A stretch of DNA of 64,000 nucleotides. Source: Bradymonadia bacterium (GTDB taxonomy: Bacteria; Myxococcota_A; Bradymonadia; UBA7976; UBA1532). Below the pieces are notes generated by a model. It was not told where the DNA came from. It saw only the letters and a program-made list of their open reading frames with translations, and ran no database searches. The DNA lies in contig JBKAGE010000039.1 of NCBI GenBank assembly GCA_046290225.1, positions 96,001-160,000 on the forward strand, read 5' to 3'. Each line of letters begins with the position of its first letter. The first letter of the stretch is position 1. The position numbers and the translations under genes were made by a program. Shown here piece after piece: positions 1-64,000 of this stretch.

Positions 1-16
1 GTGCAACCGAATGGGC

Positions 17-1306
17 TCAAGGCGAGGTGAGCCATGAGATCTCCGCCGCAAAGCGGCTTTGGATGGAGGGGGCGTCTTGAATACGAGAGTTGCCCCAATA
101 TCCGTTGGGACACTCTGCAGTCCCACCTGATGCGCCAGGTGCGCAGGCGAATTGTGGGAAGGCCTGCCAGTCCGAATTGATGTACGCCAGGATCCCGAGC
201 TGTGGCGTCGATCGGGCGAAGTCGAACACAGGGGCGTACCACGCACTCCAGAGATCATCTTCGGACAGAGGCCGCTCGCCGAGCTCACCGGTGATACAGC
301 GTACGTCGGATTGTCCCGCGCCATTGTCGGTGCGGTACCCCGCAGGAGCGGCCTCAGCGATCATCAAAGGTTTGTCGTGCGCTGCGGCAAACTCTGCGGC
401 CTGCGCGTACAGTGTGGCTGGCTGCAGATTCGGGGTGGAGCAACGCCACGGGCCCTCGAGGTGGGCTGGGGCCCATGTGAAGGCGCTGATGGCCACCCAG
501 TCCACAAAGGCATCGCCGGGATACCACTGGTCGAGGTGGTCTGCCAGACCCGGGTCGTAGTGGCGGCGTGCATCTCCGCTTCGAGGGTAGGCCGCTGATT
601 GCCAGACGGTCTGGATCGACTCGGCGCCCAGAGCATCGATGCGACTCTTCACCACCTGAAATGCTTCGATGTAGAGATCTTTGTCGTAGCAGTTCCAGGG
701 CCCGTCGAACTCATAGCCGATGCGCAGATACACATCTCGGCCGGTCCCCTGAAGGTAGGCGATGAGGGCGTCGAGTGACTGCCGGTAGTCTTCACCGAGC
801 CCAGCTGCGAGATCTGGATCTGCCCGGCCGGTGAGGGCCCTGAGTGTTTGATCGTTACACTCTGCGTGACTGTCCGACAGGTACAGGCCAACGGCGAGCG
901 CTGCGTCGGGATACTCGGCGAGGCTGGCTTCGAAGTCGTTGATGGTGCCGTTGATGTCGCACGGACCATCTGTGGTGCCGGAGCACGTGCCAGGGACGAT
1001 GTTCGTGTAGAGCGTGATCCCGTCGGGCTCCGGGAAGTCCGCATCGGCATTGAGGACTTCGGTGCGAAAGGCTGAGAGATCTGGCGTGTTCTGGCCGACG
1101 AAGAACATCAGCGGGGTATCTCGTACCTCGGGCGTCGATGTCGCAGCATCATGTTCAGCAGGTGAGCCGTCTTCAGGGGGCGAAGCGTCGACGAGGGTGG
1201 GCACCCTTTGCGGATCTGAAGAGGTGTCGCAGCCGAGGAGCAGGCCCGTGAGGGCCAGATGGCACATGAGGCGGTGGACGGACAAGTAAAGCATTGAAGG
1301 CATCAT
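17..1306 (-). CDS. Lipoprotein with GH26-like glycoside hydrolase domain (beta-1,3-xylanase/mannanase-like)
   Basis: Lipobox LLLGC; YLRIGYEFDGPWN (acid/base Glu), WYPGD and KPLMIAE (nucleophile Glu) motifs of GH26. Start placed at MMPSML; alternatives possible. Confidence 0.7.
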   Translation of the reverse strand: MMPSMLYLSVHRLMCHLALTGLLLGCDTSSDPQRVPTLVDASPPEDGSPAEHDAATSTPEVRDTPLMFFVGQNTPDLSAFRTEVLNADADFPEPDGITLYTNIVPGTCSGTTDGPCDINGTINDFEASLAEYPDAALAVGLYLSDSHAECNDQTLRALTGRADPDLAAGLGEDYRQSLDALIAYLQGTGRDVYLRIGYEFDGPWNCYDKDLYIEAFQVVKSRIDALGAESIQTVWQSAAYPRSGDARRHYDPGLADHLDQWYPGDAFVDWVAISAFTWAPAHLEGPWRCSTPNLQPATLYAQAAEFAAAHDKPLMIAEAAPAGYRTDNGAGQSDVRCITGELGERPLSEDDLWSAWYAPVFDFARSTPQLGILAYINSDWQAFPQFACAPGASGGTAECPNGYWGNSRIQDAPSIQSRFAAEISWLTSP

Positions 1307-1331
1307 AGCGTGTGTAGGAGGGCGTGCTCCA

Positions 1332-2621
1332 TCAGCCATCACCGAGCATCTTCGGCATGTCACTCAGACGAATGCGCGCTGTCGTGCCCTGACCCACCTT
1401 GCTCTCTACATGAAAGCTCCACCCCAGCCGAAGGCACAACCCGTTCACGATGGCGAGGCCCAGACCATGACCATCTCCGGGGCCGCGCACGTATGGCTCT
1501 GTGATCCGCGTCAGGATGTCCTCGGGGATGCCAGGCCCCGTGTCCCGAATCTGCAGGCCATTGATGTCATATTCGAGGGTGATGTGACCCTCGGCCGTGT
1601 GGCGGAGAGCGTTGCTCAACAGGTTGTTGAGCATCATCCTCAGGGCGAGGCGCGGTGCCTCGACCACGGCCTCTGGCGGCACTTGCACTGACAGGGCGAC
1701 TTTGGGGCTGGCGCGGTGGTGCAGGCGCTCCACCAGCTCATCGACGAGTGGCCGAAGCGCCACTGTCTCCGATGGCGGCATTCGACCCTGACTACGAGCG
1801 AGCCAGAGACAGGTTTCGATGATGCCGTTCATGTCCTGGAGGGCGCGATCGAGACGACCAAGGGGGCGCTCGAGTCTCTGCTCGCCGAGATCGCCCAGCA
1901 ACTCCGACACCCCACATGCGACGGCGAGGGCTGATCTCAGCTCATGGCTGGTGTAGCGCCCGAAGAGCTGCTCCTGCCGTGCAGAGGCGGCCACTCTGCC
2001 CATGGCGATCTCCAGATGATCCGCCAGCAACCCCAACTCGTCATCGGAGACGAGCACGCGCAAGCTCGGTGGCGGGTCGTCGGGTGTGTGGGCGGCCACC
2101 GCCTCGGTGAGGCGACGCAGGGGGGCGATGATGTGTCGAGTGGTAAGCACCCCCAGGGTGACACCGATGAGAGCCACCAGGGTGGAGAGGCCGAAAATCA
2201 AGAGATCGATTTGACCATCAAAGGCCTCGCTCGCTTCAAAGTCACTCTCGTTGACATAGAGGTAGGCGCGCTGGCCGTCCGGAAGCGGGAAGATCCGGAG
2301 GTTCCACCGGGCCTCTCCAAGCCCCTCGACTTCGTGAGCGCCCTCGGAGAGCGCTGCGACGCGCCCCTGCAAATCCGGATGGAGTTGCTCGAGGCTCGTG
2401 GTGCAGGAGATGAGTCGTCCTGAGGGCAGGGGCGCATCAGGTGCCTGGGCACGGAGTCCGAGTACATGCTGCATCTCGGCGTCGAGCCAGCGCTCGATCA
2501 TGGCATCCTCGGCCATGTGGACCGCAGTCCAGGCGAGGCCCCCGTAAATGTAGGTCAGCAGTGCACCGAAGAGGGCAAAGGCCAGCAGAAACCGAAGACG
2601 GAGGCTGCGGATGGGCCTCAA
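1332..2621 (-). CDS. Sensor histidine kinase, ColS-like
   Basis: Two TM segments, HAMP, H-box SHELRS, NLLSNA, DTGPG and GLGL boxes; start overlaps the regulator stop; periplasmic FEASE (ExxE). Confidence 0.9.
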   Translation of the reverse strand: MRPIRSLRLRFLLAFALFGALLTYIYGGLAWTAVHMAEDAMIERWLDAEMQHVLGLRAQAPDAPLPSGRLISCTTSLEQLHPDLQGRVAALSEGAHEVEGLGEARWNLRIFPLPDGQRAYLYVNESDFEASEAFDGQIDLLIFGLSTLVALIGVTLGVLTTRHIIAPLRRLTEAVAAHTPDDPPPSLRVLVSDDELGLLADHLEIAMGRVAASARQEQLFGRYTSHELRSALAVACGVSELLGDLGEQRLERPLGRLDRALQDMNGIIETCLWLARSQGRMPPSETVALRPLVDELVERLHHRASPKVALSVQVPPEAVVEAPRLALRMMLNNLLSNALRHTAEGHITLEYDINGLQIRDTGPGIPEDILTRITEPYVRGPGDGHGLGLAIVNGLCLRLGWSFHVESKVGQGTTARIRLSDMPKMLGDG

Positions 2622-3283
2622 GGGGCGATCCGCCAGCCCGAGCCGTGCACTGTGTGCAGCAGCGGGGTAGGGAAAGGGCGATCAATGGCCCGGCGGAGCG
2701 CATAGACATGGCTGCGGAGCACGTCGCTCCCCGGGGGCTGATCGCCCCAAAGCGTGTGAAGCAGCGCGTCGCGAGTGACCAGATTGGGCGAGGCGCGCAT
2801 CAGCTCTGCCAGCAACGCCACACCCATACGGTTCAGGCTGATCGCCTGCCCGGCGCGGGTGATCTCGTGGGTGCCGAGATCGAGCACGAGATCGGCCACC
2901 TGGAGTCGGCTGGACTCCACCCGGCGTCTCAGCGTGAGGGCTTGGAGCCGGACCTCGAGCTCTCGCAACGAGAAAGGCTTGCTTAGGTAGTCGTCTGTGC
3001 CCGCCTCGAATCCTGCAAGGGTGTCTTCCAGGGTGTCGTTGGCCGTGAGCATCAGGATGGGCACTGTTCTGTGGGTCGATTCTCTGATGCGGCGACAGAC
3101 TGCCAGCCCGTCCATGCCCGGCAGGTTCACATCCAAAACAATGGCGTCGTAGACCTCGGTCACGGCGAGGTGCAGACCGCCGAGGCCATTGGAGGCAAGC
3201 TCTACGCTGTGACCGCGGGCTGTGAGGTGATCGATGATGTTGTCGGCGATGTCGAGGTGATCCTCGATGACGAGCACACGCAT
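2618..3283 (-). CDS. OmpR-family response regulator, ColR-like
   Basis: Receiver MRVLVIED...LDVNLPGMDG...DDYLSKPF and winged-helix C-terminus SDVLRSHVYALRRAIDRPF..LLHTVHG, resembling Pseudomonas ColR. Confidence 0.9.
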   Translation of the reverse strand: MRVLVIEDHLDIADNIIDHLTARGHSVELASNGLGGLHLAVTEVYDAIVLDVNLPGMDGLAVCRRIRESTHRTVPILMLTANDTLEDTLAGFEAGTDDYLSKPFSLRELEVRLQALTLRRRVESSRLQVADLVLDLGTHEITRAGQAISLNRMGVALLAELMRASPNLVTRDALLHTLWGDQPPGSDVLRSHVYALRRAIDRPFPTPLLHTVHGSGWRIAP

Positions 3284-3338
3284 GGCAACCCGATGACCCT
3301 GAGGGAGAGTAGAGGCCGAGTCTAACACGATGGGGGCT

Positions 3339-4445
3339 CTAAATATCGCCGCCGGGGGTCAGGCCGCTGGGCACCTGAGCGGGGATCCGGCGATCGAAGT
3401 CTTCGTCGGTGAGCGCACGCAGAAAAGATTGGATGTCCCCCACATCTCTGCCGCCTACATCCAGACCTCTGACTTTGCGATCCAGACCTCGATCCTCGAT
3501 GTCATCATAGAACTCGATGGCCTCTTCGAGGCTGCCCACACGACCGCTGTGCATATAGGGCCGGGTGAGATCGATGTTGCGCAGGGTGGGGGTGCGGAAT
3601 GCACGTCTGCCATTGCCTTGATCTGGCATCCCAGGCTGATCAGGCGCCCCAATACGGTGGACCTCGAAGTCGGAGAACATGGGGCCTGAGTGACAGTCGG
3701 CACAGCCGACACCATGGAAGGCGTTGAGCCCTCGGCGCTGGCGGCTGCTGAGGGCCGAGTCTTCTCCGGCGAGCCATCGATCATAGGGGCTGTCGGGTCG
3801 AGAGAGGTGGCGCTCGAAGGCTGCGATGGCGCGGGCGAGGTTCATCTCGGTCACTGCGTCCTCGGGGGATGCATCGAAGGCATCGGCGAACAAGGCCACA
3901 TATTCCGGGTTCTGAGAGAGACGCTCTACGACCTGTGCCACCGCCTCGTCCTCAGGGTAGGCGTCGCCGCGCATCTCCACATCTGATCGGATGGGGCCGA
4001 GGGCTTGAGCCTCGAGGCTCTCTTCGCGGCTGTCCCAGAACATGGGGGCGTCCAGCGGATCAGGCACGTCGGTGACGTCGACCCAACCATTGAAGCCAGT
4101 GTGGAGCACCGTAGGGGCATTCCGAGGTACAAGGGGGACATCAGGATCTCGCTCGCGGGCCGGACCGAGCCCCTGGCCGCCGACCCCGATGGACACTGCG
4201 AGACCGTCACCATAACCAAAATCTGGATGATGACATGTGGCACAGGCGACATCCTGATGGCCCGAAAGGATCGGATCCCAGAACAACAGACGCCCCAGCT
4301 CCACCTTCTTCTCTGTGAGCGGGTTCCCCGTGGGCGAAGGGGCAATGTCTGGTAGGGCCTGAAGTGTATCCCGAGAGACCTCAGGATGCTCACCACAGGC
4401 TGTAAAGCAGAGACAGGCAACAGGCAGGAGCAAGGGGGCGCGCAT
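3339..4445 (-). CDS. Di-heme cytochrome c peroxidase/MauG-family lipoprotein
   Basis: Two CxxCH motifs (CATCH, CADCH), LGRLLFWDPILS, RNAPT, FRTPTLRNI..T.PYMHSG; lipobox FTAC. Confidence 0.9.
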   Translation of the reverse strand: MRAPLLLPVACLCFTACGEHPEVSRDTLQALPDIAPSPTGNPLTEKKVELGRLLFWDPILSGHQDVACATCHHPDFGYGDGLAVSIGVGGQGLGPARERDPDVPLVPRNAPTVLHTGFNGWVDVTDVPDPLDAPMFWDSREESLEAQALGPIRSDVEMRGDAYPEDEAVAQVVERLSQNPEYVALFADAFDASPEDAVTEMNLARAIAAFERHLSRPDSPYDRWLAGEDSALSSRQRRGLNAFHGVGCADCHSGPMFSDFEVHRIGAPDQPGMPDQGNGRRAFRTPTLRNIDLTRPYMHSGRVGSLEEAIEFYDDIEDRGLDRKVRGLDVGGRDVGDIQSFLRALTDEDFDRRIPAQVPSGLTPGGDI

Positions 4446-4490
4446 GTCGATCTCCAGTGGTGGGGCTGATCTCAGTATTCCAAGTTCGAT

Positions 4491-4531
4491 GTCAAAGGTG
4501 TGTCGAGATGTCGTGAAAATTTTGTGGAATC
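4491..4531 (-). promoter_or_regulatory. Putative OmpR/ColR-type binding site: four half-sites at 11-bp period
   Basis: On + strand GTCAAA (4491), GTCGAG (4502), GTGAAA (4513), GTGGAA (4524); near-identical copy at 7608-7648. Confidence 0.65.
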
Positions 4532-4578
4532 TACCTATGTGCATGTTTGAAACACCCAGCAGCGTGCTCGCCCTCCAT

Positions 4579-4607
4579 TTGCATATTCCATGGATTTGTG
4601 GATTATG
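4579..4607 (+). promoter_or_regulatory. Putative promoter and ArsR/SmtB operator
   Basis: Imperfect inverted repeat CATATTCCA-N8-TGGATTATG (4582-4607) overlapping TTGCAT (4579) and GATTAT (4601), just upstream of ATG 4613. Confidence 0.55.
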
Positions 4608-4612
4608 GGCGT

Positions 4613-4942
4613 ATGAGCACGGAGCACACGACACCGGATCATGCACACGTCACTGACGTCGTATTGAAACGTGCCGCGCGGATGTTCGGCGCGGTCTCGA
4701 ACCCTGAGCGGTTGCGTCTGCTTGAATGCCTGCGTGGCGGTGAAGCGTGCGTCTCTGGCCTGGCCGAGCATTTGGGTGAGCCTGTGACCACGACTTCGAA
4801 CCGACTGCAGATCCTGGCTCGAGCGGGCCTGGTGGTGAAACGCCGCGAGGAGCGACACCAGTACTACCGCCTCGCCGACGAGCACGTGGTTCAGCTGCTC
4901 GACTTCGCCCTCGAACACGCCCAACACACCGAATTGTATTGA
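4613..4942 (+). CDS. ArsR/SmtB-family metal-sensing repressor (CzrA/SmtB alpha5 type)
   Basis: Winged HTH (AVSNPERLRLL...VSGLAEHLG...SNRLQILARAGLV); C-terminal D-x-H-x10-H-x2-H alpha5 metal site. Confidence 0.85.
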   Translation: MSTEHTTPDHAHVTDVVLKRAARMFGAVSNPERLRLLECLRGGEACVSGLAEHLGEPVTTTSNRLQILARAGLVVKRREERHQYYRLADEHVVQLLDFALEHAQHTELY

Positions 4943-4965
4943 GAGATCCGACAGGAGGAGCACCC

Positions 4966-5310
4966 ATGGAATGCGAGAAGCACCCTGAGCACGATCATGT
5001 GCACGGCCCCGACTGTGGCCACACCGCAGTCCAGCACGGCGACCACGTGGACTACCTGCACGACGGCCACCTGCATCACCCGCACGGGGATCATGTCGAC
5101 GAGCATGTCATCGAGGTGAGCGAGAAGAACCCGGATGGCTGCACGCCAGCGCACAGCTGCGGTGGCCACGATGCAGATCACGTGCACGGCCCTGGATGTG
5201 GGCACGAGGCGGTGCCCCACGGCGATCACGTCGACTATCTGGTCGACGGCCACCTGCACCACCCTCATGGTGATCACTGCGATGATCACGGCCCCCTCGT
5301 CACCGCCTGA
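4966..5310 (+). CDS. Small His/Cys-rich putative metal-binding protein with internal duplication
   Basis: AGGAGG RBS; 114 aa with 27 His and 6 Cys; two copies of HVHGPxCGHxAVxHGDHVDYLxDGHLHHPHGDH. Confidence 0.8.
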   Translation: MECEKHPEHDHVHGPDCGHTAVQHGDHVDYLHDGHLHHPHGDHVDEHVIEVSEKNPDGCTPAHSCGGHDADHVHGPGCGHEAVPHGDHVDYLVDGHLHHPHGDHCDDHGPLVTA

Positions 5311-5418
5311 GAGCCTGTTGTCTGTAGCGTCCAGACAACGCACTCGCTAGGACTGTGTGAGCGCATACCCGAGGCTGACCTGACAGGTTGGCCTTTCTGG
5401 TTCACACAGGACACCTGC

Positions 5419-6279
5419 ATGCACGACACACTCGCCGATGATCCCTGGGGGGCTCACGTCTCCACCTACGATCGCATCTACGCTCCGATGACGGGTTACA
5501 TCGCCCGCAGTCTGCTCTCGGCTGCTGAGGCGCGGCTCGCCGTCAACGCCCGCATCCTCGACATTGCCTGTGGGAGCGGCGCGCTGTTCATGCCGGCGGT
5601 CGAGCGGGCCGAGCGACGCCGAGCCATGGGCGGCACTGATCATGTGGTGGGCAGCGATTTTTCCCCAGGCATGTTGAGCGTGGCCCAGCGCAAGGCAGAG
5701 AAAGCCTATGACGCTGAGCTGTTTCACTGCGATGTGCAGAATGGTCAGGCGCTCACTTACGAGGATGCCAGCTTCGACGCTGTGTTCTCCTGCTTCGGCA
5801 TATTCCTGTTCGAGGATCGACACGCAGGCTGGCGAGAGGCCGCCCGGGTTCTGGCCCCTGGCGGCGTCTTCGGCACCGCGGTCTGGATGGCCCCGGAGCA
5901 CAACGAGATGTTTCGTACCCAGTTTGGGCCCATGGTCGAGGCGCTGCCGAGCCGGATCACGGAGAACATGCAGCCGCCGGGCTGGCTCGACGTGGCGCAT
6001 GCAGAGGGCTTGAGATCAGAGGTCCAGGCGGCGGGCTTCGTCGATGTGGAAGTGCACCCGTTTCATACGCACTTCGTGATCCCCAGCGCTGAGGATGCAT
6101 GGGCGGCGATGCTCGACAACCCCTCTGGCGGATCTCTGCTGCGCCAGTGCGACGATGCTGAGCGGGCGGCGATCAAGGCCCGCGTGCTTGAGGCGCTTCA
6201 GGCACGCACCTCGGGGACGGATCATCCACTCGTGCTCGAGGCCTCGTGCAATCTCCTGATCGCCCGCAAGGCCGCCTGA
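5419..6279 (+). CDS. Class I SAM-dependent methyltransferase
   Basis: ILDIACGSG, DFSPGML, SFDAVFSCFG, RVLAPGG motifs. Confidence 0.85.
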   Translation: MHDTLADDPWGAHVSTYDRIYAPMTGYIARSLLSAAEARLAVNARILDIACGSGALFMPAVERAERRRAMGGTDHVVGSDFSPGMLSVAQRKAEKAYDAELFHCDVQNGQALTYEDASFDAVFSCFGIFLFEDRHAGWREAARVLAPGGVFGTAVWMAPEHNEMFRTQFGPMVEALPSRITENMQPPGWLDVAHAEGLRSEVQAAGFVDVEVHPFHTHFVIPSAEDAWAAMLDNPSGGSLLRQCDDAERAAIKARVLEALQARTSGTDHPLVLEASCNLLIARKAA

Positions 6280-6286
6280 AGCGGCA

Positions 6287-7558
6287 CTAATTCAGGCTGT
6301 TCACGTAGTCGATGATGAGCTGGATGCCTTCTTCGTCGGGGAGGGTGGTGCCCAGGAAGGGCATTTCACCACGCTCCAATTGCCCACGCACTTTGCGCTC
6401 TTTCTCCTCGATGCCGGTTTGAGCCAGCGGCGTGGTGTATCGGAGGTCGAGCTCGGCCTCCTCACCGGACTCGTCCCAGGCACCAGGGCGATGACAGTGG
6501 GCGCAGTTGATCTCCAAATAGGCCCGGGCGCGCTGTTCGAGAGAGAGGCTGGTGTCCTTGAAGTTCGGCAGAGCGGGCATATCGGACCAGTCCTCGGCGA
6601 ACACCCCTTCACCGTTTAGATGCGCCAGCTGATTCACCGCGCCGCCGCCTCGGCTCACCATGCGGTTCAGGTTGAGCACAGTGGGGCCGATGAAGCTCGA
6701 CACCTCGTCGAGCTGGTGGCAGGTGACGCACTCTTCCTCTTTGGGCACGGCATACTCAGTGCTCTGCCGCTGGCCAGCATCATCGATCCAAGAGATGTCG
6801 GTCTGCGTACCATCGAGTAGGAGGGTGGCGTCGGTCTGCTCAGGATTCCAAAGGTAGGTGGCGACGTTCCATTGACCTTCCGTTTTCACCAAAAGGCGGG
6901 TCTCGATGATCTGAAGAGAGCTGTCGAGATCACGCATGTCGATGGGGTAGTAGAAGGTCTTGGCGAGGATGCTGCCCTCGGGGAACACGAGCCTGTCATC
7001 TTCACCTCGGGTGACGACCGTACCTTCGGGCACCTTCACCAAACGCTGCTTGTGGGCGTAGTCCGTGAACAGTTCTGAAGACAGCTCGTAGAGCAGCGTG
7101 CCCTCTGCAGGCTGAAGAGTGTTCAGCGGGGCCTGGTAGAGGCCATAGCCCGAGAGGCGGGCGGCGAAGTCTTCAGAGCGGGGAATCTCGAAGTCCAGAT
7201 CGTACGGATCTGGCTCGTCTTCATCATCCCAGGGATTGCCTCCACCGTCCTCGCGACCGCCCGAGCCACCGCCTGAGCTGTCACCGTCGCCGTCTCCTTC
7301 GCCACCGGCACCTCCCACGGTGTCAGAGCCGCCTGTAGCACCAGCACCACCCATGGGTCCTTCGCCGCCCACCGCACCTGTACCCCCCATGGCACCAGCA
7401 CCACCCTGAGCACCATCACCTCCAGAGCTGACAGCATCGTCGCTGCTCGAATCGCACCCTGTGAGAGACGTCGCCGCCATGCCCAGGGTGAGGAGCAGCG
7501 TAGCCGGGTGCTTGAGGAGAGTGGACGTCAGTGGGCTGTTGGGCAGATGAGAGCGCAT
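6287..7558 (-). CDS. Di-heme c-type cytochrome lipoprotein, SO2930-family-like
   Basis: Lipobox LTGC, Gly-rich linker, LFTDYAHKQR, FPEGSILAKTFY, IETRLL, CVTCH and RARAYLEINCAHCH. Confidence 0.75.
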   Translation of the reverse strand: MRSHLPNSPLTSTLLKHPATLLLTLGMAATSLTGCDSSSDDAVSSGGDGAQGGAGAMGGTGAVGGEGPMGGAGATGGSDTVGGAGGEGDGDGDSSGGGSGGREDGGGNPWDDEDEPDPYDLDFEIPRSEDFAARLSGYGLYQAPLNTLQPAEGTLLYELSSELFTDYAHKQRLVKVPEGTVVTRGEDDRLVFPEGSILAKTFYYPIDMRDLDSSLQIIETRLLVKTEGQWNVATYLWNPEQTDATLLLDGTQTDISWIDDAGQRQSTEYAVPKEEECVTCHQLDEVSSFIGPTVLNLNRMVSRGGGAVNQLAHLNGEGVFAEDWSDMPALPNFKDTSLSLEQRARAYLEINCAHCHRPGAWDESGEEAELDLRYTTPLAQTGIEEKERKVRGQLERGEMPFLGTTLPDEEGIQLIIDYVNSLN

Positions 7559-7607
7559 ATCGGCCTTCACGGGTGTGGAGCGTTGGGTCCACCGTACCCG
7601 TTTCAGC

Positions 7608-7648
7608 GTCAACGCTTTGTTGATGAGGCGTGAAAAGTTCGTGGAATC
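7608..7648 (-). promoter_or_regulatory. Putative OmpR/ColR-type binding site: four half-sites at 11-bp period
   Basis: GTCAAC (7608), GTTGAT (7619), GTGAAA (7630), GTGGAA (7641); 7629-7648 matches 4512-4531 at 18 of 20 bases. Confidence 0.65.
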
Positions 7649-7675
7649 GACCGCAAAATTGGAGGTCGAGTAGGA

Positions 7676-10162
7676 TCAGTCCCCGCTGAGCTCCATACGG
7701 GTCAGCATGGGGTCGGCCTCGATCTGGGCCCGGTCGAAGAGCAGCGGGCGCCAGCCCTTCTCCGAGTAGAGCCGGGTCTGATCTGCATGGTGAGGAGAGC
7801 GCGAGTCACCGGACTGGCTGTAGGTCAGGATGCCTTCCGCCCGGGGCCCGTCATCGGTGAACTCCACCCCGAAGACATAGCTGTTGCCATCGTTGATCAC
7901 ATAGCCGTCCTCAGTGAGGTCGGTGGCGTCGTTGACCACCGCGCCCCGGGGCATCCGGGGCAGGGCGGTGCCGTTGGCGCTGCCATAAACGGCGATGGCC
8001 ATCATGCCTTCGAAGAACTGGCCGCCGGGCACAGGGATGCGCTCGTCGTTCTTGAGGGTGAACTGGATCTCGCCCAGGGGAGCATCGAGGGCGAAGCCTG
8101 CACCGGTGAGCCGGTTCGAGGCGGTGATCAGGGCGTCGACGATGGCGTCGCTCTCGCCCTGATCTTCAGCAAGGCCGTTGGGCGTGCCCACAGGATCGTT
8201 GGCGTCGAAGTCACCGGCGAGGAGCTGGCCGGAGCCGAACATCTCAGCAAAGCCGAACTCGCCGAGGAACTCGCGCCACAGCGCTGCGCCACGGCTGTCG
8301 ATGCTGGCGAGGCCATCCCAGTTCTCGAGCACGTCGCAGGCGTCGAGGGCCGGCTCGGCAGTGCGGCAGCGGGCCACCACGGCGTCGCGGATGTTCTCGG
8401 CCCAGTAGCCACGGGTGCTCATGGCCGACTCGCGCAGCGTGTCGAGATCGAAGTTGTCCTGCTCGAGAATCTGCACTGCGTTCTGGCGGGTGCGGGGGCG
8501 GCGAGCGGTGCGCTCGGGGCCGTAGAGTGGGCTGTAGCCCTCGAGGGGGGACTCGACGTTGCTCAGCCAGTGGGAGTCGTTGGCGTTGAAGATGTAGTCC
8601 CGGCGCTCGAGCTGGGGGGCGTCGGCAGGGGGGATGATGCCGGGGATGCGGGTGCCGTCGACCTCGACCCAGTCGTTGTCGGTGGTGCTGCCGTCGAGCA
8701 CCACGATGCCGAAGCCTTGGAAGCCTGCCGTGGCGATGGGATCCACCCCGATGGAGTCAGCCCAGCGCTGCAGCTGCGCCTGGGACAGGTTGGGCACGCA
8801 CGTGGCGTCCATGTAGAAGGCGTTGCCCTCTTTGTCGGCGAACATCGTGTTGATGAAGGGGTTGGCGTTCCAGGTGTAGATCGCGTCCTTGAAGCTCTGC
8901 AGATCCGTAGCCCGGTTCATGGCCAGCCACATCTCCAGGGCCTGCCAGTTGTCCTGGTTGGCGTCGCGGTAGGCGGTGCCGAGGGTGGGGGTCCAGCCGC
9001 CCAGGGCCACCATGGGGCCGTGGCGGGTGCGCCACAGGGTGCGGTTCACCTCTTGGAGGCTGCCATCGCCCTGTCGGACCTGAATCGTGTACTCGGTGGA
9101 CTCCATGGGGGTGGAGACGCCGTCGACGATGTAGGCCGTGGGATCGTTGGGATCGAGCTCGAGGTTGTAGCCGGTGAACCGCTGGCTCGACGAGACGGTG
9201 TGGGTCCAGGCGATGTTGCCGTTGAACCCGATGCCGAGGAAAGGCAGCCCCACGAGGGTAGCGCCGTAGAGGTCGAGCTCTCCGGGGATGGTCAGATGCA
9301 TCTCGTGCCAGCGCCGCTCACCCTCCCAGGGGAAGTGCGGGTTGCCCAGCAGCAAACCCCGCCCGTTGGCGGTCTTGTCGGCGCCGAGGCCCCAGCCGTT
9401 CGAGCTGAGGGAGGGGTTGCGGAAGTTGGGCACGCCGTTGGACTGCATGGCCTTGAGGGCCTCTTCAGTGCTCTGAGGCGCAGTGTCTTCGCCGCTCTTC
9501 TGGCTCGGAGGCTGGGTGGTGGCGATGATGTCCAGGAAGGGCAAGCCCGAGGAGAACTGAGAGAACAGCAGCCCATAGGCGAAGATGTCCTGGGGCTCGA
9601 TGGGGCGGACCCAATCGGCGTTGGCGCACTCTGCAGGACGATCAGCAGGGGGCACGGCCTCGAGGTAGGCGTTGTAACCCGCTGCATAACCGGTGAGCAG
9701 CGCCTGGGTGTCGGGGCGCAGCATCGGGAAGAACGCGGTGGCCTTCTCGCGCAGTCCCAGGTGGAGCATGCCGAAGTCGGAGTTGATGTACGCGTCTTCT
9801 GGGCCGGCGCCGAGGAACTCCGCGCGCTTGCCCTGAGCTTTCAGGATCTGATCCGCTGTGGTGCAGAGATGGTCCTCCGCAGCAGCCCAGGCGATGCCAT
9901 AGCCCAGGCCACCCCAGTCCTCAGCGGTGATGTGCGCGGTGCCATAGGCGGTCCGCTCCAGGGTGGCCATGTACTGGCCACCGCCACCGCCACCTCCCTC
10001 ACCACCAGCACCGGCCATACCACCAGCGCCACCCATGGCGCCGGCTCCGCCAGCGCCACCCGTACCATCGCTGCCGCTGTCGTCGTCACAGCCTGTGAGC
10101 GGCATTGCAGAGAGGCTCAAACCAAGAAGGGCCACCGCAGGGTGGCGCAGGAGAGTGCGCAT
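7676..10162 (-). CDS. Penicillin acylase-family Ntn hydrolase (acyl-homoserine-lactone acylase PvdQ/QuiP/AAC-like) lipoprotein
   Basis: RTAYGTAHI N-terminus, beta-chain start SNGWGLG...LLGNPHFPW, WTHTVS, NANDSHW, LTYSQS..PHHADQT; lipobox LTGC. Confidence 0.9.
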   Translation of the reverse strand: MRTLLRHPAVALLGLSLSAMPLTGCDDDSGSDGTGGAGGAGAMGGAGGMAGAGGEGGGGGGGQYMATLERTAYGTAHITAEDWGGLGYGIAWAAAEDHLCTTADQILKAQGKRAEFLGAGPEDAYINSDFGMLHLGLREKATAFFPMLRPDTQALLTGYAAGYNAYLEAVPPADRPAECANADWVRPIEPQDIFAYGLLFSQFSSGLPFLDIIATTQPPSQKSGEDTAPQSTEEALKAMQSNGVPNFRNPSLSSNGWGLGADKTANGRGLLLGNPHFPWEGERRWHEMHLTIPGELDLYGATLVGLPFLGIGFNGNIAWTHTVSSSQRFTGYNLELDPNDPTAYIVDGVSTPMESTEYTIQVRQGDGSLQEVNRTLWRTRHGPMVALGGWTPTLGTAYRDANQDNWQALEMWLAMNRATDLQSFKDAIYTWNANPFINTMFADKEGNAFYMDATCVPNLSQAQLQRWADSIGVDPIATAGFQGFGIVVLDGSTTDNDWVEVDGTRIPGIIPPADAPQLERRDYIFNANDSHWLSNVESPLEGYSPLYGPERTARRPRTRQNAVQILEQDNFDLDTLRESAMSTRGYWAENIRDAVVARCRTAEPALDACDVLENWDGLASIDSRGAALWREFLGEFGFAEMFGSGQLLAGDFDANDPVGTPNGLAEDQGESDAIVDALITASNRLTGAGFALDAPLGEIQFTLKNDERIPVPGGQFFEGMMAIAVYGSANGTALPRMPRGAVVNDATDLTEDGYVINDGNSYVFGVEFTDDGPRAEGILTYSQSGDSRSPHHADQTRLYSEKGWRPLLFDRAQIEADPMLTRMELSGD

Positions 10163-10260
10163 CGAACGGACTCCTTTGTGAGGTCTCCAAAAATCGCGAG
10201 AGACTAGCACGTTCGGCCAATGTCATGTCAGTGCGCTAAGGTGTGGGCTTGTCCTGGAGC

Positions 10261-11652
10261 ATGGGTAGGAGATCGGTGCGCTTTCAAAGACCTGCCTCTT
10301 CAATGAGCACACTTGCCTGCTGTCTGCTCGCCCTCGTGGGATGCGTGGAAGATGAGGGCTCTGTCGGGGGCGGGCTGGGATCATCAATGGACGCAAGCGG
10401 GGCATTCGATGGCTCAGCTTCATCGGAGGACGCCGCGCCCGACGAGGACGGGGGCTTCGACACTGGGGTACCTGATGTACACCCCCTGGACGCCGCATGG
10501 GCCGATGCGAGTCAGCGAGAGACTGGCCCGGCAGATGGAGGGCAGCCAGACGCCTCGACACGTGACGCTGAGGCGCCCGATGTCGAGTTCACAGATGCAG
10601 CGCTGCAAGATGTCGATGTCCCGCCTGCACACGACGCTCTGGTGATGTTCCCAGACGCGGAGGTTTCAGACGTCGAGGTTTCAGACGTCGAGCTCCCCGA
10701 CGTAGAGCTTGCTGATGTGGACATGCCCGATCTGGAGGTCCCCGACGCCGACTTGCCAGACGCCTTTGTCGAAACCCCATCAGGTGAGAGGCCGGTGATC
10801 TTCACCCGTGGCCTGCCCATTCAGCATGTCATCGGCACAGTTCAAGTGGCTCGAGCCGGCAGCATATGGATGGTGGATCCCGAGACTGAAGAGCCCGCCC
10901 GGCCGCTGCTCGACGAAGACACCGCGGCGATCATGCCCAGTTGGAGCCCAGACGGTGAGTTTGTGGTCTTCGCTTCGAACCGTGGAGGAAATCACGGAGC
11001 CGACGCCACCCCAGAGCTGAATCTATGGGTGCTGAGCATAGAAGACGGCGGACTCAGACAGCTCACAGATCTGCCAGGCCACGAGTGGACCCCTGTGTGG
11101 TCTCCAGATGGTCAGAGCATCGCCTTCGCCGCCACCCGGGACTATCCCAATCGCGACAATGTATGGGGCTTCGACGTATGGGTGGTGGACGCCGACGGGC
11201 AGAACCCGCGGCCCATCTACCAGGGACGCAGCCAGGACGAAGATCCTGTGTTCAGCGGCGACAGCGAGACGCTCTACTTCATGGTCGATGCCGGCGAGGG
11301 CGGGTGTTTCTTCCAAATCTGGCAGGCGAGCGTCGGGGTCGGGCCTCCATCAGCGCAGGTGGTGCGCGACGCTCAGGGCCAGAAGCTCTGCGGGGAAGAT
11401 CCCAGCGTGTCACCCGATGGTCGATTCTTGTATTTCGTCAATCGGGGCCAGTGGAGGCGCATGCGGCTCGCCGATGGCCAGGTGGAAGACGTCACACCCA
11501 CCGTCGAGCCGTGGATAGGGCCCACCGGTGAGCGCTTCGTGTTCATGCAGAATGGCGCCATCTGGCTTGGGGAGATCGATGGAGGCGCTGCTCGCCCGAT
11601 TACTGCAGCGCCGGCCAATCAGGAGGCGCCAGACAGCTTCCCACGCTGGTGA
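10261..11652 (+). CDS. Lipoprotein with acidic linker and TolB-like/PD40 beta-propeller
   Basis: LVGC lipobox; repeated PxWSPDG..IAF motifs; start could be 10261 or 10303. Confidence 0.75.
   Translation: MGRRSVRFQRPASSMSTLACCLLALVGCVEDEGSVGGGLGSSMDASGAFDGSASSEDAAPDEDGGFDTGVPDVHPLDAAWADASQRETGPADGGQPDASTRDAEAPDVEFTDAALQDVDVPPAHDALVMFPDAEVSDVEVSDVELPDVELADVDMPDLEVPDADLPDAFVETPSGERPVIFTRGLPIQHVIGTVQVARAGSIWMVDPETEEPARPLLDEDTAAIMPSWSPDGEFVVFASNRGGNHGADATPELNLWVLSIEDGGLRQLTDLPGHEWTPVWSPDGQSIAFAATRDYPNRDNVWGFDVWVVDADGQNPRPIYQGRSQDEDPVFSGDSETLYFMVDAGEGGCFFQIWQASVGVGPPSAQVVRDAQGQKLCGEDPSVSPDGRFLYFVNRGQWRRMRLADGQVEDVTPTVEPWIGPTGERFVFMQNGAIWLGEIDGGAARPITAAPANQEAPDSFPRW
10654..10764 (+). repeat. Degenerate 15-bp coding tandem repeat (D-[AVL]-[ED]-[VLM]-[SPA])
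   Basis: GACGCGGAGGTTTCA, GACGTCGAGGTTTCA, GACGTCGAGCTCCCC and further copies encoding DAEVS DVEVS DVELP DVELA DVDMP DLEVP DADLP. Confidence 0.7.
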
Positions 11653-11667
11653 CTGATGTGAGAAATC

Positions 11668-12132
11668 TCAGAAACCGAGATACTCCAGCTCGTTGTCCGT
11701 CAACAGATGAATACATGGCCGAGTCTTGGTCTCGCCGGTGTATTCCACGGTGAACTGTTCGGTCTCACACAGGTTGCGTACGACCAGCTCGAGCTTCTCG
11801 ATTTGACTGGTCTCGCTGTCGATCATCTGACGTTCGCTGATGAGGTTCGAGATCACCCCTGCGGGGACCGGCGTCTGTCCATCTCGCTGTCCCTGTGATT
11901 CGTAGGAGACGAAGCTCTCCTTCTCCTTGAACCGCATGATGAGTATGGACAAGCGCTCGGCGTCCAAATTGTATTCTCGCCGAAGACTGTCGACGCGTAC
12001 TTCTCGCTCAGTGATTTTTTCTTTGAGCGCAGAGATCTTGGCTGTCATTGCAGTTCTGAGCTCTTCGGTGGTCTTGTTGTTGTACTCGACACCATTGAAC
12101 ATGCGATCGGTCTGACTGATGAAGTGTCCCAT
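11668..12132 (-). CDS. Hypothetical coiled-coil protein
   Basis: 154-aa ORF with typical composition and GAGG upstream of the ATG; no recognisable motif. Confidence 0.7.
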   Translation of the reverse strand: MGHFISQTDRMFNGVEYNNKTTEELRTAMTAKISALKEKITEREVRVDSLRREYNLDAERLSILIMRFKEKESFVSYESQGQRDGQTPVPAGVISNLISERQMIDSETSQIEKLELVVRNLCETEQFTVEYTGETKTRPCIHLLTDNELEYLGF

Positions 12133-12452
12133 CTGGGCCTCAACTTTCTGTGTAATGTGTATTGCTGGAGGGACACCTGGCGAAAGTCGGGCCCCACCGC
12201 CCGAGTGAGCATAGCGCCGGCGCTCAGCAGAGCAAGCTGGGGCGGGTCATTGGAGAGGGGGATTCGGCAAGACACCGAAAACGAATCTGAAAGTACGCAT
12301 GGGTGGTGCGTTGACTCACGAAAGGGAGGGGGGCTGATGGTCTGCCCATATAGCACCGAGTGATGCCATGTGGTGCGGTGAGAAGGGAGGGGAGACTACC
12401 CCACTGCAGGAAACAGTGTGTCTCATGGCCTCCCATACGTGAGCGGCCGAGA

Positions 12453-13910
12453 TCACTCCACCTCTCGGGTCACCCGCATCGGATCGTCGATGGCCATGAG
12501 CACCGGCTCGAGGTCTGGCGGCCCTGGCGAGGTGTAGTTCACATCTTCATAGGGGGTCGAGCCAGGGCCTCCGGGGTTGTAGAAGGCCTCATAACCGCCT
12601 GCGAGGCTGGGGATCTCCACAAATGTGACCTGCCGCGCTGCCGCCTCATCGCCCACCAGGATGATGTCGATGTAGTTGTCCAGATCTTCGTCGTAGCAGT
12701 TGTCGAAGGGCTCAGCCTCGGTGGCCGGGCCACCGAGCTCCGACAGGCCCACCACGCGCAGAGTACCTCCCATCACCTCATAGTCCACGCCCACCTGCTC
12801 CATGAGCACCGTTGAACCTGGAGCCTCGCCATTGACGTGCACCCTGAAGAGGCTTTCGAACTCGTCTGGGCGTACACCCCTGACCCCATCGGGCGAGAAC
12901 CCGCCAGAGGTCAGCACCCTGATGCGGAAGTCTGCCTCATCGTAGAGCTGGTGCTCGTCGTTCGGGGTGAACACGGCATCGGATAGTCGACTGCTTACCC
13001 CCTCACCGAGCACCTCTGCATCGACCCGGTTCAGCTTCGCGCCCACGAGGCGTGGCCCGTTGTCCGGGTCATACGGGCTCGAGGTGTTCTCCTTGAAGAG
13101 GCCCACCGCACTCTCTACGCGGGCGTCAGGGCCCACCAACAACAGGGGGGAGTCATCCTCCACCACCTCTACCCTCACCGGGTAGCGCGCCTCGGGGTCG
13201 CTGCTGGGCAGCCGGTTGCCGAACTCTCCGAACAACACCGCGACGTTGCGCTCGTTGTTCTCCACGTTGGGGAACGGAGACACCGCCATGGGCCTCACGA
13301 CCTCGCCGGTGTTCAGTGTCAGCTGAAAGTCGGTCAGGTCGAGGGTGCGGGTGTCCAGCGGCCAGCTGAACACCACCGGCAAGCCGTCGATGCCAATGGC
13401 CCCATCTTTGAGGGGTCCGAGCGGATCTTGGATGATGAAAGCGTTGGAGACTTGCCCTACCGTGGAGACGGTTGTGAAGTTGCGGACGTCCTCTCCGCAG
13501 TTGTACGCCGTTGACCACGCGCCCCCCGCCTGCCGGGCGAGGGCTTCGGTGGGTGCGCCCGTGCCAGGCACTGCGACGATGTCGGAGAAGCCGAGCCCTG
13601 CAGAGAGGAGCTGCGGCTCTTCTGACCAATAGTCAGCGTCGATGAGGTTGCCGTCGAACAACGCGGTAAAGAGCTGGTTCGATGGGTAGCTCACTGTGAC
13701 TTCGGCGTCCGGCGCTGGCGGCTCGGCGTCAGGTGAGGCGGTTGGGGTGTCTGCGTCTGGTGAGGCGATGTCGGCGTCTGGGCCATCGACGTTGGCGTTC
13801 ATCATGTCGGCCTCGTCGGCCGCGGAGGCGCTGTCATCCGACGCGTCGCATCCTGTGATGGCGAGTGACGCAAGGACACTGACGATGTAAGGCAAACGCT
13901 TGATGCGCAT
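12453..13910 (-). CDS. Hypothetical acidic lipoprotein
   Basis: GGAG RBS, lipobox ITGC, Asp/Pro linker, globular domain containing DGLPVVFSW and GGFSPDG. Confidence 0.75.
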   Translation of the reverse strand: MRIKRLPYIVSVLASLAITGCDASDDSASAADEADMMNANVDGPDADIASPDADTPTASPDAEPPAPDAEVTVSYPSNQLFTALFDGNLIDADYWSEEPQLLSAGLGFSDIVAVPGTGAPTEALARQAGGAWSTAYNCGEDVRNFTTVSTVGQVSNAFIIQDPLGPLKDGAIGIDGLPVVFSWPLDTRTLDLTDFQLTLNTGEVVRPMAVSPFPNVENNERNVAVLFGEFGNRLPSSDPEARYPVRVEVVEDDSPLLLVGPDARVESAVGLFKENTSSPYDPDNGPRLVGAKLNRVDAEVLGEGVSSRLSDAVFTPNDEHQLYDEADFRIRVLTSGGFSPDGVRGVRPDEFESLFRVHVNGEAPGSTVLMEQVGVDYEVMGGTLRVVGLSELGGPATEAEPFDNCYDEDLDNYIDIILVGDEAAARQVTFVEIPSLAGGYEAFYNPGGPGSTPYEDVNYTSPGPPDLEPVLMAIDDPMRVTREVE

Positions 13911-14087
13911 AGTGTCTCCCCTCAAGTGGTGTGGTCGACGTCTAGGGTGACCCCTGAATGTTGAGGGGGTTTTGAGCGCGACGATTGGTGTTGTGGATTT
14001 CTGCGTGCACCACGGACACCCTGAAAGCATCTGTACACGACGATGTGATCTCGACGAGAGGCCACAAGGCCTCAAGAGGAGAAAGAG

Positions 14088-15413
14088 ATGAACCAGATCG
14101 CTGCGCTTTCCAGAGCCGCCGCTCTCGCCGGGGCGCTGGCCTGTGGGCTGCCTGCTTGTGATGACGAGAGCAATGAGCAGACCAGCGCCGACGCCATGGT
14201 CGACGTCGAGATGGGAGACGCAGGCGTTGATCCCGTGCCTGACGCCGAGATGAGCGACGGCCCGGATATGGCCACGAGCCCCGATATGAACATCGCCCCC
14301 GACATGATGGTAGAACCACCAGTCTGCCTAGAAGACACCACGGGCAACTTCGGCGATCCCGGTGCCACCGAGCTGAACATCGAGATCGTCGCCGATGGGC
14401 TGTCGATCCCCTGGGGCCTGGACTGGCTGCCTGACGGCGCCATGCTGGTCACTCAGCGCAGCGGCGATATCTTGCGTGTCAACACCGACGGTGAGCTGCA
14501 GGCCGAGCCCGTTGCCACGGTCCCCATCACCCCCTCAGGTGAAGGGGGCCTCCTGGGCCTGGCGATCCATCCTGATGTGGCGACGAACGGTTGGATCTAC
14601 ATCTACGCTACGGTGGGTCGGGGCAACACGCTGCGCAATGAAGTCCAGCGTTGGGTGCTCAACGAGGCTGCCACTTCGGCCACCTTCGAATCGGTCATCG
14701 TCGCTGACATCCCTGCGCTGCTGTTTCACAACGGTGGACGGCTGAGGTTCGGCCCCGACGGGCACCTCTATGTGGGCACGGGTGATGCCGGTGAGCCCGG
14801 ACTTTCGCAAGACGTGTCCAGCCTCGGCGGCAAGCTGCTGCGGGTCACCGATGAGGGGATGGTGCCCGACGACAACCCCTTCCCGGGAGAGGCGGCCTAC
14901 CTCATCGGCGTGCGCAACACCCAGGGCTTCGACTGGCGGGCAGACGGTACCATCGTCATCACCGATCACGGCCCGAGCGGGTTGCCGGCAGAATTGGGGC
15001 GCACGGACTACGACGAGATCAACGTCGTGGCGCCCGGCGACAACCTCGGGTGGCCCGACATCTACCAGTGCGAGACCGCAGAGGGCATGCAGACGCCCCG
15101 CAAGACGTGGGCCCGGGCCATGCCTCCAGGGGGCACGGCGATCTACACCGGCGACAGCCTGCCGTGGCAGGGCGATGTGTTCATCGGCGTGCTCGGCTTC
15201 GAGGCCGACGTGGGCCACCTGCACCGTATCTCGCTCGATGCCTCCGGCAATGTCACGGCCTCGGAGACTTATCTGCGGGGTGACGAAGGCTATGGTCGTC
15301 TGCGTGAGGTGGTCATGGGGCCCGACGGCCATCTGTACGTCACCACGAGCAATTGTGATGGTCGTGGCGAATGTGGGGCTGGAGATTTGATTCTGCGCCT
15401 CTCTGCGCCGTGA
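14088..15413 (+). CDS. PQQ-dependent glucose/sorbosone dehydrogenase-family lipoprotein
   Basis: GLSIPWGLDWLPDG, GEGGLLGLAIHP, HNGGRLRFGPDG.LYVGTGD, GVRNTQG, DEIN...NLGWP, GRLREVVMGPDG. Confidence 0.9.
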   Translation: MNQIAALSRAAALAGALACGLPACDDESNEQTSADAMVDVEMGDAGVDPVPDAEMSDGPDMATSPDMNIAPDMMVEPPVCLEDTTGNFGDPGATELNIEIVADGLSIPWGLDWLPDGAMLVTQRSGDILRVNTDGELQAEPVATVPITPSGEGGLLGLAIHPDVATNGWIYIYATVGRGNTLRNEVQRWVLNEAATSATFESVIVADIPALLFHNGGRLRFGPDGHLYVGTGDAGEPGLSQDVSSLGGKLLRVTDEGMVPDDNPFPGEAAYLIGVRNTQGFDWRADGTIVITDHGPSGLPAELGRTDYDEINVVAPGDNLGWPDIYQCETAEGMQTPRKTWARAMPPGGTAIYTGDSLPWQGDVFIGVLGFEADVGHLHRISLDASGNVTASETYLRGDEGYGRLREVVMGPDGHLYVTTSNCDGRGECGAGDLILRLSAP

Positions 15414-15422
15414 AGATCTCGC

Positions 15423-15971
15423 TCAGGTCACGGGAGACCACGCACTGGGCTCAGCCCGGCCGGTGATGGTGGTGCTGCCGATGGTGAGGTACAGCTCGCC
15501 CTCGGTCTGAGTGAGAGCCCAGCTGTTATTGCGGTCGAGCTGATCGATGATCTCGTTCAGGAACGCAGCGTCGAAGCAGTAGAGCGCGATCTCGTCGAGC
15601 CGGTGCACGGTCTTGCCGGCGAGATGGTGCTGCATGCGTTGGGCTGTGCGATCGGTGTAGACCTTGACTACCTCGGCGGCTTTGGCGGTCTTGTGCAGAC
15701 GCTCCGCGCTGGGCTGGCCGATCTCGATGGCCAGCTTGCGCGTGCCGTCGTAGTCGTCGAGAAAGATCGTCGACTCGTCGGTGTCGCAGACGCCCTTCGA
15801 GAACGTCAGGCGTTCGTCGTAGTTCAGCAAGAAGGCCAGCACGCGAGTGATGAGGTAGGGGCCAGTCTCCGAAGGGTGCATGGGCACCCGCATGGAGACC
15901 GAATCGTACACACCGCGATCGACGTCGCTCAGGTCGACCTCGAACCGGTACATGGTGGATGTGAGCGCCAC
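15423..15971 (-). CDS. yaeQ: YaeQ-family protein
   Basis: MAL.STMY...LSDVDRGVY...HPSET...RVLAF...FSKG, IEIGQP.AERL.K signature. Confidence 0.9.
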   Translation of the reverse strand: MALTSTMYRFEVDLSDVDRGVYDSVSMRVPMHPSETGPYLITRVLAFLLNYDERLTFSKGVCDTDESTIFLDDYDGTRKLAIEIGQPSAERLHKTAKAAEVVKVYTDRTAQRMQHHLAGKTVHRLDEIALYCFDAAFLNEIIDQLDRNNSWALTQTEGELYLTIGSTTITGRAEPSAWSPVT

Positions 15972-16051
15972 TTGAACTCCAATGGGTGAGAGGCTCAGTC
16001 TGCTACAGGGTCGGTGCCTGTGCCACCTTGAGCCGACACATGGAGGTGGAA

Positions 16052-16924
16052 ATGGATCGCTGGACCGAGATGCGCACCGCGTTGGAGGTGGCGCGGCAGG
16101 GCACGATCAGCGCTGCATCAGCTGTACTGGGCGTGCATCGCGCCACGATCGTGCGTCACATCGACAGCCTCGAAGAAGAGCTGGGCGGGCGTCTGTTTCA
16201 TCGCCATGCCCGTGGTTACACGCTCACCGAGGCGGGCCGGGACTTCGTCCGCGTGGCTGAGGCGACCCATGACCAGCTCGACCAGCTCGCAGGGCGCATG
16301 CGTGGTCGCGACGCCGAGGTGGCTGGGGAGCTGGTGGTGACCTCCCTCGAGGTCCTTGCCCCGCTGATGCTCGAAGCTGCGAGGGCGTTCCGTACGGCTC
16401 ACCCTCAGACATCGGTGAGATTTCACGTCAGCACCCGGGTGTTCAAGTTGGAGTATGGCGAAGCCCATGTGGCCGTGCGGACTGGTCCCCGCCCCGAGCA
16501 TCCAGACAACGTCGTGCAGCCGCTCTTCAGCCTGCAGTCAGCGGGCTACGCGCATCAGGACTACATCGCCCGCCGAGGGCACCCCGAGTCACCTGAAGAC
16601 TATGGGCGCCATGACTGGGTCGGGGTCGAGTCCGACACCGCACCAGATGCCATCGTGTCCTGGTTCGAGGCGGCGGTACCCTCTGAGCGGGTCGTGTTCA
16701 CGGGCTCCAACGAGCGCGTGTCGCTGCACGCCATCCGTGCCGGGATGGGCATCGGCATCTTGCCCATATATGACCTTGAGCCCGAGCTCGTTCAGGTCAT
16801 CCCTCCAAAGGATGAATGGCGTGTTCCGTTCTGGATGGTGACCCACGTCGATTTGCACCGTAGCCCCAAGGTGCAAGCATTCATCGCCATGCTCCGCGAT
16901 ACCGTGGCGCACAAGCGTCTGTGA
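16052..16924 (+). CDS. LysR-family transcriptional regulator
   Basis: GGAGG RBS; N-terminal HTH (LEEELGGRLFHRHARGYTLTEAG) and substrate-binding domain. Confidence 0.9.
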   Translation: MDRWTEMRTALEVARQGTISAASAVLGVHRATIVRHIDSLEEELGGRLFHRHARGYTLTEAGRDFVRVAEATHDQLDQLAGRMRGRDAEVAGELVVTSLEVLAPLMLEAARAFRTAHPQTSVRFHVSTRVFKLEYGEAHVAVRTGPRPEHPDNVVQPLFSLQSAGYAHQDYIARRGHPESPEDYGRHDWVGVESDTAPDAIVSWFEAAVPSERVVFTGSNERVSLHAIRAGMGIGILPIYDLEPELVQVIPPKDEWRVPFWMVTHVDLHRSPKVQAFIAMLRDTVAHKRL

Positions 16925-17052
16925 GCGCCTGTCTACGTCGCTCAATGATGAGTGCTGTATAAATGCGCATTGGGTGTGTGTTTTCTTTTGTTACGCGCGA
17001 AATTGATGCGCACTAGCTTCCCTTCTGCATTAGCAAGCTCAGAAGGGGACGC

Positions 17053-17910
17053 GTGATGAACAATCGAACAGCAGTGGTCACTGGCTCTACAGGTGGACTC
17101 GGCGGAGAAGTCGTCCGCGGCCTGGCGCAGGACGGTTGGGATCTGATCCTCCTCGACCGGACGCCAGCGAAGCAGGAGAAGATCCTGGAAGGGCTGAAGG
17201 CTGCATACCCGGATCAGCACTTCGAAGGGCAACGCATCGACCTGATGGATTTGCCTACTGTGCACAAGGCGATCGAAGCGGTGAAGGCGACCACGAAGTC
17301 CATCAACGCCCTGTGGAACATCTCGGGCTTGCTCACCGACGCTCGGCGGGACAGCGCTCAGGGCATCGAAGGACACTTCGCGGTGAACACCGTGGCCCCA
17401 TACGCCCTCATACGCGGTTTACAACCTCTCCTCGCGGAAGGCGCGAAGGCAGCCCCTGCCTACATCGCGAACTTCACCACAGGTGGGGTCAACAACGTGA
17501 AGTCTCTCGACGTGGGCGCCTTGACTGATCCGCCAGAGGTCGGCGGGCTCTTCGGCGCCTACTCGATCAGCAAAGCGGCCCTCCAGATGGTCGGCGTCGC
17601 GCTGGCCGACACGCTGAAGTCCCAGGGCATCCTCACTTATGCTGTCGATCCTGGGGCCACCAAAACCTCGATGACCGATGGCAACGCGGCGATGCCCTGG
17701 TTCATCCGGCTGCTTCGGCCGCTCCTGTTCCAGCCGGTGGAGAAGCAGGCCGCCAAGCTCATGAGCGCAGTGAAAGACGCAGCGGCGCAACAGGAGACAG
17801 GCCTCTTCATCTCTGGTGGAAAGCGTAAAAAACACCCACCGCTGATGTTCGACGAGGCAGCGCAGAGAGAATTGCTGAGCCTCCTCGATGGGCTGACGGC
17901 ACCCAGTTGA
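17053..17910 (+). CDS. Short-chain dehydrogenase/reductase
   Basis: VVTGSTGGLG, FAVN, YSISK (YxxxK), DPGATKT. Confidence 0.9.
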   Translation: MMNNRTAVVTGSTGGLGGEVVRGLAQDGWDLILLDRTPAKQEKILEGLKAAYPDQHFEGQRIDLMDLPTVHKAIEAVKATTKSINALWNISGLLTDARRDSAQGIEGHFAVNTVAPYALIRGLQPLLAEGAKAAPAYIANFTTGGVNNVKSLDVGALTDPPEVGGLFGAYSISKAALQMVGVALADTLKSQGILTYAVDPGATKTSMTDGNAAMPWFIRLLRPLLFQPVEKQAAKLMSAVKDAAAQQETGLFISGGKRKKHPPLMFDEAAQRELLSLLDGLTAPS

Positions 17911-17952
17911 GGTAGCCTCCTCCTCACTTCGAGTCAGAAGAGGTTGGAGGCA

Positions 17953-20001
17953 ATGATGACGAAGGCAGAAGGCCGCGAGGCTCGGTTGGCGCTCCTGAAC
18001 CAGCCCCCCTCAGTGGAGGTGTTCAGGGCCTTGTGCGCGCACTTTCCCGATGGAGACATCGCCGACGAAGAGCTTCAAGATCTGCTCGCGCGCCTCGCGC
18101 TGTGGCCCGAGGACATCGAGCGGCGCGTGCCGCCCTTCTGGTTTCCCAGGCCTGACTGGCCCGTTGCCTGTTTACTCTGCAACCACCTCGATCTATTCGC
18201 CCGAGGCACCACCACAGCCGACGCCCGAAAGCTCGCCGAGAGTCCACACCTCGCCCACCTGCGCTCGATCGAGCTGTCGAGAAACTACCTCGAGCTGAAG
18301 GTGTGTCGGGCACTTGCCGAGGCCCGCCATCTCACAGCCCTGAGGCGCCTGCGCCTTGAGCACGCCCATCTCAAGGTGCAGGGCTTGAAAGTGCTCTGTG
18401 AGAGCCCGCTCGCCCGTGCGCTTCAGGACATTGACGTCAGTCAGAACCAACTGGGGCCAAAGGGCGTCGAGGTGCTGGTGAGTGCGGAACATCTTCACGG
18501 TCTCCGCCACCTGAATCTCAGCAAGAACAAGCTCGGACCCAAGGGGGCAAAAATCCTCGCCGAATCCAGCCCATGGGATCATCTCGAATCCCTCGATCTG
18601 ATCGGCAATGGCATCGAGGGTCGAGGGGCTGCTGATGTGCTCTCGAGCCCGAGGTGTGCGTCATTGACCCGTCTGAAGCTGGCCTACAACGGCATCGAGG
18701 GCTCTGGGGCGGTGGAGGCGCTGAGTGGTGCGACGTTGCCGCTTAGGCATCTCGAACTCGACGGCAATACTCTGGGGGTGGAGGGCACCCGCAGTCTGGC
18801 GAGCAATCCGGTGTTTCGTGGGTTGGAGACGCTCACGCTTCTCGCGGATGACGAGGCCCTTGAGGCGCTCTGTGACGCGCCGCAATTCGAGCATCTGCGG
18901 ACCCTCACGCTCCGCACACCCAAGGATGACCCCCTCACAGCGTGGGGCGCTGGTGCTTTGGGCAAGTGCGCTGCCTTCTCTCATGTGGAGTCGCTCTCCA
19001 TTCGCTCCATCTGCACGCTTGGGGCGGAGGGGGTGCGGGCCCTGACCGCGAACACGGCCCTGATGTCCGGGTTGCGTGCGCTGACGCTCTGGCACTGTGG
19101 GGTCGAAGACGACGGAGCACAGTTGCTCGCGGGGTGTGAAGCGCTCGGTCAACTCGAGAAGCTCGATCTGTGGGCCAACAACATCGGCGTTTCAGGTGCT
19201 CGAGCGCTCTTGAGCAGCCCTCATTTGTCTCAACTGCGCGATCTCGACATCGGCGCCAACGAGATTAAAGACGCTGCCGAGCACATCTTCGAGGAGGTGC
19301 GCCTGGTGCATCTGGAGCGCCTCAACTTGCGCTACAACCGTATGCGGAGTCCGGCTCCAGCGCAGGCACTCGCTGCCTGCGAGGCGCTCTCGTCCCTGCG
19401 ACACCTCAACCTCGATGATTGCGAGATCAGCCCCGAAGGTGTGCGGGCCATCACGACGAGTTCGAACATGTCAGGCCTGCACATGCTTGAGTGCTCGGGC
19501 AACGAGCTCGACGAGGCCGGCGTAATCTCGGCCTTCGGGCCAGACTGCACATTGACTGAGCTGCGAGAGTTACGCCTCTTCAGCGCGGGCATTGGCCCAG
19601 AGGGGGCCCAGGTGCTCGCCGACGCGGGGTTCTCCAAGCTCGAGACGCTGGCGCTCTCGTGCAATCCCCTCAAGCCTGCAGGGGCCCGGGCCCTCGCCAA
19701 CAGCCCTCACATGCAAAACCTCACCACCTTGCTTTTGCATCAATGCGCCCTCGGCAACAACGGCGCCATCGCCCTCGCCGACAGCCCATACCTGCCTTCG
19801 CTCGAGATGCTCGATGTTCACGACAACGCACTGGGCGAGAAAGCGTGGCGGGCCTTCATCGGATCAGCTCAGCTGATGTGGCTTCGCGGGATCCACCTGG
19901 ACGGCGCCCACAACATGAACCGCAAAAACCGCGACAAGCTCGTACGCGACTGGCATCGATGGACGAAGCAGCGGGGGATACGCATCAACTTCTACATTTG
20001 A
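17953..20001 (+). CDS. Leucine-rich repeat protein (RI/GALA-like repeats)
   Basis: About 20 repeats of LxxLxLxxNxLGxxGAxxLAxSPxL; GGAGG RBS before ATG 17953. Confidence 0.85.
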   Translation: MMTKAEGREARLALLNQPPSVEVFRALCAHFPDGDIADEELQDLLARLALWPEDIERRVPPFWFPRPDWPVACLLCNHLDLFARGTTTADARKLAESPHLAHLRSIELSRNYLELKVCRALAEARHLTALRRLRLEHAHLKVQGLKVLCESPLARALQDIDVSQNQLGPKGVEVLVSAEHLHGLRHLNLSKNKLGPKGAKILAESSPWDHLESLDLIGNGIEGRGAADVLSSPRCASLTRLKLAYNGIEGSGAVEALSGATLPLRHLELDGNTLGVEGTRSLASNPVFRGLETLTLLADDEALEALCDAPQFEHLRTLTLRTPKDDPLTAWGAGALGKCAAFSHVESLSIRSICTLGAEGVRALTANTALMSGLRALTLWHCGVEDDGAQLLAGCEALGQLEKLDLWANNIGVSGARALLSSPHLSQLRDLDIGANEIKDAAEHIFEEVRLVHLERLNLRYNRMRSPAPAQALAACEALSSLRHLNLDDCEISPEGVRAITTSSNMSGLHMLECSGNELDEAGVISAFGPDCTLTELRELRLFSAGIGPEGAQVLADAGFSKLETLALSCNPLKPAGARALANSPHMQNLTTLLLHQCALGNNGAIALADSPYLPSLEMLDVHDNALGEKAWRAFIGSAQLMWLRGIHLDGAHNMNRKNRDKLVRDWHRWTKQRGIRINFYI

Positions 20002-20012
20002 CGCACACACCT

Positions 20013-20957
20013 TCAGGGCGTGAGGTTTTTGATGAAGCCCAACACTGCCTCTGCCCACACGTCAGGGGCTTGTAGCTGGCAGAAGTGGCCGACGCCGGGC
20101 ATCAGGGTCAGAGAGGCATCAGGACACACGTGCGCTTTGAGATGATGGGCCACTGCTACGGGCGCTACGGCGTCGGCCTCACCCCAGCAAATGTGTACTG
20201 GCCTGTCGAACTGACTCAGCGCCTTCAGCCAGCGTGTGTTCTGGAATCTGTTGCGATCATCCAGGTAGCGGATCGTCTTCCAGGTCAAGCGGTGACCCTT
20301 CTGAAGGGTGTTGAGCTGCCACATCCGGTCGATGTCGAGGGTCTCGAGCGGCGCGCCGTTCGCCTTGCGCACCTGATTGCGAAAGAGGGCCGGGCCGCTG
20401 AACCGGTTGAGGAAGGGGCCCAGCGTGTGGTTGCGCAGGAGCACTTGCATCACCACGAGGGCGGCCTCTTCCATGACCATGTTGCCGTTGGTCAGGGTCA
20501 GAGACTGCACACCTGCATCGAACCACGCTGGTAGGAGCCCCTGGACCGCTCGCGCCACGATCTCGGTGGCCACGCTGTCACCCATGTCATGGCTGATGAC
20601 ATGACCGCCGCGTATCTTCAGGTGTTGCCAGGCCCACATCAGAGCGTCAGCTTGCTCGAGTAGAGAGTAGGTGAGCCTCTCAGGCTTGTCGCTCAGGCCA
20701 AAGCCGGGGAAGTCCACGAGCACAATGCGCTCGAAATGCTTGCTCAGCCGGTCGACGATCTTGTGAAACGAGAAGCTCGACTCCGGGAAGCCATGGATGA
20801 TGAGGGCGGTCTGGTCAGCGGGCGCAGAAGCATTGCCGATGTCGCGGCAGAAGATCGAGCAGTCACCTTGTGGCCAGCTCAGGAAGGCGCCGGCCTCTCT
20901 CCAAGTACACACTGCTTCATCAAGTCTCACCTCCGCCTTCGGCATCTCGCTCTCCAC
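20013..20957 (-). CDS. Alpha/beta hydrolase (epoxide hydrolase/MEST-like)
   Basis: HGFP oxyanion motif, DFPGFGLSDKP, nucleophile elbow SHDMGDSV, GVGHF. Confidence 0.85.
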   Translation of the reverse strand: MESEMPKAEVRLDEAVCTWREAGAFLSWPQGDCSIFCRDIGNASAPADQTALIIHGFPESSFSFHKIVDRLSKHFERIVLVDFPGFGLSDKPERLTYSLLEQADALMWAWQHLKIRGGHVISHDMGDSVATEIVARAVQGLLPAWFDAGVQSLTLTNGNMVMEEAALVVMQVLLRNHTLGPFLNRFSGPALFRNQVRKANGAPLETLDIDRMWQLNTLQKGHRLTWKTIRYLDDRNRFQNTRWLKALSQFDRPVHICWGEADAVAPVAVAHHLKAHVCPDASLTLMPGVGHFCQLQAPDVWAEAVLGFIKNLTP

Positions 20958-21019
20958 ACATCAGATGTTCTGGGCGTTCTCGAGGCGCATGACTTGAGGA
21001 TTCAAGTTGCCACTGTGGC

Positions 21020-22057
21020 CTATACGCTCCACTCCAACCGGTAGTCGAGGCTGTGGCTGATCTCACTCGAATATTGGCGAATGGTCTTGCGGGCGAGCTT
21101 CAACGCCACCGAGCCGGGGAGTACGCTGTAGACGCGCCCGACGATGGACGGCTTCTCTCCGACTGCGGGCGCCGAGGCCTCTGGGAACGTCACGTCTACC
21201 CTGGCTTGGCGGAGTCCGGCGCGATCCAGGAACACCGAGAGCGCCTGGAACTGCAACAACAGCGGATCATTGCGACGGAGCGCCCAGTTCGCCGAGGGCA
21301 TGAAGTCGATGAAGTGCATCAGGTGATAGTTGAGTTGGATCCACAGATTCTCGGCGTCGAGGGTGATCGGCGCGTTGTCGATGACGCGGTGACAGTGCAG
21401 CGCCTTCAGCTGGTCAAGGCGATGGATGTTCGCCGTGAGCTCCGGCAACAGGGCCTGATCGTAGAAGAGGCGAATGAGCGAGGGAAAAGCCTCGATCTGG
21501 AGCGCCTCGAAGGCGGTCAGGCGCTCGCACAGCTTGGGCCACTTGTCGATCGTCATGGCGAAGGTGTTCGTTGCCGTGCCGAGGATCGAGTGCAACAACG
21601 CGACGTTGGGGGAGTGCTCGGGGTAGTGCCGCGCAGAATAGTCGTGGCAGAACACGAGGTGCTCGAGGAATGTGCCGTCTGCGTGCTCCATGGAGAAGTC
21701 ACACTCGGCCTCCATAAAGGCGATGAGATCAGGGTCGACAGTGGGGGTTGGGGTTGCAGACTCGGCGTCGAGGTAGGCTGCCTCGATCTCACCCACTGCG
21801 GCATCGCTCCAGAAGGTCTCTTTCGCCAGCTTGTCTTTCATCACCAGGCGGGGGAGTGTGCTCTTGAGGCCGCCGAAGATGGTCCGGCCCATGTCGAAGC
21901 CCTCCATGGGGACCACACGCACCCGGCCGGCATGATCCACAGCGCCGCCAGCGACGATGGCGGCTTTGCGTTGGAGGTTGAGCTGCGCGTCGAGCTGTGG
22001 CGCCTCTTGCGGTGCGGGGCTGGAACCAGGGGACACCTCGGCATGGGCGGTGGTCAT
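21020..22057 (-). CDS. Hypothetical protein with HD-like (DUF6817-like) motif
   Basis: EHADGTFLEHL....DY and ALLHSILGT motifs; GGAG RBS. Confidence 0.65.
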   Translation of the reverse strand: MTTAHAEVSPGSSPAPQEAPQLDAQLNLQRKAAIVAGGAVDHAGRVRVVPMEGFDMGRTIFGGLKSTLPRLVMKDKLAKETFWSDAAVGEIEAAYLDAESATPTPTVDPDLIAFMEAECDFSMEHADGTFLEHLVFCHDYSARHYPEHSPNVALLHSILGTATNTFAMTIDKWPKLCERLTAFEALQIEAFPSLIRLFYDQALLPELTANIHRLDQLKALHCHRVIDNAPITLDAENLWIQLNYHLMHFIDFMPSANWALRRNDPLLLQFQALSVFLDRAGLRQARVDVTFPEASAPAVGEKPSIVGRVYSVLPGSVALKLARKTIRQYSSEISHSLDYRLEWSV

Positions 22058-22090
22058 CGAGCTCTCCTGTCGTCTATGGCGTGCGTTCGA

Positions 22091-22159
22091 ATGACAAGTG
22101 TAATGTAACGAACCTCGGATGCAACTATAAAATAACGGGTGTCATGTTACGGGTGTGAT
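22091..22159. promoter_or_regulatory. Three 14-bp pseudo-palindromic boxes, putative TetR operators
   Basis: ATGACAAGTGTAAT (22091), ATAACGGGTGTCAT (22132), GTTACGGGTGTGAT (22146) between the divergent TetR gene and its target. Confidence 0.55.
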
Positions 22160-22188
22160 TTATCTGAAGTCCGTGGTAGCGTGCCGTC

Positions 22189-22764
22189 ATGCCTCCGAAG
22201 ACACGATATACCCGCGAGGTGGTGCTCGACGCCGCGCTGAAGGTGGTCCGCGACACAGGGATCCGGGGCATGAGCGCCCGAAGCATCGCCAAGGCGCTCG
22301 GGGCCTCCACTGCGCCCGTGCTGGCCGCTTTTGAGAATATGCAGGCCCTCACCGAGGCGGTGGTGGCCGCTCTCATCGACGAGCTGCTCGCCGCCGTCGA
22401 CGCCACCGAAGCCACCGATCCGATCCGCGGGGCGGTCTTTGCCATGGCCCGCTTCACGGCAAATCGTCGCAACGAGTATGAGGCGCTCTTTCTCCATCCA
22501 CACGCATCACCCCCGGACTGGGTGGCGGTCCGGGCCCGTTTCTCGGAGCCCCTCGCCGAGGCCGAGGGTTTTCACCACCTCACCCCACGGCAACGCAACG
22601 CCCTCGCCTGGCGGGCCAGCGTCGTGGCCCATGGCATCTGCATCGAGATTTGGTCCAAGCGCTGGACGCAGACGAGCGACGAGGCGCTCTGGCGGGTGGT
22701 GGATCAGCTGGTGGGGCCGATCATTGAAGGCATGCTCGCGCACAACGGTGAGGGGGTGCGTTGA
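22189..22764 (+). CDS. TetR/AcrR-family regulator
   Basis: MPPKTRYTREVVLDAAL...SARSIAKALGAST.P HTH. Confidence 0.85.
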   Translation: MPPKTRYTREVVLDAALKVVRDTGIRGMSARSIAKALGASTAPVLAAFENMQALTEAVVAALIDELLAAVDATEATDPIRGAVFAMARFTANRRNEYEALFLHPHASPPDWVAVRARFSEPLAEAEGFHHLTPRQRNALAWRASVVAHGICIEIWSKRWTQTSDEALWRVVDQLVGPIIEGMLAHNGEGVR

Positions 22765-22776
22765 CCTGCTGTGATG

Positions 22777-23652
22777 TCAGCGCATCACAGGGCCACCCTG
22801 GCAAATCCGAATGGCGTCATCCCATGCAGCCGAGCCGTTGTGCAGCCAGGTGAGCAAACAATCGCGGGTGAACAAGGAAGGCCCCTCGAGGCTGAGGGCA
22901 AGCCAGGGCAAGGGGAGGGCATAGCGGTGCCGAAGCCGATGGCCCCCTTGTGCGTCTGTCCAGAAGGCAAAGGCGCCATTCGAGAGCAGTGCATTGAGCT
23001 CGGAGAAGGCACGAAGCAAAGCCGGATCATCACTGAATTGTGGATCGCCCTCGGCGATTGTATCGACACAGAGACCGGCGATGGGGTCGTGAGAGAGTCG
23101 AAGGTGGGTGCCCACCATCGCCCCCTCGAACCGTTGCAGCGCCGTCATGTAACCCCCTTGAACATACGACAGCGGGATCCACTGCGAGAGCTGCTCGACC
23201 ACGTGCTCCAGACGTACGAGGCCCTCCATGGCAACAGAACCATCGAAGACTTGCTCGGCGAGCTCGCGGGTGGGTGGGATACCCTGTTGCGCCGCGAAGC
23301 GCATGTTCGCGAGGCTCGTGATCGCAGCCATCAGAGTCTGGGGCTCCGGTGTACTCGTGGGTGATCTCGGAAAGCTGAGGGTCAAGACGATGGCTTGTAG
23401 GTCTGGATCCCAGGCTGCCGAGATGCCCAGTGGTGAAGCCGCCGTAAATCGGTTGAGATCTCGCAACTGCGCCGTAGAGGGCCGCGCACTCGGGCTGACC
23501 TCTGCACGGATACGTAGAGACCATCCGAGTTCGACGACATGGAAGGTTACCGGCCCCAGAGAGCGCTGGGTGGCCAACTGGAAGTACGCATAGTTCTCCG
23601 AGGCCAGGTTGAAATTGAGATCGCAATGTCGAAGGAGAGTTTCGAGATCCAT
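22777..23652 (-). CDS. Hypothetical protein (possibly two YbjN/T3SS-chaperone-like domains)
   Basis: 291-aa ORF filling the gap between TetR and LysR genes; fold guess from sequence pattern only. Confidence 0.55.
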   Translation of the reverse strand: MDLETLLRHCDLNFNLASENYAYFQLATQRSLGPVTFHVVELGWSLRIRAEVSPSARPSTAQLRDLNRFTAASPLGISAAWDPDLQAIVLTLSFPRSPTSTPEPQTLMAAITSLANMRFAAQQGIPPTRELAEQVFDGSVAMEGLVRLEHVVEQLSQWIPLSYVQGGYMTALQRFEGAMVGTHLRLSHDPIAGLCVDTIAEGDPQFSDDPALLRAFSELNALLSNGAFAFWTDAQGGHRLRHRYALPLPWLALSLEGPSLFTRDCLLTWLHNGSAAWDDAIRICQGGPVMR

Positions 23653-23726
23653 CTCTGCCTACTGATGAGGGAATCAGGAGGGTGGGTGTAAAGGAGTTCG
23701 AGAAAGGGAGCAAGCGTGTGAAAGGT

Positions 23727-24635
23727 TCAGCGTTCAGAGGCAGGCACATGCTCATTTGACATCGATTCAGCGAGAAACCGCACACACTGCAACGTCAAGC
23801 CTTCTCGCCGTGGTTGGCCCGGCCAGATGGCGAACAGTGACAGTGGGGGCAGTTGCCAGTCAGGCAACACATGAACGAGCGTGCCTTGCTCGAAGCCGAG
23901 CCGGGCCAGGTGCTCGGGGATCACCGTCAGTCCCAGACCACGGACGGTAAAGTCGTACAGAGCAATGGCAGAGTCGACGTGTACGCTGTTTTGACCGAGT
24001 ACCGAGATCGTCTCACCTTCTGGCGAGGTGAACACGGTGCGATCATTACGCATCGTGAAGCGTATCCAGTGCCACGACTCCAGATCGCTCGGGTGCTCGG
24101 GCTGCGCCTTGCCTTGCACATAGGCCGGGCTCGCCACTAGGCAGCGGGCTGCGTAGCCGAGCTTGCGGGCGAGCAGCGCGCAGTCTTCGTGGGCCCCTGC
24201 CCGGAACGCCAGATCGTAGCCCTCTTTGATGATGTTCTTCGGATGATCGGAGAACGAGAAGTGCAGATCGACCTTCGGAAACGCCTGAGCGAAGCTTGCG
24301 AAGGCATCCATCATGCGGGTCTGGGTCAAGAAGGCCGGAGCGGTGATGCGCAGCTCTCCGGCAGGCTCGCTCGAGAGCGCGCTCAGGGCATCGAGACCGC
24401 TCTCCGCAGCATCGAGCATCAACCGGGCCTTCTCATAGAAGATGCGCCCTTCGTTGCTCAACGACAGCCGGCGTGTGGAGCGATACAGCAACGTGACGCC
24501 GAGCTCGCCCTCAAGATCGGACACGGCCTGGCTCACCCGTGACGGCGAGAGCCCCAGGTGCTGGGCCGCTGCGCGGAAGCTGCCGCGATCGATGACGTGG
24601 GCGAAGATCGCGATGCCGCGGAGTTTTTCGATCAT
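23727..24635 (-). CDS. LysR-family transcriptional regulator
   Basis: GSFRAAAQHLGLSPSRVSQAVSDLEGELGVTLLYRSTRRLSL HTH. Confidence 0.9.
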   Translation of the reverse strand: MIEKLRGIAIFAHVIDRGSFRAAAQHLGLSPSRVSQAVSDLEGELGVTLLYRSTRRLSLSNEGRIFYEKARLMLDAAESGLDALSALSSEPAGELRITAPAFLTQTRMMDAFASFAQAFPKVDLHFSFSDHPKNIIKEGYDLAFRAGAHEDCALLARKLGYAARCLVASPAYVQGKAQPEHPSDLESWHWIRFTMRNDRTVFTSPEGETISVLGQNSVHVDSAIALYDFTVRGLGLTVIPEHLARLGFEQGTLVHVLPDWQLPPLSLFAIWPGQPRREGLTLQCVRFLAESMSNEHVPASER

Positions 24636-24651
24636 TGTTCACCTGATCGCA

Positions 24652-24799
24652 CTCTGCAACCGGATTGAGTGTGAGTGCTTGTCTTGAGGGCAGATTTCGA
24701 GGTTGAAGATACTCGGTGATGCTTCGGCATCGCCTGCGCTCTTCGCCCCCGAACTCTGTCCTCAATCCTGCGCCCTCCCGACTCAATCCGATTGCAGAG
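24652..24799 (+). repeat. Long imperfect inverted repeat with central cUUCGg loop
   Basis: Outer arms 24652-24670 and 24781-24799 match at 18 of 19 bases; inner arms 24684-24722 and 24727-24765; loop TTCG 24723-24726. Confidence 0.8.
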
Positions 24800-24993
24800 C
24801 ACGATGAGCAGAAGAAAGACTTCCGAGATGGGCGACTTATCAAACCATGCATTGAATGTCAGTCTATATGCACACACGTAATCGCGGACCACAACAGGTG
24901 TCATGACATGTCGCGCTCAGATGCGCGGAGGTGCGTCCTGGTCCGTGTCACGGGCTGTCATACAGGCAGCCACCCATAGAAAGATGTATACCC

Positions 24994-25563
24994 ATGAAGC
25001 GTTTCAACGCCCTTGTTCCTGCTCTCCTCGCACTCTCCCTCGCTGCCTGTGGTGACGATGATGCCACCGAGAGCGGTGACACTGCCCTCGTCAAAGAGGG
25101 GATTCAGGTCACGATGCGCAACACGCTGCAAGATCCCGGACAGCCCGAGCTGACCTATGCAGAGCTCTTCGGCGAGTCTGTAGAGGCCTTCGACGAGGTC
25201 AGCACGGTATCCTACTCGGCTTCGGAGTTCGCCACCGCCCTCGAGCAGAGCGGTGTGAGCTTCATGGGCAACATGGTCGACGTGAGCGGTCTCTACGACA
25301 TCGACATCGACGGGAACAGCATCTCGTTCACTCTGCTGCCTTCAGAGGATGACCCCTTTTGGAAGAACGTCTTCGAGCTGCACCCCGAAGGGAAGTTCGA
25401 CCGCTACTACCTGACCTTCGCGGAGCCCCACGGCATCAGCGGGTTCTCCAGCGACGAAGAGGCGGTGAACCTGCGCATCGACTCCGACACTGTGGTGGTG
25501 GTGGAGATCGGCGCAGGCTACAACATGGCGCCAGGCGCCGCGTTCAACATCGACCTCAAGTGA
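24994..25563 (+). CDS. Hypothetical acidic lipoprotein
   Basis: MKRFNALVPALLALSLAAC lipobox followed by GDDD. Confidence 0.75.
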   Translation: MKRFNALVPALLALSLAACGDDDATESGDTALVKEGIQVTMRNTLQDPGQPELTYAELFGESVEAFDEVSTVSYSASEFATALEQSGVSFMGNMVDVSGLYDIDIDGNSISFTLLPSEDDPFWKNVFELHPEGKFDRYYLTFAEPHGISGFSSDEEAVNLRIDSDTVVVVEIGAGYNMAPGAAFNIDLK

Positions 25564-25587
25564 GCGGGCTGCGCATGGGTTGACGCG

Positions 25588-26538
25588 TCAGGCGATCTCG
25601 ATGGAATGCCAGGCGAGCAGAGTGCCGTCCGTGTTGCGTTGGGTAGACAGGATGAACTGTTCAAAGTCTGTAGAGGGGAAGAACATGTCCCGACCGCTGG
25701 CCAGTGGGGTGTCCTGCTCACCATGGTCGGTATAGAGCATGTGATGCGTCGTGATCTCGGTGACGAAGGCATCGGTGAAGCAGAGCTGAGAGACGATGCG
25801 CCGCTCTCCAGACGGATCGCTCACGGCGACATGAATGTGCAGTGTTCGGCCGGCATACCAACCCGGAAAGCAGGATCTGAAGTTGACCCGTCCAGAGGCA
25901 TCAGAGATCAGCTGTCCCCGATAGTACGTGGATGACTCAGCGTCCTCGTCACCACCCGTGCAGAAATTGGTTCCGAAGTTGCCACCGAAACGCTCCGCAT
26001 CAGCGCTCTCGGATGTATCACCAGAGTACAGACCCCGTGTGTCACAATGCCATATCTCGACCAGATGGTCGGCGAGGGGCTGACAGTCCGCATCGACCAG
26101 CCTCAAGCAGAGCTGCATGGGGAGTCCGGTTCGACCAGCAGAGATGTCGTCACCTGCATCGTCTGCGTAGTAGCATGGCCCTTCTGTAAGCGCTGCGGAC
26201 AATGCCAGAGTGCAGGCAACACCATCATCGAAGATGTCGTCTGGCGGGTAGTCAACAGTGATGAGATTTGTGCCGCCGACCGCCCATTCCATTGAGGGGG
26301 CAGCGGCGTCAGCGCTGCCCCCTGCATCTACAGCGGTGCCCGCATCGACGCTGTCTCCCATGTCGGATTGTGTTGTGGTGGATTCTGTGTCCGACTGGCA
26401 CGCAGAGAGGGTGGCGCCGATGCCAGCGGCTCCGGCAATGCGCAACAGATCACGGCGCGTGATGGGCTGTCTCATGCCTGTCGTGTGTAGGGTGTTGGAG
26501 GCCGGTACGAGGTCTGGGCGCTTGACTGTATGTGTCAT
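25588..26538 (-). CDS. Intradiol ring-cleavage dioxygenase-like Tat lipoprotein
   Basis: ITRRDLL Tat motif and LSAC; TEGPCY, VEIWHCD..GLYS, FPGWYAGRTLHIH. Confidence 0.85.
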   Translation of the reverse strand: MTHTVKRPDLVPASNTLHTTGMRQPITRRDLLRIAGAAGIGATLSACQSDTESTTTQSDMGDSVDAGTAVDAGGSADAAAPSMEWAVGGTNLITVDYPPDDIFDDGVACTLALSAALTEGPCYYADDAGDDISAGRTGLPMQLCLRLVDADCQPLADHLVEIWHCDTRGLYSGDTSESADAERFGGNFGTNFCTGGDEDAESSTYYRGQLISDASGRVNFRSCFPGWYAGRTLHIHVAVSDPSGERRIVSQLCFTDAFVTEITTHHMLYTDHGEQDTPLASGRDMFFPSTDFEQFILSTQRNTDGTLLAWHSIEIA

Positions 26539-26639
26539 GGTGATTGACCTGTGATGTTGGATGGAGAGAGGGCAAGGTGGATTCTGTCCAGCGGCGTTGT
26601 CATCTGTCAGCAGGGCGCCAAGTGCCCACCCTCTAAACT

Positions 26640-27983
26640 TCAATTCGGGAACGGATCGCTCCACCGCTCGTCAGTGGCGATGCTTTCGTCGGTCAGGGTG
26701 TGCAAGAACGCGACGAGCGCAGCCTGATCCTCTGCGCTGAGGTTGAGGCGGACCGCTGTGGGCATGTTGTCGGCCCCCAGAGGGCGAGTGGTGTCGAAGC
26801 TGAGCAGGCCAGGGCCGAGGTTGGGGTGGAACTCGACACCTTCGTTGTAGTGGGCAACCACCTCTTCGAGTGTCTCGAAGCGGCCGTCGTGCATGTACGG
26901 TGCCGTCAGCGCCACATTGCGCAGACTCGACACCTTGAACGCGCCCATCTCATCTTCGTTGCCTGTGACACCGCCAACCCCATCATCGTCGGGATCAGTG
27001 AAGCCGTTGTTGATGGGGTCGAGCTGATGAAAAATGCCGAGATTGTCCAGGGGGGGGGCATTCGGCGGGAGGGCGCCAGGTGTGCCCTCGGGCCCGACGA
27101 ACATCGTCGGGTTGGCGAACATGTGGCAGTTGCCACAGAGCCCCGGCAGGTGAGGGGCCTCCGGGTTGGTGGGCTCGTGCAGACCGAAGAAGATGGCACG
27201 TCCGCGATTCTCCGCGGCGGTGAACCCTGGGAAGTCGACGGTGAGATCTCGGGTGACGGCGACCTCGGCGTCGAAGCGCGAGCCGTAGGAGACGATGCTC
27301 CGGAGGAACTGGGCCAGTGCGCGCGAGATGCGGTCACTGGTGATCGTACCGTCGCCGAATGCGGCTTCGAAGAGCGGTGGGTAGTAGTCCGTCGCTGAGA
27401 GGCGCTCGACGAGGGCGTCGAGTGTCATACCCATCTCTACCTCGTCCTGGATCGGCATGAGGACCTGCTCTTCGAGCGTCGCGGCCCGCTGGTCCCAGAA
27501 CATCGGCCCCCGTGGGAAGTGGCGCAGGTTGATCAATGGCATCGACTGCCGGCCAGTCTCGCCGCCATCGAAACCGACCGACTTCACACGATGGTCCGAG
27601 AAGCCCTTGGTCTGGTCGTGACACGAAGCACAAGCCACCTCGCCATTGAGTGACATACGGCGATCATAGAAGAGCACTCGCCCGAGCGTGGCCCCTGCAT
27701 CCGTGATGGGGTTGTCCGGCGGGGTGTTGTTCGTGAGTTGCACGACTTGCACCTGCAAGTACTCTGGTATGGGGGTGTCATAAGAGAGCAGGGTGTCAGG
27801 GAGGCTGGGAGACGGAAGCGCCGCGATCGCGTTCGCATGAGGGTCGACGTTCGCCTCCTCAGGGCCAGTATCTGGCTGCTCTTCCTGGGCAGAGCCCCCA
27901 TCAGCTGGGTTGCCGTCAGCGTCACTCACCGTGTCCGATGAGCATGCGGTCAAGAGTACGAGGAGTGGGACGAGTGGTTTCAT
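26640..27983 (-). CDS. Di-heme cytochrome c peroxidase/MauG-family lipoprotein
   Basis: CASCH and CGNCH, ATLGRVLFYDRRMS, FKVSSLRNVALTAPYMHDGRF; lipobox LTAC. Confidence 0.9.
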   Translation of the reverse strand: MKPLVPLLVLLTACSSDTVSDADGNPADGGSAQEEQPDTGPEEANVDPHANAIAALPSPSLPDTLLSYDTPIPEYLQVQVVQLTNNTPPDNPITDAGATLGRVLFYDRRMSLNGEVACASCHDQTKGFSDHRVKSVGFDGGETGRQSMPLINLRHFPRGPMFWDQRAATLEEQVLMPIQDEVEMGMTLDALVERLSATDYYPPLFEAAFGDGTITSDRISRALAQFLRSIVSYGSRFDAEVAVTRDLTVDFPGFTAAENRGRAIFFGLHEPTNPEAPHLPGLCGNCHMFANPTMFVGPEGTPGALPPNAPPLDNLGIFHQLDPINNGFTDPDDDGVGGVTGNEDEMGAFKVSSLRNVALTAPYMHDGRFETLEEVVAHYNEGVEFHPNLGPGLLSFDTTRPLGADNMPTAVRLNLSAEDQAALVAFLHTLTDESIATDERWSDPFPN

Positions 27984-28084
27984 GAGCGCCTCCAGGGTGA
28001 TGAGTAGACCTGGTCAGCACTGTCTCCTGCAGATGTTGACGAAGTGCACGGGTGACTGAAATCGTGCATCCGCACACTTTCTCA

Positions 28085-28810
28085 ATGTGTGTCAGTGAAG
28101 ATGTCTCTGAAGGAGCAAGCACCATCGACACCCCACCCCAAAAGAAGATCCTCGTGGTCGAAGATGATCAGCGCGCTGTGAGCGTGCTGGTCTCGGGCCT
28201 CAGCCGGGCGGGCTTCGAGGTTGTGGTGGCGATGGATGGTGCGAGAGGGGGAGAGCTGGCGGTGTCGGAACACTTCGACCTGGTGGTGCTCGATCTGATG
28301 CTCCCCGAGAAATCAGGCTTGGAGGTCCTTCAGGCGATGCTGGGCCGGGTGTCGACGCCGGTCATCGTGCTCTCGGCGCGGACCGAGCTTCAGACCCGAC
28401 TGAAGGCTTTTGATGCCGGGGCGGTGGACTATGTGCCGAAACCCTTTTTTCTTGAGGAGCTCGTACGACGCATCCGCGCCCGCCTCAGGTTGCGTGATGA
28501 AGTGCCGCGAAAGCTGATCGAGTTGGGCTCTGTGACATTGGATCTCGATGCGCGCATCGCCACCCGTGAGGGCCATGATCTGAAGCTCACAGGCTATGAG
28601 TTCAACATCCTCGCGTGGATGGCCGAGCGCTCTGGTCGGGCCATCAGCCGTGAGCAGCTCGCTGAGAATGCTCTGGGGATGGAGGGGCGTCGAGCCTGGC
28701 GGACTGTCGACGGGCATGTCTCACGCATTCGCAAGAAGCTCGGCCCTGATGGTGAGCGCGTGAAGACTGTCTGGGGCATTGGCTACACATGCTCGGCAAA
28801 CGCTGAATGA
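28085..28810 (+). CDS. OmpR-family response regulator
   Basis: KILVVEDD, LDLMLP, GAVDYVPKPF, RTVDGHVSRIRKKL..KTVWGIGY; start uncertain. Confidence 0.9.
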   Translation: MCVSEDVSEGASTIDTPPQKKILVVEDDQRAVSVLVSGLSRAGFEVVVAMDGARGGELAVSEHFDLVVLDLMLPEKSGLEVLQAMLGRVSTPVIVLSARTELQTRLKAFDAGAVDYVPKPFFLEELVRRIRARLRLRDEVPRKLIELGSVTLDLDARIATREGHDLKLTGYEFNILAWMAERSGRAISREQLAENALGMEGRRAWRTVDGHVSRIRKKLGPDGERVKTVWGIGYTCSANAE

Positions 28811-30120
28811 GAGGTTACCGGTCACGGGTGCTCCTCGGCGCTGTTGCCGGATCATTGCTCGCGGTGGTCATCGTGGTGATCGTGGTGGTGGCCACACTGG
28901 AAACGCTCTCCCTGAGAACCGTGGATGTGTCCCCGGAACTACACACGGCATGTGAGGCATCGCCTCAGAGCTACGTCGGCCTCTCGGTGGGGCGTGGATC
29001 TGTCACGGCGTTCGATTCGGCGGGCCGCAGCCCGGATGGTGCGCAGTCTCTTGCCCCAGAGCTCGTAGGCGCGCTCGAGGTTGGGGAGCAGGCCCCACGA
29101 CGTGAAGGTGGTCGACCCCATCTCATTCGACGTCTCAGCGCCGAGGGTCCTTGTGCATATGTATCGATCGACATCGGACCTCCACCTCTGATGAAGGAGA
29201 TCGTTCCACTGATGTTGGGGCTGGCGGCGCTCCTCATCACTCTGATGGCCGCGGTGGGAAGCTACTGGTTCACCGTCCGCCCGCTCACCCGCCGGATACT
29301 GCGTGTACGTGATGCTGCACAGCGTGTGGGTCAGCCTGACTACGCGCCGATGTCACAGGCGCTCAACGATGATCTCGGCGACATCTCCCGTGTGCTCGAC
29401 CATTCCCACGAACGTCTCGTGGCTGATCGAGAAGAACTGGTCGCTCGCCATCATGCCCTCGAGCGTCACCTCGCAGAGATCGCCCACGATCTGCGCACAC
29501 CGATCTGGTCCCTCATGTTGCAGCTGGAGGCTCAGCTGGTCGTGAGTGATGGTGAGCCGACACCCCTCCACAACGCATTCTTGGACGCGGAGTATCTGGG
29601 CTCGCTGGTCGAGAACCTGCATCAGGCGGTGCGACTACGCCATGGTATGAACCCTGCGGAGGGTGTCTGTGATCTCACGGAGATCGTTCAGCGCCTTGAA
29701 GGCCGCTTTCGGCCCTTGGGCAAGGCCGAGGGCGTGGAGGTCGCCACGAGCTACCCCGAAACCCCGGTGCACGTGCAGTGCAGCCCCGAGTTCGTAGAGC
29801 GCGCCCTGGGCAACTTCGTACACAATGCGATCACCCACGCGAGGGGCCGGGTGGCTGTCTGGTTACGTGTCGAAGGCGAGACCTTTGAAGTGCGGGTACT
29901 CGACGACGGTGTTGGTCTCCCTGATGTGGCCCGTGCAGATCTCGCGAAGCGCACGTTCACGGATGACCCGGCGCGCTCTCGCGGTGCGGGTCTCGGCATC
30001 GCCATTGCGAACGAGATCGCCGCTCGTGTCGGGTGGATGATCCACTACGAGGCGGTGCGAGAAGGGGGGCTTCAAGTGCGCATCGAGGGTCCTCGTTCAG
30101 GCAACTTGCCACGGTCTTGA
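28807..30120 (+). CDS. Sensor histidine kinase
   Basis: ATGA overlap with the regulator; two TM segments, HAMP, IAHDLRTP, NFVHNA, DDGVG, GLGIAI. Confidence 0.9.
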   Translation: MRGYRSRVLLGAVAGSLLAVVIVVIVVVATLETLSLRTVDVSPELHTACEASPQSYVGLSVGRGSVTAFDSAGRSPDGAQSLAPELVGALEVGEQAPRREGGRPHLIRRLSAEGPCAYVSIDIGPPPLMKEIVPLMLGLAALLITLMAAVGSYWFTVRPLTRRILRVRDAAQRVGQPDYAPMSQALNDDLGDISRVLDHSHERLVADREELVARHHALERHLAEIAHDLRTPIWSLMLQLEAQLVVSDGEPTPLHNAFLDAEYLGSLVENLHQAVRLRHGMNPAEGVCDLTEIVQRLEGRFRPLGKAEGVEVATSYPETPVHVQCSPEFVERALGNFVHNAITHARGRVAVWLRVEGETFEVRVLDDGVGLPDVARADLAKRTFTDDPARSRGAGLGIAIANEIAARVGWMIHYEAVREGGLQVRIEGPRSGNLPRS

Positions 30121-30196
30121 ACACACCATGTTGTCCTGGAAAGCCGAAGCCGGTACCACTGCTCACGAATCCACCAACCTCTGGCGAAGATCTGCG

Positions 30197-31534
30197 ATGT
30201 CCTGGAACCCCGACAGCTGGCGCGCCCACCCCATCGAGCAGCAGCCTAAGTATGATGATCCCGCCGCCGTCGAGGCGGCGCTGGTCACCGTGCGCGATCT
30301 GCCTCCCCTCGTCGCCGCCGGTGAGGTCGACGCGTTGCGCGAGCGACTGCGTCGGGCGAGCCGCGGCGAGGCCTTTGTGCTGCAAGGTGGCGACTGCGCC
30401 GAGAGCTTCGCCGACTGCACTCGCGCCCCCATCGAGGCGAAGCTGAAGATCTTGCTGCAGATGAGCTTGGTGCTTACCTGGGGCGCCCGCATGCCGGTGG
30501 TGCGCGTGGGCCGGATGGCCGGTCAATATGCCAAGCCGCGATCCAGCGACACCGAGATCGTCGACGGTGTGGAGATGGCTTCCTACCGCGGTGATCACGT
30601 GAACGGTGCCGCCGCCGATGTGGATGCGCGACGGCCGGATCCGCAGCGGATGGTGCGCGCTTTCTTTCACTCAGCGGCGACGTTGAACTACGCCCGGGCG
30701 CTCCTCGACGGAGGCTTCGCTGATTTGCACCACCCCGAGGCCTGGGATCTGACCTTCGTGCGCAACGCCTCCCGGCGCAGCCAGTACGAGGCCATGGTGG
30801 AGCGCATCCTCGATGCCCTGGAGTTCGTGCGCACGCTCGGTGTGCACGATGCCGAGCCTCTCAGGACCGTGGAGCTCTTCTCGTCTCACGAGGCGCTACT
30901 GCTCGCGTACGAAGAGGCCCAGACCGTGGCTGTGGGTGATCGCTGGTACAACCTCGGTGCCCACATGCTCTGGATCGGCAACCGCACGCGGCAGCTCGAC
31001 GGGGCTCACATCGAGTACGCCCGAGGCATCGAAAACCCCATCGGCATCAAGGTGGGCCCCGGGCTCACTGGCGATGCGCTCATCGCGCTGCTCGATCGCA
31101 TCGAGCCGGGCAACCGAGCAGGGCGAGTGACGCTCATCTCACGTTTTGGCGCCGACAAAATCCGCGATGGTTTGCCGCCCCTCATCGAGCGCGTGCAGGC
31201 CGAGGGTCGAGACGTGGTCTGGTCGTGTGATCCCATGCACGGCAACACGACGAAGACGTCGAGCGGCCGCAAGACCCGGAACGTGAACGCCATCATGGAG
31301 GAGCTCGCGGGGGCCTTCGATGTGCACGACGAGGCGGGCAGCACCCTCGCCGGGGTGCACTTCGAGCTGACTGGCGAAGACGTCACCGAGTGCGTCGGTG
31401 GCCCGCAGGAGCTCGGGGAGTCTGATCTCGAGCGCAGCTACCAGACTCTGGTCGATCCCCGACTCAACTATGCCCAGAGTCTTGAGCTGGCGTTTCGCGT
31501 CGCGCTGCGATTGCAGCAGCGACGATCGGGGTGA
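30197..31534 (+). CDS. Class II DAHP synthase
   Basis: W.PDSWR..P.EQQP.Y, LQGGDCAESF, GRMAGQYAKPRS, SYRGD..N, WSCDPMHGNT, DPRLN. Confidence 0.95.
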   Translation: MSWNPDSWRAHPIEQQPKYDDPAAVEAALVTVRDLPPLVAAGEVDALRERLRRASRGEAFVLQGGDCAESFADCTRAPIEAKLKILLQMSLVLTWGARMPVVRVGRMAGQYAKPRSSDTEIVDGVEMASYRGDHVNGAAADVDARRPDPQRMVRAFFHSAATLNYARALLDGGFADLHHPEAWDLTFVRNASRRSQYEAMVERILDALEFVRTLGVHDAEPLRTVELFSSHEALLLAYEEAQTVAVGDRWYNLGAHMLWIGNRTRQLDGAHIEYARGIENPIGIKVGPGLTGDALIALLDRIEPGNRAGRVTLISRFGADKIRDGLPPLIERVQAEGRDVVWSCDPMHGNTTKTSSGRKTRNVNAIMEELAGAFDVHDEAGSTLAGVHFELTGEDVTECVGGPQELGESDLERSYQTLVDPRLNYAQSLELAFRVALRLQQRRSG

Positions 31535-31535
31535 G

Positions 31536-32636
31536 CTAAGAGCGGAACTGTTTGGCGAGGCGGAGCCCCTGGCCCTGATAGTTGCTGTGTCGTCCACCGT
31601 ACAGCACGTCGGGGAGGGCCTCGTTGCGCATGAACTCGACCCGGAAGAGGGGCTGGCCGTGCTCGAGCAGGAAAGGCACGTCGTGGGTACGGATCTCCAA
31701 CACGAGCTTGCTGCCTGGATCTTCGTCGTCGTCTTCTGACCACCCGAAGCCTGAGTCGATGAACCCGGCGTAGTGCGTTCGGAGCTCACCCTTCGTGGCG
31801 TCAAAGGCCACCAGCTCTGCACACAGGCCCGGTGGGATCCGTAGCCGTTCGCGGGTGGCGAAGATGTAGAATTGCTCGGGCTCGAGCACATGGCCGTCTG
31901 CCTGCTCCCGCAATGGCACCCAATAGCGATCGACCGGTAAATCTCGGCGACGCAGGTCGACGGGGGGCATGTGTCGCTTGGCGATGTACCCCACCGGGGC
32001 CTTCTCCACCGATTGCAGGTCCACCGAGAGCAGGACGCCGGGAGGCACAGCGTCCTGCACCGGCGCCGGGGTGCCGTCGGACCATGAGCACAGCGGTTGG
32101 GTCTGCTGCCACTCCGCGAGCTCGGGGGCCTCGAGCCCCGGGCGCCCACGGGCCAGTCGCAGCTGAGCCAGGGCATCACCCTGCCTGACGCTGACGTGGA
32201 AGGACTGTGGGGTGATCTCGAGGAAGAGCCGCCCCCGGTAGCCCGGTGGGATGGTGTCGAAAGCGTAGCCATTCTCGGTGAGCACACGCACGAAGACATC
32301 GAGGCGCCCGGTACTGCTCTTGGGGTTCGACCGGCCCCACACGTCGTCAGGGAGCTCCAGCACCTCGGAGAGCTCGGCGAGGTACACACCGCCGCGGTGC
32401 AGCACCAGGGGTTCGTCCCTGTCGATGCGATGAGCTGACGTCGCCAGCCGGCCGAGCTTGCGTTCGATCCCTGCCGGGCCTGGGAGGAAGCTGCACTGCA
32501 GCTGCCACACTCTGGCCCCCAGGCGCAGGTCGAGGCTCGATGGCTGCACCTGGCCCTCTTGCACAGGCGTCAGAGACTGGATGACACCACTCGTGGTGAA
32601 CGCACGGAGGGACTGGCTGACGAGGATGCCTGACAT
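31536..32636 (-). CDS. dcd: 2'-deoxycytidine 5'-triphosphate deaminase (two-domain type)
   Basis: QPSSLDLRLG, NPKSSTGRLDVF.R, GELRTHYAGFIDSGFG, HDVPFLLEHGQ, SNYQGQGL.L.K.F. Confidence 0.9.
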   Translation of the reverse strand: MSGILVSQSLRAFTTSGVIQSLTPVQEGQVQPSSLDLRLGARVWQLQCSFLPGPAGIERKLGRLATSAHRIDRDEPLVLHRGGVYLAELSEVLELPDDVWGRSNPKSSTGRLDVFVRVLTENGYAFDTIPPGYRGRLFLEITPQSFHVSVRQGDALAQLRLARGRPGLEAPELAEWQQTQPLCSWSDGTPAPVQDAVPPGVLLSVDLQSVEKAPVGYIAKRHMPPVDLRRRDLPVDRYWVPLREQADGHVLEPEQFYIFATRERLRIPPGLCAELVAFDATKGELRTHYAGFIDSGFGWSEDDDEDPGSKLVLEIRTHDVPFLLEHGQPLFRVEFMRNEALPDVLYGGRHSNYQGQGLRLAKQFRS

Positions 32637-32689
32637 GCTGACTCCTGGCGGTTGCGCGCGCGTGGCTCCGTGCACTCTCCAGTGGTTCG

Positions 32690-33096
32690 TTACCGCGTGT
32701 ACGAATCCAGGAGCAAGAGCTTGTTGGCCTCTGCGCGGGACTCGGCATAGTCACGGGCTGTTTTGCCGAAGGCGTCGGTGGCCATCGGGTCGGCGCCGTT
32801 CTCGAGGCATCAGCCCGAGGGTGCCCCATGAACGCCAGCGGCGCCCAGCGAACAATCTGGTCCGCGAGGGCGATATGCCCGGCCTCCCGTGCAGCCAGGG
32901 CGCTGTCTCCCTTCTCGGCGCCCGCTTCGAGCAGCGCCAGGCAGATCTCGGCGTGTCCCAGCGCTGCGGCAGTCTGCAGTACTGTATGTTCAGCGTGTAC
33001 GCAGTTGGGATCGGCCCCTTGCTCCAGGGCCATACGACACCAGTCGAGGCGCCCTCTACGGATGCCCATCACAAGCTTCTTGTTGTATGTGCTCAT
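32690..33096 (-). pseudogene. Ankyrin-repeat protein with a frameshift near 32810
   Basis: First frame gives ankyrin repeats (GADPN...LQTAAALGHAEICLALLEAGA) up to LAFMGHPRA; a second frame continues CLENGADPMATDAFGKTARDYA...YTR* to 32690. Confidence 0.7.
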
Positions 33097-33163
33097 GCGC
33101 TCCATTCGTAGTCTGAGCACCGAGAAGAGCAACTTCTGAAAGGAGATTGTGCCGGTGAGCACG

Positions 33164-33814
33164 ATGACCGAACCACCCCGGCCACTTGCCGAGCTGACCG
33201 CAGAGCAGCTCTCTGCGGTCACCCGCTCCACGGTGTCGCACTACCATCAACGTGCGGAGGACTTCCGGGAGGGGACCAAAGATCACGACGTCTCGCAGAA
33301 CGTCGACGCGCTGATGCGTCATCTGCCAGGGCCCGCGCCGCAGCGGATCCTGGATCTCGGGTGTGGGCCCGGGCGGGATCTCGCCACCTTCCTTGATCTT
33401 GGCCATGTACCGGTGGGCCTCGATGGAGCCGAGGCCTTCGTGGAGATGGCTCGGGCGGCCACAGGCTGTGAGGTCTGGCATCGAGACTTCCTGGATTTGG
33501 AGCTGCCCGCTGAGAGGTTCGACGGCATCTTCGCCAACGCGGTGCTTTTCCATGTGCCTTCTCAGGTGCTTGGCAAAGTACTGGGTGATCTCCGCCAGGC
33601 GCTGGTCACCGGCGGGGTACTCTTTTGCAGCAACCCACGGGGCCCGGATGTCGAGGCCCAGAATGGCCTGCGCTACGGCACATATCTGACCTTGGAGACC
33701 TGGAGCCGCTTCGTGACGGCTGCAGGCTTCGAGCTGCTCGAGCACTACTACCGGCCCGCAGGCCGACCACGGGCCGAGCAGCCCTGGCTCGCCACTGTGT
33801 GGCGGGCTATCTGA
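33164..33814 (+). CDS. Class I SAM-dependent methyltransferase
   Basis: ILDLGCGPGRD, FDGIFANAVLFHVP, YYRP.G.PR.EQPWLA.VWR. Confidence 0.9.
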   Translation: MTEPPRPLAELTAEQLSAVTRSTVSHYHQRAEDFREGTKDHDVSQNVDALMRHLPGPAPQRILDLGCGPGRDLATFLDLGHVPVGLDGAEAFVEMARAATGCEVWHRDFLDLELPAERFDGIFANAVLFHVPSQVLGKVLGDLRQALVTGGVLFCSNPRGPDVEAQNGLRYGTYLTLETWSRFVTAAGFELLEHYYRPAGRPRAEQPWLATVWRAI

Positions 33815-33836
33815 GGCGTGCTGTTTGGGGCGAGCT

Positions 33837-34820
33837 CTACTGAGGCCCGTATCGGTGATCCACCGGGCGGACATCAGAGCAGGGTCGACACAACGCCGTG
33901 GGCAAGCCTGAGTTGCGCCGCGTGCGCCCGGAGACAGCCTTGAAGACGGGCCCGCTCCGGTCTTCGTCACATTGGATGCAGTTGTTCGGGGCGCCGTCCT
34001 CGGTGTGATACGGCGCGTTGAGCAGAGGCAGGCAAATGTCGCGGCAGACTGTGCCCGTGTGCGTCGTGTTGTAGGACCAGATCGCTGCGCACGACTCGGT
34101 GAAGCCGAGAGCGGCGATGCAGTCCCGTTGTACCTCGGCCCCTTGCGTGAGCCCTCGAACACCACACCGCCGCACTGGCTGAGTGAGATCTGGAACGGCG
34201 ATGTAGACCGCGAGATCTTGCAGCGAGGAGCAGAGGCCGCAGGCGCCGAAGTGGGTGATCTGCGCCCCCGCCTCGCGAGCGGCCTCGGGGCTGTTGAATG
34301 TCTGCAGCGAGTAGAGCGACTGGTCGGCTGCATCGAAGCGCACGGCGCAGACACGGGTCAGATCTTCTGTGAAAGCGTCGGGGGTCAGATATGGATCCTC
34401 GAGCGGTGGCTCAGGCGGGTTGGTGAGCTCGAAACCGCGTAAGGTGTCGAGCACTTCGTCGGTGATCGACGGAGGCGACCAGAGCGCGTCACCACATGCA
34501 CACTCAGGCGAGCACAGATCGGCGGGCAGGCCGGTGCGTGTGCTCGGTCGGCCGAAGAGTCGCCCACACTCGACCTCACCCTCCACTGCGCACGCGTCGT
34601 TCAGGGTGTTGCAGGCTGGCGGTGGACGCCCTCCATCATCAGATACGAGCGCGTCAGTGCTGGCGTCAGTGCTGGCGTCAGTACTGGCATCACTGCTGGC
34701 GTCCGTGCCTGCATCAGCGAGGTGTGCCTGTGGCTGAGTCGACTGGTCATCACATGCGGCGAAGGCTGTGAGGCTGATGAGCAGACCCCACACTCTGCCT
34801 GGGGCGTGTCGTGTCATCAT
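33837..34820 (-). CDS. Cys-rich hypothetical lipoprotein
   Basis: FAAC lipobox, DAST repeats, domain with THFGACGLCSSLQDLAVY and CIQCDE.RSGPVFKAVSGRTRRNSGL. Confidence 0.75.
   Translation of the reverse strand: MMTRHAPGRVWGLLISLTAFAACDDQSTQPQAHLADAGTDASSDASTDASTDASTDALVSDDGGRPPPACNTLNDACAVEGEVECGRLFGRPSTRTGLPADLCSPECACGDALWSPPSITDEVLDTLRGFELTNPPEPPLEDPYLTPDAFTEDLTRVCAVRFDAADQSLYSLQTFNSPEAAREAGAQITHFGACGLCSSLQDLAVYIAVPDLTQPVRRCGVRGLTQGAEVQRDCIAALGFTESCAAIWSYNTTHTGTVCRDICLPLLNAPYHTEDGAPNNCIQCDEDRSGPVFKAVSGRTRRNSGLPTALCRPCSDVRPVDHRYGPQ
34651..34703. repeat. 12-bp coding tandem repeat (about 4.4 copies) encoding DAST/DASS
   Basis: GCGTCAGTGCTG x2, GCGTCAGTACTG, GCATCACTGCTG, GCGTC. Confidence 0.85.
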
Positions 34821-36469
34821 CAGGCATTGTGCCTGGGCAGACGGCGTACGAGGGCATCAGCGTCTTCGAGCCGAGGTCGTGGCTGAGGCGGGAAGGGGGC
34901 TGCGCCACCAAGCGCCTGGGCACACCAGTAGATGGTGCGCTGCTTGAGGGCGTCGAGCCAGTCAGCGACGGCGTCGTCCTCCAGATCTCGGTAGGCCCGT
35001 AGGGTGGCGCTGAGCTCGGCTGCCCAGGGGTGACCCTCAGGGCCGAAGACACGGGCCTCACCAGACCGGGCCACACAGCGCGCCAGCAATCGTTCTGCCT
35101 CAGCGATCCACGCTCGCCCCTCCTGCGCGTCTGTCCCGCTGTGTGCAGTGAGCGTTGCCCCGTGCACGAGCCGCGCGGCCGACTCGCTGAGCCAGATGTC
35201 GCCGTAGTTCACAGCCCAGCCCCATCCATCTTGTTTGGCCGCAGCGAGGCGAAGCGTCTCTGCAGCGGCCACCCATTCACCCTGCATCATCTGCTTGAGG
35301 CCATCGATCCACATGAACCGTGCTGTCTCGAGGAGGCGCTTTTGATAACAGCCTGCGAGGTTCTGCTCTGCCATGCGACGCACCTCGGGATCCCCGAAGG
35401 TGAGCGCGTGGCCAAGGTAGAGCTCGCACTCAAAGAGCGTGTTCTCGAGGAGCTTGTGCACGTTCATGTGAAGACCGCCGAGCAGGCTCCACCACCTGCC
35501 ACCGTCGAGGTGGGGGTGTTGCTCGAGCAGCGCCCGCAGCCGGCGCAGCTCAGCGCACATCACCTCGCAGGTTTCGCGATTGCCGAGGGCCCTCTGTTCC
35601 CACTGACCCCACGTCTCGAAGAGCGCGCGCACGCTGCGATCGGCGGCGGCGCTGGCCTGTCGTTGCCTCTGGTCGAAGCTGTCGATGTCGAACCCCGCAG
35701 GCACCTCGTTGCCCTCGACGACGAGGGTGATCTCCAAGCGGACGAGGCCCACTGCAGGATCATCCCAGTCCGCTGTGCTCACTGCGACGAATTCGACCGT
35801 GTACGTTGCCTCTCGGTGCGGGTCGAACTGCACCTTGCCATTGAGGGCACCATCATCAGAAAAGCGTACGCCGGGCGGGAGTCGCACGAGGGTGGGGCAT
35901 TGCATGAACCCGCCTCCGCTCGGCAAGCCCTCGCCGGGGTGATGCAGCGAGTCCCCGACGCGGACAGTGCCGAGATCGACGGCGTGCTGGGTCACCCTGA
36001 GTCCGTTGCGGGCCGCGCAGCGGTAGTGCTCGCTGTAGAGCTCGACGGCGGACCAGCTCCGCGGGCAGCTGTGGCAGCAGTGGCATCGCCCGCTGCGGTG
36101 AGCAGAGCCACGAGGCCAGGTCACGGTATCCGCACAACTGAGCTGCGTACCGGCGCCCTCAGCCTCAAACGGCTCGAGGGCGCTCTCTCCCGAGCCGGTG
36201 GGGAGCGCTGCCAGAGCGTCCATACGGCGAGCGATCCTCACGTCCTCGCCGGTGGCCTCACGGCAATAGCGTGCGTCGTCGACGGGCACGTAGATGAGCG
36301 CATGATCATCTTCGAGCATGACCTGATAGGGCGCAGTCTGCTCCGCTGGCCATTGATCTTCGCGATAGTGCAGCGCGATGATCCGGCCGAGCTTCCACCC
36401 GTCTGACCCCATGTTACACATGATGGCAGCACCAACTTCGAAGCGCAGATCCGACATCAGTGCCTTCAT
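34820..36469 (-). CDS. Multidomain hypothetical protein (SH3-like N-terminus, Cys/His cluster, Ig-like segment, helical C-terminus)
   Basis: 549-aa ORF whose stop overlaps the next start; LRFEVG...YREDQWP...APYQV N-terminal motif, CHCCHSC. Confidence 0.7.
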   Translation of the reverse strand: MKALMSDLRFEVGAAIMCNMGSDGWKLGRIIALHYREDQWPAEQTAPYQVMLEDDHALIYVPVDDARYCREATGEDVRIARRMDALAALPTGSGESALEPFEAEGAGTQLSCADTVTWPRGSAHRSGRCHCCHSCPRSWSAVELYSEHYRCAARNGLRVTQHAVDLGTVRVGDSLHHPGEGLPSGGGFMQCPTLVRLPPGVRFSDDGALNGKVQFDPHREATYTVEFVAVSTADWDDPAVGLVRLEITLVVEGNEVPAGFDIDSFDQRQRQASAAADRSVRALFETWGQWEQRALGNRETCEVMCAELRRLRALLEQHPHLDGGRWWSLLGGLHMNVHKLLENTLFECELYLGHALTFGDPEVRRMAEQNLAGCYQKRLLETARFMWIDGLKQMMQGEWVAAAETLRLAAAKQDGWGWAVNYGDIWLSESAARLVHGATLTAHSGTDAQEGRAWIAEAERLLARCVARSGEARVFGPEGHPWAAELSATLRAYRDLEDDAVADWLDALKQRTIYWCAQALGGAAPFPPQPRPRLEDADALVRRLPRHNA

Positions 36470-36880
36470 CAGCGTAAAGAAGTCATTTGAGTGGCGAGCA
36501 GAGCTTCTGCCACTTCACTGCGTTGAAGGGTCAGGATGCTGTTGGCGCCTTGTGCCTTCCACGCCTGAAGTCGAGAGGGTGAGGGGGCGCCGGCTGCTGT
36601 CACGAGACCATGCGACAGGGCAATCCAGTAGATGCTGCTCTCTGGCGTCTTCCCGATTGAGACCCGATCCCCTACAGCAACCATGATCGTCGCTCTCCAA
36701 TGCAGCTCATCAGTCAGCGTTCGAGCACTTCTACTTGGGCAAAAGGAGTGCTGGCAAGAGGTCAAGACCGACCGCAAGGCTGCTCGGCTGACTCGAGTCG
36801 AATATCGGGGAGACCTCTCTGCCGACACGACACTCCTGCGTGTGTTACAGGACCCTGTCCTGCTTCGATCGGAGAGTCCC

Positions 36881-38098
36881 ATGAGCAAGAGCCCCCTCAC
36901 CCGTGCATGCTACGACCATGATCTCGAGAAGGTCCGCGCCCTGATCGCGCAGGGTGCACCTGTCGATGCATCTGACAACGAGGTTTGGAGCGACACTGCG
37001 GAAGGTTGCTTGAGTGGTGCGCCATACTACACACCCCTCGGCGAGGCGTGTCGGAGCACATACGGTGACATAGAGACTCAGTCGGCCATCGTCGCCGCGT
37101 TGCTCGAAGCAGGTGCACCTGTGAACCAGCGCAATTATCGCAACGAGACAGCGCTCCATTTCGCCTGTCAGTCCGGTCGTGCCGAGATCATCCGTCAAAT
37201 CGCCACCGCAGATGCTGATCTCACCGCAGTGGGTTGCCTCGGCAATGCGGTCAGCGCTCTGGTGACGCACATGGACTTGGACGAGCCCAGTGGGCAAAGG
37301 GTGGGGGCATTGCGGGTGTTGCTCGCCCTCGGCGCTGATCCCCGGTTGCCGGATGCATGGGGCAAGGACCTGGTGCGCTCTATGGGCGACTTCACTGGCT
37401 GGCTCACGTCGAGGAGCAGGCACGAGAAGGCCCGAGGCGTCGCCGCCCTCGAGCGTATGGAGGTGGTGGCCGATGCAGTTGGCGACTACCCCGCCCTCAA
37501 TGAATGGCTCGAGACGCACCGCGCCGCGCAGCTCCAAGGAGACGCAAAGCTGCGAAAGGTCTACGAGAAGCTCGACAAGCTGCGTGCTGCAGCATCGGAG
37601 AAGGGCTTCGACAAGAAGTTTGCCCGGGCCATCGGCAAGAGCATCGTCGGTCGGTACGAAGATCTGGCCCGGCTCACGAAGCACGTACTCATGGCCCCCG
37701 AGGTGGTGGCGCACCCGGATTGGGCCACGCTGGTGTGTGCATTGCTCGAGCGGACGATGAGCTATGGCGACGTCACCGAGGAGACCTATGGTCAACGCCT
37801 GACCCTCGACCAGATGGAGGACGATGAGGGGGGCGCCCTCGACTACTACGCCGACGAGCACCTCAGCACGGTGGAGCACTGCCTGGTGGCGTGTCGCGCC
37901 GAGGGTGCCTGGTCTCGGAGCGACTTCGGCGATCTCGTGCGGGAGATCGCCGAGACGAAGTACGCACGCATTGGATACATGTCCTTCGGCGACGAGGAGG
38001 CGGTGGCCCTTGCGGCCCATCTCGACACGGTGGGTAGCCCGGACGCCGAGTCACTCCGGGCCGATTTGCGCAAGGGGTTCCCCTTCGCCGGACTCTGA
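36881..38098 (+). CDS. Ankyrin-repeat protein
   Basis: GGAG RBS; SPLTRAC...LIAQGAPVD, TPLGEAC, ETALHFACQSGRAEII, LGADP..PDAWGK. Confidence 0.85.
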   Translation: MSKSPLTRACYDHDLEKVRALIAQGAPVDASDNEVWSDTAEGCLSGAPYYTPLGEACRSTYGDIETQSAIVAALLEAGAPVNQRNYRNETALHFACQSGRAEIIRQIATADADLTAVGCLGNAVSALVTHMDLDEPSGQRVGALRVLLALGADPRLPDAWGKDLVRSMGDFTGWLTSRSRHEKARGVAALERMEVVADAVGDYPALNEWLETHRAAQLQGDAKLRKVYEKLDKLRAAASEKGFDKKFARAIGKSIVGRYEDLARLTKHVLMAPEVVAHPDWATLVCALLERTMSYGDVTEETYGQRLTLDQMEDDEGGALDYYADEHLSTVEHCLVACRAEGAWSRSDFGDLVREIAETKYARIGYMSFGDEEAVALAAHLDTVGSPDAESLRADLRKGFPFAGL

Positions 38099-38223
38099 GG
38101 AAGGCCCGCACCAAAGAGGGCTCTGCTGGCCCATCGTTGCTCGTGACCCACACAGGGACCACCTTGCTAGATTGCCCCAGTCCTGATAAGCCCCAGCCCG
38201 TTGGCTTCCAATGACTTCTGAGG

Positions 38224-41004
38224 ATGAAAACAATGAGCCTCTATACCGACTACCTGAAAGAGATCGAGCTGCGCAAAGACCACGGGTTGCACCCCAAGCC
38301 CATCGAAGATGCGGCGCTGGTGAACGCGCTCATCGACCAGATCAAAGATCTCGATCATGAGCACCGGGCCGACTCGCTCAAGTTCTTCATCTACAACACG
38401 CTGCCAGGCACCACGAGCGCCGCTGGTGCCAAGGCGGCCTTCCTGAAGGCCATCATCACCGGCGCTGAGACCGTGGCGGAGATCTCCACGGCTCAGGCCT
38501 TCGAGTACCTCTCCCACATGAAGGGCGGTCCGTCGATCGAGGTCCTGCTGGATCTCGCCCTGGGCGATGATGCTGCCATCGCGGACGAGGCGGCGAAGGT
38601 CCTCAAGACGCAGGTGTTCCTCTACGAGGCGGACACCGATCGCCTTGAGGCGGCGCACAAGGCTGGCAACGCCCTGGCCACCGATCTGCTCACGAGCTAC
38701 GCCAACGCGGAGTTCTTCACGCAGCTGCCCGAGGTCGAGGAGACCATTCAGGTCGTCACCTACGTGACGGCTGTGGGTGATGTGTCGACCGATCTCCTCT
38801 CCCCAGGCAGCGACGCCCACTCCCGCTCCGATCGTGAGCTGCATGGGCAGTGCCTCTTCGAGCACAACAAAGAGGCCCAAGGGGTCTTGCTCGGCCTCAA
38901 AGAGGCGCATCCCGACAAGCGGGTCATGCTGGTGGCCGACAAGGGCACGATGGGCGTGGGCAGCTCCCGGATGTCCGGCGTGAACAACGTCGCTTTGTGG
39001 ACGGGCATCCAGGCCAGCCCCTATGTGCCGTTCATCAACATCGCCCCCATCGTCGGTGGCACGAACGGCATCTCGCCCATCTTCCTGACCACGGTGGGCG
39101 TGACCGGTGGCATCGGGATCGACCTGAAGAACTGGGTGAAGAAGGTCGACGCCGACGGCAATGTGGTGCTCGACGAAGACGGCGAGCCCGAGCTGGAGCA
39201 GGTCTTCTCCATCGACACCGGCACAGTGCTGACGATCAACACCAGGACCAAGAAGCTCTACAACGAAGATGGCAGCGAAGAGCTCTGCGACATCGCCTCG
39301 GCCCTGACGCCCCAGAAGCTCGAGTTCATCCGGGCCCAGGGGTCCTACGCCGTGGTCTTCGGCAAGAAGCTCCAGACGACCGCAGCGGGCATCCTGGGCG
39401 TCGAGGTGCCCCCGGTCTACGCCCCCTCGAAGGAGGTCACCCACGAGGGCCAGGGCCTCACCGCCGTGGAGAAGATCTTCAACAAGAACGCCGTGGGCAC
39501 CACGCCCGGCGCCGTGCTCTACGCGGGGTCTGACGTGCGCGTGAAGGTCGACATCGTCGGCTCTCAAGACACCACCGGCCTGATGACCTCGCAAGAGCTG
39601 GAGATGATGGCGGCGACGGTCATCTCCCCCACGGTGACTGGCGCCTACCAGTCGGGCTGCCACACCGCCTCGGTGTGGGACTTCAAGGCCCAGCGCAACA
39701 TCCCCAAGCTCATGCGCTTCATGAACAGCTTCGGCCTCATCACCGGGCGGGATCCCAAAGACGAGTACCCGGCGATGACCGACGTGATTCACAAGGTGCT
39801 CAACGACATCACCGTCGACGACTGGGCGGTCATCGTGGGCGGTGACTCTCACACCCGCATGTCGAAGGGCGTGGCCTTCGGCGCCGACTCGGGCACCGTG
39901 GCCCTGGCCCTCGCCACCGGCGAGGCGACGATGCCGATCCCGCAGTCGGTGAAGGTCACCTTCAAGGGCACCCTGAAAGATCACATGGACTTCCGCGACG
40001 TGGTCCACGCCACTCAGGCCCAGATGCTGGCGGCCTTCGGCGGCGAGAACGTGTTCCAGGGCCGCGTGATCGAGGTCCACATCGGCACGCTGCTCGCCGA
40101 TCAGGCCTTCACGTTCACCGACTGGACGGCTGAGATGAAGGCCAAAGCCTCGATCTGCATTTCGAAGCCCGAGACCCTCATCGAGTCGCTGGAGATCGCC
40201 AAGGGGCGCATCCAGACCATGATCGACAAGGGCATGGACAACGAGAAGCAGATGCTCCAGGGGCTGGTCGACAAGGCCGAGACCCGCATCGTCGAGCTGA
40301 AGTCGGGCTCACGCCCCGCCCTGGCCCCCGACGTCGACGCGAAGTACGCCGCCGAGTTCGTCGTGGATCTCGATCAGATCATCGAGCCGATGATCGCCGA
40401 CCCCGACGTGCACAATGACGACGTGTCCAAGCGCTACACCCACGACACGATCCGCCCCATCTCCCACTACGAGGGCACCAAGAAGGTCGACCTCGGCTTC
40501 GTGGGCTCGTGCATGGTGCACAAGGGCGACATGCAGATCATCGCTCAGATGCTGCGCAACGTGGAGAAGCAGCAGGGCGGGGTGAGCTTCAAGGCGCCGC
40601 TGGTGGTGGCCCCCCCGACCTACAACATCGTCAACGAGCTCAAGGCCGAGGGCGACTGGGAGGTCTTGCAACGCTACGCGGGCTTCGAGTTCAACGACAT
40701 CAAGCCCAAGGGCGAGGCCCGTAAGAAGTACCAGAACATCCTTTACCTCGAGCGTCCTGGCTGCAACCTCTGCATGGGCAACCAGGAGAAGGCGGAGAAG
40801 GGCGACACGGTGATGGCGACCTCGACGCGACTGTTCCAGGGCCGCGTGGTCGCCGACAGCGACGAGAAGAAGGGTGAGTCCCTGCTGGCCTCGACGCCGG
40901 TGGTGGTGCTGTCTACGCTGCTGGGCCGCACGCCCACACTCGAGGAGTACGTGGCGGCGGTCGACGGCATCAAGCTGACGAGCTACGCCCCGCCCCTGAA
41001 CTAG
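38224..41004 (+). CDS. acnB: Aconitate hydratase B (bifunctional aconitase/2-methylisocitrate dehydratase)
   Basis: HEAT-like N-terminus, GVGSSR, VGSQDTTG, QSGCHTA, GGDSHTR, FVGSCM, PGCNLCMGNQ, TSTR.F.GR; strongly biased codons. Confidence 0.95.
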   Translation: MKTMSLYTDYLKEIELRKDHGLHPKPIEDAALVNALIDQIKDLDHEHRADSLKFFIYNTLPGTTSAAGAKAAFLKAIITGAETVAEISTAQAFEYLSHMKGGPSIEVLLDLALGDDAAIADEAAKVLKTQVFLYEADTDRLEAAHKAGNALATDLLTSYANAEFFTQLPEVEETIQVVTYVTAVGDVSTDLLSPGSDAHSRSDRELHGQCLFEHNKEAQGVLLGLKEAHPDKRVMLVADKGTMGVGSSRMSGVNNVALWTGIQASPYVPFINIAPIVGGTNGISPIFLTTVGVTGGIGIDLKNWVKKVDADGNVVLDEDGEPELEQVFSIDTGTVLTINTRTKKLYNEDGSEELCDIASALTPQKLEFIRAQGSYAVVFGKKLQTTAAGILGVEVPPVYAPSKEVTHEGQGLTAVEKIFNKNAVGTTPGAVLYAGSDVRVKVDIVGSQDTTGLMTSQELEMMAATVISPTVTGAYQSGCHTASVWDFKAQRNIPKLMRFMNSFGLITGRDPKDEYPAMTDVIHKVLNDITVDDWAVIVGGDSHTRMSKGVAFGADSGTVALALATGEATMPIPQSVKVTFKGTLKDHMDFRDVVHATQAQMLAAFGGENVFQGRVIEVHIGTLLADQAFTFTDWTAEMKAKASICISKPETLIESLEIAKGRIQTMIDKGMDNEKQMLQGLVDKAETRIVELKSGSRPALAPDVDAKYAAEFVVDLDQIIEPMIADPDVHNDDVSKRYTHDTIRPISHYEGTKKVDLGFVGSCMVHKGDMQIIAQMLRNVEKQQGGVSFKAPLVVAPPTYNIVNELKAEGDWEVLQRYAGFEFNDIKPKGEARKKYQNILYLERPGCNLCMGNQEKAEKGDTVMATSTRLFQGRVVADSDEKKGESLLASTPVVVLSTLLGRTPTLEEYVAAVDGIKLTSYAPPLN

Positions 41005-41069
41005 AACTTCCGAGATCTACGGCTCTGTTCAGTTGACAGCAGAGGGGGCGGGGGGTTCCCTACTGCGCC

Positions 41070-41714
41070 ATGAGCAAGACAACCTCCACCGTCACGAAAG
41101 ACGGCCGTACCCTCAGTCGTTTTCACCGCTTCCTCGGCCGGCTCGTCTGTCGAATGATGGGTTGGACCGTCATCGGCGGCCTGCCAGAGCCGAAGCGGGC
41201 GATCTTCATCGCCTCGCCCCATACATCGAACTGGGACGGCTTCATCATGCTGGCGGTTTCCTGGGCGCTCGGCGTGCGGCTGTCGTGGATGGCCAAGCAC
41301 ACCCTGCTCAAGTGGCCATTTCGAGGTTTTCTGATGTCGCTGGGTGCCGTCCCAGTGGACCGCTCGAAGAACACCGACACGGTGGGGCTGGTGGCTCAGC
41401 AGATGCAGGCCTCAGATGGCATGTATCTGGCCATCGCCCCTTCGGGGAGCCGGTCGAAGCGAGAGCACTGGAAGTCGGGCTTCTACCACATGGCCCTCGC
41501 CGCCGGCGTGCCGGTCATCTGCGGGTTTCTCGACTACAAGCGAAAGCGCGGGGGCTGCGGCCCGGTCATCTACCTCACGGGTGATCGCAAGGCCGACATG
41601 GAGCAAATTCGGGCGTTCTACGCCGACATCGAGGGTAAATTTCCCGAGAAGCACACGCCGGTGATGCTGCGGGACGAGTCACCCGTCGAGGATGAGGCCT
41701 CGCGCGCCAGCTGA
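41070..41714 (+). CDS. Lysophospholipid/1-acylglycerol-3-phosphate acyltransferase-family protein
   Basis: PHTSNWD (HxxxxD), WKSGFYHMA..AGVP; APSGSR in place of the usual PEGTR. Confidence 0.85.
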   Translation: MSKTTSTVTKDGRTLSRFHRFLGRLVCRMMGWTVIGGLPEPKRAIFIASPHTSNWDGFIMLAVSWALGVRLSWMAKHTLLKWPFRGFLMSLGAVPVDRSKNTDTVGLVAQQMQASDGMYLAIAPSGSRSKREHWKSGFYHMALAAGVPVICGFLDYKRKRGGCGPVIYLTGDRKADMEQIRAFYADIEGKFPEKHTPVMLRDESPVEDEASRAS

Positions 41715-41827
41715 GGTGCCTGTGATGGTGACTCTGGGCATCGCGGGAGGCTGTGGCTGGTGCCTGCATGGCTTGTGGCACACTGTAATGGCTGGCTCCA
41801 GGCCGCCGTCGAAGTTGGAGAAGTGCC

Positions 41828-43267
41828 TTGGCAGACATTCCATCAGAGCTCGCGCCCATTCGCACATTGAAGGTCACCACAACACCCAAACGTGTGGTTG
41901 TTGTAGGCGCGGGTCTCGCGGGCCTGGTGGCCGCATCCGAGCTGACACGCATCGGGCACCATGTTGAGATCCTCGAAGCATCCAAACGAGTAGGCGGCAG
42001 AGCGTTTACGCTGCGTCATCGTGATGGCCGGTATGTAGACCTCGGAGCGATGCGCATCCCGAAAGCGCATCATGTGACTCGTTTCTATTGCGAAGAGTTG
42101 GGGCTGGCGCTGCGCCCGTTCGGGGGAGATGAGGCACGTACTCTCATTGCCGCTCGGGGACTCCGGGTGACCGAGGCAGAGAGCGAGAGTGTGCTTGATA
42201 CATTCGAACTGACACCATCTGAGAGGGCGCTCGGATTGGTTGGCCTGTGGGAAAAGACTGTATATCAGTTGTACACAGGGCTGACCGCGGACGAGAAGGA
42301 AGACTTGTTCCGCGATACCCCAGAGACGGACCGAGTCAAGGCGCTGGACCAGTACTCTCTCCGTTCGTTTCTAAAGTCTTGCGGGGTGTCTGATGGGGCG
42401 TTGGCGGCATTCGGCACCCTCTGGGAGATGGAGACATCTCTGCACTTTGCGCTGCTTGAGACGCTGCGTGACCAGCATCAGGAGATCTGGACCTCGTCCT
42501 TCTCCGAGATTGTGGGTGGAACGGATCGGCTACCCCACGCTCTCGCGGAGACTGTGACTGATTGTATCCGTCTGGGAAGCCGGGTGACCTCAGTACGTCA
42601 TCAGGAAGGCGAGCTGGTCATCCGATTTGTAAACAGTACCACTGAGGACGAGGTGACCGCCGACTGGTTGATCGTCGCTGTGCCTTTGGGTCCGTTGCAG
42701 AGGATCGACTTCGGAGACTTGCTTCCGGTCGATAAGGCCGACTCAATACGCCGCCTTCACTATGACGCAGCGACAAAGGTCGCCGCTTTCACGGCAAGTC
42801 GGTTTTGGGAGACGACTGACGGAATCTTTGGGGGCGGATCTACGAGTGACTCAGGCATTGGCGGGACTTGGTATCCGAGCGACAACCACAAACAAGATCC
42901 GTTGGTATCAGAGGCGCCAGGCGCCATGCTCGCCAGTTACACTTGGGGACAGCAGGCGACCCGCATTGTCACAGACGATCCCCATGCACATACAGCGGAG
43001 GCACTCGCTTCACTCCATCCGGAACTACGAGACCAGCCTCAGCTGCTCGAAAAGCTGGTTGTGTGGAGTTGGCACGACAAACCCCTCAGTCAAGGCGCGT
43101 ACTGTTTTCATCTCCCAGGGCAGTTCACGGAGTTGCACCATGCCCTTGTTCGGCCGGAGGGCCGCATCCTGTTTGCAGGTGAGCATGCCTCGCTCGATCA
43201 TGCGTGGATGCAGGGTGCTCTGGAGTCTGGGATTCGTGCGGCCACCGCGGTCGCGGGCTCTGAATGA
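41828..43267 (+). CDS. Flavin monoamine oxidase / L-amino acid oxidase family
   Basis: VVVVGAGLAGL, EAS.RVGGR, LGAMRIP, WYPS, LASYTW, FAGEHAS..HAWMQGALESG. Confidence 0.9.
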   Translation: MADIPSELAPIRTLKVTTTPKRVVVVGAGLAGLVAASELTRIGHHVEILEASKRVGGRAFTLRHRDGRYVDLGAMRIPKAHHVTRFYCEELGLALRPFGGDEARTLIAARGLRVTEAESESVLDTFELTPSERALGLVGLWEKTVYQLYTGLTADEKEDLFRDTPETDRVKALDQYSLRSFLKSCGVSDGALAAFGTLWEMETSLHFALLETLRDQHQEIWTSSFSEIVGGTDRLPHALAETVTDCIRLGSRVTSVRHQEGELVIRFVNSTTEDEVTADWLIVAVPLGPLQRIDFGDLLPVDKADSIRRLHYDAATKVAAFTASRFWETTDGIFGGGSTSDSGIGGTWYPSDNHKQDPLVSEAPGAMLASYTWGQQATRIVTDDPHAHTAEALASLHPELRDQPQLLEKLVVWSWHDKPLSQGAYCFHLPGQFTELHHALVRPEGRILFAGEHASLDHAWMQGALESGIRAATAVAGSE

Positions 43268-43434
43268 GCCTCGCCTCGCGAGTTCTATGCTGATGCGGTG
43301 TGGGTCGGTCGTGGTCCTCGACAGATGCCCCCTCTCAACACCAGCGTATGTGGCCTTTTGCTGACTGTTGTACTGAGTCAACGAAGTGTGAGGTGTTCGG
43401 TGAGCTCAGGGCAATGCAGTACGGCGTGTATGAC

Positions 43435-44949
43435 TTACAGCAGAGGGATCTGAGTCTGCAGGTGTATGGTCGACGCCTTCCGAGTGCCCTTGCCATTGCC
43501 CGAGGCCTTGTAGACGGTGCCCGAGCCCGAGCCGCTGCCCTGCACGCCTTCCACCACCTGACCCTCGCCGTCCACCGCCAGCGCTTCGAAGGTGTAGGCT
43601 GAGGGCAAGCCGGTGCCACCTCGGGTGACCCACTTGTTGGCCTGGCCCTCGAAGTCGAGGTTCACCTCCGTCTCCAGCGGCGGGGGGCCCTCGAAGGGCT
43701 CTTCGAAGATGACATTGAAGGCCGGGGCGTCGTTCAACTCGCCGGTGGTGGCGACCCACAGCTCGAAGGTCTCGCCGTTCTGGTACACCACCGCCCGGCC
43801 ACGGCCGTCTGCGAAGGGCACTGAGGCTTCAGCAGGGCAACTGTCGAGGGTGCACTCGGCCCCGAAGATGGGCAGCTCGATCTCGTACTGCTCAGTGTTG
43901 GGGTTGCCCTCGGCGTCCACGCCCTCCAACAGCACCAGGTAAACCGAGCCTGCCGGTGAGTCGCCCGGATCGAACTCTGCGGTCTGGCTGTACGCGTTGA
44001 ACGTGCTCGCAGGGGCCTCGTCGAAGGCCGACAGCGCCACCTCACCGGTCTCCTGGTCGGTGACTTCCAGATCCAGCCCGGCGATGTTGTCCTGGCCAAA
44101 GGTCATGGCCGTCAGCCGCATATCGCCTCGGCGGGTCTCTCTGAGGCGAATGCTGTCGATGCTGGGGGTCGCGCCTTCTTCCAAGGCAACCTGTGCGTTG
44201 CGGGTGGCCACTTGCTCGCCCTCCGCGTCCAGCAGAGTCGTGTTCAGGCTCACCGCCCCCGCTTGATCCAGCAGGGCCTCGTCACCGTTGAGATCTTGCA
44301 CCCAGGTCTGGCGATACTCATCCACGGCCAGCTCGCCGCCGAGATCGCTGCCCTCGACCTGGTAGTTGATGCCGACGAGCCCCTGACCGTTCCATGCGCT
44401 GCTTGAGTTGGAGATCACCGCCTTGAGGGCGCCATCGGCTCTGAGCCTGGCGCGGACCTTCCAGCCGTTGTCCCCCAAGGCCACCGTGGCGGTCCTGCCC
44501 ACGGACTCCAGAACAATGGACACCTCAGGCACATAGCCGCCCAGCGCGTCCCAGTTGAAGGCATCCTCTGCCAGCTGCAACGTGAGCGTCACGGGGCCCG
44601 ACAGGTCTGGCGTGCCGAGCGGGCTCGATGCGGCCACCTGGATACTGTTGCGGCGCGTCGCCGGCGTAACCTCCACCGGGATCAGCTCACCATCGAGCAC
44701 CGCGCTGGCTTCGGTGCGTACCGAGCCGATGGCGCTCGGGTCGTTCCCCGAAGTGCGCGAGACGATCTTGAAGCCGCTGCCGACACGCTTCTTTTTGATT
44801 TTGATGCGCTTGATTTTGCCCGTGAATTTGACCTGGGCCTGTGCTGTGGAGATGCCGAGGATGTTGGGGGCAACATCCAGCGCGGTGGCGCCGAGCTGTA
44901 CACCCGAGAGCACAGCCATGGCCGTCAGCGTCCTGACTACTTTCTTCAT
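43435..44949 (-). CDS. Hypothetical secreted protein
   Basis: Sec-like signal ending AQA, Lys/Arg-rich N-terminal strand, acidic beta-rich body; GGAG RBS. Confidence 0.7.
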   Translation of the reverse strand: MKKVVRTLTAMAVLSGVQLGATALDVAPNILGISTAQAQVKFTGKIKRIKIKKKRVGSGFKIVSRTSGNDPSAIGSVRTEASAVLDGELIPVEVTPATRRNSIQVAASSPLGTPDLSGPVTLTLQLAEDAFNWDALGGYVPEVSIVLESVGRTATVALGDNGWKVRARLRADGALKAVISNSSSAWNGQGLVGINYQVEGSDLGGELAVDEYRQTWVQDLNGDEALLDQAGAVSLNTTLLDAEGEQVATRNAQVALEEGATPSIDSIRLRETRRGDMRLTAMTFGQDNIAGLDLEVTDQETGEVALSAFDEAPASTFNAYSQTAEFDPGDSPAGSVYLVLLEGVDAEGNPNTEQYEIELPIFGAECTLDSCPAEASVPFADGRGRAVVYQNGETFELWVATTGELNDAPAFNVIFEEPFEGPPPLETEVNLDFEGQANKWVTRGGTGLPSAYTFEALAVDGEGQVVEGVQGSGSGSGTVYKASGNGKGTRKASTIHLQTQIPLL

Positions 44950-45128
44950 GATGAGTCTCCCTCTCTCTGCTTCATGTGTGCTCGTGACAGCGCGAGCGAT
45001 TGTCTGGATTTTAAATACACAGACACAGGCGCAGTTTTTAGAGGGTGTGCAAAAAAAGAAAAAATAGAGCGGACGATGGCGGCGTAGAGGGCGCAGCGCG
45101 CTGAATGCTTCTCGTGGTCATCTCCAGC

Positions 45129-45710
45129 TCATACCTTCGATTCGCGCTCGATGAACTGTGCCACCGTGTCTCGAATCAGCTCGTCGCTGATCTCGATGCG
45201 GAGCAGAACGTGTTGTGTGAGCATCGGGCCCGCAAGGCGAGCGCAGGCAGAGTCGATTGCGAGCGTCGCCGGGAGTTCGCCGTTCTCGGTTGCATGGCGA
45301 AGAACATCGGCAAGCCCAGTCAGCACACCCTGTACGAATCGCCGCTGTGGCTCGACAAACCTGTCGTCCCGATTCGCGTGGTCCAGCAACGTACCGAAGA
45401 CCTTGCGGAATGGGCGCTTGCGCATCCGTGCGCGCAAGTTGGACAGCGCAGATGTCAGGTCGGCTTCGAGATGCCCGGTCGTGCGGGTCTTCGCTCGAGG
45501 CGTCACAACGCGGTCGATCACATCCAGGAGCAGGGCCGACTGATCAGGCCAGTGCCGATAGATCGCCGAACGGGCCACACCTGTTTGCTCCGAGATCCGT
45601 AGGGCCGTCACCGCATCCCCGCCGGCGGTGGCCAAAAGCTCGCATCCTGCTCTGAGGACCGTCGCCCGCATCCGCTCGGTACGTGGGTTATCGCTGCTCT
45701 TGTCGTTCAT
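45129..45710 (-). CDS. TetR/AcrR-family regulator
   Basis: PRTERMRATVLRAG...VTALRISEQTGVARSAIYRHWPD. Confidence 0.9.
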   Translation of the reverse strand: MNDKSSDNPRTERMRATVLRAGCELLATAGGDAVTALRISEQTGVARSAIYRHWPDQSALLLDVIDRVVTPRAKTRTTGHLEADLTSALSNLRARMRKRPFRKVFGTLLDHANRDDRFVEPQRRFVQGVLTGLADVLRHATENGELPATLAIDSACARLAGPMLTQHVLLRIEISDELIRDTVAQFIERESKV

Positions 45711-45763
45711 CCTATCTGTCGTTCCTGCCTGGTGTATGTCGTCGCTCGAAGGATCGCCGGGTG

Positions 45764-45811
45764 TTGACTCGAGGACATCGTGTACTTTAGATCGGAGGAC
45801 ACCGTGTCCTC
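45764..45811 (+). promoter_or_regulatory. Promoter with two TetR-type operators
   Basis: Perfect palindrome GAGGACAC-C-GTGTCCTC (45795-45811) and imperfect copy GAGGACAT-C-GTGTACTT (45771-45787) just after TTGACT (45764). Confidence 0.75.
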
Positions 45812-45888
45812 AAACGGGCCTGGGCGCACGCTTGAAGAGCGACCTGGCTGGCGCAGGACCAATGTGCGTAAGGCGCTCAAGGAACATC

Positions 45889-47130
45889 ATGCCTGCTACC
45901 AACACCCGAGACTTCGTGCTCTCCGCCGCAATCACCGCCGAAGCCAGAGAAACCACCGGTGCTTCCGCATCGGATCTCGACATCCAGTTCGCCGGTGCGC
46001 TCGCATTCGCAGAGGATGGCACTCTGTTCGTCGGCGATAATCATAGCGGCGCCATCTATGCGTTCGAGATTCCGGCGAGTAAGAGCGACGGTCAGGTGGC
46101 GTCGAGCTCGATACGCAACATAGACTACAAGATCGCCGAAATCCTCGGCGTGCACACAGGGGCTGTCGAGATCAACGACATGGCTGTGCACCCGCTCTCC
46201 AACGAGATCTACATCTCGGTCACACGGATCGAGGGCTTCGCTTCGCTGCCCGTGATCGTGACGATCTCGACGGATCACAGGATTGGTGTGCTCGATATGG
46301 CTGCGCTGCCACTTCATCGGCAGGCCCTGAGCGGATTCCCGACGAGCGACGTCAAGTTCCAGGGGCGCGGCGCTCACGGGGTCACCCTGCCGCGAGATGC
46401 GGCGAAGCGAGCGCGGGGGATTCGATCGCTCGCGATCATGGACATGGCGTTCTATCAAGGTGAGCTCTTCGTCGCAGGTCTTGCGCACGACACCTTTCAG
46501 TCGTCCCTGCGTCGCATCGCCTACCCGTTCGACGGCACACAGGGGGTGGCGACCGTCGAGATGTACCACATCGCCCACGACAACTATGAGAGTCGGGCAC
46601 CGATCCGAGCGATGTCGATTCAGCAGATCGACGGCAAGCCTCAGCTCGTGGGCGCATACACCTGTAGCCCCGTCGTGCTCGTCCCGCTCGACACGATCGA
46701 AGATGGTGCGAAGATCTCGGCCAACACCATCATCGACATGGGCAACGGACAACCCATCGATATGGTTGCCTTCGAGATGCGCGGCGAGACGATGCTCTTC
46801 GTGACCAGCAACAGTCGATCGCCTCAGGTCATCCCAGTGAAAGGCCTGCATGCTGCTGCCGCCGTGACGCACGAGGACTTCGAGCGTGGTCCGAAGCTCG
46901 ACCTGCACCCGCTCATGCCGTTCGGCCCCGCAGGCAAGGCAGTCATGTTTGAGGGCGTGCCTCTCCACATTGCGCTGATCGACGGCACCTTCCTCGCATC
47001 GATCACGCGCGACGCCTACACCGGGGATCTGAACCTCGACATCAACCCGGTGATGTTCCCCAATCGCATTCACAATCTACTCGCTGAGATGGACTTCCCC
47101 AAGATCGAGGACCGTGGAGCGGAGGGCTGA
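45889..47130 (+). CDS. Hypothetical beta-propeller-like protein
   Basis: AAGGA RBS; LAFAEDGTLFVGD, DMAVHP.S.EIYISV, VEMYHIAH..YESRAP, YTCSP. Confidence 0.7.
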   Translation: MPATNTRDFVLSAAITAEARETTGASASDLDIQFAGALAFAEDGTLFVGDNHSGAIYAFEIPASKSDGQVASSSIRNIDYKIAEILGVHTGAVEINDMAVHPLSNEIYISVTRIEGFASLPVIVTISTDHRIGVLDMAALPLHRQALSGFPTSDVKFQGRGAHGVTLPRDAAKRARGIRSLAIMDMAFYQGELFVAGLAHDTFQSSLRRIAYPFDGTQGVATVEMYHIAHDNYESRAPIRAMSIQQIDGKPQLVGAYTCSPVVLVPLDTIEDGAKISANTIIDMGNGQPIDMVAFEMRGETMLFVTSNSRSPQVIPVKGLHAAAAVTHEDFERGPKLDLHPLMPFGPAGKAVMFEGVPLHIALIDGTFLASITRDAYTGDLNLDINPVMFPNRIHNLLAEMDFPKIEDRGAEG

Positions 47131-47132
47131 GC

Positions 47133-48185
47133 GTGCGGTCGAGTGCTGCGCCAGCGCTGCCCGACGACATCGACCTCATCGTGCCGAGACGACGTGACGA
47201 GCCGGTCATGCTACGGCTTCTGGCAGCAGCCCCCACGCATCCTCGTGGCGAAGGACACGACATCCTCGCGGTCTTCGTGGGTCAGAAGGCTTCGCTTCAT
47301 GATGGAAGGCTGCCCGTCGCAGGTCGATATGAGCGCGAAGGGGACACTGTACGGTTCTTGCCAATGTTCGGCTTTGCCGCAGGGCAAGATTATGTGGTGC
47401 GCATCCGCTGCAATGGTGAGTCGCCCCGATTCACCGAGTTTCGCATTGACGCTCAGGCCGCAGCCCCGAGGGCGCGTGTCACGGCTGTATACCCCAGTGG
47501 CGATGCGCTTCCGGAGAACGTCCTACGTTTCTATGTGCATTTCTCGGTGCCGATGGCACCTCACCGCGCCTCGGACTTCATCCGACTGCGCGACGCGCGA
47601 GGTCTCAGCGACGATGCTGCGTTCATGCAGTTCAAGCAGGAACTCTGGAATCAGGATCGAACGCGGCTGACCATCCTGCTCGACCCTGGGCGTATCAAGC
47701 GAGGTGTAACCACCAACCTCCGCCTCGGCCCCGCACTGCTCGAAGGGCACCGCTATGCCCTGACCCTTGAGGGCGGTTGGCCGTCCGCAGATGGCTCATC
47801 CCAGCTGCCTGCGTATTCGAAGAACTTCGGCGTGACGGCGCCTCTGCGCGAGCAACCCAGGGTGGGGCTGTGGGCCTGGACGCCCCCGACCTCGGGTACG
47901 CGCGATGCGCTCCGAATTCAGTTCGACCGGCCGTTCGACCGCCACGCGCTGCGTGGAGCCATTCAGATCGCGGCGAGCGATGGCCGCATCCTCTCCGGGA
48001 CATCGCAGGTGGGTGACGACGAATCGTCCTGGTCTTTCACCCCCGACGACGCCTGGCCCTCGAGCGACGTGCAACTCATCGTCGACGAGGCCCTCGAGGA
48101 TGTCGCCGGCAATAACCTGCGCGAGCTTCTCGACCGGGATGTGGGCGCCACCGAAAACAGTCGAGCGAGCCATGAAAAAGGTTGA
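47133..48185 (+). CDS. Hypothetical protein with Ig-like domains
   Basis: YPSGDALPENVLRFYVHFS.PM, ELWN..RTRLT.LLDPGRIKRG, LEDVAGN. Confidence 0.7.
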   Translation: MRSSAAPALPDDIDLIVPRRRDEPVMLRLLAAAPTHPRGEGHDILAVFVGQKASLHDGRLPVAGRYEREGDTVRFLPMFGFAAGQDYVVRIRCNGESPRFTEFRIDAQAAAPRARVTAVYPSGDALPENVLRFYVHFSVPMAPHRASDFIRLRDARGLSDDAAFMQFKQELWNQDRTRLTILLDPGRIKRGVTTNLRLGPALLEGHRYALTLEGGWPSADGSSQLPAYSKNFGVTAPLREQPRVGLWAWTPPTSGTRDALRIQFDRPFDRHALRGAIQIAASDGRILSGTSQVGDDESSWSFTPDDAWPSSDVQLIVDEALEDVAGNNLRELLDRDVGATENSRASHEKG

Positions 48186-48819
48186 GCTGTGTCTGATCAC
48201 GTTCGGCGTGATCATCGGGATCATTGGTGTCCTTCACGGATGTGCCGAGCTGCTGCAGGGCAGTGCCCTGGTGGGGAGCCAGTCCACAGCGGCCATGCCA
48301 GAGGGCTGGCCCAACAGCGAATTTCACACGCTGATGAAGGGGTCGCCCGTATTCACGTTGCTCACCGGCATACCCTTCTTTGCCTTGGGGCTCCTCGCGA
48401 TCTCGGTGTCGATCACGATGATCGTATGCTCACTGACCGTCGTGAGGCTGAACCGCTTCGGACTGGCTGTGTTCGCGCTGTTGAGCGCGGGGATCTTTCT
48501 CTTCGGGGCGGGCAGAGGCACGCCAGTGGCGGTGAGCATGCCCGTGCTCGTTTTTGGGGTGGCTTCACTCGCCATGCCTGGGACCAAGACGCGAAGCAGC
48601 GCAGCCATCAGACGGCTGCGGTTCTGGTTCAACGCTTTTTACTGGCTGCACATCTTCAGCTGGGTCCTGTTTTTCCCAGGGCTGTTCATCCTGAGCTTCT
48701 ACGGGGAGATACCGACGGCTCTCTTCATCTTCGACTTCGCCGCCATGCCAGTGTCGGTGTTGGGCGCGCTCATATCGGGTTTCATGTTGGATCGGTCGTA
48801 CTCTGCAAGTACACCGTAA
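48172..48819 (+). CDS. Hypothetical multi-pass membrane protein
   Basis: About six hydrophobic segments from MKKVEL; overlaps the upstream gene by 14 bp. Confidence 0.7.
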   Translation: MKKVELCLITFGVIIGIIGVLHGCAELLQGSALVGSQSTAAMPEGWPNSEFHTLMKGSPVFTLLTGIPFFALGLLAISVSITMIVCSLTVVRLNRFGLAVFALLSAGIFLFGAGRGTPVAVSMPVLVFGVASLAMPGTKTRSSAAIRRLRFWFNAFYWLHIFSWVLFFPGLFILSFYGEIPTALFIFDFAAMPVSVLGALISGFMLDRSYSASTP

Positions 48820-48900
48820 GACACGCATCAGGTCTCGGCCGGTCAGTGAACTGGCGTTCGCGAGCCGGAAAGTGCGTAGCAGCTACACACCCCAAAAAAC

Positions 48901-48938
48901 AAAAAAGCCCAGGTCTTTCGACCTGGGCTTTTCATTTG
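48901..48938. terminator. Bidirectional intrinsic terminator
   Basis: AAAAGCCCAGGTC-TTTC-GACCTGGGCTTTT perfect 13-bp stem with A-tract before and T-tract after, between convergent operons. Confidence 0.85.
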
Positions 48939-49089
48939 CTCCCCTTGCGGGACGCTACGGCGAGACGGGGCTGAGCGGGCGGCTCTCGCAAGTGTCTGAT
49001 CTTCCTGGGCTTGCGAGAGGTGGGGCTGACGGGGCGTGGTTGCGTGAACCTGGGGCTCGGTGAGAGCGCGAGACGCCAAGGCGAACCGG

Positions 49090-52000
49090 TCATGGCCCAT
49101 CCTGCTCTGAGTTCGGTGCCTCGGCGTCGAGGCGGAGCCTCAGGTCGTCGGCAATTCTCTGAGGCAGAGGCGCCCACACCGAGCCGCGCTCTTCGCCGAG
49201 ATCATCGTCGAGCCGTTCTGCCTCCATGGCGTCATCCACGACACGGTGACCGTCAACCGCGTACTCGCCGCCCATCGTGACCTCGAAGATGTGGGCGCGA
49301 CCGTGGACGACCCGGAACCGGTGCTCGTCGTACGTGCCGGCGATGTATGGGACGGCGACGTCGAGCGAGCAGTCCCCGTCTCCGTTTCCGCTTCGCTGAA
49401 GGCGCTCGGTCTTGCTGCCTATGCGGTCAACTCGCCCGGTTCGCTGCTCGAGGGTGGCCGGGTTCCACGGCAGGTCGTGGTGAACGACGTGCCGACACTC
49501 GCGGTGCAGGTCGATGCCCTCCTGGCCGACAGTCGTCACGATGAGGACCTCCGGCACAAGAGGCGTGTTGAAGCCCATGAATAGCCGGTCTCGCTCAGAG
49601 CTGGCGACGGATCCAGTGACGCGGGTGACGACATCGCGGTTCCGGCTCGCGTCCTCGTAGGCGGCGATCTGCTCTTCGAGCCCGACCGCCTTCTGCAGCG
49701 TCTCCAGGTAGGCCTCGAACCGCTCGCGTGCCGACTCACCAGCAGCGGGGGGCGACTCGTACCGACGGTGGATGAGCGTGGTCCAGTCGTCGTCGGCCGC
49801 ATCGTCGTCGACGTCGGGCCTCGCGGTCGGATCGTCGAGGATGAAGCGGGCGAGGAAGCCGGGAGACCGGACCAGGCGCCGGAGCATTCGGGCGGCCAGC
49901 GCCCTCAATCGGGCAGGCAGCTCGGCGAGCGCTGCGGCGTGCCATCGGGTGAGCAGACTCGGGACATCCACCGAGCCGTCACGGAGATATGGGGCCAGGA
50001 CCGCCTGACCAGCACGCCCCCTGAGGACGTCGGTCCAGGCGGCCACGTCCTCGGACCGCGCGGTGTCGCCAGCCGCCTCCATGTCCTCATCGTCAGGCAA
50101 TGCCTCAACTTCAGCCTCACGCAGAACGCCCTCGACGACCACACGCCGACGCGCCGGCCAGTCTGGGGCCGAGATGAACGCGATGGCGTCCTCGACAGTC
50201 TCAGCAAGACGAAGAGGTGCAAGGACCTCCCCGAGCCAGGCCCGCCCGGCATCGGAGCACTCCCAGCGAGCGACCAGCGCTTGTTCGACGGCCGCGAGGA
50301 CGCGTCGTCGGTCAAAGCGGCTACGATCGCGAGGTGGACCACCGAGTGCGAGCCGGGCTGCTATCTCCTGGATGTCGCGCTTCCGCAGAGCGAGCTTCCG
50401 CGGCACCCGCCCTCGGCTACCCGCCAGGGGGTGGTCTTGAAAGAGCAGGAAGACCGTCTGGCGGTAGTTGTAGAGCCGCCTCTGGAAGTTCTTGAGGCGC
50501 AGATCCAGCTCTTCGGGGCGGCATTTGAAGGCCGCGGTCAGCACGGCTGTGCTGTGAGCGTCGATCCGTCGGTTCACGGCGGTACGGACAGCGTCGACGG
50601 TGGCGATGTTGAAGCAGAACACCAGGGTCTTGTCGCCCTGAAGCCACGCTCGGAACGCCCGCTCTGCGGTCACGGCGACCTTCGGGTGCTCATGGCTCTC
50701 GCCGTTGACCGCTCGCTGGACGAGCCGGAGGTAGCGCGCCGCTTCTGGACTTCGTCCCGGCAGCATCCTGCGGAGCTCCCCCTCACGGAAGAAAGCGTAG
50801 GACCCACCGAGGTCGGCGCCGAGGCTGGTCGAACCGCGGCCATCCTTCTGTTCCTGCACCGCTCGCATCATCAGGTAGTGCACGAGCTCGGCGTCGCCGT
50901 TCACGTCCAGGCCCGGCCTCCACCTGAGCGCGCTTCCTCGCGCGCTGGGGGCATCGGCTTCGGGCGCGGCCTCGCGTCCGACCCACCAGGCCCGGTGGGA
51001 CACGTCGCGCCGGTGGCGCAGCAGGAACGGCCTGAGGCTCAGACCAAGGCGGGTGTGAGCGTCGCGGACGCTCAGCGCGGCACCGACCGCGCGCTGGAGG
51101 CGCGGCGGCAGCCCCGCCGCTCTCCCCGAATCCCCGTTCCTCGGCCAGGCCGACTCGAGATCGTCGAGGTCGCTGGGCGCAACCTCCGCCCATGCAGCGC
51201 GAAGAGTGTCCCCCGCGCTCCCAGCAGCCCGCAGGTCGGCGTCCAGAGAGGCGACCTGTTCATCGAGGAAGGCGGTTCGCTCCCCCGACAACGCAATGCA
51301 ACGGCGGAGGTTGAGCACGGAGATGAGCTCGTGTGGCCCCAGCTGGAATGGTGTTGCGGACAGCCCCAGAAGCCGATCGATCCGCAGCCCGAGCGTGTGC
51401 TGGAACCGCCACCAGCTCGTCGGGTGGTTCTTCCAGTTGTGGATCTCGTCCACGATGACGAGCGGAAGGCTGTGCGGCACGGTCTGCCCGAGCGCCGCCC
51501 GGCACAGCTCGCGAATGTCTTGCCAGAAGGAAGAACGCTTGCTGCGACCGTTTCGGATCCGCTTCCACGAGTCGCGCAGGCGGTCGCACAGCCAAGGGTC
51601 CATCCGCTCGAGCCGGCGCCACGCACCGCGAACCTGTGCGTCGCCGAAGCCAACCTCGTGCGTGCCCTGGGCGTGCTCCCAGATCGCCGTCGAACGCCTC
51701 AAGTCCAGGTTCTTCCGCGTCGCGTGAGTGGGCCAGTCGTCCAAGAGCTGGAGGCGCTGGTCCATGGACAGACCGAAGCCGTCCATGTGGAGAAGGGAGT
51801 GGATCGCGGCCAGCCGCGCGGTGTCGAGCCGGTGGAGCCTCGCCGAGAACGCCGGCATGCGAGCGATGACAAGCGTCGGACGGCGTAGTCGTAGCGCGTG
51901 CGCGAGCTCGTGCGGCGTCGAGGCCGACTTCACATCGAATCCAAGGCCCGCTGGCGCGACGAGCTTCACGAACCGCTCAGCCTCACGTCGCCACTTCCGA

Positions 52001-52305
52001 AAGAGCGCGTGGGCATGCGGCGTCACCACCAGCACCGGGCCCGTGGCCAGTCCGGCGGCCTTCCGTTGGTGTAGAACCGACCACGCTACGCCCAAGGCCA
52101 CGAACGTCTTTCCCAGCCCCACCTCGTCAGCAAGCAGGACCATCTCCCGGCGCTGCTCGTCATCGTCGTCGTAGAGCCGCTGCAGGATCGCGTCGATCGT
52201 TCGCTCCTGCCTCCCGGCAGCAGCCTCAACGGCGCCGGGGTTGCCGTCCCCGAGCGCTGATCTGAGCGAGCGCCTGAGATCCAGTCCGGCAGGCCGTTCG
52301 ATCAT
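49090..52305 (-). CDS. SF2 (SNF2/ResIII-like) helicase, ZacC-like
   Basis: LLADEVGLGKT, VIVDEIH, GLSATPF, FNTP..P.VLI.T.VGQEGIDLH, WNP..LEQR.GRVDRIG; ATG 52305 overlaps the PLD gene stop (ATGA). Confidence 0.85.
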   Translation of the reverse strand: MIERPAGLDLRRSLRSALGDGNPGAVEAAAGRQERTIDAILQRLYDDDDEQRREMVLLADEVGLGKTFVALGVAWSVLHQRKAAGLATGPVLVVTPHAHALFRKWRREAERFVKLVAPAGLGFDVKSASTPHELAHALRLRRPTLVIARMPAFSARLHRLDTARLAAIHSLLHMDGFGLSMDQRLQLLDDWPTHATRKNLDLRRSTAIWEHAQGTHEVGFGDAQVRGAWRRLERMDPWLCDRLRDSWKRIRNGRSKRSSFWQDIRELCRAALGQTVPHSLPLVIVDEIHNWKNHPTSWWRFQHTLGLRIDRLLGLSATPFQLGPHELISVLNLRRCIALSGERTAFLDEQVASLDADLRAAGSAGDTLRAAWAEVAPSDLDDLESAWPRNGDSGRAAGLPPRLQRAVGAALSVRDAHTRLGLSLRPFLLRHRRDVSHRAWWVGREAAPEADAPSARGSALRWRPGLDVNGDAELVHYLMMRAVQEQKDGRGSTSLGADLGGSYAFFREGELRRMLPGRSPEAARYLRLVQRAVNGESHEHPKVAVTAERAFRAWLQGDKTLVFCFNIATVDAVRTAVNRRIDAHSTAVLTAAFKCRPEELDLRLKNFQRRLYNYRQTVFLLFQDHPLAGSRGRVPRKLALRKRDIQEIAARLALGGPPRDRSRFDRRRVLAAVEQALVARWECSDAGRAWLGEVLAPLRLAETVEDAIAFISAPDWPARRRVVVEGVLREAEVEALPDDEDMEAAGDTARSEDVAAWTDVLRGRAGQAVLAPYLRDGSVDVPSLLTRWHAAALAELPARLRALAARMLRRLVRSPGFLARFILDDPTARPDVDDDAADDDWTTLIHRRYESPPAAGESARERFEAYLETLQKAVGLEEQIAAYEDASRNRDVVTRVTGSVASSERDRLFMGFNTPLVPEVLIVTTVGQEGIDLHRECRHVVHHDLPWNPATLEQRTGRVDRIGSKTERLQRSGNGDGDCSLDVAVPYIAGTYDEHRFRVVHGRAHIFEVTMGGEYAVDGHRVVDDAMEAERLDDDLGEERGSVWAPLPQRIADDLRLRLDAEAPNSEQDGP

Positions 52306-54425
52306 GGCGTGCCTCGATGCATGTCGAGGTAGGTGCGGACGATGGCGGTCCGGTCTTGGTCCGGGAGGTCGGCGGTGGCCTCCGCGAGCAGCGTGCCCAC
52401 TTCGGCGACAGCCTGGGCTCGCAGGGATTCGGTGACACCGTCCGCCAGCTCGGGCAACGGGACACACTGGAGCAGGCGGTGCAGCTCGGCCAATTGGAAC
52501 GCGGTGGCAACGGCCGTCTTCTGGGGACGCCCGGGCTGGGGCTCCCGACGAGCGCGGAGCGCTTCGCGGGCCAGCTCGACCGGAGATCGGTGTCCCAGGA
52601 GCGCCGCACGAAGCCCCGTCTCGGTCATCCCGGCATCGGCCAGACGGTTGCGTATGCCCGGAAGCGCGTGGACGAAGTCGCGCACTAGGTAGCTGAGGAT
52701 GTCGCCCGTGAGCGAAGGCGACTCCTGGGCCCCCTTGACCGGGTCGATGCTGTGTCCGAAGCCCCCGTCCTCGCTCTCGCCAGTCGGGCGCAGGCCCAGG
52801 AACCAGGCGATGAGCGACTGCTCGTCCTCGCGTGAGCGGGACTCGACTACCGGGAAGAGGTGCTTGTCCTCGAAGACGACGGGCACGATGGCGGTGAGCT
52901 CGCCCCACGTGACCTCTGCTTCCAGGTCAGGCAGCGCTGGCCAAGCCCCCCGGTCGGCTTCGGGAAGGTGCTCCATCCACGATGCCCGCAGAGGCGTGGT
53001 GGCATGGAAGAACCCATGAGCATCTGACGGTGCCCCTATCGTCCACGCGTCGAACCACTCCTCCCGATTGAGAAGGCGAGAGCGGATGTCACGCATCCGA
53101 ATGACTACCTCTGGAGGCCACTCTGCCGCATCGCCCTCGAGGACCAGCTCGTCCCTTCGAGCTCGGAGCGAGACGATGAATGTCGGCCAGCCGACGCCGT
53201 CGTCCCCGTCGAAGGGCGTGGGCTCGACCACGAAGTCTTCGGGCGCGCGGGTCACCTTGCGCCACGCGGTCCCGAAGGACAGCACTGCCGTCAAACCAGC
53301 AGCTTCCTTCTTCGGCAGCGCCCACATCAGGCCCGCTTCGGCATTGCTGCTGCTCACCAGGCCCATGCCCTTGCGGGTGAGGTTGAACGAGCCGATCGCC
53401 AGGCGCGTGTGCTTACTCCCTTCGACGAGCAGCGCCTTGGCGTGCAGCGAGCGCTGACCATCAGCCTTGGGCGCGCGACGGGCGGCCACCTCATCGAACT
53501 CCCCCTCGTCGTCCTCGTCGGTCGCCGTGCATCCGTACCCAGGGTCGGCCGCGGCGACCTCGACGGACGCGCCCGCCGTCAGGAGCGCTCGCACGAGACC
53601 GGCCGGGATCACCGGGCGCGCCCGTCCCTTCTCGTCGAGGTCAGCGGGACCGATGAGGCGCACCGTCTTCCAGTTGCCACCACACAGCCTCCGCAGCGCT
53701 GTGGCCACGTCCGATAGGTCGTCGCCCGCCGGCCAGAACGGACTGGAGATGGTCACCCGGGACACCCGGTCTCCCTGGGACGCAAGGGGCGGGAACCCGG
53801 CTTCCGATGGAAGCCCGACGAAGCGCAGCTGCTCAACTCGCCGCGGTGCCGGGCGGTTCTTGAAGACCGCCTTGATATCTCGGAGCTGGCGCGTCACCTG
53901 TTCGGTCGTTTCGCCGACCAGACCTTCGAGCCAGGACACCGCGTCGCGCACTGCGGTCGCAGCTTCGGCGGCGGCCCCGGGCGCATCGTCGATGGCAGCG
54001 CCGACCTCGATGTTGCTTCGGAATCCCGGGCTGGTGAGGTTGGCAGAGCCTACGACCAGTCGCACGACCTGACTTGTTGGCTCTGGCGCTGCGGGCGAGA
54101 CGAACCGCAGTATCGCCACTTTGGCATGCAGCTTCGGGTAGCGCCCCTCCGGGATGGGAACGAGATCAATCCGCGGCGAGCGACGCAGACCGGCCTGATA
54201 CCGGCCGGGGTGGAAGAACACCGACACCTCGGTGTCCTGCAGCGCTCGTTCGAGCTCCAAGCGAAACTCCCTCCCTCGTGCCGCCGGGAGTCGCAGGTCC
54301 AGCGCAACGGGGAGGAGGTCCTCCTCGAGGAAGTCCGCCTGCAGCTCATAGGTGGTCGCCACAGCGCTGGCGAGCCGGTAGCCCTGCGGGGGCTCCCACA
54401 ACTCGAGAAGTCGACGCGCCTTCAC
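52302..54425 (-). CDS. Phospholipase D-family nuclease-like protein with two HxK motifs, ZacB-like
   Basis: LHAKVAILRF...VGSANLT and LHAKALL...IGSFNLT; AVATTYEL N-terminus; GTGA overlap with the upstream gene. Confidence 0.8.
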   Translation of the reverse strand: MKARRLLELWEPPQGYRLASAVATTYELQADFLEEDLLPVALDLRLPAARGREFRLELERALQDTEVSVFFHPGRYQAGLRRSPRIDLVPIPEGRYPKLHAKVAILRFVSPAAPEPTSQVVRLVVGSANLTSPGFRSNIEVGAAIDDAPGAAAEAATAVRDAVSWLEGLVGETTEQVTRQLRDIKAVFKNRPAPRRVEQLRFVGLPSEAGFPPLASQGDRVSRVTISSPFWPAGDDLSDVATALRRLCGGNWKTVRLIGPADLDEKGRARPVIPAGLVRALLTAGASVEVAAADPGYGCTATDEDDEGEFDEVAARRAPKADGQRSLHAKALLVEGSKHTRLAIGSFNLTRKGMGLVSSSNAEAGLMWALPKKEAAGLTAVLSFGTAWRKVTRAPEDFVVEPTPFDGDDGVGWPTFIVSLRARRDELVLEGDAAEWPPEVVIRMRDIRSRLLNREEWFDAWTIGAPSDAHGFFHATTPLRASWMEHLPEADRGAWPALPDLEAEVTWGELTAIVPVVFEDKHLFPVVESRSREDEQSLIAWFLGLRPTGESEDGGFGHSIDPVKGAQESPSLTGDILSYLVRDFVHALPGIRNRLADAGMTETGLRAALLGHRSPVELAREALRARREPQPGRPQKTAVATAFQLAELHRLLQCVPLPELADGVTESLRAQAVAEVGTLLAEATADLPDQDRTAIVRTYLDMHRGTP

Positions 54426-55750
54426 GATGCAGCCTCCCACGCCCCTGCCTCTCGGAGCATGCCGGCGAACTGTTCGATCCGGTACGGATGGGTGAACGCC
54501 GAGGCGCTCGGCTTCTCCGGCCTCTCGTCGAGGGCGTACCGAGGCGCCACGACGACTTCATGCCCGCGAAGCTCAACCCATGGGAGCTTCGGCTGCCTGG
54601 AGGCGTCCAGCTTGCCCGCCTGGACCCGTTCGTGATGACGCACCAGACCCTCGACCAGGCGAGCTTCGTCAGGGGCCCGAACTGTGGGTTCGACGGCCAG
54701 GCTGAAACCGTGAACAGCGTCAGCCACTGCGTGCGGCAGGCTCGCTCCATGGGCACTCAGCGCGCTCTTCAGTGCGTCGCCCAGGTCCTCGAGCGCGGCA
54801 GAGCCGCCGGCGAGACCGATTGACTTCGCCGGTACTGGCCGGCGGTAGCCGACAGCCCGAATCTGGTCGAAGCGGTAGAGCAGCTCTCGGTGGAGGTTCT
54901 CAAACGCGGACGCCACTGCAAGAACGGCAGCGAGGCGTTCCGACAGTGGGTCCCGCTCCTTCCGGAGTTGAGCGTTCAGTCCTTGGAAGGTGTCCCCATC
55001 GGACGACGTGCCGTCGGTCGCCTGCATCGCCGCGGCCACCTTCCGGTGTGCGCCTGGCTCCAGAAGGGCGTCGGCCAAGAGACGGCGCTCACGTGTCGTC
55101 GCAGCACCGAGGTGGGCGCTCCGCCCCCATTCGACAAGGGCCTGCTCCGAAAGGCTGGGCGAATCTCCGCGCACGACTCGCAGCAGTGTTCCTCGGTTTG
55201 GCGTGCTGCGATGGCGGAGGAAGGCTTCGGCAAGCTCCACTCCGCGCGGCGTGAGCGCACCCGACTCGTGTTCGACGAGCCCTCCCGCCACCAACGTGAC
55301 CCAGTACGTGCCGACGCCGCCAACGCCCGCCTGGTTGCGGAGCATCGGGAACGCCGGTGACCGAATCCCCTCCGAAACCGCACGGCGGACGTAGGACACG
55401 CCGCGAAGTTGTCGCCAGGCCGGGCAGTCCTCGGTCACGCCCTCCGCCTTGGCGTAGGTGCCGGTGGCGAGCGCAACCAGCCTCTCCCAGGCGAGGACTT
55501 GTTGTCTCCGTGCTCGCCCCGCGCGTCCACCGGTGGGCGCATCGGGCACGTCGTCGAGAAGTCGGAGCCCGGCGCAGACCCACGAGAGGTAGCGAACCCG
55601 GGACGTGATCGTCGTGACGCCGGGGAGCAGGGTCGTGGCGATGGCCGTGAACGGCCTGAGCGCTCCAAGCGGATCAATGCTACCGGAGCTGGCCGCTCGA
55701 GGATCCCAGGCAGAAACGAACGGGAGTGGCAGGCCGGCGTTAGTTGTCAC
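54422..55750 (-). CDS. Hypothetical protein, DUF6361/ZacA-like
   Basis: N-terminal W...G.IDPLG......LLPGVTTITSRVRYL motif; GGAGG RBS before GTG. Confidence 0.65.
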   Translation of the reverse strand: MTTNAGLPLPFVSAWDPRAASSGSIDPLGALRPFTAIATTLLPGVTTITSRVRYLSWVCAGLRLLDDVPDAPTGGRAGRARRQQVLAWERLVALATGTYAKAEGVTEDCPAWRQLRGVSYVRRAVSEGIRSPAFPMLRNQAGVGGVGTYWVTLVAGGLVEHESGALTPRGVELAEAFLRHRSTPNRGTLLRVVRGDSPSLSEQALVEWGRSAHLGAATTRERRLLADALLEPGAHRKVAAAMQATDGTSSDGDTFQGLNAQLRKERDPLSERLAAVLAVASAFENLHRELLYRFDQIRAVGYRRPVPAKSIGLAGGSAALEDLGDALKSALSAHGASLPHAVADAVHGFSLAVEPTVRAPDEARLVEGLVRHHERVQAGKLDASRQPKLPWVELRGHEVVVAPRYALDERPEKPSASAFTHPYRIEQFAGMLREAGAWEAAS

Positions 55751-55792
55751 GTGGCCTCCAGGGATCGTGGCAGACCGTTCGCGTCGCCCTCA

Positions 55793-57547
55793 TCATTGCT
55801 CGGCCTCGAAGTAGTCCTCGGTCAACCCTGGATTCGGCGCGAACTCGCGCCACTGAATCATGATCTCGCCAACCTCCATAGGCTCACTGCCGATTCGCTC
55901 GAGCGCGGCGTTCACCCGGTCGCACTGGGATTCGTTCAGGTAGAAGCGATGCCGGTCCAGCCAGTTGATCGCGGGGTGGTAGTTGTCGCGGCTTGATGAC
56001 TCCAGTTGGGCGAGCTGCTCCTCGATCGTACTTCGCGCAACTCGGGGCTTGAGCACCGGGATCACGTCGACGGTCCGATCGTCGGACACGACGACCGCTA
56101 GCCGAGGTACCTCAGACGCCCCCACGTACCGAATGCCCGAGTTGTACCTGGAACCTCGAGATGGCGTGCACTCGGGTCGCGCAGGACCATCGAGAATCAC
56201 GCCGATCGCGTGGCAGACGCAGTGGGGGTCCACGATAATCGTGCCGTCGATGTCACTCACACGACGATAGAGCGAAGGGCTGAGCTTCACCGGCGAAACG
56301 CGCGTGCCTTGCCCACGCAGGCGCTCGGCTTCGTCAGCTGCATCCCGTGCAACAACCAACATGCTTCCGTGGCGTTGAGCAACCGCCGTATCGAATAGCG
56401 CTGTGAACGCATCAACGTCGTCGTCTGTTGCCTCGTCGAAGAGCCGGCGGAAGGTGTCAACGAGTCGGTTCCGGGGAAACCGCTCTTGCGGCAATGCTGG
56501 GACTCCGTACCGGCTGACGAGCAAGACCTGCTCGCCGCAGCAGAGGCTCCAGTGGAAGTGGTCGTGGAACTCGACCATGAAGACATTCTGGGTTGCCATC
56601 GGGTCGACACCGTCGGCGACAGTTCCGAGGCCCAGGATGTTCTCGCAGTCCGCGATGAGCGCGGTCTCCGCCGAGGCCATCTGGAGCACCTTTCGCGCCC
56701 ATCGGGGTTGCCGGAACGGCACCGGCTCCGAGAGCTCAAGGTGGACATCGACCGCCGACCCGCTGGGGTTCGCCAGCAGCATGCGGCCTGTGCCCTCGGT
56801 GCCCTCGTACATCAATGAGGAGATTAAGTTGAATCGCTCGAAGAGGTCGGCCCCCCCATAGTTCCGTGTTCCGATGGAAAGCACCGGTGTGTGCATGAAG
56901 TCTGTCGCTGCTCGACGGACGATCTCCTCCGCCGAGCGAGAGCGACCACTGAGAAGACGGCCAGGGTCGGGACGCAGCAGCTCGTCGTAGGCTTCGTTCA
57001 AGACCTGGGCCACAGCGGAGTGAATCAGGCTGGGGCTTCCGTGGAAGTGTCCATCTGTGATCGGCTCGTTTAGAGGCGGGAACCGATGGAAGATCGCCTC
57101 CGGTAGCTGCAGGACCGGGACGACGTAGTAGCCTTCCACCGGAGCCGGACGGCCAGCAAACGAGCGGACCTCGTTGTCGCTGTCGTAGGTTGCGAGCGCG
57201 GCCTGCACCGCCTTCCGTGCCGAGTCGCGGCGGATGTTCTCCGGCTTGTCGCGCATGCTCGGCTCGTCGCCGTAGTACATGTTCTGCAACGGGTGCTCGC
57301 GCACCTCGGCTTCGATAGCGGCCAGCAAACCGTCGAAGAGCTCCAGGGGCCACTTTCCATCCTCGGGTTCGACGCACACTTCGTGTGGCTTCGATTCCCC
57401 TGGGACCGTCGCCCCGACCACAAGGCATTCCGCTCCGGCATCCTCGACCCCGAGCTCGGCCATGACGTTGTTCATCCGACGCTCGACGTCGTATCTGTAG
57501 TGCAGCTGGTACCCCCACATGAATAGCGTGATCGTCTTTCGGCTCAT
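55793..57547 (-). CDS. DisA_N/diadenylate-cyclase-like domain protein with long N-terminal putative sensor region (DACNG/DACNH-like)
   Basis: HGSMLVV, SDIDGTIIVD, AIGVILDG, SRGSRYNS, VVVSDD.TV: the DAC fold with DGT and RYNS variants of DGA and RHR; YEG motif upstream; GGAGG RBS. Confidence 0.75.
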   Translation of the reverse strand: MSRKTITLFMWGYQLHYRYDVERRMNNVMAELGVEDAGAECLVVGATVPGESKPHEVCVEPEDGKWPLELFDGLLAAIEAEVREHPLQNMYYGDEPSMRDKPENIRRDSARKAVQAALATYDSDNEVRSFAGRPAPVEGYYVVPVLQLPEAIFHRFPPLNEPITDGHFHGSPSLIHSAVAQVLNEAYDELLRPDPGRLLSGRSRSAEEIVRRAATDFMHTPVLSIGTRNYGGADLFERFNLISSLMYEGTEGTGRMLLANPSGSAVDVHLELSEPVPFRQPRWARKVLQMASAETALIADCENILGLGTVADGVDPMATQNVFMVEFHDHFHWSLCCGEQVLLVSRYGVPALPQERFPRNRLVDTFRRLFDEATDDDVDAFTALFDTAVAQRHGSMLVVARDAADEAERLRGQGTRVSPVKLSPSLYRRVSDIDGTIIVDPHCVCHAIGVILDGPARPECTPSRGSRYNSGIRYVGASEVPRLAVVVSDDRTVDVIPVLKPRVARSTIEEQLAQLESSSRDNYHPAINWLDRHRFYLNESQCDRVNAALERIGSEPMEVGEIMIQWREFAPNPGLTEDYFEAEQ

Positions 57548-58275
57548 GCTTCCTCCGTGGGGGCCTCAGCGGACTTTGGAGACGCGCCTGCCTCAGTTTC
57601 AGCAGTGGCCTCGGGCTCATCACTGCCTGAGGCAGCGTGGCCGCCGTGCTTGGTCGTCTCAAAGGCCTTGTCAGCTTCTGCGAAGCTGCCGTGTTGCTCG
57701 TCTACTCGGAGCCGACCCTGAAGCTCACCTGCACTGTTGCGGTCCGTCCAGTACTGGCCTACCAAGCCGGTTGCTGGGTCGCCTTCGACGTCTAGGAGGA
57801 TCGCGCCGTAGTGGATGGGGCTACGGTCACGTACGGCGAGCTGAGGCTCGTTGCGGTACACGCCCGAGATTCTGTACACACCATCCTCCGCGCGATGAAC
57901 TGACGACCCGACAAGCTCGGAGCTCGACTCGTCGGTCATCAGCCGCAGGCTCAGATGGGAATAGGTCTGGCGAACAACGAGGTAGCCGGTCTTCTCCGGC
58001 ACCACCTCGCCCGTCGCCGGGTCTTGCCAGTTGCTCTTCAGACTCACCCGCCAAGTACCGTTCAGGTTGGGTTTCTCAACGAACCACCCGTGTAGCCATC
58101 GCCACTTCCATGCCCAGTGTTGAAAGGCTAGGAGGAGCAGCGACATGGAGGTAATGGTCGCGGACATCGACGTCAGCCATTCGATCTTCACCGCGACGCC
58201 GCTGACAAGGAGCACCAGCCCGCTGATGACCGCTGCCGCGATCAGTATCGTGCTCAAGTGAAGTCGAGAGATCAT
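57544..58275 (-). CDS. cap15: CBASS Cap15-like 2TM beta-barrel membrane effector
   Basis: Two TM helices, W.WKW, PNLNGTW...L.SNW, VRQT, T.ESSS, YRNEP, HYG, GQYWTDR..AG; ATGA overlap with the cyclase. Confidence 0.85.
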   Translation of the reverse strand: MISRLHLSTILIAAAVISGLVLLVSGVAVKIEWLTSMSATITSMSLLLLAFQHWAWKWRWLHGWFVEKPNLNGTWRVSLKSNWQDPATGEVVPEKTGYLVVRQTYSHLSLRLMTDESSSELVGSSVHRAEDGVYRISGVYRNEPQLAVRDRSPIHYGAILLDVEGDPATGLVGQYWTDRNSAGELQGRLRVDEQHGSFAEADKAFETTKHGGHAASGSDEPEATAETEAGASPKSAEAPTEEA

Positions 58276-59174
58276 CCGAGCACCCCCACGTACGTCCAAG
58301 CGCCCACGACGAACTGTCTCGCCTGCTCTCGCGTCCACGGTTGACTGGGCCGAAACAGGTACTTGAGCTCGTTGACCTCGCCCCACTCGCGGCACGTCTC
58401 GTCCTTCTCGGTGGCGGAGTAGAGGTAGGCCAGGATGCGTGCCACATCGTCGGTGTATGCCGCGCTTCCGAAGTGCTTGTCGGGCACGTTCCAAACAAGG
58501 CACTCGATCAGGTATGAGGGAATCGGCGCCGCCTCGGCTCTTCCGGCTTGCTCCATCTCGTTGCGCAGCCGTTTGAGGATTCGGACCATCTTCTTGTATC
58601 GCGTGCCAGTATCCTGGTTCTTGTTGGTGCCGTTGCGGTAGTTCTGCTCCGGCCAGTTCACGATGCGTCCGCCGTTGTCTGGGTGCAGCTCCGTCCCGGA
58701 CAGGTAGCGGACCTGGCCCAACACGTCGCGGTAGTACCGGCGATGCTCGAATGTCGGAACGACATCCGCGTCGACGCGGTAGCTGTTCTCGTGGAGGTCG
58801 ATTGCCTTGTTGCCGCGGGTCACGCTCTTTGCCCCCAGATAGGCTCGGAGCGCTGCCTCGACGTCGTCCTTGAACTGCCCGTAGGTATAGCTGGCGGTCA
58901 CGAGCCCCACATCGGCATCGGTGGTCCCATCGGAGTGGTCGGCGAAGAAGACATCCATGCAGCGAACACACACATCGACGTCGCTGTCGGAGCGCACGTT
59001 TGTCCCGTTGCGGTACGAGCCCTGGGCAAAGACCTCTATGTTCCTGGTAGCGAAGCCGACGTAGGAGCGCACCGCGTTCCGCACGACACTGACCGCGTTG
59101 TCACACCGGTCCGTTTCGGTTGTCGAAGGCGGGCGGCCCCACGAACGAAAGTCTTGTTCCCAGTCTCGTCCCAT
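58272..59174 (-). CDS. cdnE: CBASS CD-NTase (SMODS nucleotidyltransferase), CdnE-like
   Basis: W.RPPS.TE, FAQGSYRNGTNVRSDSDVD, GNKAI, DADVVP, IVNWPEQ, YKKMVRILK, PSYLIECLVWNVP, EVN.LKYLF. Confidence 0.9.
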   Translation of the reverse strand: MGRDWEQDFRSWGRPPSTTETDRCDNAVSVVRNAVRSYVGFATRNIEVFAQGSYRNGTNVRSDSDVDVCVRCMDVFFADHSDGTTDADVGLVTASYTYGQFKDDVEAALRAYLGAKSVTRGNKAIDLHENSYRVDADVVPTFEHRRYYRDVLGQVRYLSGTELHPDNGGRIVNWPEQNYRNGTNKNQDTGTRYKKMVRILKRLRNEMEQAGRAEAAPIPSYLIECLVWNVPDKHFGSAAYTDDVARILAYLYSATEKDETCREWGEVNELKYLFRPSQPWTREQARQFVVGAWTYVGVLG

Positions 59175-59206
59175 CACTGCTCTCGTCGAGATACTCATCG
59201 CGTCAC

Positions 59207-59938
59207 CTACAGCCGGAAGTTGATGCCTTCGCGGCGAAGCCGCTCCTTGCGTGTTTCGTGGTCGGGCTGGATCATGCCGAGAAGCTTCCAGAAACGTGCC
59301 GAGTGGTCGGCGACGCGCAGGTGGCAGACCTCGTGAGCGACGACGTAGTCGACGAGTGACATCGGCCCCATGACGATGCGCCAGTTGAACCTAAGCTCGC
59401 CCTTCGACGTGCAGCTGCCCCAGCGCTTCGCCTGGTCCCGGACCAGCACCTTTGGCTCATCTACTCCGAGGCGCTCGGCGTACAGCCGCACGCGCTCGGG
59501 GATGCGCTTCGCGGCAAGTCCCTTGTACCAGGCCGTCAGTGCCGAACGAACGAGCGTTGCCTGCGTGCCGGCTTCGGGGATCGTCGTCTCCAACCATCCG
59601 CCGCGAAGCTTGACGATCGCCGACTCGCAGCCCGCGCGCCGATTGACGAGGAGTCGGTATTGTCGTCCGAGGTAGCTGAACGACTCGCCGCTGACGAACT
59701 CGCGAGGAGGTGGGGGCGGCCCCAGCTCTTCGAACTCGGCCAGCCGTTGCACGACCCAAGCTCCCTTCTCGCGCACCACGTCATCGATCGCTTGGCCGTC
59801 GAGTTCCTCCGGCGCCAGGACCAGCACGCCATCTGCGAGGTCGACGGCGATCGTCACCGTGCTTCGGCGCGCGCTTCTGTGGACGACGAAGGGTATCGTG
59901 CTCGTCCCGAAGCTGATGGATCGCTCAGTACCCATCAT
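59207..59938 (-). CDS. M48/YgjP (DUF45, SprT-like) zinc metallopeptidase associated with type I R-M
   Basis: GESFSYLGRQYRL, KRWGSC, LRFNWR, DYVVAHEVCHL...HS.RFW. Confidence 0.9.
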   Translation of the reverse strand: MMGTERSISFGTSTIPFVVHRSARRSTVTIAVDLADGVLVLAPEELDGQAIDDVVREKGAWVVQRLAEFEELGPPPPPREFVSGESFSYLGRQYRLLVNRRAGCESAIVKLRGGWLETTIPEAGTQATLVRSALTAWYKGLAAKRIPERVRLYAERLGVDEPKVLVRDQAKRWGSCTSKGELRFNWRIVMGPMSLVDYVVAHEVCHLRVADHSARFWKLLGMIQPDHETRKERLRREGINFRL

Positions 59939-62913
59939 CGCTTCACCAACTGCACGCGAGCAAGGTCGAGAATCTTCGCGGTCATCGGCTCGATGGCCGC
60001 GCGATCGAACCCCGCCGCCTTCAGCCGCTTCTTCACCGCCATGCGCATGCGGCGCTGCACATCGTCCTTGAGGTGCCAGTCCACAACCGTGAGCCCCTCC
60101 AGCGACTCCAGGACGTCGCGAGCAAGGTCCCGGCGCGCCATCTCTGGAAGCAGGCCATCGGGCGCCTCGCCGTCGACGGCGGCCTGAGCGAAGACCTCGA
60201 AGATCGCGTACCCCGGCTCGGACAGACCGAGTTCATCAGCGCGAGCTGGGATGTCGCGTATGTCGAGAACGATGTGAGTCAGCAGGGACAGCTGCTCCGC
60301 AGCGGTGATCTGCTCCTCGCGTCGCTGCTGGATGATTCGCTCCAGAGTTTCCGACAGTGACTGAAACACTACGGGGTTCTCGTCCATCCGCACGTTGATC
60401 TCGTGCCGGATGGCGTGCTCCATCTCGCTCGCGCGAGCCTCGTCCGACCCAAGCTTTTTCACCTCCTCCTCGAATTCGGCGGCGAGGATCGAGATGGGCT
60501 CGACAAGCCCCTGCACATCGGTCGTGGTGATGTGCTGCTCGATGAGGGCGCGCACCTTGGCTCGGCATCCTGTCAGGTCGAACTGGTCATCGCGGAACCG
60601 CACCCGAGCGGCGTTGCGCACTTTGCCGAGCCACTTGAGGTCATCGACGAACGGCAGCGCGCTGGGATCCGGAAGGAGCATGTCGAGGGACTGGGAGAAG
60701 CGCCGAAACGCCATCTCGAACTCCGCCCTGACGTCTTCGGGCTCCAACACTTTGAGACAGGCTTCCAGGTCGGAGTGGTCGACCCGTTGAAAGAAGCGCA
60801 TCACCCGGCGATGCCTGGATTCCAGCTGCGGGAGCTCGGATGTCCTCGGCTTCATCGCCCCCTGCACGTCGCTCGGGGAAAAGATAGCTAGGGCCTCCTC
60901 GAGGTGATGGGCGACACCCCAGTAGTCGACGACCAGACCGAAGTCCTTGTTGTCGGCCGTCCGGTTCACACGGGCGATAGCCTGCAGGAGAGTGTGCTCA
61001 CGCAGCGATGAGTCGAGGTACATCACCTGCTCAACTGGGGCATCGAAGCCCGTGAGCAGCATGTCGCACACCACGATGATGGAAAGAGGGTCGTCGGGAT
61101 CCTTGAAGCGCTCGATGAGGGTGCGCTGTTCGTCCTTGCTCGTCTTCCACTTGACCAGGTGTTCCGGGTCGTTGTGGGACGTGGACATGATGATCGCCGA
61201 CGGCGGCGCTCCCAGTCTGTCGAGCGTTTCCTTGTACGTGACCGCAGCTTCTCGAGAGCAAGCGACGACCTGAGCCTTGAATCCGTTGGGCCGGATGTGT
61301 TGCTCGAAGTGCTCGATGATGTCGAGACAGATGCGTTCGACGCGGCGGGGCGCCCCAGCGATGGCCTCGGCCGTGGCATAGCGCGATTTGATTGCCTCGC
61401 GCTCCTCATCGCTCCGGTCCTTGAAATAGCGGCCAAACAGGGCGTCGATGCTCGTGCCGAGCACCTGGTCCATCGGCTGCCTCATCTCGTAGAAGATGGG
61501 GACGGTGGCTTCGTCCTGGACAGCCTGCTCGATGGTGTAGGTGTGGATGTAGCGCCCAAACGTCTGGAAGGTGCTCTTGTCCTTCTTGTCGATCGGGGTT
61601 CCGGTGAAACCGAGGAAGCAGGCGTTGGGGAGAGCACGGCGCATGTTGGCAGCGAGGCTGCGGTACTGAGTTCGGTGAGCCTCATCGACCATCACAAAGA
61701 TGTTCTCGGCCCGGTTGAGGACCGGGTGACGGTTCGAAGAGGACTCCTGGAACTTCTGCACGGTGGTCATCACCGTCTGGCCCGTGTCCTTCGACAGCAA
61801 CGACCGCAGGTGCTTGACGCTCTTGGCTTGCTCCGGATTGGGGAATCCGCACCGCTTGAACGTCGTCGAGATCTGTCGGTCGAGATCGCGGCGATCCGTG
61901 ACCACGACGAGGGTCGGGTTCTCGGTCGAGGGCAGACGCCGAAGCTTCACGGCCAGGTAGACCATGGTGAGAGACTTGCCCGAGCCCTGGGTGTGCCACA
62001 CCACGCCGCCTCGCTCGTTTGGTCGCGGCGCGGCAGTGATCCGCTCAAGCGCTCGGTTCACCGCGATGAATTGCTGGTAGCGGGCGAGCTTCTTGACGGT
62101 CTTGGAACCCTCGACCTCGAAGACGATGAAGTTGCGGATGAGGTCGAGGAGGTTCTCGGGCCGGAACACGCCCCAAAGGAGCGCCTCTTGAGCACGAGGG
62201 ATCCTTCCGATTTCACGCTGAAGTTCATCGAGGGTTAGCGGGAAGGGGACCTTCCAGTACCCCCAGAATCGCCCCGGCGTTGCGGTCGTGGCGTACTTCG
62301 CCGCTTCTCCGCACGTGCTGACGAGAATCTGCGCGGTGTGAAACAGCCGCGGGGCGCCAAGGTTGCGAAACCCGTCGGTGAGCTCTTGATACCGGGTCAT
62401 CTGCTTGATGCCCTCGTCGAGAGGGGCTCGGATAGTCGGGCTCTTGCACTCGACTATCCCAATCGGGATGCCGTTCACGAACACCACGAGGTCCGGGATG
62501 ATCGTCTTCTTCCCACCCTGGACCCGATACTGGCGAGTGAACACGAGCTCGTTGTTGGTAGGGGTTTCGAAGTCGATATACCGGACGGTCTGCCCCTGGA
62601 GTCCGTGGCCGAGGTCCTGCGGCAGCGAGATGTTGTGGACGAGGGCGGTGTGAACCTTCTCGTTGGCATCGATCAGCCCGGTCGCGGCGACATGCGAAAG
62701 GTGTTGGACCGCATTCTGGACGTTGACGTCATCGATCCAGGGATTGAGCCGCCGCAGGGCGGCCTGCAGGCGGCCGATGAGGAGGGGCTCCGACTGGGAC
62801 GCCCGCTCGGCATCGAGTTCATCAGCCGGGACGAAGGTGTATCCCAACCGCTCGAGCAAGTCGGCGGCGGGTTCTTCCGCGAGGTGGATCTCGTTCCAGT
62901 CGGTGGTGCTCAT
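59935..62913 (-). CDS. hsdR: Type I restriction endonuclease subunit R
   Basis: PDLVVFVNGIP...ECK, WHTQGSGKS, VTDR.DLD, DEAHRTQY, FTGTP, MLLTGFDAP, QAIARVNR. Confidence 0.95.
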   Translation of the reverse strand: MSTTDWNEIHLAEEPAADLLERLGYTFVPADELDAERASQSEPLLIGRLQAALRRLNPWIDDVNVQNAVQHLSHVAATGLIDANEKVHTALVHNISLPQDLGHGLQGQTVRYIDFETPTNNELVFTRQYRVQGGKKTIIPDLVVFVNGIPIGIVECKSPTIRAPLDEGIKQMTRYQELTDGFRNLGAPRLFHTAQILVSTCGEAAKYATTATPGRFWGYWKVPFPLTLDELQREIGRIPRAQEALLWGVFRPENLLDLIRNFIVFEVEGSKTVKKLARYQQFIAVNRALERITAAPRPNERGGVVWHTQGSGKSLTMVYLAVKLRRLPSTENPTLVVVTDRRDLDRQISTTFKRCGFPNPEQAKSVKHLRSLLSKDTGQTVMTTVQKFQESSSNRHPVLNRAENIFVMVDEAHRTQYRSLAANMRRALPNACFLGFTGTPIDKKDKSTFQTFGRYIHTYTIEQAVQDEATVPIFYEMRQPMDQVLGTSIDALFGRYFKDRSDEEREAIKSRYATAEAIAGAPRRVERICLDIIEHFEQHIRPNGFKAQVVACSREAAVTYKETLDRLGAPPSAIIMSTSHNDPEHLVKWKTSKDEQRTLIERFKDPDDPLSIIVVCDMLLTGFDAPVEQVMYLDSSLREHTLLQAIARVNRTADNKDFGLVVDYWGVAHHLEEALAIFSPSDVQGAMKPRTSELPQLESRHRRVMRFFQRVDHSDLEACLKVLEPEDVRAEFEMAFRRFSQSLDMLLPDPSALPFVDDLKWLGKVRNAARVRFRDDQFDLTGCRAKVRALIEQHITTTDVQGLVEPISILAAEFEEEVKKLGSDEARASEMEHAIRHEINVRMDENPVVFQSLSETLERIIQQRREEQITAAEQLSLLTHIVLDIRDIPARADELGLSEPGYAIFEVFAQAAVDGEAPDGLLPEMARRDLARDVLESLEGLTVVDWHLKDDVQRRMRMAVKKRLKAAGFDRAAIEPMTAKILDLARVQLVKR

Positions 62914-64000
62914 TCGCTCACCCTCCCGTCGGTGTCGTTGAGCTTGGCGATCAGCTCGGCAGGCATGCGGACGCGGCCGCTCAGGAGCTCCTTGGCGAGG
63001 CCGCGCTTCATCTCGGTGAGCTCAGCGAGGTAGCGGGTCTCGGCTTCGATCCGGGTGTCGAAGGCTCGGCCCACGTCAGCGATGACCTCCTGCTCCTCGG
63101 GTGGGGGAAGCAGGATGCGTATCTTCTTGAACACCGGCATGTAGATGTCCGGCAGCACGGAGCCGGCCTGCAGTCTCTTCCACTCGCGGTCCATGTGCCG
63201 GAACACCTGAACCAGGTAGTCCGGTTGGAGCTTCGGACCGCAGACCCAGTTGGCGAAGTGCTGGCTGGTGGCCATCTCTCGACCCATCTTGGAGCAGAGT
63301 CCTACAGAGGCCGTTCGGAGCAGAACCACGGTGCCCTTGGGGAGCAGGCGGGCCGAGGAGTTTGCAAGGCCGAGCGTGCCGATCGTCTGCGTTGTGTCTC
63401 TGATCTCAAGGCCCCGCAGTCCCTCTGAATCAGTGAGGGAGATCCAAGGGATCTCTCCGTCCCAGTACTCTGGGCGCTTGCGGCTGGGCGTGTGGCCGCT
63501 CTCGAGGCGTGCGATCTTGGTTAGCTGGACGAGCTGCCAGTGCGCCGGGATCTCCTCGATGTTCGGAGCCACACGACCCATGGGCCAAGTGCTCGGTAGG
63601 GGCTGCATCTCGGTGCGGAAGCGAGGGTGACCGAGGGTCAGCAGCTCCCGCATGCTTTGGTGTTTCGAGATCCGAAGCTGTTGGATGAGGGCCTCGGTCG
63701 ATGCAATGGCGCCGGCCACTCGATCGATGCATGCGCCGATCGCGACCTGCTCATCGAGTGGGGGGAAGGTGACCCGAGAGGCCAGGAACTCGGCCGGCGA
63801 CACGCGCTGTGCCTTTCGCGAGCCGATGGCGCTTCCGCGGTAGCGCTTGTAGAAGGCCGGGCGCGAGACGTGTGCCACCAGCCAAGTCGGGTCGACTTCT
63901 CCACGAATGTCGAAGCACGGCAGATCGGAGGTGCTCTCGAAGCCGTCAAGCTCAGGCGGAATGAGTCCGAAAGCACCGTTGAGGAAGTCGAGCTTGCTGT
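62910..64000 (-). CDS. hsdS: Type I R-M specificity subunit S (5' end outside window)
   Basis: Frame open to the window edge (SKLDFLNGAFGLIP...); PPLDEQ, IPAHW, SGHTPS...YWDGEIPWI, LPPPEEQ, KRGL.KELLSG. Confidence 0.9.
   Translation of the reverse strand, partial: SKLDFLNGAFGLIPPELDGFESTSDLPCFDIRGEVDPTWLVAHVSRPAFYKRYRGSAIGSRKAQRVSPAEFLASRVTFPPLDEQVAIGACIDRVAGAIASTEALIQQLRISKHQSMRELLTLGHPRFRTEMQPLPSTWPMGRVAPNIEEIPAHWQLVQLTKIARLESGHTPSRKRPEYWDGEIPWISLTDSEGLRGLEIRDTTQTIGTLGLANSSARLLPKGTVVLLRTASVGLCSKMGREMATSQHFANWVCGPKLQPDYLVQVFRHMDREWKRLQAGSVLPDIYMPVFKKIRILLPPPEEQEVIADVGRAFDTRIEAETRYLAELTEMKRGLAKELLSGRVRMPAELIAKLNDTDGRVSE

Follow-up and report, generated by a model that had tools for sequence, protein, structure and literature searches.

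The window, a stretch of 64,000 nt from a Bradymonadia bacterium, contained three minus-strand open reading frames in the order cdnE, cap15 and cdaG, flanked by other genes on the same strand:

58272..59198, minus strand: cdnE, a clade E CD-NTase of 308 aa, with an alternative start at 59174
57544..58275, minus strand: cap15, a 2TM-beta (S-2TMbeta) effector of 243 aa
55793..57547, minus strand: cdaG (DS-2C), 584 aa, with DACNG, DACNH and DAC domains and a C-terminal helical bundle
59207..64000, minus strand: type I restriction-modification hsdS and hsdR and a YgjP-like metallopeptidase gene; hsdS is cut by the window end
49090..55750, minus strand: a three-gene cassette (unknown, PLD, SNF2-like helicase), ZacA/ZacB/ZacC-like in PADLOC

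The trio is an operon. Its genes overlap by ATGA at 58272-58275 (cdnE/cap15) and 57544-57547 (cap15/cdaG), as the original prediction had stated, although these overlaps alone prove little because the island has the same kind of overlap between hsdS and hsdR (62910-62913) and between hsdR and ygjP (59935-59938). The YgjP-like gene ends 8 nt before cdnE, and cdaG is separated by 42 nt from the Zac-like cassette, which matched ZacA (E 1e-4), ZacB (E 1.5e-28) and ZacC (E 3e-33). The trio is not an assembly artefact, since contigs of two other public studies bridge its junctions: the X4 record (57226-58417) spans both, and X1 records span each. A promoter and terminator search at the trio yielded nothing informative, with signals at shuffle level, and RNA-library contigs (X18) covered only short pieces, which do not demonstrate transcription. 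GC and GC3 of the trio were not clearly distinct from those of the island.

Properties of the three proteins

The CD-NTase was recognized by a PADLOC cyclase model (E 5.5e-127), and its closest solved structure was LpCdnE (7x4f, E 2e-90), whose catalytic Asp67 and Asp139 align with Asp75 and Asp145 of CdnE. Homology to LpCdnE starts at residue 10 of the 308-aa form, and the second in-frame ATG lies at 59174, which is where the original prediction placed the start. Residues N181, N186, E274 and Q286-x-W288 correspond to the residues that set the cyclic di-UMP specificity of LpCdnE, and cyclic di-UMP is the product predicted from them; they include the lid-1 Asn (N181), Glu partner (E274) and (R/Q)xW motif (Q286-x-W288) that indicate a cyclic di-pyrimidine. 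These three features were present in all 11 CdnE proteins linked to cdaG and cap15, which formed a single clade (FastTree 0.897), and (R/Q)xW occurred in none of 28 patatin-type CD-NTases. The clade of the window protein was separate from the patatin-type DS2_2 CD-NTases, and its score against NF053871 (DS2_2) was 200 bits, under the cut-off of 350.

Cap15 matched Pfam PF18153 (59.3 bits, cut-off 31.2) and consists of a hydrophobic N-terminus, a Cap15 receptor domain (residues 67-186) and a low-complexity tail. Of the 62 residues invariant in 13 cdaG-linked Cap15s, 61 occurred in at least one of six cdaG-free relatives whose partners are related CdnE enzymes, a comparison that gave no sign of retuning in the pocket of the cdaG-linked proteins. 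PanE-like proteins encoded at two cdaG loci (L052 and L053) fell near the window Cap15 clade (35-37% identity); these carry YQSDP, whereas the window Cap15 and CBASS Cap15s carry YRNEP. One member of the Cap15 family is activated by c-di-AMP (DancE preprint).

A profile search of the 584-aa protein, proposed with the original prediction, detected both DACNG (Pfam PF21752, E 1.6e-57, residues 10-218) and DACNH (PF21750, E 1.9e-23, residues 234-335), followed by DAC (about 355-498) and the helical bundle. Full-length CdaG had no match to Pfam DAC (PF02457), but residues 386-500 alone scored 31.3 bits (cut-off 27), and the structural model matched the DisA/CdaA fold (Z 12.6-13.1). PADLOC, Pfam and structure matches thus upheld the three gene identities first proposed (CdnE-like, Cap15-like and DAC-fold), and the PADLOC check that had also been suggested recognized the CD-NTase and had no model matching the 584-aa protein. 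The whole-model match of the DACNG region to Roadblock/GAF folds (Z 5-6) was within background, a PDB sequence search gave chance matches only, and an Atlas look-alike search returned no named match. CdaG exceeded the cut-off of NCBIfam NF053872 (DS2_3 equivalog; 712.6 bits, cut-off 630).

The DAC motifs of CdaG are D434-G435-T436 and R464-G-S-R467-Y-N-S470, in which D434, G435, R464, G465, R467, N469 and S470 were invariant across 18 aligned sequences. DGA-like and RHR-like motifs were both present in 118 of 120 homologues, with identical spacing in 117, and were unchanged beside cUU-type, patatin-type and DncV-like cyclases. The Asp-to-Arg spacing of CdaG is 33 (D434-R467), the same as in TmDisA (D75-R108, with R108 inferred from T107 and the RHR motif), compared with 37 in RePanS (D71-R108), and leaves no extended lid of the kind that allows cUA synthesis in PanDA/Panoptoo. 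DS-2C homologues synthesise c-di-AMP in vitro, and these assays together with the motif spacing suggest that CdaG makes 3'3'-c-di-AMP.

Distribution and conservation

Among 64 informative clusters of CdaG homologues, 48 adjoined CBASS genes of three kinds, in agreement with the non-random link originally predicted, and 16 had no CBASS gene nearby, including two located between BREX pglX and pglZ. The cap15 gene was directly upstream of cdaG in 13 of the 64 (stop/start overlap in 9 of 12 junctions checked), and the three-gene block was conserved across phyla. Losses of cdaG are under-counted because CdaG served as the query for collecting the loci. In a quick tree, Cap15-linked CdaGs fell into one clade (SH-aLRT 100) with eight CBASS-free CdaGs, which were their nearest kin, and with one beside a patatin-type CdnE. 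Genome-wide searches with four queries (Cap15, SMODS, DncV-like and CdnE) found none of these in four of five solo-CdaG genomes. An apparent cdnE-cap15 fusion (L009) was rejected, as it contained a 100-N scaffold gap, and was counted as a probable trio. No further loci were found in a viral scan with CdnE or in a 400-genome scan centred on G048, and cdaG was not found in 40 relatives examined.

The CdnE-Cap15 pair also occurs alone. A closed genome contained relatives of CdnE (58%) and Cap15 (56%) and no CdaG genome-wide, and on three Vibrio plasmids that carried such a pair (48-49% and 37-38%) the flanking 4 kb contained no DAC; Vibrio is not known to have housekeeping c-di-AMP. A housekeeping DAC was present in all five cdaG-free relatives of the same phylum and in four of six solo-CdaG genomes. 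The window's host itself carries folP-cdaA-cdaR, and five of eight trio genomes have a second DAC. Minimal-DAC and 2TM-beta pairs (PanDA-like), separate from cdaG, adjoin it at three loci (L034, L052 and L053).

All three genes are under purifying selection, with dN/dS values of 0.09-0.13 against locus L001. At L056, a single metagenomic contig, cdnE has lost 815 nt and is reduced to a 72-nt stub. This stub differs from its L008 counterpart at 18 of 72 nt and 8 of 24 aa, compared with 174 of 2427 nt and 62 of 809 aa for cap15 and cdaG together (Fisher p 4e-6 and 4e-4, respectively), in which dN/dS was 0.17-0.19. Locus L003 retains cap15 and cdaG with just 30 codons of cdnE, and is weak evidence because the contig may be chimeric.

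Relationship to described systems

The arrangement, which the original prediction took to be undescribed, is already described: CBASS with a DAC gene is DS-2 (DeWeirdt et al., Science 2026, PMC13092281) or CBASS-DAC, also Liu-DS2 (NAR 2026, PMC13069673), and the 2TM-beta version appears in the text and the Fig. 4g legend of a preprint (Nabhani et al., 2026, bioRxiv 10.64898/2026.08.10.743972). The window shares with DS-2/CBASS-DAC a CD-NTase, an effector and a DACNG-DACNH-DAC protein of ~580 aa that passes the DS2_3 cut-off. It differs from the tested system in its order (cyclase-effector-DAC), in having Cap15 in place of a patatin phospholipase effector (PMC13092281, PMC13069673), and in a CD-NTase of the cUU-signature group that misses the DS2_2 cut-off, whereas the tested one is DS2_2-type. 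In tested DS-2, DAC catalytic mutants lose defence (PMC13092281/PMC13069673), both the DAC and the residues with which the effector binds the signal are required, and mutation of the cGAS has a minor effect, so that the CD-NTase is nearly dispensable; Acb1 blocks defence, whereas the sponges Tad1, Tad2 and Acb2 do not. Cap15 had 0 matches in the searched supplements of the two papers, and among the papers searched, mostly open-access ones, none put the Cap15 version to an experimental test.

According to its text and legend, the operon of Fig. 4g in the preprint is presented without a test and has the same three components, all adjacent, with no demonstrable difference from the window; the window's host additionally has housekeeping CdaA-CdaR. 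The authors suggest in that text that two cyclases widen sensitivity via a shared effector, and leave open there whether the effector reads both products. The closest solved structures, a full match of specificity residues and the Cap15 partner also connect the window to the cyclic di-UMP type I CBASS of LpCdnE, ClCdnE and EfCdnE (PMC10442399), from which it differs by the added cdaG. PanDA/Panoptoo (10.64898/2026.08.10.743972 and.743927) and Panoptes (PMC12657218) likewise place a DAC or mCpol gene beside a 2TM-beta effector, but these are two-gene guards with a minimal constitutive synthase of ~150 aa and no CD-NTase in the unit, whereas the window has a three-domain DAC in a three-gene unit headed by a CD-NTase. 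The Panoptes signal, named as c-di-AMP in the original prediction, is indeed c-di-AMP, specifically the 2'3' isomer, produced by an mCpol enzyme (PMC12657218); canonical DACs make the 3'3' isomer.

Possible roles of CdaG

There is about an even chance that the locus is a CBASS-DAC (DS-2-type) operon in which CdnE and CdaG are separate phage sensors, each activating the same Cap15. CdaG would stay inactive until infection is sensed by its DACNG/DACNH region, and would then produce a burst of c-di-AMP well above the host housekeeping level; Cap15 would bind this signal, oligomerise and disrupt the inner membrane, aborting the infection. This reading draws on the DS2_3 match, the linkage of cap15 to cdaG, the single clade of cdaG-linked CdnEs, purifying selection on all three genes, the c-di-AMP-activated member of the Cap15 family and the retention of cap15 and cdaG at L056 and L003; the pocket without signs of retuning and the grouping of Cap15-linked with solo CdaGs count against it. 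An activating rather than repressing signal is supported because DAC mutants of tested DS-2 lose defence and Acb1 blocks it, and the CdaG signal would likewise activate in the Cap15 version. A c-di-AMP-activated Cap15 would need a high threshold because of the host folP-cdaA-cdaR and the second DAC of most trio genomes. The locus poses two puzzles, namely a cyclic di-UMP signature in CdnE beside a likely c-di-AMP synthase, and a housekeeping CdaA-CdaR already in the host.

This product mismatch and CdaA-CdaR lend some weight to an effector-independent role, although it is unlikely. CdaG would be an independent defence gene that settled behind CdnE-Cap15, the latter being a cyclic di-UMP type I CBASS of the usual sort, and its phage-triggered overproduction of c-di-AMP would act without Cap15 by ATP drain or by flooding host c-di-AMP receptors; the original prediction was right to list both this and a second input to Cap15. 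The 16 CBASS-free clusters, the solo genomes without matches to the four queries, the close kinship of eight solo CdaGs to Cap15-linked ones, the housekeeping DACs of solo genomes, the seemingly unchanged Cap15 pocket and the constancy of the DAC motifs beside three cyclase types are consistent with such a role. However, the solo genomes are mostly incomplete MAGs that may hold effectors outside the four queries, the association of 48 clusters with three kinds of CBASS genes is hard to obtain by chance insertion, tested DS-2 requires the effector residues that bind the signal, and cap15 has stayed conserved in L056 despite the loss of cdnE. The L056 data fit effector-independent CdaG only slightly less well than the Cap15-activating reading. 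It is rather improbable that CdaG makes a distinct signal (uracil-containing or differently linked) read by a cyclic di-UMP-type Cap15 in hosts with housekeeping c-di-AMP; cap15-cdaG would then be a self-sufficient CBASS-like unit with the DAC replacing the CD-NTase, as in L056, and solo CdaG an effector-free defence hijacking host c-di-AMP circuits.

The lead idea of the original prediction, a Panoptes-like repressing signal, fitted poorly and appears very unlikely here, although another DAC class, the minimal PanS of PanDA/Panoptoo, does realise it. Constitutive c-di-AMP from CdaG would hold Cap15 off until phage sponges or nucleases released it. Dinucleotides do repress two 2TM-beta effectors, OptE and PanE, the second of which binds 3'3'-c-di-AMP; PanE-like proteins lie near the window Cap15 clade, and the housekeeping DACs of cdaG-free relatives could supply a repressor. 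Yet the DAC signal of tested DS-2 activates, the closed genome and the Vibrio plasmids carry CdnE-Cap15 without cdaG, guard DACs are minimal, unlike CdaG with its two putative sensor domains, distinct minimal-DAC pairs adjoin cdaG, and the YQSDP and YRNEP motifs differ. Little probability also attaches to a role in which CdaG floods the infected cell with c-di-AMP that saturates phage sponges and Acb1, sparing the CdnE signal for the activation of Cap15. This would account for one unchanged DAC paired with cyclases of differing predicted products, but it requires an active CD-NTase, against which the minor effect of cGAS mutation in DS-2 and the retention of cap15 and cdaG without cdnE in L056 speak, and it leaves solo CdaG unexplained.

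Systems of this class are already in the literature and are being actively studied, so the locus is no discovery in its own right. It offers a clean test of a question left open by the 2026 preprints, namely whether a single effector can read what two unrelated cyclases produce, and sharp predictions follow from the mismatch of cyclic di-UMP and c-di-AMP, the unchanged Cap15 pocket, the coexisting CdaA and the natural cdnE deletion. The coexistence of CdaG with housekeeping CdaA limits the preprint idea, drawn from PanS, that immune and housekeeping DACs are mutually exclusive.

The CdnE-Cap15-CdaG operon and its described class

The operon and the adjoining cassette comprise the following:
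58272-59198, minus strand: cdnE, CD-NTase
57544-58275, minus strand: cap15, effector
55793-57547, minus strand: cdaG, 584-aa protein
49090-55750, minus strand, starting 42 nt past cdaG: cassette of three genes (unknown, PLD, SNF2-like helicase); PADLOC matches ZacA/ZacB/ZacC-like, partial for the helicase

All three genes lie on the minus strand, and they and the ATGA overlap at each of the two junctions were present as originally predicted. The first gene encoded a clade E CD-NTase (PADLOC cyclase model, E 5.5e-127) with LpCdnE as its closest solved structure (E 2e-90), and the second encoded Cap15 (PF18153, above cut-off). Profile searches confirmed a DAC protein, with a DACNG-DACNH-DAC architecture; Pfam DAC matched only when the domain was searched in isolation (31.3 bits, cut-off 27), NCBIfam NF053872 (DS2_3) scored 712.6 bits (cut-off 630), and the AlphaFold model (mean pLDDT 85) resembled DisA and CdaA. 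The junctions were bridged by contigs from two other public studies. The trio is real, intact, and conserved. It lies inside a longer co-directional defence island, with a type I restriction system and ygjP on one side and the Zac-like PLD-helicase cassette on the other; CdaG was not found among 40 relatives, which is consistent with a mobile island.

The arrangement had been thought undescribed, but CBASS with a DAC is already published as DS-2 (PMC13092281; PMC13069673). DS-2, consisting of a phospholipase, a cGAS, and a DAC, was validated by DeWeirdt et al. (PMC13092281), who report that 15 of 30 DAC homologues adjoin CBASS and that DAC catalytic mutants lose defence. According to PMC13069673, CBASS-DAC requires both the DAC and those residues with which the effector binds the signal, is little affected by cGAS mutation, and is blocked by Acb1 and not by Tad1, Tad2, or Acb2. 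Ragucci et al. (10.64898/2026.08.10.743927) report c-di-AMP as the in vitro product of DS-2C proteins, the group that includes CdaG. Operons combining CdaG, a CD-NTase, and a 2TM-beta effector are shown by Nabhani et al. (10.64898/2026.08.10.743972, Fig. 4g), who suggest that a shared effector would let two cyclases widen sensitivity.

Genes beside cdaG

The 105 loci collected (19 genome, the best 80 of 533 metagenome, 5 of 11 plasmid matches, and 1 viral; a second viral match of 25% identity was left out) formed 83 clusters at 95% CdaG identity, a sample biased toward close relatives of the window CdaG. Nineteen clusters with no CBASS gene seen and less than 2 kb of upstream sequence were set aside, and 64 were kept. 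The proposed association recurred, as cdaG adjoined CBASS genes in 48/64 clusters. Cap15 genes were found in 13 (10 with the trio complete, L009, which contains a scaffold gap, and L003 and L056, in which cdnE is cut or deleted), patatin plus CdnE in 28 (L035 included), CdnE with the effector off contig in three, type II CBASS in three (L095 assigned by its JAB gene alone), and patatin only in one. The remaining 16 had no CBASS genes nearby; thus, CBASS is optional for cdaG. L108 is a locus in the window's own genome (C34:448609-451968), and in L021 and L103 cdaG is divergent from patatin-cdnE. Individual arrangements, in coordinates local to each locus, were:
L046:1521-7740 and L089:1517-7743: type II CBASS (patatin, DncV-like cyclase, Cap2 E2-E1, Cap3 JAB), then cdaG directly
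L007:5998-7770 and L061:5998-7770: solo cdaG between BREX pglX and pglZ, no effector
L085:2-2254: CdaG of the Cap15-linked clade directly behind patatin-type CdnE, effector off contig
L034:3681-4782, L052:3918-5037, and L053:7766-8840: PanDA/Panoptoo-like minimal DAC and 2TM-beta pair directly downstream of cdaG

Further solo cdaG genes adjoin MmeI-like or type ISP restriction genes. Across 400 genomes of the phylum, Cap15 matched in nine, one of which held cdaG, with the same sequence as locus L001. The same scan placed no cdaG near six other Cap15 and CdnE pairs, and searches of the whole genome, covering five of these six, also detected none; cdaG is therefore optional for this CdnE-Cap15 family. 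On a Bacillus plasmid (L136:3977-5482), CdnE and Cap15 are annotated on opposite strands, convergent.

Ancestry, selection, and predicted products

In a quick IQ-TREE analysis of 62 CdaG rows (contig-edge loci dropped except L085), the Cap15-linked CdaGs fell within one 24-row clade (SH-aLRT 100), together with eight solo CdaGs and L085, separate from most patatin-linked CdaGs. The L085 locus suggests that cdaG swaps CBASS partners. All three trio genes were under purifying selection. The most informative locus was L056. Compared with L008:893-4231, L056:1242-3765 had a natural 815-nt deletion in cdnE, flanked by short repeats; what is left of cdnE lacked its start codon and had decayed, differing from L008 at 18/72 nt, with seven differences in the equivalent stretch of intact L010, whereas cap15 and cdaG were intact and under purifying selection (174/2427 nt differing from L008, dN/dS 0.17-0.19). 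This single contig fits a cap15-cdaG pair working without a CD-NTase, a candidate two-gene unit, and resembles the DS-2 mutant data in which the CD-NTase is nearly dispensable.

In alignment, N181, N186, E274, and Q286-x-W288 of the window CdnE matched the residues of LpCdnE reported to select pyrimidines (PMC10442399). These were kept in 11/11 CdnE rows linked to cdaG and cap15, and (R/Q)xW occurred in 0/28 patatin-type rows. The CdaG motifs DG[T/A/S] and RG[S/A]R[Y/F]NS were constant across partner types, and CdaG did not carry the extended lid found in PanS, which makes cUA (Asp-to-Arg spacing 33 in CdaG vs 37 in PanS); the CdaG product is therefore likely 3'3'-c-di-AMP, as judged from these sequence features. 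The cdaG-linked Cap15s had nearly no private residues, since 61/62 invariant positions also occurred in cdaG-free relatives.

Possible modes of action

There is about an even chance that CdnE and CdaG are two sensors that would each activate the common Cap15 effector. Nucleotide is reported to activate Cap15, unlike OptE (PMC12657218), and c-di-AMP can activate Cap15 proteins in another system, DancE (10.64898/2026.10.06.757031). It is less probable, and on balance unlikely, that CdaG provides defence independently, with CBASS as its neighbour, a reading favoured by four of five solo-cdaG genomes, in which no Cap15, SMODS, DncV-like, or CdnE match was found. The original prediction favoured a guard, in which the CdaG product holds Cap15 off, yet this is improbable because it conflicts with DS-2 genetics. 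Moreover, three cdaG loci have separate minimal-DAC and 2TM-beta pairs, which suggests that the guard role falls to other genes; in L052 and L053 these ORFs are divergent on opposite strands and the DAC scores below the Pfam cut-off. Equally doubtful is that c-di-AMP would act as chaff, saturating phage sponges and Acb1 and sparing the CdnE signal, which also conflicts with DS-2 genetics.

The weakest step of the two-sensor activating model is the need to clear the basal c-di-AMP pool. The host genome carries folP-cdaA-cdaR, and an activating c-di-AMP signal must exceed the pool of this housekeeping DAC. A second DAC was present in 5/8 trio, 4/6 solo, and 0/4 patatin-type genomes, small numbers drawn mostly from incomplete MAGs. 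The window trio is a further member of the described system class, in a Cap15 form with a predicted defence role.
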